Source: Adineta vaga (Eukaryota > Animalia > Rotifera). Taken from it: DNA of 64,000 nt. Below are positions 1 to 64,000 of the stretch, piece by piece. Under the pieces are notes generated by a model. The model worked only from the letters and a program-made list of their open reading frames with translations. It did not search any database and was not told the DNA's origin. The stretch lies in NCBI GenBank assembly GCA_021613535.1, contig CP075495.1, positions 2,418,001-2,482,000 of the forward strand, in the 5' to 3' direction. Positions within the stretch are counted from its first letter, which is position 1; every line of letters begins with the position of its first letter. Made by a program: the position numbers and the translations under genes.

Positions 1-151
1 CAATTCATCTCGACAGTTCTTTAATTAGAAATAATTAAGAGCATGATTGAAAAGAAAAAATAAAAGCGAGAGTAGAATTTCCATATCAGATAGAAGAAAA
101 TATCATGATCAAAAAATTAAACTTTTCTTTTTTTTTTTCGTATCTTTATAG

Positions 152-3100
152 GTATGATTGTCGTGGACATTTATCGGATTTAACATTATGGGATAGTGAT
201 TTATTACGAAAAAAACCAGGATATAATGAAGAACAATATATGAATGAAGAAGAAAAACGAATAGAAGAAGAATGTGAACAAGAACGATATTTAGAATTGT
301 ATAGAGATATTGAAAAAGAAACATTACAACAAGGTTAAATTGATGAATCTCTTCTTTTTCTTTCGGCTTTAATTTGAATATTTTGTTTTAGAAGAAGAAT
401 TAAAACGAAAGAATGCAGATAAAAATACATACAATCAAGTGGGATTTAATTATCAAGAATCGAATCCAACAGTAACAAAAACAACAGAAGGTAATAATAC
501 AATTAACGAAAAGATTCATATACTTATTTGCTTCAATTTTAGAACCATCACAATCACTTGATGATGATGAATATGAACCATTTTATCCGTCGGAAAAATT
601 ACAGATACCATATGGAATGGATATTGTAAGTATTCTCGATTGATTCTTAATTTTTCTTTTTATTTCGAATACTATTCTAGCCGGAATCTATCAAATTAAA
701 TGCTATCATTGAAAAAACAGCTAGTTTTGTGTCAACATCCGGTGTTCAAATGGAAATTGTTCTCAAAACTAAACAAGCAAATAATCCTCAATTTGATTTT
801 CTCAAATATGATCATTATCTCAATCCATACTATCGTCATTTAATAATTATGATTAAATCAGGCAAATATCGACCGAATGTCGATAATAATTCAAATACAA
901 ATAATGCGAAGAAAAATTCGAATAAGAATGGTGAAGAAAGAATATTTAGTTTGTTGTCTATTCATCGAAATTTTTCTTTAGGTGTTGATCAAAATAGTAG
1001 CCATGATGAAGATGAAGGTGGTGATTCTTATTTACATCCATTATTACGTGGTGGAGCAAATACTGAGAATGCAAATGCATTAAAGAAAACTGAAGAAATA
1101 CCACGTAAACCAGCAGTTCCATTGAATATTCATAATACAGCTTATGGACAATTAATTAAAAAATACGAACATCTTCGACAACGTGATAAGTATGTTTCAA
1201 TAGTATGACAAATGAAACGAATTATTTTAATTTAAAAATTTAATTTAGAATTGCGAAAGAAAATGAAGAAGATAAAATGTCACCAAAATCGGATGATATT
1301 AAAAATGAAGAATCATCGTACGTATTAAACAGTAGTATTAATCTCTTCATTCATAGTTTTATTTCATAGGCCACGATCGGAATCATCATCCTCATCAACA
1401 ACTGTTATTCCACCTCCACCTGATGTTAAACCAATAATTGATAAATTAGCTGAATATGTTGCACGTAATGGTAAAGAATTTGAACAATCTATTCAAATCA
1501 AAAATGATCCTCGTTTTGGATTTCTCGAACGTGATCATATACATTACAATTATTATCAATTAAAAGTACAATTATGTACAGTAAGTTAGTTATAAGATAA
1601 AGAGCAAATAAATGAGATTTTTCTTTGTTATTTATCTAGCAGAATATACTTCAAAGTAAAACCGAAGACAATCAAAACGATTCGGATAATAATGAACTAA
1701 ATATTCATGGTAAAAGTGTTAAATTAGTATTAAAAACAGCGACAGATGAATCATTAACACCGACATCATGCCGTGAATTTCAATCCGATGAAGATTCAAA
1801 TTCAAATCAACCAAGTAATTTTCTCATGAAAAGAAATATTTATTGATAATTGAAACATTCAAACTACTCATTTTTGGATATTTCATGTTGATATAAAAGA
1901 ACGATTTGAATGTGCTACATGGCGCATTTCTTCTCTTTTATTCAAAATGATCTTACCTTGTAATTTCATTTGAATATCTCTCAACAAGCATAATACAATA
2001 TTCATTGATTCCATTGAATTCATGTTCGATAAAAGTGCACCTATTGATTTAACAAATAGTCAATAGTAGATGATTATATCTTTGGACATAGAATGTCTAA
2101 TTATAGAAATAACCTTCAAGGACAAAGTAATCAATGGCTAATTCTATTTGTTGATATAATTTAGATATTCAAAATGATAATCGTGAATTTATTGGTCCTC
2201 GTCCACCTTCGCCGGAATTTCTTGAACGAATGCGTAAACAAGAAGAACGTCGTGATCGTGTTAGTGGTTTTGTTCGTGATAAAATCGTTCGTGATAAACA
2301 AGAAGAACGTAAACGTAAAGCGGAAATGCTTGTACAACAATTAAAAACAAAAACAACAGAACCATCATCAGCGACGACAACAACAACAACAACAAATATT
2401 GATTCCAATGATTCAATAACTACTACTTCAAATGGTACGAATCCTGTTCTGATAGAAAAATTATTAAATGTAAAAAATGAACGTTCATCATCATCGATAA
2501 TAACTTCTCCACGTCAATATGGAAGTTCGAAACATTCAAGATCAACATCAAAATCTCGAAGTCATACGAAATATTATCGTCGATCACGATCACGATCACG
2601 AAGTAATCATCGACGACGAAAACGTTCATCTCACAGGTAAATTCTCTTTCTTTTTCTTCCTATTCACCATATTTAATTAATTATTTATTTATTTAGACGA
2701 TCACGTACACGTTCCAAATCTCGTAGTCATCATCGTTCAAAAAAATCGAAAAAGTAAGTATCATCATCATCAAATTTCTCATTGAATCATTTTTCAATAT
2801 TTCAACACTTTTATATAACTACATATATATCCCTATTCATTCAAATCACCTAGTCATACACTAGAATCTAGATTGATCGAATAAGATTGGCAAACAAATT
2901 CGTCTATCATCTTTTCTTGCCGACAGGTATCGTAGAATTGGATCATATTAGCTTTGTTTTTTTTCTATCTTTTTTTCTTTTGTTTTCGAAATATAAAACG
3001 ATATTTATTTTGTTTGTATTTTTCCATTCATAGTTCGAAATCTAGTCGAGATCATCGTCATCATCGATATCGACGTCGTCGACATTCATCATCATCGTCT

Positions 3101-3577
3101 CAATCATCATTATTGTCGACATCTTCATCTAAATCAAGATCTTCTTCTTCGTCTTCTTCTTCACGTGATAGAAAAAAGAAGAAAAAAGCAAATCATCTTG
3201 ATGAAGAACAACAACAAAATCAGCAGAAGAAGAATCTACAAGCATCCAAGTAAGTTTAAACAAGATAAGATTTTTTTGTTTTACTTCTTTTTATCAACGA
3301 AGTGAAGTATAACCTTTCGAGGGATTTGATAAGAATAGAAATAATGATTACGTACAATTCATGATGTTCTAACAGACTTTGTACTTTATAAACTAAGCAT
3401 TGAAAAGAAAAGTAGAACAATATAGATATTTGATTTGTTTTTTCTTCTTCTTCTAGATGGGATCAACGTGAGCCAAATAAAGTTAAAACTGAGTCTCTAT
3501 CAAGTGAAACCAATGCACCTGTTTCATCATTATCAATGAACACTGACATCACGTTATCGAACAGTACTTCAACTTGA
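152..3577 (+). CDS. SFSWAP: Splicing factor suppressor of white-apricot homolog (SWAP), multi-exon, 5' end outside the window
   Basis: First visible exon 152-333 encodes RYDCRGHL...[10 protein letters not shown] (DRY_EERY domain). Two SURP modules follow (IIEKTASFV...[17 protein letters not shown]; [20 protein letters not shown]...DPRFGFL), then an RS-rich tail. The last exon 3457-3577 ends in TGA. Introns are GT-AG. Confidence 0.9.
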
Positions 3578-3832
3578 TGTATGTGTGAAATTGAAAAAGA
3601 AAAGATTATTACATGATGTAAATTTTTCTTTTTTCATTCTGTCTATTTTGTTGTTATTCTTACTTCTTCTCTTTCTTCATATGTAACTAGTCTGATTCAG
3701 CGTCGACGGATATTTACTAAAATAAAACGAAAAAGAAAAAGTTTTGTTCTTTTTTTTTGGTATTTTTGAGAACGAAGAAAAAGTATAAATCTATATTCGT
3801 TTCATTTCTTTTTCTTTTTGGATACGATCAGG

Positions 3833-5511
3833 ATGAAAAGTATCTTAGCACGATCATTATTTTCTTCTATTAAACAAGTAAGAAAAAACTTTTTCAATGA
3901 TGTTAATCATCGAAGATGATTTGTTTGATCTCAGGCACAACAAATTCATAGTAGACGATTGAAATGGACTGGACGAGAATCATTAAATGAGATTGATCCG
4001 GAAATGTATGGTCTGATAAAAAAAGAAAAAAAACGACAATTACAAGGTTTAGAAATGATTGCATCAGAAAATTTTACATCACGTGCTGTACTTGAGGCAC
4101 TTGGATCATGTTTAACAAATAAATATTCTGAGGTAGTCATATTCATAATGAATTAATCTTCGAAATGAGAAGATTTTCAATTTTATAGGGTTATCCAGGT
4201 GTACGATATTATGGTGGAAATGAATATATTGATGAAATTGAAAGTTTAACACAAAAACGAGCACTTCAAGCATTCAATTTAAATCCAGAGGAATGGGGTG
4301 TAAATGTTCAATCGTTATCGGGTGCACCTGCAAATTTTGCTGTATATACAGCACTTCTTGAACCACATGGACGTTTAATGGGCCTAGATTTACCTGATGG
4401 TGGACATTTAAGTCATGGTTATGCAACATTAACAAAGAAAATCTCAGCAACAAGTGTCTTTTTTGAAACAATGCCTTATAAAGTTGATCCCAAAACGGGT
4501 CTAATCGATTATGATTATTTAGCTAAAACATCGAAATTATTTCGGCCAAAAATCATTGTCGCTGGAATATCATGTTATTCTCGAAATCTTGAATATGATA
4601 AATTTCGGTCAATTTGTGATGATATTGGTGCTGTGCTTCTTGCTGATATGGCTCATGTTAGTGGTCTTGTTGCTGCTAATGTTGTCGCCAATCCTTTTGA
4701 ACATTCCGATATTGTTACAACAACAACACATAAAAGTTTACGTGGACCACGAGCAGCATTAATTTTCTTTCGACGTGGAATAAAAAAGAAACAAACAACA
4801 AAGAAAGGCTCGAAAGATGAGCAAGTTGAAACCTACGATTTTGAAAAACGAATTAATGAAGCTATTTTTCCTGGATTACAAGGAGGACCACATAATAACT
4901 CGATTGCTGCTATTGGCATTGCTTTGAAAGAAGCTAGTACTAATGAATTTAAAACCTATGCTAAACAAGTTATTAATAATGCGAAACAATTAGTAAAATC
5001 ACTTCAAGAAAAAGGCTATGTATTTGTTTCTGGTGGTACAGATACACATTTAGCTCTACTTGATTTACGTCCTCTTGGACTTGATGGTGCTAAAACTGAA
5101 AAAGTTCTAGAAGCTGTTTCAATTGCTGTGAATAAAAATACGTGTCCTGGTGATAAATCAGCTCTTAAACCATCAGGCATTCGTTTAGGTAATAGTTTTT
5201 CAAGTCGATCAAATTGTTTCCTTTTGATATAACGACAAATCTATCATGTTTCTTTAGGTACACCTGCATTAACAACACGTGGTTTTTGTGAAAAAGATAT
5301 CGTTGAAGTTGCTAATTATATCGATCAAGCAATAAAATTAGCCGTTGAAATCAATAAATCAAATGATTCAAAGAAATCTTCTGGAATAACATTGAAAGAT
5401 TTTAAAGAAAATATGAAACGTAGTGAACATGCAAAAAGTATTCAAGATTTAAAACATGCTATTGAAATATTTGCAGAAAAATATTCCATGCCTGGTTATG
5501 ATGAAATTTGA
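3833..5511 (+). CDS. SHMT2: Serine hydroxymethyltransferase, probably mitochondrial
   Basis: Motifs [43 protein letters not shown] (PLP lysine) and [10 protein letters not shown]. The N-terminus [24 protein letters not shown] is basic and S-rich with no acidic residues, like a presequence. 4 exons. Confidence 0.93.
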
Positions 5512-6973
5512 TCTAGTAAACTACTTCTATAGATGATTATTTTAAGCATTCTATTCATTTGTTTGTTTTGTCGAGAAATGATTTGTTGATGATCTATTTA
5601 TTCACTTTGTTTTCATTACAAAATAAACAAAAAGCTTATATGCTAGTTTAGCTGATAAATCTTGAACTTTCGAAATTTACACACGATGAATAATATGATT
5701 TCAGTATCTGGGTCAGAGAGATTTGAATGAAATATAACCTTGTTATAGAATATTAATACAAAAGCTATTCTATGCAATTCCTTCGAGGCTACTATGTGGA
5801 ATTCATATAGTCAATATGCTGTGTTGCCCTCTTTGTATTATTGGCCTAACAATAATGGAAATCTGTCAGTGATTGCATTAAGGAAGAGAGAATGCACAAA
5901 ACTCCTGGTGTTAGAACCTTTTACTTCCTAATTTTCTTTCGAAAAATATATTCAAACTCCACAGAATTACATTTCATATTGTCTAACTAATCGGAATGTA
6001 TGTTCTCAAATAAAAAAAAATGTACCACTAGACAAGGTCATTGACTTCTTTTTCCAAGCTGTTATTTGATAAAGAGAAGCATTCTGGAAACTGAACAAAC
6101 GTCATTATCGCAGATTATGTACGCTCAGTACATCCCTACAGGATGGTTTCGACCTGAAACATTTTTCTCTGATTCACAAGATATACTTTGTTAAATCATA
6201 CCTTTAAATCTAATTCTGCATCAATGAACAACTAAAAAAAGATACTCAAAAAGTATCTTACAAGTTTAATCTCATTCTGTTTTTGTATTTCAAAGAAGGA
6301 GAAAAAAATCATGATTTAAATCTACACTTATTTTTCCGGTAGCTTCATCAAACTTATCTATGCAATGATTTCTCCTATTCATTTATGCTCAAGGATGCGA
6401 TGTAGGTGTAATCTGTCAACTTATATTTGCTCGACAAATCTCAATCCAATTATACCAAATAATAACTAAATAACTCTATTGTCTTAATAAGAATGACAAT
6501 AACATTGAATCAATGTACTGAAAAGAATGATTGTTCGAATAGTCAGTTAATCAGTATGCTATACAATTGGTTTTTCGTTATGTTGTCAAAGAAGAACGGA
6601 AGTTTGTGACTATTTGCTTCTGTTTTAAAGTTATCCTATATAATTAGAATAGAGAAAAGCATGATTACCATAAACAAACTATATGGCATAGAAGAACACT
6701 TTGTTATATGTTACAAGAAACATGCAACAACTATCTCAATGAAAATAAAACCAAGTCCAATTAAATATTGTTCTGTAGGAGTAATCAAGTGAGATATTAT
6801 TTATGACTTTCATCAAAAGATCGCATGCTTAATTGTCAGTGAGAATATGTAAAAGTCTTGTCAAAACTTATTATTTTAATGTGTTTTAGCATATTTACTT
6901 TAAATAGATTGACAAGAAAAAAACGAAAGAAAGAGTACTATATACATGTTCTTTTATTTATTTATTTATTTTC

Positions 6974-8363
6974 TTATACAGCAGCACGTCCAGTTTGATT
7001 GTTGTTACGATTGAATCGCGATGGATTTGTTGTTCGTACCGTCATCATTCCATGTGGACTATCTCGACTTTTGGAATTTGTATAGGAATTATTATCACTT
7101 TTGTTTGTAATTGGTCGAGGTGATTTCCTTAGATCATCAGATTTCATTAATTGTCTTTGTGTTTGTTTTCCATTTTTACAACAATCTTTGATAAAACAAC
7201 AACGACGACACATAACTCGTAAAGAATAACGAAATTTTGAATTAGTTAATGAATAGATAAAAAAATTAATTGAATGATTAACAATTAATAATAAATTTGA
7301 AAGAAATAATAAACAAACGAATGTAAATGCTTTTAAATGTCCACATGGATTGCCATCGATTAGACCAAATATAGTTAGAACAAGAACAGGTAATTGACAA
7401 ATAATATTGAAAAAACATATAATTAAAACCATTCGTGTGATGCGAGATTTCGATTTTAAACGTTGAGCAACAACTTCTGAATGTAAAATAAATTCTTTCG
7501 ATTTTTTCGTACCTATTTCACGATTAACAATACGAATTAATAATATCCAAAGTATGACACATATAACCCATGGACCTAATAGAGATAATCCTGCTGAGAT
7601 AACTTTAATAACATCGAGTGCATCAGCCTGTGAACGATAATAATAATATGGTACAATTGATAATATACTAAAGAGAAAAATGACAATAAGAGCTTTACGT
7701 TCATTTTCACTTGAACAATAAACTTGAGAATAAAGCGGTTTAACAACAATCATCAAACGAAAAGATGTAATTGTTACAACTAGAAAGAGAAAAATACAAT
7801 TCCTCTTATTATCAACAAATAATCAAGTCTTACCGATCCAATTCGAACAAAACGTTGCACCAGTTGCTATAGGCATAACAAATAAATTAACCAAATGAAT
7901 TAAATTTTGATTATTTTTTGGACCATAATAATAAATTATATGAGAAATACAAGCAAGTGTTGGAGCAACAATATCACTTATTGCTAGACCTTGAAGTAAA
8001 TTATTAACACCACCTTTTCGCATTAATCGACGATTCAAGACTAACAATGTCAAAATATTTCCTAATGAATCAAATAAGAAACGTTTTTTTTTGCATTTGA
8101 TAACCTTGTCATTGACTTACCCAGATTTCCTAAAATCATTAAGATTAATTGAATAATACCCCAGATAATTCTTCCTGATAAACCTTCCAATGCATCACCA
8201 ATCAGTTGATCTAAAAGAAATTGATATTCTTTAAAAACTTCTTCTAGTTTTTCTTCAACTTACCGGCACAAATTGTTATATTATCAAATGAAACCAATGG
8301 TAAATTCGTAGTCGAAGTAGTATTCAACGGAATCGACGTCGTTAAGGGAATATCGGTGTGCAT
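6974..8363 (-). CDS. Rhodopsin-class orphan peptide GPCR (invertebrate FMRFamide/myosuppressin-receptor-like clade)
   Basis: 4 coding exons give 7 hydrophobic segments: TM1 GNLGNILTLLVL, TM2 LAISD, TM6 FFNIICQLP, TM7 NHSINFFIYSLTNSKFR. The N-terminus has NTT/NIT sequons. Confidence 0.8.
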
Positions 8364-11300
8364 TTTTTTTTCCTCTAGAAAATACGAAGACAATAATAAT
8401 AGATGAAGTATGTTCGTTTTCATATTAGACAAAATCCTGTTATTGACAATGAATAGTTGGAAGAACTGATACAATATCTTTAGAAATTTGTTATTTAATC
8501 GTGCATGAGTCCAAGAATATAGGGAACTTACTTTTCCAATGAGAACTTTTTTTTTTCTTCATAAATATTGAATGTGTTCGTGATCATATCTCATTAACGG
8601 AAAGTTGTTGCTGATGATCGAAAATAGCCTTAAAAATTAGATTCTACTCTATCAACTCGAAAATAGACTCATTTTTCGAAACGAAATCGTTATGAACTAT
8701 ATAAGTAGCTCTTGTAAACTATTATTCTGTCTCAAAAAGTTCGAGTTCATATAGCAATCATAAGTCTTTTAAGTATTATGACAGGGAAAAAAAAGAAACA
8801 TTTTTTCCCTACTCTTGACGACATTTATCTTTTTTGTTCTACTCCAAAAAGAAAGAAAGAAAGAAAGAAGAGTTACATAGCTCATCGTCAAATTAGATTC
8901 TCTCAAAAGATTTTCTCATCAATATTTATATTAAAAATTTTGTATATCAGATTGAAACATCTCAAGAAATATTGCTGAGTAATAATCATGACGATATTTG
9001 ATTGTTTTCATAGAAAAGTAAAAGTTCATGAATACTTAGTAAGAAAATTAAAAATAAATGACGAAATTGATTAGATCACGCAGAAATATTTATAAAAAAA
9101 AAGAAAAGAAAAACGAAACTCATGATATAGAAAGGAATTATAAACAAAAGAAAATTTTTAATAGAATAGAAGAAGAAAGAATTCTCCTTCGTAAAATATT
9201 CTTAAGCTAAAACAAGTCACTAGAATCGTGTATAGGGATAGTATTAAAACAGGATACTAAATGGCTTGGATAAATCTCATGAGATCAGCTTTCTATCTTC
9301 ATTATCAGATAATATTATGCAAACTAATTGATAAATTGAGTAGCTACAGGATGAATTCATTCGGATTAAAATAAAAAGAATATCGAACATACTTGCGTGA
9401 CATTCAAAGAAAAAGAAAGGAAAGAAGAAAAACAACATTGTGTCTGCTCAATATTTATCATTATAACAAACCCATAGAATTATCTCTTCTCTTGAGCTTC
9501 TAAAAAAAAACTATCCTAACGAAACATTACAAATGATTATACCATTGTCAAGGACTAAAAAATAGTAAATAGAAAAATATGTATCTATTATTTTATCACC
9601 TTATTTTTTTCGTTTGATGACATATAGATATGACAGACAAAAGACGTCTTTAGTATAATCAATAATCACGAGTTGATGAATTAATCTAATATTTATCTCG
9701 CATTATTTGTTAACTAGAAAAATTGTTGAATAAATATGTATTCAGCTAGAAAGAAACGCTCGAAATCATATTGTGAGAGAATATTAGCGTGGTTAATCGA
9801 TTTTACATACAGACAAGATTATAGTGAACTAATGAATATCTATTCTATCAAAGAAAGATTTCTTTTTATCCGTAGAAAATTATCACAGTCGAATAATTTA
9901 TTCCTATTAATATTCATTATTAAAGGATAGTTGATTAACTTTCTTATGAATAATTACAAATTCAACAGATTAATACGTATGAAATTTAATCAAACGTCTG
10001 TGTTAAAACTTATCGTACCTGTTAAATACGGAAGTACATGTTAATTCAATTATATTCAAGATTAATGACTTCACTATTCGTAAACATCTTTTATTTCTCA
10101 GTCTAATTATTGTAAATAAGGTTTAGTATTTCATAGAATTGAATATGATGTATCAAATGATGGTAATCGCACTTATTTTTCAGAAAAACAAATATGAATC
10201 TTATGTCAACATCTCGTGAATTCATTTTAGTCTGGAAGAAACACTTGTAATCGTTTCTTATCGATATGCTGTTGAGTAATACAACAACAACAACAACAGC
10301 AACAAAAAAAAAGACTTACTCGTGTTTTCCTCACTAACTCTACTGATGCTAACATTTTGAATAGAGCAATATCTAGATTCTAGTTTTTCTCAGAGAAACA
10401 AAAAAAATGTAAATCAACATTCATACAACTATGAATGGGTTTTATCGTTCTCTTTATTGTGTAAGGAATGAGTGTAGTTTAACAATAGGATTGAATGCTA
10501 TTTATATAAAATATGTTTGACGTCAATAAGAAGAGATTTATCCTCCAACATAACAAGCACTTTCATTCAAACAACCAAGACCAATAGAATCTGACGTTAT
10601 TTTCTCATAAAATTCTTTTATTTCTAATTTTTACACTATACTATTAGAAGTTCTCGTTTTATAAAAATAAGAAAAAGAATAATTTCTTCATATATGTTGT
10701 TTACTCTATCTATTATCAAGATGAAAGATAAGAGAACTTGAAAAGATTGCTTTTTATAAAAATATTACCATTTCTACATTTTCATATTCATCAATATTCA
10801 CAGTACATATTGATGTAAACAACTACCAAAAGAATATCCATCGTTGACTTTAATCGTAATTCTTCTCACAAGGGAAATTTTCTAATAGTAATATATGTTT
10901 TGTTACTACTGATAGTTTCATTTCTATTAAACTTTATTTATTTATTAATTACTTTGCCTGTAAAATTAAACATTTGTAAATAGAATCTTATAAAACTTCA
11001 TTTAATTTTATTCAAATTCTTCTATATTTTTGATATAACAAAACAAAATCACCTGATGTTTTTCTCTTCATTGAATTATTAAGAATTGTACTCAAAATAT
11101 CAGTCGTATTGTCTCCTGAGTCTTTTATATATTATTCAACAAATATTGACTATCGTTTTCGGGTTTAAAGGCATTCAGACCTTGATGTTAATTCTATCTG
11201 TACTTTTTTATGACAACATAAGACAGAAAAAAGTCAGGATTATACGATGATGATGATAATGTCAAACATGATTATTAAAGTAGATAATATTATTCAAAAA

Positions 11301-11845
11301 TTTATCAAATAAAAATTCCCAAATGAATAGTTGCGACGATGAACAGAAAACAAACTAATACTATCATCGTCCTCTGAGAACCACTATTAAACATCAAACG
11401 GAAGTTTAATTTATATCTATAGTATCAATCGTATTCTTTCTAATTAGTTTTCTTTCCTAGATCTTCTAGATCATTAGTCACGAACAAACTTCAATATTCT
11501 CTATCGACAGTTTTGTTATTGATTTGTCCTAGATTTGTTATTGTTTTTTTTGACATGAAATATGCATGTATCCATTCACGACATATTATCAGACATAAAG
11601 AAGAAAAACTAACAAGCCAATTCACCTTTCTATTTTTCTTTTTCGAGTTGCATGTTTATTTCTCTTTGTTTCGACTCGATCAACACATAAGAAACACAAA
11701 TCTCGTTTTTTCTTTCTTCATCAGTCGAAATGATTAACAATCATCTTAAAGAAATATTTTTCAATAGGTTTCACAACATTTGATTGCACAAGAGAAGACG
11801 AAGAAAGAAACACACCTGTTTTTTTATTTTCAGTTCAAATTAAAC

Positions 11846-11859
11846 ATTACTATGACAAC
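11846..11859. promoter_or_regulatory. RFX X-box-like element upstream of the TTLL10-like ATG
   Basis: ATTACT-AT-GACAAC has one mismatch to GTHNYY-AT-RRNAAC and lies about 70 nt upstream of a ciliary tubulin-modifying gene. Confidence 0.3.
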
Positions 11860-11927
11860 ATTCGAATATTAACTTCTACCTTTTTTTTCTTCTCCTTTTT
11901 AAAAACCAAGAATTTATTACCTTAATT

Positions 11928-14802
11928 ATGAATAGTGATATATCAAAATTAGATGAAGATAGAAATGATCGCATCTTTTTCGCTTGTACAGATAAAGCTC
12001 GTGTGTAAGCAGAAGAAATAAAAAAATGAACTCCTCTTATCAGATAAATTTTCTTTATTATCTTCAATAGAATATCCGAAATCCTTGAAGAACGTGGCTG
12101 GTCAAGAACAAAAGATCGAAATGTAACAGATTTTACTATGAAATGGTGTTTAGCGCATCAAGTTGATTGGACAAAATTTCAGGAAGGAAAACAATTGATC
12201 AATAATATACCTGGTCAATTAGCTTTTTCGGATAAAATCAATCTTTGGTATACAGTTCGTGATTATTTACAAAAACGATACACAAAAAATGGACAACATA
12301 TACAAACGTTTCTTGCAATGACATTTGTCTTAGATGATGAAAATGAAGTCGCAGAATTCCTACGTGTTTATAAAAGTATGATTTACTGTGAATTTTAAAA
12401 ACTAATTTATTTCGTTAACAAAAGATTTTATGTTCTCTTAATTTCATATGAGAATAAGACTAATAGAAAACAAAACACCCATGTCAAAGAGAGAAAATTA
12501 ATTAAAAAGTCAAATTAGTTTTTACTTTTCTCTTCAGCTAAACACAAGTACCACTATAATTATCTACATCAATAACTATTTGTTACTTTACAGACTAATG
12601 TCACTAGGTCATGGAGAACAATCGTTCTTAACTAATTTGATTTTATCTTTAGAACAAAATCGAACCTGGATATACAAACCACGTTATAATTATGCTGGTC
12701 GAGGCATAACTGTTCTCCCTGTTCATAGTGATATAAATACAATATTTAAATTAAAAATTGGTGCTAATACTCGTCCTCAATACGAACCAAGATCATCTGG
12801 CTATTTAATGCAACAGTAATGTATGAAAAAAGTTGTCTAAAACAAAACTAAGGGTTTTTTTTTCTTCTTTTTCTTTCGATCAATGTAGATATATATCTCG
12901 ACCTTTGTTGCTAAAAGGTAGAAAATTTGATATACGTGTACATTGGTTAGTTGCATGGACAAATCCTTTACTTGTTTTCTATAATCATAATGCATCTGTT
13001 GTTCGTTTATCTTTAAATCTTTATCGAGAATTTGATTGTGATCGTTCGACACATTTAACAAATTTAGTAAATTTTCAACGCAATTTAATTCAAATAATAT
13101 TTTATAATTTATATTCTTAGTCAGTACAAGAAAGTCATTCTCGTTATGCATTTTTACAAGAATCAACTGGAATGACAATCAATCAATTAAAGTGAACTTG
13201 ACAAACAAACATTTCTTTTTCTTAACTAACTATTCTGAATCTTTTTTAGTCAATATTTTAATCAATGTTTTCGACCATTTCATCCGAAACTATGTCAAGA
13301 TTGGGTAATGACAGTAATGCAAGTAAGAAAAAACTAACAAAGTCGAGTTTTATATATATATATATATACATTTTCCTCATCGAAGAACATCGACACCTTA
13401 CCTTAAGTTCCACCGAAGTCAGGCATAATAAAACTGAAATGCAGAAAATTTTGAATAATATTATCAAACAATTAGTAGATTGCTCAAGAATAATCACCTT
13501 GTCTCTTTGAAGTTTAAATGTAATTTATGAAACTGATATTCATTTCAGGGAAAGAAAACAAAAGCTTTCTACAAATAAATTAGAAATGAACTTTTAATTA
13601 GAAATGCTTTGATGAACAAAAGTGAACTTAGAATCGAAGTATTCTGTCTCGAGTGTAAATAGAGTTATTCATATATAAGAAAGAGAAAGGTAGTTTGCAT
13701 GAGAAACATAAATAGATTAAAATTTACTTGCACGTAATAAAAAATAAATCAAAAGCTTGTTTTATCCTTAAAAAAAAACTTTCTAGGAACGCATGCAAAC
13801 TATTATTCGTCATGTAATACGTGCAAGCAAAGATCAATTAGCTCGTAGTGCTGGTCAATTTGGATTTTTTGGTTGTGATTTTTTACTCGATGAAAATTTT
13901 CGTATTTGGCTTTTAGAAGTCAATGATAATCCAGGTGTTGGGTAAGATAATATTTCTCTTCGATTAGAAGAAGAATTCTTGTCTTTTTTTTTGTTTCCTT
14001 CATAGATGGGGTAATTCATTAGTAAATACAACGACAAAACCATTGATAGAAGAAACACTTAATCGTTTGCGAATGTCTTGATAAATACAAAAATAAGCAA
14101 ACTATTTTACCAATAAATTGTTTGAAAAATTATCAATTAATCTATAATGAAGATGATGATGTTAATCGTCTTCATCTGGATGATAATCAAATATTTACCG
14201 AACAATATTCCATTCGATATGCAGTCAAAGAAACGTCACCACGTAAAACACCTCGTCATGTATTACCACATATTATTAGTAGTCGAGCATCAATGTGTCA
14301 AAATGATCACATTCTTTCATCGGTGAATATCGAAAACTCATCATCTTCAAGTTTAACTCTTCATAATTCCAATGCATCACTTATAAATATTCTTCATACA
14401 ACGAATGAATCGTTAGATCATGGTGATAATATCGATATCGAAACTTCGACTAAATCAAAAAAATCAACGAAAACTTCGAAAACTAAATCTTCTTTATTAA
14501 CACCAATGAATGGTTCAACAATTCGAATAAATAAATCCAGTATTAAACGAACTCTTTCAAAAACGAATCTATCTGATATTGAACGAAAAAAACGTAGTGA
14601 ATTATTGCCAACAATTGTAGATAGAAAACGTACTGTACAGCGAAGTGAAACATTCGTTGAATCAATTGATACTAGTCGAAAAGAAAAGAAATTATCGAAT
14701 CAGAAAACTATTCTCAAAGAAGAACAACAACAACAACCAGATGACAAATATGATAATCCATTAGCAAACATCAATCCATCTAAAATTTGTACTTTAAATT
14801 AA
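11928..14802 (+). CDS. TTLL10: Tubulin-tyrosine-ligase-like protein, TTLL10-type polyglycylase (apparent frameshift at about 14060)
   Basis: Exons encode LEERGWSRTKDRNVTDFTMKWC, WIYKPRYNYAGRGI, YISRPLLLKGRKFDIR, HLTN and FFGCDFLLDENFRIWLLEVNDNP (TTL ATP-grasp). The GW..D.T.KWC N-terminal block resembles TTLL10. The start codon is uncertain. Confidence 0.75.
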
Positions 14803-14862
14803 TAAATCTAGTACTTTTTTTTATTTTTTTTAAGAAACAAAAGTGTTTTTTTTTAATTCTCT

Positions 14863-17550
14863 CTAATCGATGATTAATGATGCTAATAATAAATCAGTGA
14901 GATTACGTTCATTTTGAAATGCTTGAAAATTTTCCATTTTTAATAAACGATAAGCTTCAGATTTTGTTGTTGGAGCAACTTTTCGCATGATTGTTGGAAC
15001 TTGCTTGAATATATCAAGATACGATGTTAATTCACATTGAAAACGATTCTTTATGGAATCATTTGAATGAATATAATTGGAATTCAATAAAGAAAATGAT
15101 TGAAAATCAAGTTTAGATAAAATATATTTGACAAGTAATTGAACTTCATTCAAATTTCTAAAAATAGAAATCTTTCATCTAACGCTTTTTCAGGTAATCT
15201 GTCATTTAATTAAAAGTTGTAAATGACATGATCCGAGACGGACTCGAAGAAACATTTATGCATAATTACAATTCTTTCAGTAATATTGATAACAGATTGT
15301 TTTTCTCATAGAACAAAGAAATCAAATTTCTTATACTTACTCCGCATAGAAATGTACAATTAGATCATTATCTTCAATAAAATGAATCATAGCATGTTCA
15401 AAAATATTTCCTTGATTAACACGTATATAACCATTTGGTATTGTAATCAATTGTTTAAAACCCATATTCATTAATAATTGTTGAAAATATTCAATAAAAC
15501 GAATTGTTGATGTGCTCTGAATATTTATATCGAAACGAGATAATGTACTGCAATAAATAAGAGCTTGTCGATATTTAAAATGATAAACTAAAAGAACGAA
15601 GAAAGAATAGATTAATTCAATGAAAAATATCTATGACAAACTTGGTTCCATTTCTAATGCATTCATGTTTAATATTCGTTCATGATTTGGATTAATCAAA
15701 TCGTCTAAGGATATGATCAATGTACTAACACGATAGAGTTTTTGATTATCATTAATGAATAAATAAAGTTCTATGTCAATATTTTGATCTAATTCAATGA
15801 ATGTTGTTAAAATAAATGTTAAAGATGAATTAGAATTCAAACGAAATGTCACTTGTTCATTTGTTAAGGTTTGTAACGTAGGTTTTAAATCAAAAATTTT
15901 GATTTTATTTGAATATTTATCAATACCAAATAGATTTACCGATAATTGATCATCTCTAATTGAGAAAACAAAAAAAATCCAAATGATCAAAATAAATAAA
16001 TGAAACATTTACTTGCTGATATTTTTAATTGTTACATAGACGAACATCTTTCGTCGATAGATAAACCAATTTAGTTCAGTCATTTGTAGAATTGAAGAAG
16101 AAATAAGTAATTGATTCGATTGCATCGGATAAGTATTTATATTTAAATTAGGTATATAATTTTGTTGATTTATCTTACGAATATCATTTTCAATTTGTTT
16201 ACATTGAACATATCCTTCATGAATAATATAATCAGCATTCTAAAATTTATAAAGATTAGTTGTTTTTTTTTTGAATTCATTCATTATTTTCTTACGATAA
16301 TCTTTTTTCGAAGAATATCTTGTACTATTGCAAGACTATGATGAACATCGACATCATCTGTATCCATTGATAAATGTTTTTCTTCAATCTAAATAATAAT
16401 CATAATTATAAATCTTTTGGAATAGTTTTTGAAGAATCTTACAAACATTGTAATCATACTCGGATTCTTGTTGATAAACATGTATTTGTGAGAAATCAGT
16501 TAGAATGAAATCATTGAAATTAAAATTATTCTTAAGAAATAAAATTTGTTTCCATCCAATTTGACTGAAATCATCAAATAGAAGATGATCACCTGTTTCA
16601 TGTGCATTTGTAAATGAATTTAATGTAAAATCTTCATTATATTGATAAATATCTATTGATTGAAGATCTTTATTCATAAATAAAAATAATTGTTCATTTT
16701 CAATTGTTTGATACGAAAAGATTGAATGAAAAGGATTATTCATGGAAATTTCATGTATGATAATTCCATTATGACAAGATAATATTCGATAATCTTTACT
16801 ACATAGAATCAAATCACCGAGAATTGAACAAGTTTTTAATTGAAGTTTATGTTTGATAACATAGAGATGTTCAATATTATCAATATGAGAGATGGGAATG
16901 AATTTATCTGTTTGAAATGAAAGTAATGGTGTAGATAATGAGAGAGAATTTCCATAATAAACCTAAAGATAAACCGAAATCATATCGAAAGATTTTTTTA
17001 CAAAAGATAAGTTTTACCTTAATGCGTTTTTCATTAGTAGTAGAATCGATTTCATTGCCCATTAACCAATAATAATTATCTTTTAGATAACAATATATAT
17101 AGGTTAATAATGAACATGAAATAAATTCAATCTTTTTTTGACATTTCATTTTTTGATTATCAATTAGATAAAAACCATTTGGACATTTCTCTTCGTCAAT
17201 AAATAAACTCATGGATGAATTAGTTCCAAGAAATTTCGTTGAACCATGAAGTGATAAAGTGTAAAGTATATGACATAACCATGGACGTGATTGGAATTGA
17301 AGACACATTAAAATTGAACTATTCGATGTGAGAAGTTGTAAAAGAACGAGAAGACCTTTATCAATTAAACATGAATCAACAATTCTACATTGTGATGATT
17401 TCGTAGTTGTCGATGGTATTAATGATTTTTCAATCGAATTGGTAAATCGTTCGGTGGAAGTTTCATAATTGAAGATATCTATTTGAACATAACCGGTACC
17501 ATTTATTTGAAACCGAAGAATCAACCAGCATAAGCCAAAATATTCAACAT
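14863..17550 (-). CDS. FANCB: Fanconi anemia group B-like protein (apparent 1-nt frameshift at about 17523)
   Basis: The N-terminus ILAYAG-LILRFQ...FNYETSTERF parallels human LLCYNGEVLVFQL...FDRGTKVF. Internal LLFDDFSQIGWKQILFL parallels LIDDFIGSGTEQVLLLF. A helical/coiled segment and beta-rich region follow. About 7 exons. Confidence 0.65.
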
Positions 17551-17996
17551 TGTTTTTTTACAATAAAAAAAAAGTCTTCTAGAATTCAGAGAGAGATATA
17601 CAAGAATATGACATTCATTTCATTTATTCAAAAGACATGCAGGATATTCTAATACAATCATACACATTTAAGAACACTTGTATATTTTGCTTCATAGAAA
17701 CTCTGAATAGTACTGATGTATATAATCATTCTCAACAAATTCTGAATATATATATATGATTTGCTAATGTTTTTTGTTTTCATACTTGTGATAGGAAAGA
17801 AAAAGCGATCTGGAAAATATCAAGATATTTTACTGTTGTTCGTATATCGGGATGGAATTTTTCACCCATATGTTTCTTTTTTTTATTTTGTTGTCTTTAA
17901 AAGATGTTATAAAAAAGACACATTTTCAGATGTTTCATACAAAACAAAGCGAAAAAAAAGTGAAGAATAATGGATATTCATTGAAATATGTTGTTT

Positions 17997-18577
17997 TTAT
18001 TCTTCATCTTCGTCTTCACGTTTCTTGAACATATATGTTACACAACATTTACCACAATAATTACGATCATGATGTGCAGCCATAAATACTCCGGCACCAC
18101 ATTGTTTCGATGGACATTCCCGACGTAAACGACGGATTTTGCCGGTATCTTCCACCTAAGAAAGATTTCATAGAAATTTTTCATTCATTTATATTATTAC
18201 TTTATAATATTTGAGAACAGCCAATTTGACTTTCTTGTGTTTATGTTTGTTTTTCTTTGGTGTATTATATGATTTCTTCTTTCGTTTCTTACCACCACCT
18301 TCAAGATCGAGTAAAACATAGAGTGTACTTTCCTCTTCAACACGACATTCAGTGAGTGTTAATTCATCATCTAATGTAATGCCACCTAATGTTAAACGTT
18401 GTTCATCAACAGGAATGCCTTTTGAAAACCAAACGAGAGATACATTCAATTTTAATGATTCATTTTTCATTTACCTTCACGTTGTTCAACAAGTTCTTTA
18501 ACATCATTGACTGTGTCATCAGATTGAACATCGAATGTCAATGTTCGATCATCCAGAGTACGCACAAAGATTTGCAT
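17997..18577 (-). CDS. RPS27A: Ubiquitin-like domain fused to 40S ribosomal protein eS31/S27a
   Basis: 3 exons. A 76-aa UBL ending LDLEGG is followed by [31 protein letters not shown] and the C4 zinc finger [26 protein letters not shown]. Confidence 0.95.
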
Positions 18578-18757
18578 GGCTGCTGCAAATAACGAAAATC
18601 TGAAATTCAAAAGAACAAATGAATGTGAATTTAATGGAACAACAATACTAAGTGAAAATTAATCTTTGTAAGGAATATCAGTATAAAAATTTAATGACTA
18701 AATTTAAATTTCTGATTTGCGTATTTTGTTTTTCAATTAAAACTATGAATATATATA

Positions 18758-20427
18758 TCAGTCTTGTTTGATTGATTGTTTTGTTCGTTTTATTTCACTT
18801 TGTCGATAATTAGCATCAAGTTGACAAACAAAGTCAATTAAACCATTGGCAAATGAATCCATTATTGAATGAAATATACATACTAGTACAACATAGAATT
18901 TTATTTTGATATATGCATATATACAATATGACCAGAAGAGAATAAATAAAGACCATAGAAGAAAGACGAAACGACGTTTAAAACGTATTTTTGATTCAAT
19001 ATCTTCATTATTGAAACGATTGCTTTGCAAATCAAATTGATTCGTTTGATAAAATCTAATGAATAAAACATAGTTTTAATTCAATCGAAAATCTTTTGTA
19101 TCTTCTTACTCTTTCAATCGAGTTTCTTTTTCATCCCAACGATTTTCAAGCCATTGACCAATTTCTTCATCAGTTTTATGTATATCATTTATCATATAAC
19201 GTTTAACATGAAAATGAACTGTTTTTGGAATACGACCATTTAATAAATCGATTTCTCGTTCGGGAATATGCCCTTCGTAACCTACAGTTACATCATCAAC
19301 TGCATCGAGAATTTCATCTAAATAGAATGAAAATAGATTAAGAAAAATAACTTATTCAATTTTCTTTCTTTAGATTTCTCTACCAACCTGATTGCATGGT
19401 TTTTAATAGATAAATAAATCCATTTAAACGTGGATGAAGACAATATTCATAAGGTCGATTGAAAGTCGTCTGTTTAGCAGCATAATCATTACTTTTTTGT
19501 TTAGTAACAGGTGTAAAATTGGTACCTTCAGGAAAGATTAATAACTAAAATATAATATAAATTGTAATGATAGAAATATGCTTTCGTAGTAACTATTGTC
19601 TCATTATTTAAATACGAAATGATCTGTACATGTTATCTTGAACAATATTAATTATAGAAAAGAAATTGATATTGCTAGATTAAACATCTCTTTTTACTAT
19701 TTCTATTCGATAGAGAGCAGCTAAGCATTGATTTGCTTGTATCTTCATGAAAATCGAATAGAACTTATGTTTGATTTCGTTTTCGAATACATACTGAAAG
19801 TGGTGCTTGGCAGGATTTATAATATCCACTGAGATCTTTTATTGTAGTTTGATCTTTTTCCCAAATACGATCAAGAAATAGATAGGCAGCATGTTGCATA
19901 GCCCAACCTAAATTAATTAGATAGTATCGATCTTTTCTCTTTCTTCAATTTATTTACCTGGACCAGGAACACGTTTGAGATCAGCTTTGAGAACAATTTT
20001 TAAATGTTCTAAAATTTCAAAACGACTATGTAACATCCATATAAACATCCAATCAAGTCTTGTACGATGATTTAATATAATTAATGAACGTTTTTTATCT
20101 TTGGTCAGATCATCACCGGTAACAATAATTTTCATTCCAATTAAATCTTCCAAAAGACACTATAATAAAACAAAATTAGACGAACTTTTTTCAAGTCAAG
20201 AAGACCCTTCGATATCATACAGTAACCATCAGAAGATAGTAACCCATTGCCATCGAACACCATCGAAAATATAAACGTCGATTAAGAAATATTAATGGCA
20301 CAGCAGGTGTTTGAGCAAAAACCACACCAAAAAAGGCAGCAATTGCCATGATGACATAAAAAATTAATACTTTTAAAGAGTTAATTAAAGGCAACATTGT
20401 TGTTAAAATTTGGATGTATTTAACCAT
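18758..20427 (-). CDS. LCLAT1: Lysocardiolipin/lysophospholipid acyltransferase (AGPAT family)
   Basis: Motifs NHRTRLDW (HX4D), GWAMQHAAYLFLDR, LIFPEGT, CLHPR and DAVDDVTVGY, plus a C-terminal TM segment. The start could be the ATG at 20427 or at 20397. Confidence 0.85.
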
Positions 20428-20754
20428 TTCATCCAATCTATATTTTCTATTTGTTTATAAAACATTTCTTTTTCGTAATAAACTATGGTTTTTTATGGAC
20501 CAATCATATGACTTTTTTCTATTAAATTCTTCCTTCTTCGAGAATATAGTTGAACATATTTTTGAATGAAACTAAAAATTTATTTTATATATTTTTATTC
20601 AATAATTTGGAAGGAAAATGAATAAAATTTTACAATTATTAATGCATTTTGAAGAATAAAAGAGGAATTGTGTTGTCATATGATTCGTTTATAGAAGCAA
20701 CAAATCAAATGAGCTTTTCTGAAGTAGAGTATTGTGTATCAGTAGAGCAAGGTT

Positions 20755-20767
20755 GATGACACGTCTC
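20755..20767. promoter_or_regulatory. XBP1/CREB3-like element upstream of MCFD2
   Basis: GATGACACGTCTC resembles the TG(C/A)CACGTCA consensus and lies about 22 nt before the ATG of an ER cargo-receptor gene. Confidence 0.3.
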
Positions 20768-20788
20768 ATTTTATAAATCGTATTTATT

Positions 20789-21333
20789 ATGTATAATATA
20801 CGTGTGGCTCTGATTGTTTTGTTTGCATTGACCTATCGAATCGATGCACACGGTCAACATGGTGCTGTTGGTAGTCAACCGCAAGGGGGACCTGGACAAC
20901 CACATGTTGCACGAAAAATGGAAGATTATGTGCATGATATGGAGTAAATAATTCATTTTTTTAGTCTTACAATATAATATATTATACATTTTTATTTAGT
21001 CATATTCGACATGATCTCGAAGGACAAATAAATAAACCGAAAGAACAAATGACACCAGAAGAGCAAAATTTCTATTATTTTAAATTACACGATACAAACA
21101 ATGATAATCGTTTAGATGGTTTAGAAATTGTTGCTGCTTTTGATCATGTACATCAAGAAGAAAATACTAATAATTCCACAACTGTTCAACCACCTACACC
21201 TCATGAACGACTTGCTGATGAAGAACTTATACGTCTTGTTGATGATATACTCAAAGAGGAAGATCGTGATCGTGATGGATATATCAGTTATGAAGAATTT
21301 AAAAGAGCTATTGAAGGCAATACTAATTCCTAA
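20789..21333 (+). CDS. MCFD2: MCFD2-like ER/ERGIC EF-hand protein
   Basis: Signal peptide MYNIRVALIVLFALTYRIDA, one intron (20944-20999), then MTPEEQNFYYFKLHDTNNDNRLDGLE and a second EF-hand DRDRDGYISYEEF. Confidence 0.9.
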
Positions 21334-21949
21334 GGTTATGATAGAATGAAAAAAGCAGTGTAGCTCTTTTAATTGATTTGAAAAGCAATACATTCCTATC
21401 GACGACGAAAAAGATTTTTATTTTATTCCGCTAGTTAGAGATTAAGAAATTTTTGTTTCTATTCTTGTTGTTTTTATTTTAATGTTTCTCATTCATGTTG
21501 TTGATCTGTTGTTAGTTTTGTTGTGTAACGCTTTGTTTAGTTATATGTCAATATCTAAATCAAACAACTAAGTTTTCAAATAAAATCAAAATTTATTCAT
21601 GATCATACAATTTTGGTCTTGTCAGAACTATAAAAGAATACTGAACAAAAATGATTGAACATGAAAATTACACGTATTTTTTCATATATGTACAAGTAAT
21701 TTTAATCAGTTCTTCTGTTTGAGAATTTCTCCAAATTAAAACGTAATATTTTCGAGTATTTGAAGACATTATTGAGCACTGAAAAAACGATACGATGATA
21801 TACACAATATAAATAACGTTTTCATAAAAATATTCATAGAATAATTAATTAAATAATCTTTAAAAATTGTTTATAACCGCATAAAATACGAAGACTCAAG
21901 GTTTGATCTTGTTCTAGACTGTCTTAAATATATTTTGATATAATATTTT

Positions 21950-23320
21950 TCTGTTCCATGTGGAATAGACAATTAGTTTGAAATTAATTATATATCGGAC
22001 GGACGATAGAAGAAAAACTTCACGTGGTTCTAGTTATACAATTTACCAATCATTTTCAAACATGTTTGACTGTGCACAATGTTTTTCGACTTATAATAGA
22101 ATTTCATAGAGCATTCTTTGCTACAAACCAGGACCAGAGCGTAAATTAATCACACAGTATTATAAATCTATTAGCGAACTGCTCGTATTCGTCGATATTG
22201 ATTACAAACATGATCTCATATTGTTTTTGGAGTGATTAAATAAAACTACAACAGTCTTATTCTGATCGCTTCCAGTAAACAGAGTATATACATCTAATGA
22301 AAAGTCACCACTCAAGAGACTTAACAACATAATACCATCCAGAAAAGTAACCGTTTTGAAGGAGAATACAGTCCGTTTACGAGGCCGTAAAACTGCGCCG
22401 GTGATTACAGGCTGAAACGGCCCTATTACTGCCGTAAAAGTACCGTTTTATCACAGTTTATGTCCCGAGAACGCATTGTAAACGGCTCCATTTTGATTGG
22501 CCTGGACAGTTCGGATATTTTTTATTTTCTGTTACCTTCTAGTTTATTTGAAACATCAGACACTGACGATTATTTCATCAAATACCATATGATTGAATCT
22601 AATGGATGTTCATAATCGGCATAAAAGATATCATCGACATATCGAAGGAGTGGATAAAACAAAAACAACATGTTCTTTAATTTTCTAATCGTTTCAAACT
22701 CAGTTTGTATTATTGATAATACCCCTTACCCTTATTATAGTTATATAAAAGCTGTATCAATAAACAATGATCAAATGCTTATGTCTTCAATTATATATTA
22801 CTGATATTGTGATCGTTCGTATGTTTTTTCGAAAACGAAGCTGAGATGCCTTTTTTAAAAAAAGATTATAAAAAAACAACTCTTATATACTTATCGGCTT
22901 CTCTTTGGTTGTAAGATATCCGTAGTGCTCATATAAATCGTTCAAAGTTGATCTTTTGATATCGGATCCTAAATTTTTACGACAAGAAAATACCGTTATA
23001 AAGATTACTAATTATATATTCACCAGTCACACACTATTAGACCACTAGTTCTTAGTTCCAGAAACAAAGTATATCAATGATGAAAACGTCCTCAAACTAG
23101 ATGATACCAAGATAAAACAATATATCATTTTTTTCTTGTCCTGCGCTCTGCTTACCCCAAAACTCAAGATGAAGAAGCGTCTCACCTGTGCGATACAAAA
23201 GGATGCTTATAAAACGAACACATCTGCCCGAAACAATTGCAAAGATCTTACATGCAACGAAATTGATGACGCTTATAATACTGCTAGTGCTAGTAAAATA
23301 CTTATTGATAAATCTTAATT
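21950..23320 (+). mobile_element. Highly decayed piggyBac-like transposase relic
   Basis: Collinear broken motifs: FEI.Y (about 21978), W-S-D/N-K (about 22228), YHRHIEGVDKTKTTCSL (22629-22679, compare YN.xMGGVD..D..CSLY), NAYV (about 22775) and a Cys-containing KKR..C...NCKDLTC tail (23172-23260). Many stops and shifts. No TIRs seen. Confidence 0.35.
22338..22506. repeat. GC-richer interspersed repeat fragment (MITE-like)
   Basis: Locally raised GC with about 7 copies of CCGT(T/A)/AAACGG, ending in AAACGGCTCCATTTTGATTGGCCTGG. It interrupts the putative transposase relic. Confidence 0.4.
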
Positions 23321-24061
23321 ATATTGACAAATCATATGCTTAACTTTTTGCATTGACTCTCATGGATCAAGCATCATTAATGGGACTATAATATAATGGC
23401 ACAAAAATTGTAAAATGTATTTATTTGTAATAACTTAGTATCGAGCTTTATCAAAACGGATTATGATATTAAAAAAAGAATCTAACGTTTGATTTGAGAA
23501 TCTAAATCTATTCTGTTTTCAGTCGAATTTTATCAAGATATCAGTTTTTCAGTTTATATATTTTTGATTTGTTCTTTTTTATATAATATAACTTGCGTTT
23601 GTCAATGAATAAAATAAACATGTATATCATGATGGAAAAAAACGAATAAAAATCTTTAAAAAAACTGGTATCTGTTCTCATTAGGATATTTTCTTCAACG
23701 AAACTCAGTTAATAGAAACGTTTGAAGAAGGAAAATTAATTTAGATTCACTATTCCACCAAAATTTTTACCAGTTCGAAATCTGAAATTTGTTATAGAAT
23801 CATGTTAGATTTTTTATGTTAAGTTCATGTCTCGTTTTAACCAGACGATTATGTGTATACCAAATTATTTGCGAAAATGATTCAAAAATGAAAATAGTTG
23901 TAAGTGCATGTATATATATATATATAATTGAATGTCATATAATACGACAATTCAAACGAAACAAAACATCCACACATACAAAACAATAAAAACATGTCTA
24001 TCACTTGTTATGCAGCTCTTAATACATTTTATTCAGGGACAAAAAACACATTTCGTTGTTT

Positions 24062-25546
24062 TCATCCATGGTGATACGGATTTGAGTGATGATTAAGTAA
24101 AGTAGATGATAGATGATTATGCATACGCATATTTCTTGTATATTCGTCTTCTATATGGTGATGTTGTGTTGGATACGGAGAATGAAATGGCATTGCATTA
24201 TCCTAAAAAAAAATAACAGAATGCAATCTTCTATACTATTCTATTATTATTGTTCTTACAATCGTTGAACGAACATTAAAATCACATGTTGATGGTGGTG
24301 GAAATGGTGAATAGAAAGCAGCAGCTGCTGCAGCAGCACTAGTAGCCGGATCGGTTGCCATCATAATACTTGTTGGCGATGATGTTGATGCATTGCTTCG
24401 ACCACCAAACATTTGATGAAATGACGATGATGACGTTGGATTGGTTGAAAATGACTTTGATCCCAAACGAGCAGATGATGAGAGAGAAATACTACCCGAT
24501 GATGATGAGTTATGGGATTGTTTACGAGCTTTTGCTCGTCGATTTTGAAACCATACCTAAAAATTATATCCAGTAATCATTAGACCATACATAAATATGA
24601 TTCATCATGACATGTGTGCATAGAGAAGTATCATTACGAAGAGAAAAAAAATGACACCTTAGCTCTATTGATTCTAAAGAAGTAGTCCATATGTCCAAGT
24701 TTTATTTAATTCATTGCCGCTATGATGCTGATTTCTTTTCTTTCCTATTTTTTTCAATGAACAGTTGTTCAAAACGACACGTCTCGATTCAAATTACAAG
24801 AGGAAGAAAAAAAGTGAAAGAATGTGCAAAAAAACGAACAAGAGTGTAATAGAGAGAAAGATGAGAACAAAACGCGTATTCGATGTGTGAAACAAGCGAT
24901 ATCCAATCTGAAAATAGAACCATCAAATGAACCGTGTTACTATAACAGACGGCATGTGATTTGAGTGGAAAATCAGTGTAAATGGATTCAGAAAATGTGC
25001 ACGCAAACAATTTTCATCTCTGCCTCAAGGGAAATGATAAATAGAAATTTTTTTGAAAAAAAAAGCGAGACAATTGTAATTTGAAATTGACTTTTTCTTT
25101 TCATGAGAATAACAGTAGATAATTACCTGTATACGAGCTTCATTTAATTTTGTTGTACGAGCTAATTCTTCACGTGAATATATATCTGGATAATGTCCTT
25201 TAGCAAAAGACGATTCAAGTTCATTAAGTTGTTCTTGAGTAAATGTTGTTCGATGTCGTCGACGAGCTGATGTATGATTACGTTGTTGAGTTTGTTGATG
25301 TTGATCGTGTGATGAACCAAACTGTTGCTGCTGTTGACTAAGAGACGCGATTGTTGATGTTGTAGACAAGGGTGGTGCTGAGAGAAATGGATTATTTGTT
25401 GGTGAACTATCATGTTGTTTTGTACGTTTGAATGCTCCAGTATTTACTAGAGAGAAAACAAAATAAAACAATTTAGTTAATAATTTCTAAAAATAATCAT
25501 AATAATAACTACATGAAGTAATTATATAGTTGCTATTCTCCAACAT
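24062..25546 (-). CDS. Prop-family paired-class (Q50) homeobox gene, divergent tandem copy A
   Basis: Homeodomain [46 protein letters not shown]|[13 protein letters not shown] with the PRD-class intron between Q46 and V47. Exon 1 (25546-25513) splices in frame to 25446. The last exon ends at TGA 24062. Confidence 0.85.
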
Positions 25547-26640
25547 TGTCTTGCTTTTTGTATCGTATAGATTCAGAGAATTTGATTACTGTGCTCTGGT
25601 AATCTTTCAACAAGATTGTCTTCTTTTTCTATCTTCTTTTTTTTTTGAATCGGTCGGACAACTCAAGTATTCGTCGTTCAATAAGAAAAGAGAAGAGAAA
25701 ACTTGCAATGGAAATGAAAAATGACAAGAAGAAAAAGAAGAAGAAGAAGAAGGGAAAGAAGAAGAAGGAAGAAAAATGAATGGTTGTATGGCGGATCTGC
25801 TCCGTTCAACATGATGATCAACAACCAATCGGCATGATGTTTTATGCATCATCATTTTGATCTCACATACATCTCGACAAATATACAAAGAAAAAAAAAC
25901 ATATCTACCAAGAATTTAGGTTGCAATCAACTAGCAATTGTTATTTGCGTGGGATGAAACGAGACATCAGATAATTACTTATTCAAAGATCAATTTCTAA
26001 GAAAACGAATAAACTATAGACATATACGTTACTTTGCTACATTCATATGCACAATTCAAACGCCGTTTTTTTCCATTCATATGTGGATGCATTTAATTAC
26101 GTTTACCATCATCAGTAATAAAAGTGTTCATCTAATGCTAGTTTGTTCTTTCTCCATCTCTTTATATAGATGTAGTATATTTTCTCTTTTTCTTTCTATA
26201 AGAAGAATGAAGTGGATCAAAATTAGATTTTTGTACTACTATAGAATTTGATTACTTCTAGTGCACACATTAGCAAGTGTGAAGAAAGTCGAAAAAAAAA
26301 GTTTTTTCACTAATCTACGAAATCATTGGAATTGAACTAATGTAACAATGAGAAATAAATAACATGGATCGCTATTTTCGTATATCATTCAATACATCGA
26401 GAGTAAATATCAAAGCATTAAAATATCTATTGAGCAATTTTTAATGTAAGAGTTAATATTGAATTAGATGTTAATATAACAATGAAATTAACTAAGTCAG
26501 ATAAGGAGAGAAGAGAAAAACTCATAAATTTCTCTTTTTTTCTCTTTGTAACGTTTTTTTTTGCTTTCTTTATTCAGAGAACAAAATGGCACAGACATAT
26601 ACACAAAGGGAATATTTTCACTGTTAGAAGGTAAGACAGA

Positions 26641-26667
26641 TACACACACACACACGCGCGCGCGCAC
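26641..26667. repeat. (CA)n(CG)n alternating purine-pyrimidine tract
   Basis: tacacacacacacacgcgcgcgcgcac lies directly after the stop codon of Prop copy B. Confidence 0.9.
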
Positions 26668-26670
26668 TGT

Positions 26671-28444
26671 TCAAGCCGGATAATGAAGCATTGATGTATG
26701 ATCGACACGAAATGAGGAGAGACTTTTATTGTACCAATCAGAATCTTGGAAAGATAATGGATTATCCTAGAAAATAAAATGAAAAAAAAGAATAAATGTT
26801 TTTTATGCTTATTTTTCGATTTGTACCTGTCGCATTCCTGCAGTTAGTGGTGAGAATTGTGAATATGCAACAGTCGATGATGGATATCGCATTTGATTTG
26901 AAACAACAGAATTTGTACCTATTGGCGTTGTTCCTGTTGAACCGTATTGATAAGGTCTTCCTGCTGATGTCTGATAGAAATTTCTCATCATAGCATTACA
27001 TGGTGATAGAACTGGTGATAGAGCTTTTTGTAATTGTTTTTCTTGTTTACGATATTTTGCTCTACGATTTTGAAACCAAACCTTTGGAAAAAAAACAAAA
27101 TAGATCGAGTCACGTTCATTTCTTTATGTTTTTCTTTTTGTCTTCATTGAGACTATTCATTAATACTATTTGTTGATAGATGCGTATTGAATTGTCAATG
27201 CACGAGCTAATCGATAGAAGACGAGAACGACAAGACTTGTCTTTTTCTCTCGTGTATTGATGTAGTCGTTTTCTTGTCGGTCGACTGCACATACTCATTA
27301 GAAATCTATTCTTACGCGACGACGGAGTTTGAACGCTTGATTCAATTATCAGACTATGTGTATATGGATGTAGTCGGCCTGTTCGTTCTCATCTTTTTCT
27401 TCTTCTTTCTTTTTCGGCTTGTCTTCTATAGGCAATGCTTCACTCGACATTTCCTCTTATGCTTGTCAATCATAAAGACATCTATGACATGTAGATGCGT
27501 GTAGGAAAAAGTTCTCCTATTTTTATTCGTAATACTAACTTGAATACGAGCTTCATTTAATTTTGTAATTCGAGCTAGTTCTTCACGACAATAAATATCT
27601 GGATAATGACTTTTACCAAAAGCTGTTTCAAGTTCAGCTAATTGTTCTTGAGTAAATGTTGTTCGATGTCGACGTCTTGCTGGTGTCGTACATTGACTTG
27701 CAGAATTCGATAATGAATGATGGGAAGATTGACTTGAATTTGTTGAATGTGTTGGTGAAAGATTATTAGGAGTATTTGAATGTGTTGATTGTAAATTAAG
27801 TGATGGCATAGATACATGTGGATAATGAGAATTATATGGTTGTAATTGATGATATGGATGAGCATTTAATAGAAGAGATTCATGTTTGATTTTTTTGAAT
27901 GCTCCACTATCGGATTGACCTAAATAATACGATTGACGAAAGTTATTTGTTGTAACATATAGATTAGTAACGTACCTGATGGATTTGACATAAATTGTAA
28001 ATTATTATTTGAAGATTGATTCATAAGATTAAATGATAATGATCCATTTGGTGTTGATGAGGGTGGTGGTGGTTGAGGTAAACAAGGAGGTGGCTGAGAT
28101 AACGTTCGATTTAGAGTATAGAAACTAGAATAAGGATCGTCAGCTGTATTGGATGGTAATTTGAATGGTGTTGGAATATTACGTTTTGAATCACATTCTG
28201 AATTGTCCGAATTATTTGTATTATTTGCTGCTATTGAAGCAAGACTTGCAGCTGTTAAGCCCGGTGTTGATGAGGATGAAGATGAAGATGCTGAGGATGC
28301 TGGTATTGATGTATCACAATCATTGTTTGTATTTGATGTATGATCATTATTATTGAATGTAGATGATTGTGAATATGCATTATTACTTGTTGTAATCGAT
28401 GAAGATGATAATCGATTTGTTGTATTATTGGTTAAAGTTGACAT
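26671..28444 (-). CDS. PROP1: Prop-family (Prophet of Pit-1-like) paired-class homeobox gene, conserved copy B
   Basis: Homeodomain [46 protein letters not shown]|[21 protein letters not shown] matches protostome Prop. The C-terminal exon has DSDWYNKSL. 4 coding exons. Confidence 0.85.
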
Positions 28445-29643
28445 TTTATTTGTATATGTGTTGATCAAAATTCAATTATTCTTTATTCATTGATAATGAT
28501 TATTATTATCTTAGTAAAAGGGAAGAAAAATGAATGAATGAGTGGTTAAAATATGATTTGCTCGTTTTCTTTTTTATTATTATATCATTATCAATATAAA
28601 GTAGTCTAGTTTTCTAAGACTCTTAATTTGAGGTGACTAATTTTGTTAGACGACAAATCAACACTTATAGTGATAATAACTTAGAGAAGAAAGAAAAAAG
28701 AAGCAGAAGAGTAATAAATAATTGACGAAGGCAGTAAGAATATATCGACAGCGGTAAAGAGAAGATGATGTACGTCCGATAAGTCGAATACGAAACGAAG
28801 GAGACAACTTCGTTAGGCAAGAAGAGAACTCGCAAAAGTTTTCAGCTAACGAATGAAATTTACTTCCATTAAGCTAATGTTGTTCCTACCCACATACACA
28901 CATATATTGATGTTCTTGAACATCGTAACATAGAAAGCTCTTGAGAATCAATGCATTTCTTTCTTTCTTTCTTTCTTTCTCTCTCTGTTAGCATCGCTTT
29001 TTTTCCATTTTTGTTTTATCATCCAATAGAAAATCTGCTGAATAAAAAAGATCGATTACTATTGGTAGAAGCATGTTGATGTTAATGAAGAAGAGAAAAA
29101 AAGTTGAGAAACAACTTATTTTTCAGTCTTTCTTTTGGTATGCAAAGGAAAAAAAAGAAAGAAAGAAAGAAAAAGAATCGATTGTTTTGTAAAACAAGTG
29201 TAGTATTGATGTTCATGTTCGATGAATTATTCGAGCAGATTTCGTACTCGTTAGGGTGCTACGACTGATCATCGATTCTCAGATGACAACGCCGATGAAC
29301 AAGTTGCATTAATTGAGCGATTGCCATAAGCGTTTCTCTTTCCCTATTCATCTGTTCAATGCAATGCTCGAGGCAGAAGTGTTAAAGATTCTCTTACTCA
29401 TTAGACCACCTACTGTGTACATTCGAAAAGGAAAAAAACTGCCAAATGGTAACTACTTTTTCTTTTTATAAATTTTGAAAAAGATGAAAATTGACATATA
29501 TATATCAGACGATCAATAAATAGGGCTTCTCATACAGTTATGTATCATTGATATTTGTAAATATGATAATGTATATTTCAATATAGCAAATCTATTCGAT
29601 ATTTTACTAGTAAACAAAAAACAAACAAAAAACAAGAATAGAA

Positions 29644-30183
29644 TCAAATGCCAGATCGATCCGGTGGTGGTTCAGAAAATTGCGGTGCACGACGTATCTT
29701 ATCTAATTTTGGTCTAAATGATATATAATCGAATATTAATTACTTTCTTAAGAAAATCTATAAGAAAAACTTACGTTGGTTTGAATAAAGCTGGATGTTC
29801 ATTAAACATCTCTGCTAATTGCTGTGTTTCCAAGCGAAAGTCTTTTTTCGTTACTTCTTTCTTATAAAACCGATTTTCATAATCTCGTTGAACTTGAACA
29901 TTGAATACATTACTGGTACTCTACAATTTCACATGAAAGTAAACCATTTCCATCATATTTTTCTTTTGCATACCTGTGCGAAACTCGAATCAGTTCGATC
30001 GATTGGTTTTGTATATTCGTATGGATGTGGTTTTTCTGGATGGTAACAAACAATATGACTTGTATCAGGTGCCATCGCAATACATGGATTTGGTAGATTA
30101 GTACTAGAATCTGACGATATACACGCCGACAACATTGTTGTTTTAGGTCGTGTTAGTAATCCTCGACATATGACTCGATACAT
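29644..30183 (-). CDS. MRPL42: Mitochondrial ribosomal protein mL42
   Basis: Presequence-like MYRVICRGLLTRPK, signature IVCYHPEKPHPYEYTKPI and C-terminal PPPDR. 3 exons. Confidence 0.85.
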
Positions 30184-30558
30184 AATCGAAATGTAATCAA
30201 TCTGGAAAAAGTCAATTAATCTATAATGTTATTGTATTCTTTTCTTTTTTTCTGAATAAAATGAGATGTATGCAAGTTAGACCAGGTATATGTAAAAAAA
30301 TGAACAGAGAAATAAACGAAACAACAAAAAGGGATGGAAGAGTATCATTTGAGATCCATAATCAACTATAACTTTTGTTTTTCTAATAAATTTTCAATGT
30401 TGAAAAGCAGAAACAAAAGAAGAAGAAGAAAATCAACAAAAAACATAAGATGCTGACATGTTGAAATAGCGGCAATAGAAAATAAATCGAACAATGAACA
30501 TGTTTCGCATCGTTTTGAAACACACACTAATTGACTAACATTCAAATGAACTATGATA

Positions 30559-31308
30559 TCATAGATCTTTTTTATTGGCATCTGCAGATGGTTTCATATA
30601 TTTGTCTTTGACTTCATTGATACGTTTGATAAATTCAGATTTTTCGATGAAATCAGCAGCTTCACCCCAGTCACTCAAGATCTTTTTTAAATCTTTTACT
30701 TTCAATTTGGCTAAATCAACGGCATTAACATCGATTTGTTTTTCTAAAAAAAACAACGAACAATCAAAATAAAATAAAGAATCAAACTTCCATTTTAATT
30801 TACTTACCATATTTAAGATCACATATTTGTGGATTAGTCTTGGATAATCGTTCTCCACAGATTTTTTCAGCTGGTATACCCCATGAAAGTGGCTTCGATA
30901 GATCACCAATAGCATAAGTAGCTGATGTTTCTAATGCACCGATATAGTAACACTAGATGAGAAAAGAAAAGATCTCTTATTTGATTTCTGTACTTATGTA
31001 TACGAATTCAAATATATTTACCAATCGATGTTCTTTTGTATCGACTTTAACTTTACTAGTACAGTATTTTTTAAATGCTTTTTCGATCTTTTCTGGACTA
31101 GTCTTTTCATCAGCTGTTAATGAGTCTGCAAATTGATTGATGGTTTTGATACATACTGAAAGAATATTAAATCATATGAAAATACACATACAACTACCGA
31201 GAAATTGTTACCTTCACAATATTGTTCGTCAACAGCTTTCTTTGATTGTACTGTTGATATTGTAAATAAAACAGCAAGAAAATATATAATATATGTATAA
31301 GATTGCAT
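30559..31308 (-). CDS. MANF: Mesencephalic astrocyte-derived neurotrophic factor (ARMET)
   Basis: Signal peptide, [54 protein letters not shown] and a C-terminal KKDL ER-retrieval-like signal. 4 exons. Confidence 0.93.
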
Positions 31309-31746
31309 GGTTTTAATGGAGTCAGTAAAATGTAATGGAAGGTTCGAGTGCACAATATATATAAAACGAAATGTACGATACGAATGGGATGATGTATTAT
31401 TATATTGTAAGTGCGTGGCGTGGCGGGAATAAGCAAGACAGAGAGTCTACCGTTGTCAGACAATTATTTGGTTAAAAATAGACCAATGAAAATTGCTACA
31501 AACTCCTTTACGAAAATGTCGCTAGTTTATGTTGGATTACTATGAGTCAATGCATACGCTGTTCAATAGACGTACAAAAGAGATATTAGCAAGTACAACT
31601 TGTTTATTATCAATATTTTACAGAAATATCATCAATCATCGTGTTGAATTTTATTTATCTTCGTCTATTTGATCTTTAATTCAAGATAGACGTCAGATGT
31701 TGAATTTTATTAAAGTAATTTGATCTGACTGAAAATATATACAAAG

Positions 31747-33085
31747 TTATGATCTCGATCGATCTCGACGATGACGATCACGATGGTCAGAACGATGAGA
31801 ACGTTGGCGATCCCGATCCCGTTCGTATTTTCGATCTCGATCTTGATCACGATTTCGGTCGTATATTCGGTCCCGATCACGATCTCGATCTCGATAATCA
31901 CGATGGTCACGATGATGGCCACGATCACGATCATCATAGTGACGACGTTTTTCGTCTACTTTATGTCTATTTGATGAAGACGATGCGCGTGGTTGTTTGT
32001 CTTGTTGTGCTTTCATCATTTTATGTTTTCTTTGTTTCTTATCATATTCCCATTTTGCTTTGGCAACACTTTGACTAAAATCGACATGTATACGTCGATC
32101 ATCAATAAGAACATTATCCATTTTGAAATAAGCTCGTTCAGCATCTTCTTCATTTTCATATTCAATGAATGCGTAACAAAGTGAATCACTGGTTTGCTTA
32201 TCTCGAACAATTTCACAGCTAAGAATTTCACCAAATCGACTAAATATGGTTTCTAGATCTTCATCAGTTGTTACCGGATTTAATTTACATACGAATAGAA
32301 CATTTTCAGGTGGTTTCATGTCAGCCTAACAAAAGAAACAAAGAACATACATTTCTTTTCAAAACGAAAAAGAAATAACATACTTCTGGTAAATCACCAA
32401 TCAATTCAAGAATTTGTGCACGTGCTTGTGCTTCTTTTTCTTCAATATAATCTTTAATTTCATCATCTGTTTTACCTTGTATTCGATCTTCTTCAAATAA
32501 TTCATCGAATCCAATCATAGAAGATTTCACACGTTCAATTGTCGGTGATGGTGAACGTTCCGGAATATCTAATGCTGATGGAATTTCAAATGGATTCGAT
32601 AGAATAACAGTATGAATGATTCGTATATCATGATAAGGTCGATAATCACGTCCAACAACAGCAATATTAATTTTATCTAATACATCCCATCCATCGACAA
32701 TTTCACCGAAAACTGTATGAATACCATCTAATGAATCAAGATTCGGTACTAATGTAAAGAAAAATTGTGAACCATGTTGATTATTGGTATTATTAACCAT
32801 TGAAATAGCACCACGTTTTCGATGTTTAATCATAGGTTTTTTTTCCATATCAAAATATTTCGCTTGTTCACCGTATAATTGTTGATAAATCGATTCTCCA
32901 CCTCGACCTGAACCAGTCGGATCACCTGTTTGAGCAATAAAATTTGTTTGAATCGAATGAAATAAACAGAAATTATAATATTTCATTTGACATAAAAAAA
33001 GAAAATTCTTCGATGTTACTGGCCGTTCTTCATAATATAAATCAACTGTAATATCACCCAATGTTGTTTCTAATACTACAGACAT
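31747..33085 (-). CDS. PPIL4: Cyclophilin-RRM protein PPIL4
   Basis: [57 protein letters not shown]...[14 protein letters not shown] and an RD/RS tail. One intron. Confidence 0.95.
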
Positions 33086-33455
33086 TTCACTTGCTTTTCA
33101 ATCTGGAATAAACGAAAGAGATTTTTTTAGAGTTTTATTTAAGTTTATTTTATTTCATTTTTTTGTTGAACATTCTTTTTTTGAGATTTTTTGAATTTTT
33201 TTTGAGCGTTTTTTTCTTACTTTGTTACATACTACAAGCGTATTTTATATACAACAGTTCAACGAAGAGAAGAAGAGAAAAAAAAGGAAAACAAAAGTAG
33301 TTTCAAGTAGAAAGGAAACACAGAGAAAGGAGAGAGAAGTTAAAGCATGCTTTTTTTGTTCCTTAAAATGGAAGAAGAAAAAACAAACAAATGGAATAAC
33401 GAAAGAAGAATACATCAAACAGCAAAAAAGCACAATGTATTGTTTTACGAAAATG

Positions 33456-35524
<2,069 letters not shown>

Positions 35525-36575
35525 GATTCGTTTTATAACATAACATCAAAGAATATGTTGAGTTTACTGCTAAACAAAAGAGTAATATTTATCTAAAATG
35601 ATGAAAGTTTCCGATAATCACAAGATATATATGACGACACGACAGATCGACTCGACTCGATTCTTTCTTTCCCTTCCGTCATTTTTCGAAATTCATCATA
35701 TAACTTGTTATTCTATCAACCAATCCGAATCATTTATCTAACCTCTATGTTTTTCATGATAACACACTTATGCATATTTATCGTTCAATGTAAGAGAAAA
35801 AAATTTTTTGTTAAAAGTTCATTTGAAAAACTTTTTCTATTCAATAAAAGTTTTTCTTAAATTCAAGAAACAAATGAAATAAAATAAATAGATGGGTCAT
35901 GTCAATATGTAGATAGTTTACTGAACATAAGGACATGCAGATGTTCAGTTAATATGATTAATTAACAAATTCCGTTTTTTCTTTTTTTTTGTCTCTCATT
36001 TTAGATGATCGAAGAAAACAAAAAGAAGTTGTGTTTCAAGCCAAAAATGCTTATTTACATTGTTCATTTGTAATAATGTTCAATCGATGGTAATTGAAAT
36101 AGACAAACGTTGAAATGTTCATCTCATGATTGATTATCAATGAAACTTCGTGTTATTTGCATTTACTTCGATTTTTAAGGTAAATGATTCATCACATTTG
36201 TTGCGTTTCTTTTTCAAGTATTTTATAATCACTTAACAGACAGTAACAAACAGTTATATCATCAATCATTTTGTTTTTGATTCTCATTATCTCTCTTACT
36301 TTATGATATAGAATTCTATTTTTATTTTCAAAACTTTAAGAAAAACAGAGTATCAAATATGACTCACAAACATGTGTAAGAATATTTTACCTAGTCGAAT
36401 AAAAATAAATTTGATGGGAAGAAAAACATTTCTTCTCTACAGAACAGATCAATTTTATGTTTTTTATGAATAAGTCCGGAAAGTATAGTACAAATAGCAA
36501 TGTTTTATTGAGTAATACAAAAAAGAGAAAAAAAACAAACGAAAAAAAGAACAACGACGTATAAATACAATAGCA

Positions 36576-36926
36576 ATGCATGCATTTAACCGATTACGTT
36601 CGAAAATACATCATGATTCTCATCATCAGACAAAAACGACTTCATCATTATCACCACCACCAGTAACAACAAGAAAATTTACAACACATTCGGATCCTTC
36701 GACAAGTGTCAATACTAATAATACCACACCTACTCAATCTATTAGCATCTCAGCACCTATTATTGATTGTCGTGACAAGGTTATAATTATCGACAAAGAT
36801 CAGTCGAATGAAAGTCCTAATGAAGAGCAGATATCAGTTGTAGACGACGACAACATCGACGTGCAAATAATCTCATCAGAAAAAACAGAAAAAATGTCTG
36901 GTGAATGTACACATCGAGATGATCAG
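36576..36926 (+). CDS. Probable alternative distal first coding exon of Ena/VASP
   Basis: ATG-initiated 117-codon low-complexity frame ending CAG|GTAGAT in phase 0, compatible with the acceptor at 38222. Confidence 0.55.
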
Positions 36927-38069
36927 GTAGATTAGAAGCAAAAACTGAAGGACAAAATAGAAGTTATTTCTCCTTGTTAATTAACGGAAATACCAGCATA
37001 CAAATTTTTTTCTCCTCTTCTTGTCTTCGATTCATCCTTGATCAATGCCCCTTGGCATTTACATTGGATACGTATTGAACTCAAGGATAATATCCATACA
37101 TATAAATAGATATTCTTTAGGAAAGGTAGAAGAAGAAAAATGTTAAACACTTCACTTTGTATAAATTGAGGTCATCACTTCATATAACTACTGGGATTTT
37201 GTTCCATAATACTATGAAGATGAAATAGTGCAAATATGCCGCCATTGGCAGACATACACACATATGCACACTCAGATAATTGATTGGCTTTTTTTAATCG
37301 GATTATTTGCCTTACATCCTGCCGAGAGTAGAAACAAAAGGGAAAGACGATGCACGTACGTTCTCGTTAATCGTTCACGTAGCATCTGTTATTTTGTTGT
37401 TATTCTATTGAAAATGATTTCGAAAAAACTGACAACTGAAAAATGAATCGATATATCTGTCGCTTGATGTTCTTCTCGATTACAGATTTCTTTTTTTCTA
37501 TTTCATCTATTAACCTCAATTAATATTAACATACAAACGTACATGAGAAATGAGCAAATTAATATTCGTTATACATCATCTTGTCTTTATTCGACATGAC
37601 CTTCTTCATGTCTCATGTGCATCAATCGATTCGATTGCACAAGATCTATCCTTGAAATTAAAACTATTACTAATAATATATATGTGTGTGTGTATGTATG
37701 TATCTATCACTTTCTTCTTTTTTTCTCCATACATACATGTATATATACATACAATAACACTTCGCAAATTTCTTTTTTTGCTAACTCTATATATGAACAA
37801 AACATATGCGAGTAATCATCAATATACATTGAGTCTATCGTACTTTATAAATAGCAGGAGATGAATACGACGATAAATGAGGAAAAAGGAATGCAGAGAA
37901 AGAAAGAATAGGGTGAAATATTTTCTTAGTGATGATATCACTATTGCATATGTCATTCGTTCTAGCTGATATTATTCTTAGTATTCACATGTACATGCAC
38001 ACTTACATATTATTCGCGATTGCGTCAAGTGGAAAAGAATAAGTAAGACGAGCTTATTTTGGTATCAAG

Positions 38070-39653
38070 ATGTCGACAGTAGGAAAGAAATTGCCTGCAA
38101 CTTCATCAACAAATTTGAGAACTCTTCCGAAGGTATAAAAGATAAGAAACTTGTCAACACTAATCTATTATATATACGAAGAATGACATATTATGAACTA
38201 TACAATTCTTTTTCTCCTCTAGCCTGTATCTTCTTTATCAACATTAAGTAATTCATCATCTTCATCAATACAAAATATTGAAATAACATCAATAATGGTA
38301 GGTAATAATAATCGTGAAGAAATCTTAACAAACTGTAAAGCAACAGCAATGATTTATAATGATGCACAAAAGAAATGGATACATTGTGCATCGAATGGTG
38401 CAGCTAAGATTCAAATTTTATATACACCCGATACTCAAACATATCGTATTGTTGGTCGACAAATTCAAGATCATGAAGTTGTTCTAAATCATTTAATAAG
38501 TAAAGGTATTAAATATAATCAAGCAACACCTACATTTCATCAATGGCGTGATCAAACATCTGTTTATGGTCTAAATTTTTCTTCGAAACTTGATGCACAA
38601 GAATTTGGGACGACTATGATGAAAATTCTAGAAAGTGTCAATAGCTCTACTAATCTATCTTCTCACAGCAATGCTAATGGCGGAGTTACTCTTCCATCTT
38701 CGACTCAACAGAATAATAATAATAATAACACAAACGGCACATCGACATATAAACGTCAAACGAGCCAACCTTCTACTATTTCTTTTCCTCCAACAGCAAC
38801 CACAGTATCCATCAATTCTACATCTTCTTCTTCTGTTACTGTATTCGATCCACCAGTACAACAACAGCAACAACAACAACAACAACAACAGTTACATTTG
38901 TCGTCGTCTTACAATAATCAATTGCGTCCAAGCTTAAGCTCAATAAATTCGACATTAACGAGTACCAGTAATAATAATAATAATAATACTCCTCACCATA
39001 CTCAGCATCAACAACCACCTGAAGACGAAGAAGCAAATTACGCACTTATTTCCGATTCGCTTTCATCCTACGGTGATAATTCTACCAATAGAAATCATAA
39101 TATTCCACAAGCTCCACCTCTAAATCCAGCTATGTCTGCAAGTGGTGCACCACCACCACCACCACCACCACCACCGCCGCCGCCGCCACCACCACCACCA
39201 ATGCCTAACAATTTCGGAAATAGTCCACCTTCAGCACCATCACTTGTTCTACCTACTTCTAATGGCAATAGTGGTACAAATACACCAAGAAAATCCAGTA
39301 CAACTGCACCTCCTATGGATTTAATGTCGGAAATGGCAGCTAAATTTGCACAACGACGTAAACAAATTGATGAAGGTGAAAAACCAGATTCACCCAGTAC
39401 AACAAATACAATAAAAGCATCTTCAAAAGTACTGCCGACCACAACTTTACCACCGGCATCAGCTACACCACTTCAAACATCACCACGTATCAATCGAAAA
39501 ATGAGTGAAACTCAATCAGGTCCACATATAACTGCTAATGATTTGGAAAAATTAAAAAATGAAATACTTACTGAAATACGAAAAGATTTGGAAAAAGCAA
39601 AACAAGAAATTCTTACTGCTTTACTTGATCGTCCAAAAACGATAAGAAAATAA
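38070..39653 (+). CDS. ENAH: Ena/VASP family actin regulator
   Basis: Exon 38070-38132 splices in frame to 38223-39653. EVH1 (YNDAQKKW...KYNQATPTFHQWRD...YGLNF), poly-Q, a long poly-P run, FAB (LMSEMAAKFAQRRK) and the tetramerisation coil (DLEKLKNEILTEIRKDLEKAKQEIL). Confidence 0.9.
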
Positions 39654-40354
39654 ATCATATTTAAATCAACAACAACCAAAAAGGCTTTTCTTTGCTATGC
39701 TTGTACTGCTATTTTTCTATTTTATATACATATATATATATATATTATTGTTGTTTATCTTTGTGTACGTTTACTTCTAATTAATTTTCTTTATTTCTTT
39801 TTTTTATCTGAGCATTTGGGATAAATCATCAGTCTATAATTTGACAATATGCTTCAATAGTGGTGAAAAAATATTTTCTTTTCTTATTTACTTCTATAAA
39901 CGTGCTGCTTTCTTTTATGAAAATATATTTATACATTGAAAGATAAAAACAACCGTTATTCTACCATTTGGAATAAAGATCATGCTTTTTTGCTTCTTTT
40001 TCTCTGTCAGATAATTCATACAAATACATATATCTTACTCTTCGATGTATTTATTATCTGGTTAGCTTGTTTTTCTTTTTCTTCCCTTATTTATTACTAT
40101 TCATAAAGACAATAAATCGTTCTTTGTCGTTTGATTAACTCTGTTTCTTTTCTGTTCTTTCTGGATATTTAATACAGCGTTGTCTGTTGTATCTAACAGA
40201 ACATTTTCTCGTTTTTTGTTTTGTGAATTTTGCTTTTGAATTAACTGTGAAAATGAACAAAATAATCTCTAGTTCGAATAACTACAGTTTTCTTTTTATT
40301 ATTATTCAACAATTGCTTATTGTGTTCTTTGTTTTAGAATATAAAATTCACGTT

Positions 40355-42718
40355 ATGGAAGTAACGAATAATACACAACGAAAAGCAATACCACGTTCCC
40401 TTCAATTCCAACGAATGGAACGTATTGTTAAAGCCATGCAACATCCGACAGCAGGTGTACCTGTTCGAAGTCAAAAATTATTCTTAACAACAGTACCTAA
40501 TGCATTCACAGGTGCTGATCTAACTGAATGGATTACAGAAAAACTCAATGTCAAAGATTCGAGTAAGTCATATCGTCGATATTATTATTGAAACTAGCTA
40601 CTATTTATTTTATTAGCTGAAGCACTTCATTTGGCTTCATTATTATGTTATTATGGTTATTTTTTTCATATAACAACAAATGGAGCTGTACAAATCAAAG
40701 ATGATAATGAATTATTTCGCTTTCAAGCACCCTATTATTGGGTGTCAACTAATTGGACAACAGGAAACATTGAATATGGTTTGTTAGAAATAATTATTTA
40801 GTGTTCTGCAGTATTTAGTTGTGTTCTTTTAGCTATTTACTTATTAAAACGAACATTAAGAAATCGACAAAAACATGGCCTTGAAGAACATGAAATAGTT
40901 TGTTAAAACAAATTTATTTGAAATTTATTCTTTTTCATTTTCATATTTTCTTCAGCGTGCATTAGATGATCTGAAAAAACGATTAATTCATCAATGGGAT
41001 TTTGTTACCATGCAAGCAGAAGCTCAATTTCGGTAAGAAAACAACATATTGAAAACTTCGAATACACATGAGTTTTGCTATTTCTATTTAATTTTCATAT
41101 AGTGTATTGAAAGATCGTAAAAAGACCGATAAAACAATTATCGATAGTCAAGAACGAGCATTTTGGCGTGTGATGCGTCCATCTGTAAGTTTATTGAAGA
41201 TTTCCTTGTTGGAAATTGACTTCCGACATCATTCGTTTTTCAGCCCGATGAAGCACAGTATTGGAAATGGATATTCGAAATGATCTATATACTCAAAGAC
41301 CGATGAAACGTGATGAAGTATTAAAGCGCCGTGTAAGTCAGATGATTCATTCTTTGATTCCATTAAATATCAGTGGAGAAGTCTTTTTTTAATTGACATA
41401 CCATTTTTCAGCTTGAATATCTTCAACAAGCATTGACCAATCGAGTTCGTACAAAACTATCACAAACACATCAAAGGTCTTTCTGTTTTGTTCATACCCA
41501 TGCATATCCCATCCACCCCATTGATGTTGCGCCTCTCTCTCTCTCTCTCTCTCTCTTTCTCTATTTTCAATGTTATCAGTTTAATTGCTTTCGTGTGTTT
41601 AAAAGTTGTGTATATCATCGAATTAACTCGTCTCATCTTTATTCTTTAGTCTATGTGCATGTTTTGAATTATTCAGTGATTATGATCCTTTTTTGGGACA
41701 TTGTTTACCTTCAAATCCTTGGCTTACATCAGATACAGTTCGATGGGAACTAACACAACCTTTGTAAGTGATGTTAATTATGTATCACTTTTCTTCTGTA
41801 TGTATGCAAGTTGTATAGAGTGGAGAATCCAACTCAACTTCGTGTTCGTCGTTGGTCGTTTAACTGTAAAGAACTTTTATCGGATCCGACGGGTGTCCGT
41901 GAATTTATGAAATTCTGTGAAGCTGATTTTTCCACGGAAAGTTTAAATTTTTATTTACATGTTCAAGCATTACGAAATTGTCCATTATCACAAATCAAAC
42001 AAAATGCCGAGCTTGTTTATCGGTTTGTATAATTCTCTCATTTCAATTTAGAATTCCAATATTTTGTCTCTTTTCTAGAGAACATCTAGCACCGAATGCT
42101 CCTCAAGAGGTGAACATCAATGATACAATACGCACAAAAATTATTAAACAGTTAGATAATCCAAATCGGTAATGAAAGAAAAATTTTGGCATTTTTTTCT
42201 ATCCATAATCCATTGTATTTCTTTTGTAGAGAAATCTTTTTCGAAGCAGAAAAACATATTATTGAATTGATCAAGAAAAATAGTTATTCACGTTTTCTTC
42301 AATCAGAACTTTATCGAAATCTTTTACAAAATGCTTCCAATCCATTACCAAAGAAACAGTAAGAAGACTTCATTTTTCACACCTACCCATTTACATACAC
42401 ATTTATTCTATTTAGGGGAATATTTCATTTTGTCAAAGATACGTATTTTCGTACATCAGAAAGTAGTAGTGATGACGAATATGATTCTGATGATTCTGCT
42501 CGAAAAGTTGATAATGTTCCACATAAATCTCAACCTTTAGTTGGAACATTAGTCAATACAGCAGCTGTAGCAACGGCAGTTGTTGCTGCCACTTCGGCAT
42601 CGATTCAAGCATTGGGTAATGAAGGAAAAAGGTAAAAAAAGAACTTTTAGATTAGAAACTTTGATAACTTTCATTTTGTTTTAGACTTTCGATACGTAAT
42701 CAATCGGGAACAAAATAA
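40355..42718 (+). CDS. R7-family regulator of G-protein signalling (DEP-DHEX-GGL-RGS; RGS9/11-like), apparent 1-nt frameshift at about 41255
   Basis: DEP (VPVRSQKLFLTTVPNAFTGADLTEWI, FRFQAPYYW), DHEX (DSQERAFWRVMRP), GGL (YDPFLG..LPSNPW) and RGS box (RVRRWSFNCKELLSDPTG...EFMKFCEADFSTESLNFY...APQEVNI...KKNSYSRFLQS). Confidence 0.9.
41533..41557. repeat. (CT)n microsatellite in RGS intron
   Basis: Visible ctctctct run. Confidence 0.85.
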
Positions 42719-43041
42719 GAATGAATTGATTTTTATTTCCTTTTTTTTATCGTACATTTTGATACTATTCATGCATTTGATACGGCATCGTTCTGATCAA
42801 TCAAAAACAAACACTTTGTTTTCTCAAAATATTTCATTAAGATTCCTATATTCAAATCCGCATAAAACTCGATGTATCGTTTGTATTTTTCTGTCAATAT
42901 ACTTTTGTCTGTAAATGTTCTGTGCCTTTTTGTTGGTATGTGTAAATGTCCTGCAACTATTATTATGATTTTTTGTAAAAAATATGAAATTAACTAAATA
43001 CTCGATGATATTTTTTATTACAAACTTATTGAATATTTTAG

Positions 43042-43821
43042 ATGGAAACAATAACGATTCCGTCTTTTGCATCTATAATAATTCAACCGAAATTGTCAGA
43101 TAGAACTGCAAAATCAAATAAAATCATTTGTCGTTTGGGATGGTCGTCATTTATTCTTGGTGCTTGTGCTTTTTTTATACATTATATTTCATTGAATTAT
43201 CTTGCAAATTTCTCACCATTTAATGCTGGTCTTATCACAGGATTTTTTCTTATGATTGCTGGACTAGCATCAATCGCAGCTAGTTATCATGAAACATCTT
43301 ATAAGTATCATCTTCATGCTCAAATTTGGTCATTTATTGTCGATTTTATCTTAGCACCAGGTTTGATTCTAGTAGCTATTGCTGCATTGATTGTTGATAG
43401 TCAAGATATTTATCCCATATGTCAATCCTACGTGTCGCCATCACGAGTTCGTTCAAGTGAATTTCATGTTGATTATTCATCGGATATCTTATGTGTAAAA
43501 GTAACAAATCTATATAATTTAACACGAATATTGAATATTATTCAATTAATTATTGGTATGATCTGTTTTGTAATTCATATATTTCTTTTAACAAATCAAC
43601 AACGTGTAATTAAACAAATAAAAATAACTGAAAATTCTATTTCCAAAGAAATGATTATTTATCCTCAACCAAATTCTATTAAGACGAGTAAGAATTACAA
43701 TTATTTGATAAACATATTGTTTCTATTATCTTCTTTTCATTTAGATCAAATAATAAACGAGATTGATCTGCCACCTAAGTATGAAGATCTTTATTCATTG
43801 TCTCAAACAATCTCCAAATAG
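43042..43821 (+). CDS. Four-TM MS4A/CD20-like membrane protein
   Basis: Four hydrophobic segments, FSPFNAGLITGFFLMIAGLASIAA (CD20-like TM2), a paired Cys loop before TM4 and a C-terminal LPPKYEDL (PPxY). There is a 57-nt in-frame intron at 43688-43744. Confidence 0.55.
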   Translation: METITIPSFASIIIQPKLSDRTAKSNKIICRLGWSSFILGACAFFIHYISLNYLANFSPFNAGLITGFFLMIAGLASIAASYHETSYKYHLHAQIWSFIVDFILAPGLILVAIAALIVDSQDIYPICQSYVSPSRVRSSEFHVDYSSDILCVKVTNLYNLTRILNIIQLIIGMICFVIHIFLLTNQQRVIKQIKITENSISKEMIIYPQPNSIKTSKNYNYLINILFLLSSFHLDQIINEIDLPPKYEDLYSLSQTISK

Positions 43822-44337
43822 TGTTGCTTTTTAGTGAATTTTGATCCGATTTATTTTTATCTTAACTTTATTGTAGTTGTAGTTGGTCAGATATGATGAT
43901 AATAAATATATTCAGGGGTAATAAATACGAATTTTTCTCTCAATCTGAAATTATCAATTTCATAAATTATCCAATGTAATTAATTCTGTTGATCTTTTGT
44001 TAATATCATCATCATCATCAACATTAACTAGCGACATCTTTCAACATTCCATCTTTTCTGGTGGTCAATTCTATAAAAGAAATTTCCTAAATAATATGCA
44101 AAGTATTAAAATAAATCATAATTACTAAAATATTCTATGGTTGAAAAGCGTGATTAGACTTTTAGTAGCCTCTACCAGATCTAACATTTTCCATGGTCGG
44201 ATAACAATGGCGATGAAAAGAAAGAAATAACTAACTGACACGTTATTTTGTTTTTTCATCCATGATTTTATTATTATTCATTTAAAAATCCTGTTTTGTA
44301 TTTTTAATTCAGACAAATTTGAACGAATTTCAATATA

Positions 44338-44661
44338 ATGTCCGATTCTACTGTTGAAAATCAACCAACTGTATCAGATAAAACAACATCCGATGAACCA
44401 ATGGATCAACCACAGGTAGATTCAACAACGAATAAGGTTAGCAATGAAACAGTCACTGCTGAAACTTCAAACAAGGATGATTCCAATCCAACGAAAGAAA
44501 AACGTGATGTTTCAACATTACCAACACGTGCATATCTTGATCAAACAGTTGTTCCTATACTTCTACAAGGTATGTCACAAATCGCACGTGATCGTCCAGC
44601 CAAACCAATCGAACAATTGGCTTTATATTTACAACAAAATAGAGAAAAATATGGCGAATAA
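44338..44661 (+). CDS. DPY30: Dpy-30 homolog, copy a
   Basis: [40 protein letters not shown]. Intronless CDS. Confidence 0.92.
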
Positions 44662-44870
44662 ATTTTAAAACAACAAAGTAGACTCTTTTCGTTGAATGAA
44701 CCTACATTGATATTGTTTGCTTTTTTTCTTGTTGGTTTTACTCTTATTTACATCTTTTTCCTTCATACATTAATGTTTATATCTATAAATATTATTCAGA
44801 TTGGATTTTTTTAACAAAATTTCAATGGGAAAAAAAGTTTTATTTTTAGGATAAAGAAGAAAAATTTTAT

Positions 44871-44880
44871 TTTCGCGCCA
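44871..44880 (+). promoter_or_regulatory. E2F-type site upstream of DPY30 copy b
   Basis: TTTCGCGCCA matches the TTTSSCGC consensus, about 70 nt before the ATG, in otherwise very AT-rich DNA. Confidence 0.45.
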
Positions 44881-44948
44881 TATATTTCGTTGTTTTCTTT
44901 TTTAAGATTTGTTTCCTACGCGCATTTATATAAACAAGAAATCTAACC

Positions 44949-45317
44949 ATGTCGGAAGTTACAGGTGAAAATCCAACAACAACAACAACAACAACTGGTA
45001 GTGAATCAGCTGAGAAAAATGCAACAACATCATCGGAACAAATGGAAGCTCAACCAGCAACTGAATCAGGTGAACAACAATCGAATGATAAACAAGCTGA
45101 TACAACCAAGGAATCAACTGGTAATTCTCAGCAGCAACAATCAGGTGAAAAAACCAAACCCGATTTATCAACATTACCAACACGGGCTTATTTGGATCAA
45201 ACTGTTGTTCCAATTCTTCTTCAAGCAATGTCTCAACTTGCTAAAGAACGACCTGCTAAACCAATTAGTTTTCTTGCTGAATATTTACTTAATCATAAAG
45301 AGAAGTACAATGAATAA
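44949..45317 (+). CDS. DPY30: Dpy-30 homolog, copy b
   Basis: [40 protein letters not shown]. Intronless CDS. Confidence 0.93.
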
Positions 45318-46439
45318 ATAGAAGAAAAAATCCTTAGAGAACGACATAATATTCGATTCAAACACTTTTTTTCTTTTTCTTTCTTTCTCTCTTTCTTTAT
45401 CATTGTTAATCGAACGATTTTTATGATTATTCATTAACTTTCTCTTTCTCTTCTTCTTCTTCTATTCTACTACTACTACTACTTGTGTCTTTATTTGTTG
45501 TGTTTCTAAAACATTAGGCCTCTGTTCCTGTTGATTGTGGTGATGTTGTTAAACAAAAAGGAGAGAGAGAAAAAAAAATATATACAAGAAAAAACAAAAA
45601 TTCAACATAATTCGATCAATTTTCGAGAGCGTTTGATTTCCTCGGGATGTTTTTTCTTTCTAACTAACATTGAGCAACAACATTCTATATATAAATTCCG
45701 TCAAAAACTAATTAAATCTATTTTTATATTGGAAGTTGGGTAAATATACGGAAAAGTTTTTCTTCACTTGTCTTCATTAGTATTATAATCATACGAGTCT
45801 CTCGAGTTAACACTTCTAAATAGAGTAGAATTTCGACGTATATAACGAATCAATTCTAATGAGAAAAATTTCTTTCGATTCCTATAAAAATATCATTGTG
45901 AACTTTAGACTTCAATGTCGTCAAAAAAAAAGAAAGTTCATATGGATGGCATTCATGCTATTCTCATTTGTATTCGTATTCTCATAGGAAATACATTTTT
46001 CTATTAATTTTCTTCTCAATAATCATATTAGATGATGACGAGAAGATACAAAAATTGAACAAACATGATGTCTTCTTCTGAAAACTTAACTTATATTTTA
46101 TTTGAAAAAATTGTTATTTAAGTTAGATCATTCGAACAGAACAACAAAAAGTACGAAAAGAAAAAATACACTGATACAAAGATTAACTGAGTATTCATTT
46201 GAATAACTAGAAAAAGAACAAATAAAAAGAGAGAATTTCACACTGTACAGTGATTAGTTCATTGTATATTACATATGTATAGAGAGAGAGAGAGAGAAAT
46301 AGAGAATATTTCTAAAAGTGCAATTATGTTGAATAGTCTTGGAAAAAGTTTCATGAAGGTATATTAACATATGTTACGGGGGACGGAATGAATATGCTGA
46401 AAAAGTAAAGAAAGCATTCACATTAAATCGATTTATTAT

Positions 46440-49400
46440 CTAAGGACTATCTCGATCGATAGCAGTTTGTTGTTGCATTAATTGTAATTCTAATCGTTTT
46501 AAAGCATTTGAATGATTTTGATCCATTTGAGCGATTTTATTTGAATGTTGTTGTTGTAAAGTAAGAACAAATTTAATCAAATCTAATCATAAATAGAATA
46601 GAAAATAGAGAAAAAATATGATCAATAAATTTTCTCTTTACCATCTTTTGATGATGATTGAAGATCATCAGGTATTAATTGTACATGATTATCATTATCG
46701 AAATCATCGGATGAAAATTTATTATTAAAAGTAAATGAGGAATTTAACATTGATGTTGATTGTGAATATGAATGTCCATTTGGATTTAATTCATTGGTTG
46801 GTGATGAAAGAAAACCATTTGGCGGTCCCGGTGTCCAAGGAGATGATGGACAAGTAGCTGGTGATAATAATTTCGTATTTGAACGTAAACTAAATTCAAA
46901 TATTTCAAATAGAAATTGTCATTTAATTGGAGAAGGATTTTACTTAGAAGTTGAATCGAGATTTTCTGGATCGGCTAATGAACGATTCGTCGCTGATTTA
47001 TCAATTCGTGGACTATTAGTCTAGAAAAATAATAGGATATCTTTCGATATAGATATAATTCGAGAAAAATCAGAAATTACTTTAGATGATGAAAAGAATG
47101 AACTCATTTTTCCATTAGTATTTCCATTCGTTATTGAATAACCGTTTGTTGTCATTGATTCTCGTGATGCACTTCGTTGTAAATCCATTGTCATTGAACG
47201 TGTTTTTGTTCGTGTATCATTCGATGGTGGTGTCGTAACGATAATAGTTGTTGCTGGCGATGACGATGGATTTTGTACACGTAATTTTGGTGCAATAAAT
47301 CGACGTCGTACAGAACCAAGTAATGAACTGTCAGCATGTCGATCCGGTGTTTTCAATAAAGAATTATTTTGTACTTCTTCACGTTGTTGTTGCTGTTGTT
47401 CAAGTTCACATTCATGTTTATATTGACTATGATATAAGATAAAATTCATCAATGAACGATTGTTATCATGTAATGTACGATATAAATTTTCGAATAAATT
47501 CATTTTTGTTCGTTCCTATGAGAAAAAAATCATCAATAAATATGAGATGAACAAAATACAGAAATCTTTTTTTTGTTGTTTTACTTGATATTTTTGAAAA
47601 GTACTTGCACGACATGAAGCCATTTCTGCATTGATTAACTTTGTTAATATCCATTGTTTAAATATTTGATCACAATGAAATGATGTTGATAGATTTGAAT
47701 TCGGTCCAAATGATGGAACACTATCACGATGCATAACTGAAACTTTAAATTCAGTTCCAGTTGAATCTAATGGTGTAACAACAAGATAGACATGGAGAAA
47801 TTGTGATGTTATACATTCTGGATTGAATAATGTTTCGGTTTCTTGAAAAACAATTGCGACAATATCATTACCAATATGACGTTTACGTTCTAATTGTTGT
47901 CGTTCACTTTTTGAATGTGGTAATAATGTACTAACATGAAACATAATTTCATGATTATGAAATTGTTCATAAACGGATTCAACGCCTGTTTGATCACATT
48001 TAACATCAAGACCACCACGAAATCTATAGATAAATATTGATTTGTAAATACTAATGGATAAATTCGAAATTTTACCCTCGAAAATCTTTTAGTTTAACAC
48101 GTGTACCAATTAAATCAAGAAATTTTTCCATTGCAACACTATGTGTTTCATTACTAAATATATCTTCTTCTGTTAGTTGATTTTCACGTTGATAGATGAT
48201 ACCAAATTTATGTTGATTGGAGACATGTGATTCATCATATTTTAATAATAGATCATGTGTCTAAATATAAAGAATAGAATTATAATAAAAAAGACAAAAG
48301 AGAAAAAGAATATTTTTACTCCATCACATAGCACCGGATCAAAATATTCTATATCATGAATAGCACATTGTTCACATAGACGACGTAAAATATCACTTGG
48401 AGGAGTTGATGAAGATATATCAGTAAGTGATTCAATCATTGTTCGTTGTCGTGTTCTAAAATTTGAAATTAATAACACAATTATTTATCTATGAAAAGTT
48501 CGACTATGTTAATAGAACTACCTAACAATTGACATAACAGATCGTTGTTTATTCTGATCAAGAGAATGTTTATATGAAATAATTACATGTCCTTGACTTT
48601 CACTAGTACCATACCAATTAAAATGTTCCTAGAAACAAGAGATAGAAGAAGAAAAAAATAAGATTAATTCAAAATGTCAACACATACAGTCGATTCAAAT
48701 TGTTGACGATAGATTAAAGGTTTATCATCAATTTCTAATTGTGGTAAGCATTCATCAACACTTGTTCGAGTATTAATGTGATTAAAATTGGGACTTTCAA
48801 AACACCATGTATAATCATTAATTGTTTTTGTATTATTGTTTCCATTGAAGACTGTTCGATGTGATGAGGGTGATTCAATCATACCATTACTACCAACATT
48901 AGATAATGGATCAAATAAGCCCTATAAAATTCAATGGATGAAAATAGAACAGAAAAGTCGATTTGATCTTTGAAAAAGATTGACTTACTAATCGATCGAC
49001 TGTAGTAGAAGGTGCCGTCGAAATACGCTAGAAAGAAAAGAGAAGAAAAAAAATCATTGGATTTATCGACGATAGATGCATGTATATATATATATATATG
49101 TTTAGTTTTTAGTCAAGGAAAAGCACGTACAAAATAATTGTTACTACGAATATGTAATAATGGTGATAGATTGAGCATACGATGAGTAAATATTGGTGAC
49201 ATGCTTGATAACTTCTCATCTGAATCCATATTCAAACGTAGTTCCGTCGTTACGGCTCGTTCACGACGACGCATGATGATTATGTTTTTTAAGAAGATAA
49301 GATAATTATGGATGAAGAGAAAATATCTTCGAACGAAGATCAAGTTCGATGCAATAAGCTTGTTATTATTTTTATTATTTCTTTCGGCACAATAACAAAC

Positions 49401-52400
49401 AACTATCGACGACAGTCAAGAGACAAAAGAGAAGAAATTTTCTTCTCTCTTTCCCTTTCTCGATGTCGAAGAGAAGAAGGCGGTACGAGCGCGAACGTTC
49501 TACGAACGTATATAGTTTGTCTGCTGATGAAAAAAAAGAAAATATCTGCTCGTCTTCTCTTTTTTCCTTCATCCAATACAAGTATATTTCTATCTATCTC
49601 GTCGCGTGTTTTTGTTCATCATCATCATCATCATAAGCTTTTCCTTGTTTTGTTCGGTTCTTTTTCCTATTTCCTTCTTCTCTCATTCAGATGACAGTAA
49701 CGTCAATAAAAATAGATATAACTAAGCCAGTCATATAGACAAAGACAAAAGATGAAAGGAAAAGAAAATGAATAGAATTCTGACATGGTAACATCTCGTT
49801 GCCATCGCTTGGATTCTATGGCGCAATCATATTGGCAACATACGAGTGAAGGTTGACAAATATGGAACATTCAGACAATTAAATATAGGGAACAAAAAAC
49901 GTAACGAAGAATGATGTAATCATTATTTTTTCATTAGATGGGGAGGAGAAAAAAACCAATCAGCCCAACATAAATGGTATTATAAAATAAGCAGGAATGG
50001 TATATTAGTGAGGAAGTACATGAGAGATGCATACCTGTAAGAAACTGAAGACACTATGTTTACGTAGCTAGATAGAAAATAAGAAAGTTTTGTTCTTCTT
50101 ATTATTGTTTTCATTTCATTTTGAATTAATAATTAACATTAGAGAAAAAACAAAAACAAATAGGAAATCTCAACATACTCGTGTTGTCGATTGTGGAGGA
50201 TTATTAACACTGATTGAATCCGATGCAGTACCCATTAAATTTACCAAACTGGTACTAATCTAAATACAATCAATCGATCTTGTTATTATGTGTTGATTTA
50301 TTTTATTGATAACAAATAATCTTAAGATAGTAAAAAAATCCCTACCGTTTCAGCCAAATATAGCGTTGGTTTGACTAGTTGAGACAAAACAAAACTCATC
50401 TCGTTTTTTCTTTCTCCCTTTTTTTTCTCGAATGAATTCAATTTGACACGCAAGTGAGATTAGAGAGTAATAGGCTCTATCTATCTTTGTGTCTATATAT
50501 ATGTATGTATGTGTATGCACACAAGCACGGGAGAATGAAGAGAGAAAAGAAAACGAAGAATAATGATATGCTTGATCTGATACGTAGTGTGTACTGCACA
50601 AATCGATCATGAAACTGTTCAAATAGTACTTTAGTCAGTCACACAATATCGAGAAGAAATTCAAAAATACGAGGAGAAAGAACGTCTGTTTATTTGTCTC
50701 GGTGTATGCTGCATGTCTCTTTTTCTCTCTCTCTCTGTGTATATATATATAGACACACATATCGACCACTTTGAACTTGTTAGAAAGAAAATAAAGTATC
50801 TATGAAGACTATTACTAATAGTATCCAAAGATCATCATCTAACGATTGCATGTTATATACTCGTCTTCTCACCTCTTTACTAGGTAAAACACGCGGAGGA
50901 AGCATCGATGATGATGATAATGATGATGTTGTAGTTTCATCAATATTGTTGGATGTGATTTGTGTTGAAGATTGATTGAACATAGTTGGATTTAGTATTA
51001 CAGATGACGGTGCACACTGTTCTTTTTGTCCATTGGTTTTCGTGGTGGTAGAGCAGGAGGAGTATCTTGACTAGGCGATTGAATTGATAAAAGAGCAGGA
51101 CGATTAGGTTGTTTAGATGTTAAAGAAGATTTTAATGGTACATTTCGCTGTTCATCTTTATATCCAAGATTGGATTCAATTGTTGATGTTCCATGTTTAG
51201 TATGATTTGAATTCCGACCGGGTTTTCGTCTAAATTAGAAAAGAAAAACTTAATCATGCAAAAGAATAACAATTCTTTATTTCATTAGGAATGTTTATTT
51301 TTGATAATTGAATAAATCATCAAAAATTGGTTAAATGTCACATTTTTTTCTTTTCATATCGGATCACAATATGAATTGAACTTTTAATAGGATTGATCTT
51401 AATGTCATTTTCTTTTGTTAGACTCAAAAATCAAATGATTCGAAACACTATGGGAGCTTAACACGGATTGAAAACCTACAACTGTTGATCCTCTTTTTTT
51501 TGCTCTATTTGATTGTCTGTCAATATCAATTAACATCTTTCAAATAGAATTCGAAATGAAAACTACCTTTCGGATAAATTCAAACATTTCTATCATATTA
51601 ATTAGAAAATAAAAGTTTTCAAGTATATCTAATCTACTCTATATCGTGTCTCAAGTGTATGTCAAATATCACGAGACAGAAATCTAATCATAGACACATA
51701 CATCTATTACAATGAAGGTAATGTTACTACTCATTCTAATTTGTCTAGTGCTTGTATTTGTTGATGATGGTAATCATCATTGTTATATACCTGATGTTGA
51801 AAGATGAGAAAAATTGCATGTTTTTCTTTCGAACGATGTTGATGAATGTGTTGTTTCAGGAAATGAAAAAAGTACCAAGTAGATGTAGTCGACACGTCAA
51901 AATCTCGTCAATATTATCATTAATATTTTTATTGTACTTCGTCTTAAGTAAAAGAAACGTTCGTCTAGAATTACTGTAGATACTCCTACACATTTGCACA
52001 CATTCATTTTCATATACATGTATGCCAAGATACGATCGATGAGAAATTAAAAATCACTTTTCTTTCCTCTTCTTTCACAACTTATATGTAAAGAATGACG
52101 AACAAGAATACAAAAAAAAGAAAGAAGGAATCGAGCAACAGATGTTAAGACATGAAGAATCGTACATGAACTTGTTATCGTACCTGAATAACAACATCTG
52201 TCTCCGATACTGATCAATACTTGATCAACATTGTAATAGAAATAGGCAAGAATTAAAACACGTACCTTCGACGAAATGAATTTAACATTGTTTTCTAATA
52301 AATTTTTGTCAGAATATAAAACTGAATGTTGTCATATATTTGTGGTTGCTTTTTTTTTAAGATCGAGAATATATAATCGGTCATAAATGTTCGCCTTCCT

Positions 52401-53741
52401 GTATGTTTCGTGTATGGTGACTTATTGTCATTATATATATATATATATATATAGGATGATTCAAAATAATTGCTGTCGAAGCGGGGGTTGATATACGAGT
52501 GCACTAAGATGACGAATAAAACTGAAGCCGTTAAAATATAAATGTGTGCGTGCGGGTATAGACGTGTGCACCAATGCCAATGCCACCTTCTCTCTCTCTC
52601 TTACTTTTCTATCCTTCTTCTTAGAATACCGTTGACCGACAATGTACGTTTTTCTCTCAAATTTTTTTTTGTTTGAAACACAAAAAAAGTGAAGAGAAAG
52701 CACGACGACAGTAGGTCAATACATATAAATATATACTTTCTTCTACCGTTTCTCTCCTTATTAAAATGTGATTTTTTTTTCTTAGTTCTCTTTCCTCATG
52801 TCTCTATGATAATTCAAGGAGGTACCACTCTTCACCTGTATAGTAACGCTATTGTTGTCGTCCATTGGAGACAGAAAAGAAAGAAAAAGAATCACCGATG
52901 AACTTGACATTTCGGTTTGAACATATAAACGAATGAAAAGAAAGATAGGAACTCCATTGTAATCAACATTTATTTTGCTAATTACTCTATACCTTCGACA
53001 TATAAAAATCTCCACTGTGCACCATATGGTATAACCTCTCCTAGAGTATGTATTCATTTTGAAGGTTATTTTGAAACACTTACTCTTCACCCATTTTGAG
53101 TTGTTATGAATTCTTTTTCTTGAATAGCTTTCCAATAAAACTCTTACAAATCTAATGTGTGAAATAATCCGAGAAAAAAAGCTAGTAGTACTATTGTTTT
53201 TCCTGACATTATTATATTATTCATATGAACATAGCAAATATTTGTCGACAGAGATCGTAGTTAATGGAAGAAAAATAGTTCACTATGGAAGGTAGTGTTT
53301 TTTCCTTCTTTTCTCGTTCTCAGAATGAACAACAACGTAATAAACCTATGAATTACTTATCAACTGTAAATACTCATAAAATGATCAACTAAGACACATC
53401 CTCTTGTCATGTCTTTCGAAAACGAGGAGAAAATATGTTAGGTGTCTACGAACATTGAAAGTTAATGTTAGATATAATTAATTCAAGGTTGTCTCATTTC
53501 TTTTCATATGTTAAAAGAGAAAAATGAACAAAGAAATGATTCTTTGACATTTTACTTACCTAGCTGAAGCACATGATGTCAAATGACGTATTGAATGTCG
53601 AAAGCCGGAAGACATCGAACGAGTATTATTACCAGTTGATTGATTTTTCAAGTATTGTTTTTCATCATCGTCATCATCATTATTTTGAACGTATTTCACT
53701 GTTTTATATCTGTAAATTTCTGGATGAAGAGATGTTTGCAT
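46440..53741 (-). CDS. RAP1GAP: Rap1 GTPase-activating protein family, multiple alternative first exons, apparent frameshift at about 51025 in the long isoform
   Basis: RapGAP domain: HKFGIIYQRENQLTEEDIFSN, FRGGLDV and MFHVSTLLP...QQLERKRHIGNDIVAIVFQE (Asn thumb). A C-terminal coiled segment ends at TAG 46440. The distal first exon is 53741-53560. Confidence 0.85.
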
Positions 53742-56081
53742 GATTTCTTTTTTTTCGTTGTCGATGATCGAATGTTCGTCTTTTACATTGTTGTAATCAT
53801 CTTGAAGAAAAAGAAGAAGAGAAAAGAAAAACTCAAATTAGGATTAAGAATAACAAGGACGGGTCAGTTCACGGTCATTCATCATCAAAAAGAGACGAAG
53901 GCAAAGTATAAATGAAAGAAGAGAGCGAGAGAGAGCGAGAGACAGAGCGAAAAGTGATGTATAACCCTCCTTTTTCAATAAGTAAAGCAATAGAGGGACA
54001 TATCGTTCATTAACCTTGAAGATTGTATTTACTCGACGTGTAGTTCAACATACAAAAGCTTACCTACGTCAATGAGTATGTATTAGTATGCTTCTTGATG
54101 ATCGATGAGACAAACTGTGAGTCACAAAAGAGTGAATGTGCATGAAAAGAAATGAATAATAGTGTCACCTTATTCAAATTGCTATTGAAATAGAACCTGA
54201 AAGGTCATTTTTTCTGCAAGATAAGAGCCTTATTACTAAGATATATATTCTGAAGAGGATTTTTCTTTTAAAAAAAAGAAGAAGAGAAGAGAAAAAAAGA
54301 AGGATGCTGTTTTTTTATCATTTCCTATTTAAAAGAAATGCGCAATAACTAAGAACGGCTGCAAAGCGAGGAAAAACTGAATGTCTATCATTGAGTTGAA
54401 AAATAGAAATGAATGAAAAAAAAACCGAACAAAAAACGTACGTATTTATGTGTGTGTATATATATATACACACGTGCACATACAAAAAAACAGAAGAATG
54501 AAAGAACGCGATAAATGACAACGACGTGTCATTGATAGTCCTGTGAAGCTTATTTCTTTTCGTCTAATACTTTCATGTATGTTGAAAGTTTATTATTTCA
54601 CTTCATCAAAGTACAACTCATTTCCTTACTTTATGTTTCTGTAGAGATTCTCAAAAGAATTGAGAACTTTTTCTTCTTTTTTTTTCGTGTTCAATATTTG
54701 AAAGATAAGAATATGACGTTCATCTCTCTCTCTAATAAAATGATGATAATGATGGTTTGACAGTCGACGTTATAAACTAAGAATACAGATATACTCAACA
54801 TTCATATAAATTACACCATGCACGATCGAACTAATGAGTTCATGCGTTGCCTAACGGAAGAAAAACACGGATTATATGAAGGTAATTTTATTTTGTAACA
54901 TTAGATTTAGTAAAGAAAAAAAGAAAGACATATGATAATGACTCAAATGAAATCCTTGAACTATTCGTTGTCTTATCGATAAAGATGTTTCTTTATTCTA
55001 TTTAGTATATCTTTAAATAATACATATTGATTATTTACTATTTGCAAATATTGTTGCAAAAATATCGAGCGAAGAAAACTCATCAATGAAACAATAAAAA
55101 AAATGCAACCAATGATTTGTTTTTCTGAAAAATATCTGTCAAAATTTACCTCTTACCATACCGAAATGCAAAATGACGACCGAAAGAAATGTGTATTATT
55201 GAGTAATGAACAAAACAAATCTTGATTACTAACGAATAGAATTTGTCAAACAATTTCGGAATGAAGATTCTCGTAATGTATGTGACAAGGCAAAATAATA
55301 TCCGATTAGACGTGCAACGATGTTAATGAAGAAATAGTGTTACATAGCGTTACAAGAGTATCAAGAGATAATCGAACTGTGTGTTTTTTTCTCTTGTTTT
55401 ATTTAAGTATTAACGTCAGCTTTAACTTTACTTACCACTATAACTAAACTCCTATCGTTAAGAAAAGATAATGGAAATGCTTAAATATTGCTATACGTTA
55501 TTTTCTAGAGCAAAAAGAACTAATAGACATATAATTATTATACTAAATTGCATTGCTGCTAAATTGGTTGTTTGGTTAATTATTGGTATCGCTCGTTTGA
55601 TTTTTAAAACTGAGACAAATTTTGAATAAAAAGAGTATTTTCTTTTATTTTATATGCTTAGGCAGATATATTCATCTTTACTAGTTACTATAAACGAACA
55701 AAATTTGTTATTAATATCACAAGTTTTATTTTCGTATTTTCAATTCGTAAATTTCAAAGTGAAAATACGCTACATACTACGAGCGACCTCTATTGGATGG
55801 AATCGTTGACAAAGAGAAATTCATTGGACAATAGCACGCAATTTTCAGTGGCTGATTTTTGCCATACAAAGACTACAATAGAGAGAGAGAGATTGAACAC
55901 AAAGACCCTTTCAAGCATTAACGGAGCAAAAAAACCGAATAATTGTCTGAAAGGGAACTGTCATATTCATATTGATTATTTCAGATCATTGATATAAGTG
56001 CAAACATTCGTGTTTGATTAAAAATTGCTTTAGAATCTCAATAATTTTTCATTTACCGTTGCTTTTGTTTCGGTATTTATA

Positions 56082-59000
56082 ATGAATAAATCTGTAAGTG
56101 ATGCACCAAAAAAAAATGAAGAAACTTATCAACTTCTTGAACAACTCGATCATATTCTCAAACGTCCTGAAACATACATTGGTTCCAATCGACCATGTCG
56201 TGAAGTATGAATAGTTCAAATATCAATTATTATTATCTTTACGGAAATTTCTTCTAGGAAATGTGGGTTGTTGATGAATCCAATATAGAAGGTCCAAAAA
56301 TTATTAAAAAAGAAATTACCTATGTTCCTGGTCTTTACAAAATCTTCGATGAAATTCTCGGTAAATAACGCAAATTTTAATTTCATAAAATAATCATATC
56401 GAAATCTATTTAGTCAACGCTGCGGATAATAGACAACGTGACAAAACGATGACATCAATTGAAGTAGATATAAATCAGTAAATGAGCATGAAAAATTAGG
56501 AAGGTAATTGAATGAATTCTGACATTTTCTTTTAGAGAAAAAGGTGAAATCAAAATATGTAATGATGGTCGTGGTATTCCAGTTCGTAAATGGGCTCAAG
56601 ATGAATCGGTTTATATTCCTACTTTAATCTTTGGAAAACTTCTCACTTCAGATAATTTCAATGATGATCAAAAACGTGTCACAGGTATGATTCTTTAATT
56701 TCGAATAAATCTCTTTCGTTCTATTTAATATCTTCTTTTCAGGCGGTCGAAACGGTTATGGTGCAAAAGTAACAAATATCTTCAGTAAAAAATTTACTGT
56801 TGAAACATGTTCAAAAGAATTCAAAAAATTGTTTAAACAAGTAGATCATTGACTGAAATTTATCATAAAACTAGATCTTTTCTTTGTAGACTTGGACGAA
56901 TAACATGCGTGATCCTCAAGATGCAATCATAACGAAATCGGAAAATTCCAAAGAATTTACTCGTGTTTCATTTATTCCTGATTTAAAACGATTTCAAATG
57001 GACACATTAGATGATGATCATGTTGCTCTATTCAAACGTCGTGCTTACGATGTAGCTGTATCGACTGGCTGTAAAGTTACTCTTAATGGTACACGTATTC
57101 CAATGAAAAATATGAAAGATTATATGTTGATGTACGTTGATGCTGAAGAAAAAGAAGTTGTTTATAAAAAAATAAATGATCGATGGGAAATTGGTGTTGC
57201 AAAGAATGATTATAATAATGGTTTTACACAAGTTAGTTTTGTCAATTCAATTCTAACATCCGACGGTGGTAAACATGTTGATTACATAACTGAACAAATA
57301 TGTCCGAAACTAGTTGAACATATAAAAAAGAAAAGTAAAGCAGCTGGAGAAAATCTCAAACCGATGCAAGTGAAAAATCATATCTTTTTATTTGTTAATT
57401 GTCTTATTGAAAATCCGGAATTTGAATCTCAAGCAAAGAAACAATTAGCAACTGAAAAGAAAAACTTTGGTTCAGCATGTGCATTGAAAAGTGATGAAAA
57501 TCTTATGAAAGATATTATTAAAAAAACTGGTATTGTTGAATCAGTTATAAATTGGCTTGAACATAAACAAGATGCCAAATTACATAAACAAAGTGGTTCA
57601 AAAACATCAAAATTAAAAGGTATTCCGAAACTTGATGATGCAAATGATGCTGGAACAAAGAATTCACAAGCTTGTACATTGATTGTTACCGAAGGAGATT
57701 CAGCTAAAGCACTTGCTGTAGCTGGACTTGGAGTTATTGGTCGAGATCGTTATGGTGTTTATCCATTGAAAGGTAAAATGTTGAATGTACGAGAAGCAAC
57801 AACAAAGAAAATGACGGAAAATAGTGAAATATCACAATTAGTCAAAATTCTTGGATTGAATTATGGAGAGAAATACATGAATAAAAGTGATTTATCTAAA
57901 TTACGTTATGGAAAATTAATGATTATGGCTGATCAAGATCAAGATGGTAGTCATATTAAAGGTTTAGTTATTAATTTCATTCATTATAAATGGCCAAATT
58001 TACTTAAGCATGATTATATTGAATGTTTTATTACACCAATTCTTAAAGTAAGAGAGAATTTTATGTACATCTGACGTTCACTTTCATCTTATATATTTTA
58101 GGTTACCAAAGGTTCTGAAGTCTTCTCATTTTATTCTATGCCAGAATTCGAGCAATGGCAAACATCAACACCAGATTGGCAAAAATGGAAATGCAAATAC
58201 TACAAAGGTTTGTTCTTTGATTCTCCATTAGTTTTATAACAATTCGATTTCTTCAGGTTTGGGTACATCAACAGCTAGAGAAGCAAAAGAATACTTTTCC
58301 AATATGGATCGTCATCGTATTATATTTAAATATGAATCAGCTAAAGATGATCTTGCTATACAATTAGCATTTAATAGTGCATTGAGTGATGATCGAAAAG
58401 ATTGGATTAAATGGCATACAGAAGATGTCAATCAACGACGTGAACAAAATTTGCCAATGGATTATTTATATAAAAAAGATACAAAACAAATTAATTTTAA
58501 TGATTTCGTTAATAAAGAACTTGTTCTTTTTTCCAAATCAAGTACCGAACGTGCTATTCCAAATATAATGGTTAGATAAAACTAAAGAAAAATTAAAAGA
58601 AAAACTATTCATTTTTGTTTTCTTTTAAGGATGGTCTTAAACCAGGTCAACGAAAGATCATGTTTGTATGTTTTACAAAGAATCTGATTCGTGAAATCAA
58701 AGTTGCACAATTAGGTGGTAAAGTTGCTGAAAATTCTGCTTATCATCATGGTGAACAATCATTAACGAATACTATCGTGGGTCTAGCTCAAAATTTTATC
58801 GGCTCGAATAATATCAATTTCCTTGTCCCAGCTGGTCAATTCGGTACACGATTACATGGTGGTAATGATGCTGCTTCTGCACGTTATATCTTCACACGAC
58901 TTAGTCCACTTGCTTTATCTATATTTATAAAAAGTGATGAACCATTATTGACCTATTTAAATGAAGATGGTATGAGTATTGAACCTGAATGGTATTGTCC

Positions 59001-61751
59001 AATCATTCCAACTGTTCTTGTTAATGGTGCACATGGCGTTGGTACAGGTTATTCAACTGATATTCCATCGTATAATCCATTAAGTTTAAGTAATAATATG
59101 AAATATTATATTCGACAAGAACGTGAACGACAACGACAAATAAATAATCCTTCATCTGAACCACGAAAATATTCTGATGTTCTTACATTACGAGAATTAA
59201 TTCCGTGGTATAGAAATTTTACAGGTGACATTAAATTATTAGACAATGATCGTACACGTGGTGTAATCAATGGTGTTTGTGCTAAACTTGATGATACATC
59301 AATTGAAATAACAGATTTACCAGTTGGAACATGGACACAGAATTACAAAGAAACGGTTTTAGAAACTATGCTTCATCCAAAACGAAATGATATTGCACCC
59401 TCAATTCTCGATTATAAAGGTTTGTTTTATATATTTATATGAAGAAATCTTTTCATTCTATTCTCAAATATTTATTAGAATATCACACCGATACAACGGT
59501 TCGTTTTGTTATCAAATTATCTCATGAACAATTTGCAAGATTTAAAGAAGCTGGTTTACATAAAAGTTTTCGTTTACAAGATACATTTAAATTAACAAAT
59601 ATGGTTCTTTTTGATCATAATAGTATTCTTCGTCGTTATAAAACTCCCGAAGAAATATGCGAAGAATTCTTCATGGTTCGTTTGAAAATGTATGTTAAAC
59701 GAAAAGAATTTATGGTTGGAACATTACAATCTCAATCATTGAAATTAGATAATATTGCACGATTTATAAAAGAAAAAATTGAAAATGTCATTAGTGTAGA
59801 AAATAAGAAGATTAGTGCTGTTATTGATATGCTGATTGAAAGAAAATATGATCGAGATCCGGAACGAGTATGGCGTGAAGAAGCAAGAAAGAAATTTGCT
59901 GTGGAACTTTCGACACATGTTGTACATGAAGATAGTGACCAATTAGCTGATTTACAACGTAAACAAGAAGATGATGATGGTGATGACGATGAAGATGAAA
60001 ATTATGATGTTAATGATAAGAAAAAAGTGAAAGCAAGTGCTTCAGCAACAAATCGTATTGATACGAGTTATTATGATTATTTAATTAATATGTCATTACG
60101 AAATTTAACAAAAGAACGTCGAGAAGAAATTCTCAAAGATCAAAATGACAAACGTGGTAAATTAGAAGCTTTACTCAAGAAAACACCTGAAGATTTATAT
60201 GAAGATGATTTATCAAATTTCGAAAATGAATATCGAAAAGTATGTAATCAAGAATTTCTTGATAAAATTTAGAAAAATAAAACGTTCCTTTTTTTCTTTT
60301 GTTTAGGCAATTGAACAAGAACGTGTTGATGAAATGTCAGATGTTGCTCATCCAACTACAAAGAAAGGTGCAGGTGATAATAAAGCTCGTAAACGATTAA
60401 CAGCCAAACCACAACGTGCTGAAACAAAACCAGCACCTCATGGTAAACGTATAACACCAGTTATTGATCCAGCATTGATTAAAAAAGTGAATGAAGAAAT
60501 CCTGAAACGTACCAAAGTATGTTCTCGAATGATTTGTTCGAATCGATTACTGTTTTTTCTTTTTTCAGGAAGAAAAAGCTGTTGAAGACAAAAAATCTAT
60601 TATTGAATTTCTTGTCAAAGAAGGTGTTACTACAGAAGAGATAGCTAATATTATGCAATCACGTTTTCGAGAAAAAAAGAAAATTCCTAGTGCAACAGGT
60701 TAGTTTCTTTTCATTTCTTTTCTGGATTCGTCATCATAGAAATTTGACTATTTAGATAAGAAATCTGATGAAGATAAAGAAAAGAAATTAAATGGTACAG
60801 TGGATGAACATGATGAAAATAGCAATGCATCAATGATGTCTGTTAATGGCAATGATACTTCAGGTGCTGTAAAAGAAGAAGTAACACCTAAACGAAATGC
60901 TCAACGTACAGCGAAAGAAAAAGTACCGAAATATGGTGATGATGATGGCAACGATGACGAGGATGAAAGTATTATTCAAGGTATGGAAATTGATGATGAT
61001 GAGAATGTATCGGATTACATGGGTAGTGATTCGGAAACTGAAAAGAAAATTAAAAAGGCAAATACAAAACCTAAACAACCAAGAAAACCCAAATCAGGTA
61101 TAGATTGAATAATGAATATAAAAAGGATAATTTCCGTTCGACTTTTCCTTTCCGCCTATGTTCAGCGACGAGTACATCACCAACAAAAAAGAAGGTAAGT
61201 GAATTTAGAAATTTGAATCAAAGCAAATTTCCTTCTGTTTTCAAGGCAACTACGAAGAAAAATGACACTAATGGTGTGACTGAAAAACAAGAAAAAATCA
61301 AGAACGGTGATGATAATGAAGATGATACATCACCAAAATCTAAACCAAAAAAACCTCCTGTATGTAAAATTTACAATTTAATTACATTCATTCGATAGAT
61401 TCTCTTTTCGATTTTAAAGGTTAAAAAAGATTCTGCATCAACTCCAAAGAAAGAAACCGCGAAAAAAGCAGTTAAACGACCAAAAAAAGATGTAAGTTAT
61501 CTTTCAATGAACTCGAAAACGATCGATTATCAATATTTACCTTTCAATTTTTTTAGGACAGCGATGAAGATGATGTTCCGATTCTATCGAATACATCAAC
61601 TCCTGTTAAAAAGGTAAGATTCATCTATTTATATTTTTCATCCATATTCTTTCTTATCGTATATTTTTCTCCTTAGGCCCGAACACAACGTGGCGCTGCA
61701 ACAAAAAAAAGTTATCACATTTCCGATGATGATGATGAAGATTATGTTTAA
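56082..61751 (+). CDS. TOP2: DNA topoisomerase II (type IIA)
   Basis: HILKRPETYIGS, GLYKIFDEILVNAADN, NDGRGIP, TGGRNGYGAK, TEGDSA, PLKGK, DQDQDGSHIKGL, KYYKGLGTS, DGLKPGQRK, YHHGE and ASARYI (catalytic Tyr). The acidic/basic CTD is spread over many small exons. Confidence 0.97.
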
Positions 61752-62028
61752 AAATACTAATCGTATATTTTTCTATGATACCAAAATATCTTCGATGTTT
61801 TATTTTCTGTTTCATAGTTGAAGAAAAGAAATTTAATTTCTTATTTTGTATACGTAAAATAATTTGTTTTGTGTTGTTTCGTTCCTAGAATTCACTAGAT
61901 ATTCTTTTGTGTTTACCATTGTATGAGATTAATAAAAAGAAATGCAATGCGACAGAACAAGAAAAAACAAAGACAAGTTCTATTTTATGAACAAAAAGAA
62001 AATGAAAATCAAGAAGAATGATAAATTA

Positions 62029-63301
62029 TTATACAGATAAACGTTTAAGATCAGATCGACATCGAATCGATTCGGAATCTTGACGAAAACGAGTTAACAT
62101 TGTTTGTAATCTCGTTGAAGAAAGAATATTGTCAGTATCATTCGTACTATTCACATTGCTTGTTTGACCAAAAGATGTGGATTTATGTATAGGAGAAGTT
62201 ACGACTGCTGATGCTGGCCAATCAATTGCTAGAGAATCATTTCGAGATGATTTACCTCCGAATGTCGTTGTCATTTGTGGAATATTCGTTGATGTTTGTA
62301 GATGATAATCAATATTGGACGGTTTGCCCATAGATAACGCTCGTCGAACAATAATCGAATCAAAACGTTGCATGGGAACGAGATGTGTCACTTTTCCTGG
62401 TAGACGACGAACAGTAAATTTTTTTCGTTCTTTCTTTTTACGTTTAAAACAAGAAAAACAATGGCATGGTTCAGATTCAGCTGGTGTCAATTCAGTTGAT
62501 AGATATTCTAGATGTTCAGGCGATGAATATGGAATGAGAGTACCTAAAAGAAACAAAAAGAAAAAGAAAAATATTTGTTATTGTCTTCTTAAAGAAATAA
62601 TCGAACCATTTGGACTAATCAAATCACTATCAAAATGAAGGGAATTTCGTGCTACTGCTGATTGAATTTCTTCACGACGTTCATCTTCAGTATTCATTGT
62701 TAAAAATCTTAAAACTAATAAATTCATTGATGATGCAACAACAGTTAAACCAAATAGAATAAATGTCATCGATAATACAACATAGAATACATTTGTATTT
62801 AATGCTTCATTGGTTTGTAAAGCAACAAAATCACCAAAACCTAATAGAGAAAAAAAACGCAAATTCAATTATCTCATTTCATATTCTCTCTTTTTTTCAA
62901 TCAGAGACAAAAAAAAGCGAATCTTTTTACCAATTGTTGTTAATGTTATAAAACAATAATAAACACAATTAAAATAATCCCAAGATTCGTAATGATGAAA
63001 CATTGCTGCACCTCCGGTGACAACACCGACTGCAATCACAGTTCCAACAATAACAAGTTCAGTTTGAGTTGATTCACAATGACGAAATTTAATACATTTT
63101 TTTATTCGTTGAATACACCAACTAGAAAAATTATTTAGACGTTCACCAACTGATTGAAACATAACTAAACATAATGGAATTCCAATGACAGCATAGAGCA
63201 TACAAAACGATTTTCCCCAAGCTATAAAACAGAAAAAATGAATGCATGACATTTGTTCTTTCGATAGATTTTACTTGTAGTTGGACAGGAGTGACCATAT
63301 C
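62029..63301 (-). CDS. KCNK9: Two-pore K+ channel, TASK subfamily (5' exons outside the window)
   Basis: P1 GYGH, GKSFCMLYAVIGIPLCLVMFQSVGERLN, P2 YYCFITLTTIGFGDFVALQ, NLLVLRFLTMNTEDERR and a C-terminal KRLSV. The symbol marks the TASK subfamily, not strict orthology. Confidence 0.9.
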
Positions 63302-64000
63302 CTAGAATAAGAAATGAAAATTCTAATCGGACTAAGTATATACTTATATTCTTAAGTGTTTGAAGGAAGAAGACTCGAGGCAAATTATGTGATTTTTAGT
63401 TTTAATCGGATTTTGAAATGACAGAAACATATGGAGATTAACTAATGATCAACTGAATCTTAAATAAACAAATTCATCTATGAAATCTGTTACGAAATAT
63501 TGCCGAAGAAATGTTTTAGACTTGATTGAAAAATTCTTCATCATTTATTTTTCTGTCATAACAAAACAAAAAAAATCAATGACAGATATTGACAGGATTG
63601 AATTAGAAAAGATTGTCTGTCATTATGAAAGATAAAATCTGTTATTTAATATGTTCGAACGTTTTGTTTTCTTTTTAGGCAAAGAAAAAAAAATTACAAC
63701 ATATAAATCATTTTTTTTCCTCTTTTTATTCAAAGAAACCAATCAATTCAACTCTTTTGTAAAAGATTATGTTAATAATTCGTTAGTTATAGTTATAGTT
63801 TCTATCTTCTCTTCGAATTAATACCTTGAAATGTATATATATTTGCTCCGACATGACATTCTTCGATTGACGTCATTGAAAACACTCGTACTATATCCTA
63901 TGATTTTGACAATCATCTTTCTCTCGCTTTTCTATTAGCGGGCAAATACACTTGTATGACAGGACGTACTCCACGAAGGCTAATGGTTCGAACGGCATGA

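What the first reader, a model, noticed from the sequence alone, without database searches (positions are those of the whole stretch)
18293..18577. RPS27A leader has stopped being ubiquitin: an acidic, lysine-stripped UBL ending LDLEGG
Seen: the spliced leader domain is exactly 76 aa ([76 protein letters not shown]). By hand alignment only 35/76 positions match ubiquitin. Six of the seven lysines are lost (K6R, K11R, K29L, K33R, K48I, K63E; only the buried K27 is kept). The I44 patch is altered (I44T, H68Y, V70L), and R72/R74 have become D/E while the GG is intact. Known: in most eukaryotes eS31 is fused to near-invariant ubiquitin, and R72/R74 are key determinants for UBA1 and most DUBs. Divergent leaders are known for FUBI-eS30 and nematode UBL-1-eS31. 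Inference: this is an independently derived FUBI-like module that cannot build chains. It would need a dedicated or respecified protease and may act as an acidic cis-chaperone for the very basic eS31 N-terminus, or as a new modifier.
Basis: partly seen in the sequence, partly recalled or inferred. Interest (0 to 1): 0.75.

Follow-up and report, generated by a model that had tools for sequence, protein, structure and literature searches.

The report
Acidic ubiquitin stand-in on rotifer eS31
Bdelloid rotifers make ribosomal protein eS31 behind a strongly acidic, less-than-half-identical relative of ubiquitin instead of ubiquitin itself; it likely serves as a cut-off folding aid rather than a signalling tag, and it is a further animal case of a change already known from nematodes and many protists.

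Summary
The three-exon RPS27A gene (- strand, 18577-17997) encodes a 76-aa leader that is 35/76 identical to ubiquitin, has net charge -14, keeps only K27 and ends LDLEGG. Both introns are skipped in contigs of guessed-RNA runs from three studies. A second copy in the same organism has the same kind of leader. All 31 distinct leaders picked by their bdelloid-type eS31 tail (Adineta, Rotaria, Didymodactylos) end LDLEGG, and no canonical version was found. The leader is under purifying selection (omega about 0.2). A close orthologue is predicted to fold as ubiquitin. Molluscs keep canonical ubiquitin, so the state is not spiralian-wide. It is not FUBI: four of six defining features tested fail. 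Divergent eS31 leaders are known (Caenorhabditis, apicomplexans, Giardia), and the others I collected are acidic and lysine-poor too; dinoflagellate-type ones even end LDLEGG. I found no bdelloid report in print. Best reading: an in-cis chaperone that escaped concerted evolution and is likely cut after G76 by a tolerant or co-adapted protease. Cleavage, the protease and the monogonont state were not tested. New member of a known kind; moderate-to-low interest.

The parts
18475..18577 (-). Exon 1 (coding part): leader residues 1-34 and first base of G35
   Evidence: splice joint
18419..18474 (-). Intron 1, 56 nt, GT-AG, phase 1 in codon G35; same position as in canonical-ubiquitin animal RPS27A loci L012 and L016
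18294..18418 (-). Exon 2, leader part: residues 35-76, ending LDLEGG (predicted cleavage after G76)
18201..18293 (-). Exon 2, eS31 part: residues 77-107, the lysine-rich N-terminal extension (net +14 over the first 30 residues)
   Evidence: NLS role in yeast from PMC11274626 passages
18156..18200 (-). Intron 2, 45 nt, GT-AG, phase 0 after K107; shared with L012 and L016
17997..18155 (-). Exon 3: eS31 zinc-finger domain (K113 present, four Cys), acidic end, stop codon
   Evidence: Pfam PF01599 on orthologue P0008
17828..17996 (-). Approximate 3' UTR, ending at poly(A) sites
   Evidence: poly(T) loose ends at 17828, 17834 and 17839 in X1 and X7

Best explanation
This is the expressed, spliced RPS27A gene of a bdelloid rotifer, whose ubiquitin leader has become an acidic, nearly lysine-free ubiquitin-like domain that likely acts in cis as a folding and solubility aid for the basic eS31 and is likely cut off after G76 before the 40S subunit works. 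Shown here: gene structure, splicing, presence in both gene copies and in every bdelloid-type orthologue found, purifying selection, animal-type intron positions. Predicted: ubiquitin fold. Inferred, in order: (1) in a bdelloid ancestor the leader stopped being homogenised with polyubiquitin, so free ubiquitin would come from the polyubiquitin and eL40 genes (not checked here). (2) R72 and R74 became D and E first; Didymodactylos, sister to the rest in the tail tree, still has I44 and K48. This would shut the domain out of UBA1 activation and of most DUBs. The I44 patch and the lysines then decayed. (3) Net charge fell to -12 to -16, which roughly cancels the +14 N-terminal extension of eS31 and would limit aggregation or premature RNA binding. 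(4) The kept L8/I36/R42/L71/L73/G75/G76 surface would let a USP-type protease with a tolerant or re-tuned tail pocket release eS31, as USP36/USP16 do for FUBI-eS30. The freed leader would then be degraded rather than conjugated.
For: Splicing and a second copy with the same tail; no contig leaves the stretch at the leader/eS31 junction. The tail-only search ranks 12 bdelloid-type proteins first; their leaders, seen, all end LDLEGG. 35 of 36 stored proteins with a bdelloid-type tail have LDLEGG (the other is the window's own exon-3 fragment), and 0 of 253 canonical-leader eS31 proteins have that tail. Leader omega median 0.21 (0.11-0.34) against 0.10 for eS31, over the 25 of 28 pairs with leader dS above 0.1. 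The AlphaFold model of orthologue P0008 (71/76 identical to the window leader) has pLDDT 90-95 over residues 1-70; Foldseek's top 50 hits are ubiquitin chains, several at rmsd 0.7-1.0. D72, E74, G75 and G76 are invariant in 31 of 31 distinct tail-selected leaders, while other acidic sites swap D and E. 10 of 13 ubiquitin residues taken as USP contacts (11 named in PMC10611586, plus the diGly) are invariant, against 27 of 62 others, p = 0.036. All 21 non-bdelloid divergent eS31 leaders are acidic (-3 to -11), against -0.8 on average for 596 control UBL domains. In yeast, the ubiquitin of Ubi3 acts as a cis-chaperone and uncleaved Ubi3 impairs initiation (PMC8122580 section 3, first part; PMC11274626 passages). 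In USP36, R72 and R74 are met by glutamates, and restoring R74 in Fubi opens it to USP42 (PMC10611586, two sections).
Against: No direct evidence of cleavage or of chaperone action. D72 and E74 would face the glutamates that bind R72 and R74 in human USP36, so an unmodified USP should cut poorly. The excess invariance of contact residues drops to p = 0.10 without the diGly; the higher figure (11 of 13, p = 0.012) was inflated by a filter that used leader motifs. Codons 64-76 also show little synonymous change among 8 DNA copies, so invariance there may partly reflect short branches or codon constraint. An uncleaved leader exists in Giardia (PMC11354881 and PMC8122580 passages), and PDB chain 5xxu_f has a similar acidic leader ending GA, not GG. 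No whole genome was held, so a canonical copy under 80% DNA identity, or one absorbed in a 90% cluster of canonical proteins, is not strictly excluded. Monogononts and acanthocephalans were not found in any result.
Confidence: 0.6

Rival explanations
1. Giardia-like permanent domain: the acidic tail makes the junction uncleavable, and the leader stays on eS31 at the 40S beak.
For: Both arginines that USPs read are reversed in charge (PMC10611586). Giardia keeps its leader on the ribosome (PMC11354881 and PMC8122580 passages). Uncleaved yeast Ubi3 can still assemble (PMC11274626 passages).
Against: Giardia's block is ascribed to G75A (PMC11354881 passage), whereas G75-G76, L71 and L73 are invariant in 31 of 31 bdelloid leaders. 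Uncleaved Ubi3 harms initiation in yeast.
Confidence: 0.2
2. The released leader is a new conjugatable modifier with its own or a re-specified E1.
For: A diGly end and a fixed, derived surface: 13 invariant positions differ from ubiquitin. C. elegans UBL-1 was reported to be conjugated in reticulocyte lysate (Jones and Candido 1993; recalled, not read).
Against: R72 is a key UBA1 determinant (recalled). No free-standing or polymeric copy of the leader among the 54 hits of the leader-only search (only proteins of 86-277 aa were candidates, so this is weak). The same acidic, lysine-poor drift recurs in unrelated lineages, which fits loss of signalling better.
Confidence: 0.07
3. The leader is not a drifted ubiquitin but was taken over from the FUBI-eS30 gene (domain swap or gene conversion), together with its protease.
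For: Identity to FUBI of loci L022/L024 (36) equals identity to ubiquitin (35). The shared-derived fraction of 0.32-0.35 exceeds most controls (8 and 16 of 596 reach it). A bdelloid+FUBI clade is not rejected in the leader tree, p-AU 0.48.
Against: No 2-residue deletion in the L8 loop, R42 rather than V, no Pro at 49, no RxLGG (FUBI hallmarks from PMC10611586). It has the G35 intron of canonical RPS27A, which the FUBI exon of L022/L025 lacks. Those FUBI loci were retrieved through leader similarity, which inflates the sharing.
Confidence: 0.07
4. Horizontal acquisition of the gene or leader from an alveolate, which would explain the shared LDLEGG end.
For: Dinoflagellate-type leaders P0040 and P0049 (Symbiodinium) end LDLEGG and share 9-14 derived residues. 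Bdelloid+dinoflagellate clades are not rejected (tail p-AU 0.14; leader p-AU 0.09).
Against: The eS31 tail is 57-60/74 identical to most animal tails (53 for Toxocara) and 49-50/74 to dinoflagellate-type tails. Both introns match the crustacean-type loci L012 and L016. [quoted passage not shown]
Confidence: 0.04
5. A neutrally decaying or silent paralogue beside a canonical copy.
For: The leader evolves about twice as fast as eS31.
Against: Spliced at high contig depth; omega well below 1, with Fisher p < 0.04 in all 7 window-versus-locus pairs; no canonical copy seen.
Confidence: 0.02

Closest known systems
Caenorhabditis UBL-1-eS31 (ubl-1; PDB 9bh5_Af 'Ubiquitin-like protein 1-ribosomal protein eS31 fusion protein')
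   Same: An animal RPS27A whose leader left ubiquitin (PMC10457151 introduction; PDB listing).
   Different: Independent origin: the nematodes Toxocara and Prionchulus and all molluscs checked have canonical leaders. UBL-1 is shorter (eS31 starts about 6 residues earlier). Its cleavage and conjugation in lysates is recalled, not read.
Apicomplexan and other protist divergent UbS27a (Plasmodium; PDB 5xxu_f, Toxoplasma by recall; Catic and Ploegh 2005 as cited in PMC10457151)
   Same: 76-aa leader and G35 intron; 24/76 identity to ubiquitin in P. falciparum. 5xxu_f keeps only K27 and has net charge -12 by hand count.
   Different: 5xxu_f ends LELLGA. Plasmodium leaders differ among species by up to 28 residues, bdelloid leaders from the window by up to 20. 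Protist lineage.
Giardia GlUb-S27a
   Same: Divergent sequence with a ubiquitin fold and a proposed chaperone-only role (Catic et al. 2007 as cited in PMC10457151; paper not held).
   Different: Not cleaved, G75A (PMC11354881 passage); the bdelloid diGly is invariant.
FUBI-eS30 (FAU), processed by USP36/USP16
   Same: An acidic, lysine-poor UBL leader of a basic 40S protein, with R74 replaced, a changed I44 patch and Cys at the Y59 position; proposed cis-chaperone (PMC8354635 passages, PMC10611586).
   Different: Fused to eS30, 74 aa, RxLGG, V40 and P47; the bdelloid leader has none of these.
Canonical Ub-eS31 (RPS27A/UBI3)
   Same: Gene, introns, length, fold, GG junction and eS31 (K113 kept).
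   Different: 41 of 76 leader residues differ; the signalling surfaces are lost.

Membership tests
RPS27A / eS31 fusion gene | N-terminal ubiquitin-family domain fused to the Ribosomal_S27 zinc finger | tested here: met
   PF00240 (73.8 bits) and PF01599 (82.9 bits) above cut-off on orthologue P0008; window protein
RPS27A / eS31 fusion gene | Orthology with animal RPS27A (introns, tail) | tested here: met
   Both introns match L012 and L016; tail 57-60/74 identical to most animal tails
Canonical ubiquitin | Near-invariant sequence, LRLRGG end, seven lysines, L8/I44/V70 patch | tested here: not met
   35/76, LDLEGG, one Lys, I44T and V70L
Canonical ubiquitin | Beta-grasp fold | tested here: met
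   Predicted for orthologue P0008: pLDDT 90-95, Foldseek top hits are ubiquitin chains
Canonical ubiquitin | Activation by UBA1 and conjugation | not testable with these tools
   Needs a thioester assay; R72D argues against it (recalled knowledge)
Divergent UbS27a leaders (UBL-1 / Giardia / apicomplexan class) | eS31 leader strongly diverged from ubiquitin while eS31 stays conserved | tested here: met
   Leader 35/76 against tail 59/74 identical to the same vertebrate-type protein P0068; omega 0.21 against 0.10
Divergent UbS27a leaders (UBL-1 / Giardia / apicomplexan class) | It is the organism's working RPS27A, with no canonical copy | tested here: met
   Two copies, both divergent and spliced; no loose end at the junction down to 80% likeness; 0 of 253 canonical leaders on a bdelloid-type tail. 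No whole genome was held
Divergent UbS27a leaders (UBL-1 / Giardia / apicomplexan class) | Polyubiquitin or UbL40 of the same organism stay canonical | not tested
   No genome held; not searched for in the runs
FUBI | Fused to eS30 | tested here: not met
   Fused to eS31
FUBI | 74 aa with a 2-residue deletion in the L8 loop | tested here: not met
   76 aa, no deletion
FUBI | C-terminal RxLGG | tested here: not met
   DLEGG in 31 of 31
FUBI | V40 and P47 (ubiquitin positions 42 and 49) | tested here: not met
   R42 invariant; position 49 is S, T or Q
FUBI | Conserved F4 patch | tested here: met
   F4 in the window; not fully invariant in the tail-selected set
FUBI | Loss of chain lysines and of R74 | tested here: met
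   One Lys, E74
FUBI | Cleavage by USP36/USP16 | not testable with these tools
   Bdelloid USP sequences were not retrieved; needs an assay

The most novel reading that the evidence does not exclude
Bdelloids run an orthogonal leader-protease pair. The fixed D72/E74 tail locks eS31 away from general deubiquitinases, and a co-adapted USP with a charge-reversed tail pocket releases it at a set step of 40S assembly. This would be a second, independently evolved FUBI/USP36-type gate, and dinoflagellates would have reached the identical LDLEGG end by convergence (R72D and R74E occur in 2% and 7% of control UBL domains).
Probability: 0.3. Interest if true: 0.65.

Novelty: new member of a known kind. 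Interest (0 to 1): 0.38.

Why it matters
Why ubiquitin is fused to eS31 at all is an open question: to supply ubiquitin, or to chaperone the ribosomal protein. Lineages whose leader has left ubiquitin separate the two roles. Bdelloids add a culturable animal case with a tightly conserved leader, and the side results suggest that such leaders drift in one direction, towards acidic and lysine-poor, as a chaperone role for a basic client predicts. If the LDLEGG junction is cut, the enzyme must read a charge-reversed tail, which no DUB that I saw described does. The phenomenon itself has been known since 1993-2007, so a specialist would find it a useful new case, not a surprise.

Tried and rejected
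No whole genome is held, so the direct search for a second RPS27A was replaced by read laying and protein searches. The search of 50% representatives with full-length P0008 was swamped by polyubiquitin-like repeats; its hits served only as control UBL domains. These controls are not independent (596 domains from 85 proteins) and were chosen by similarity to P0008. Brachionus, acanthocephalan and Seison orthologues appeared in none of the three homologue searches or three cluster look-ups; PMC3701536 gives only a BLAST label. Two PDB searches meant to show the C. elegans UBL-1 alignment did not rank it in the top five, so its sequence was not compared. Trees on 76-80 columns resolve little: the bdelloid clade is supported (97/93 tail, 90/94 leader), deeper nodes are open, and AU tests reject neither FUBI nor dinoflagellate grouping (L017 and L021 left out of the tail tree, L020, L023, L029 and L034 out of the leader tree). 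The leader-versus-eS31 complex prediction never ran because the queue was full, so there is no verdict on direct binding. The VIA wide fold search was busy and Foldseek was used instead. The count '26 of 26 divergent leaders end GG' is set by my splitting rule and is not evidence. The invariance count used a leader-motif filter and was redone by tail alone. Second-copy differences were decoded from 16 of the 17 exon-2 rows (18337 left out, as it lies on the window-type copy): leader 5 synonymous and 4 non-synonymous codons (T49S, E63D, E64K, Y68H), eS31 7 and 0. E64K and Y68H come from adjacent double mismatches and were not verified. The index of earlier findings held nothing on this gene.

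Full report
Observation. The gene lies on the - strand: exons 18577-18475, 18418-18201 and 18155-17997, with GT-AG introns of 56 and 45 nt and a 159-aa product. The leader has one Lys (K27) and net charge -14; the first 30 residues of eS31 carry +14. The window holds no second copy (tblastn). Contigs of X1, X3 and X7 (three studies, RNA by the tool's guess) skip both introns at canonical ends. X19 runs through them, and poly(T) loose ends mark the 3' end near 17828-17839. X11 and X20 skip intron 1 too.

Organism and spread. The closest named proteins are from bdelloid rotifers: Adineta ricciae, A. steineri, Rotaria sordida, R. socialis, R. magnacalcarata, R. sp. Silwood1 and 2, and Didymodactylos carnosus. 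Rotaria gene models that fuse an acyltransferase to RPS27A map to the window's upstream gene (20343-18761), so the locus is syntenic. Selecting on the eS31 tail alone gave 44 sequences. 40 had an uninterrupted leader (4 dropped: the window's exon-3 fragment and three mis-called starts that still end LDLEGG), and 31 were distinct. All 31 end LDLEGG, have net charge -12 to -16 and are 34-38/76 identical to ubiquitin; 30 have one Lys. Many of these proteins came from leader-driven searches or 90% clusters, so the tail-only search is the cleanest check: its top 12 hits are all bdelloid-type with this leader, followed by a drop to other animals and Blastocystis.

Is there a canonical copy? The same organism has a second, diverged copy with its own introns and UTRs, probably the ohnologue (bdelloid tetraploidy is recalled). 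It is also spliced and keeps D72, E74 and GG. At 80% likeness no contig in four runs leaves the stretch at the leader/eS31 junction. None of 253 stored eS31 proteins with an RLRGG leader has a bdelloid-type tail. Without a whole genome this is strong but not complete.

Selection. NG86 on 8 spliced DNA copies (window plus 7 metagenome loci) gives a leader omega median of 0.21 (0.11-0.34) and an eS31 median of 0.10, over the 25 of 28 pairs with leader dS above 0.1. All 7 window pairs have Fisher p < 0.04. The pairs are not independent. The leader is constrained but more relaxed than eS31. An AlphaFold model of A. ricciae P0008 gives a beta-grasp domain at pLDDT 90-95 with a disordered basic linker, and Foldseek's top 50 matches are ubiquitin chains.

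Origin. Eleven mollusc proteins, two nematodes (Toxocara, Prionchulus), a cnidarian, an echinoderm, a hemichordate and a copepod have leaders 74-76/76 identical to ubiquitin (17 of 17 checked; names). The state is therefore not ancestral in Spiralia. Both introns sit where they do in the canonical crustacean-type loci L012 and L016, and the tail is closer to animals (57-60/74; Toxocara 53) than to dinoflagellate-type tails (49-50/74). Vertical descent with drift of the leader is the simplest reading. Trees on 76-80 columns support the bdelloid clade but reject neither a FUBI nor a dinoflagellate grouping. Didymodactylos branches first among the bdelloid tails and has D72/E74 but still I44, K48 and Q49, which suggests that the tail changed first. 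Monogononts and acanthocephalans were not recovered, so the change is dated only to before the split of the sampled bdelloids.

A recurrent endpoint. The 21 non-bdelloid divergent eS31 leaders I aligned are all acidic (-3 to -11) with at most 4 Lys, and 20 have lost R72 or R74 or both. They comprise three dinoflagellate-type, six from an unnamed animal-like lineage, eight protist-like loci, one brown-algal and three unplaced. The unnamed animal-like set came from the tail-only search, so it is not biased by leader similarity; the dinoflagellate-type and FUBI sequences were retrieved partly through the leader. 596 control UBL domains of like divergence average -0.8 and 6.9 Lys. Two dinoflagellate-type leaders end LDLEGG. 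PDB chain 5xxu_f (Toxoplasma by recall) keeps only K27, has net charge -12 by hand count and ends LELLGA. The bdelloid leader is thus the acidic extreme of a repeated trend.

Mechanism. In yeast the ubiquitin of Ubi3 raises eS31 yield in cis, Ub-free eS31 aggregates slightly, and uncleaved Ubi3 assembles poorly and harms initiation (PMC8122580 section 3, first part; PMC11274626 passages). A similar chaperone role is proposed for FUBI (PMC8354635 passages). USP36 reads the F4, I36 and I44 patches and meets R72/R74 with glutamates; FUBI's altered I44 patch and non-polar residue 74 keep other DUBs off (PMC10611586, two sections). In bdelloids L8, I36, R42, L70, L71, D72, L73, E74, G75 and G76 are invariant: 10 of 13 contact positions against 27 of 62 others, p = 0.036, or p = 0.10 without GG. 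This fits a surface still read by a protease but is weak, and codons 64-76 vary little even at silent sites in 8 DNA copies. I give 0.6 to an acidic cis-chaperone that is cut after G76, 0.2 to an uncleaved Giardia-like domain and 0.07 to a new modifier.

What is known. PMC10457151 (parts 1-4 of 5 read: main text and start of the references) states that UbS27a ubiquitin is highly divergent in Caenorhabditis, in 12 other species including 9 protists, and in all mammalian Plasmodium examined (24/76 in P. falciparum). PMC6332867 (passages) repeats this. PMC11354881 (passages) describes the uncleaved Giardia leader and mentions rotifers only for E1 and E3. Catic and Ploegh 2005, Catic et al. 2007 (not held) and Jones and Candido 1993 were not read, and the three non-protist species of the 2005 list are unknown to me. 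Searches for a bdelloid or rotifer report found none: bdelloid + ubiquitin + ribosomal protein S27a gave 0 papers; rotifer + RPS27A + ubiquitin gave 2 and Brachionus + ubiquitin + S27a gave 2, of which PMC11354881 and PMC3701536 were checked by passages and the flatfish paper PMC1933418 by listing only. Related searches were (listings). The library lacks most subscription papers, and no supplements were opened; those of PMC10457151 may list further divergent leaders.

Verdict. The feature is real and correctly described. It is a new animal member of the known class of divergent eS31 leaders, not FUBI and no longer ubiquitin. What lifts it above routine is the fixed charge-reversed tail before an intact diGly, its match in dinoflagellates, and the testable prediction of a co-adapted protease. 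Interest 0.38.

Noticed in passing
stored proteins P0134, P0137, P0142, P0171, P0184, P0187, P0189 and relatives (29 in all; JGI/ENA; clusters of P0142 and P0171 carry no names): An unnamed lineage with an animal-type eS31 tail (57-58/74 identical to the window) has its own divergent 73-75-aa leader: net -3 to -8, a 2-residue deletion in the L8 loop as in FUBI, and a variable end (PSLVGG, PTLPGG, PGLLGG). Possibly a third independent animal case.
   Followed up: partly
P0040, P0049, P0051: Dinoflagellate-type eS31 leaders end LDLEGG or LALEGG and share up to 14 derived residues with the bdelloid leader.
   Followed up: partly
L001:1103-1330 and L004:1929-2156: These bdelloid copies lack the G35 intron; their leaders are identical in DNA while their eS31 parts differ (tail dS 0.19), which may reflect recent conversion.
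   Followed up: no
P0397, P0399, P0400 (EukProt; members labelled Nemacystus, Cladosiphon, Gracilaria, Agarophyton): A half-diverged eS31 leader (49/76, 74 aa, 3 Lys) that still ends LRLRGG: a possible intermediate stage.
   Followed up: no
window 20343-18761, - strand: Multi-exon phospholipid/glycerol acyltransferase gene directly upstream; several Rotaria gene models wrongly fuse it, or Sm F, with RPS27A.
   Followed up: partly
window 20777-21333, + strand: Exons of a small protein with EF-hand-like motifs that resembles MCFD2 (resemblance recalled, not tested; ORF list).
   Followed up: no
window 18337: A T>C difference lies on the window-type copy in X19 and in some contigs of X1, X7 and X20; as listed it falls on the second position of leader codon 62. 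Not verified.
   Followed up: no
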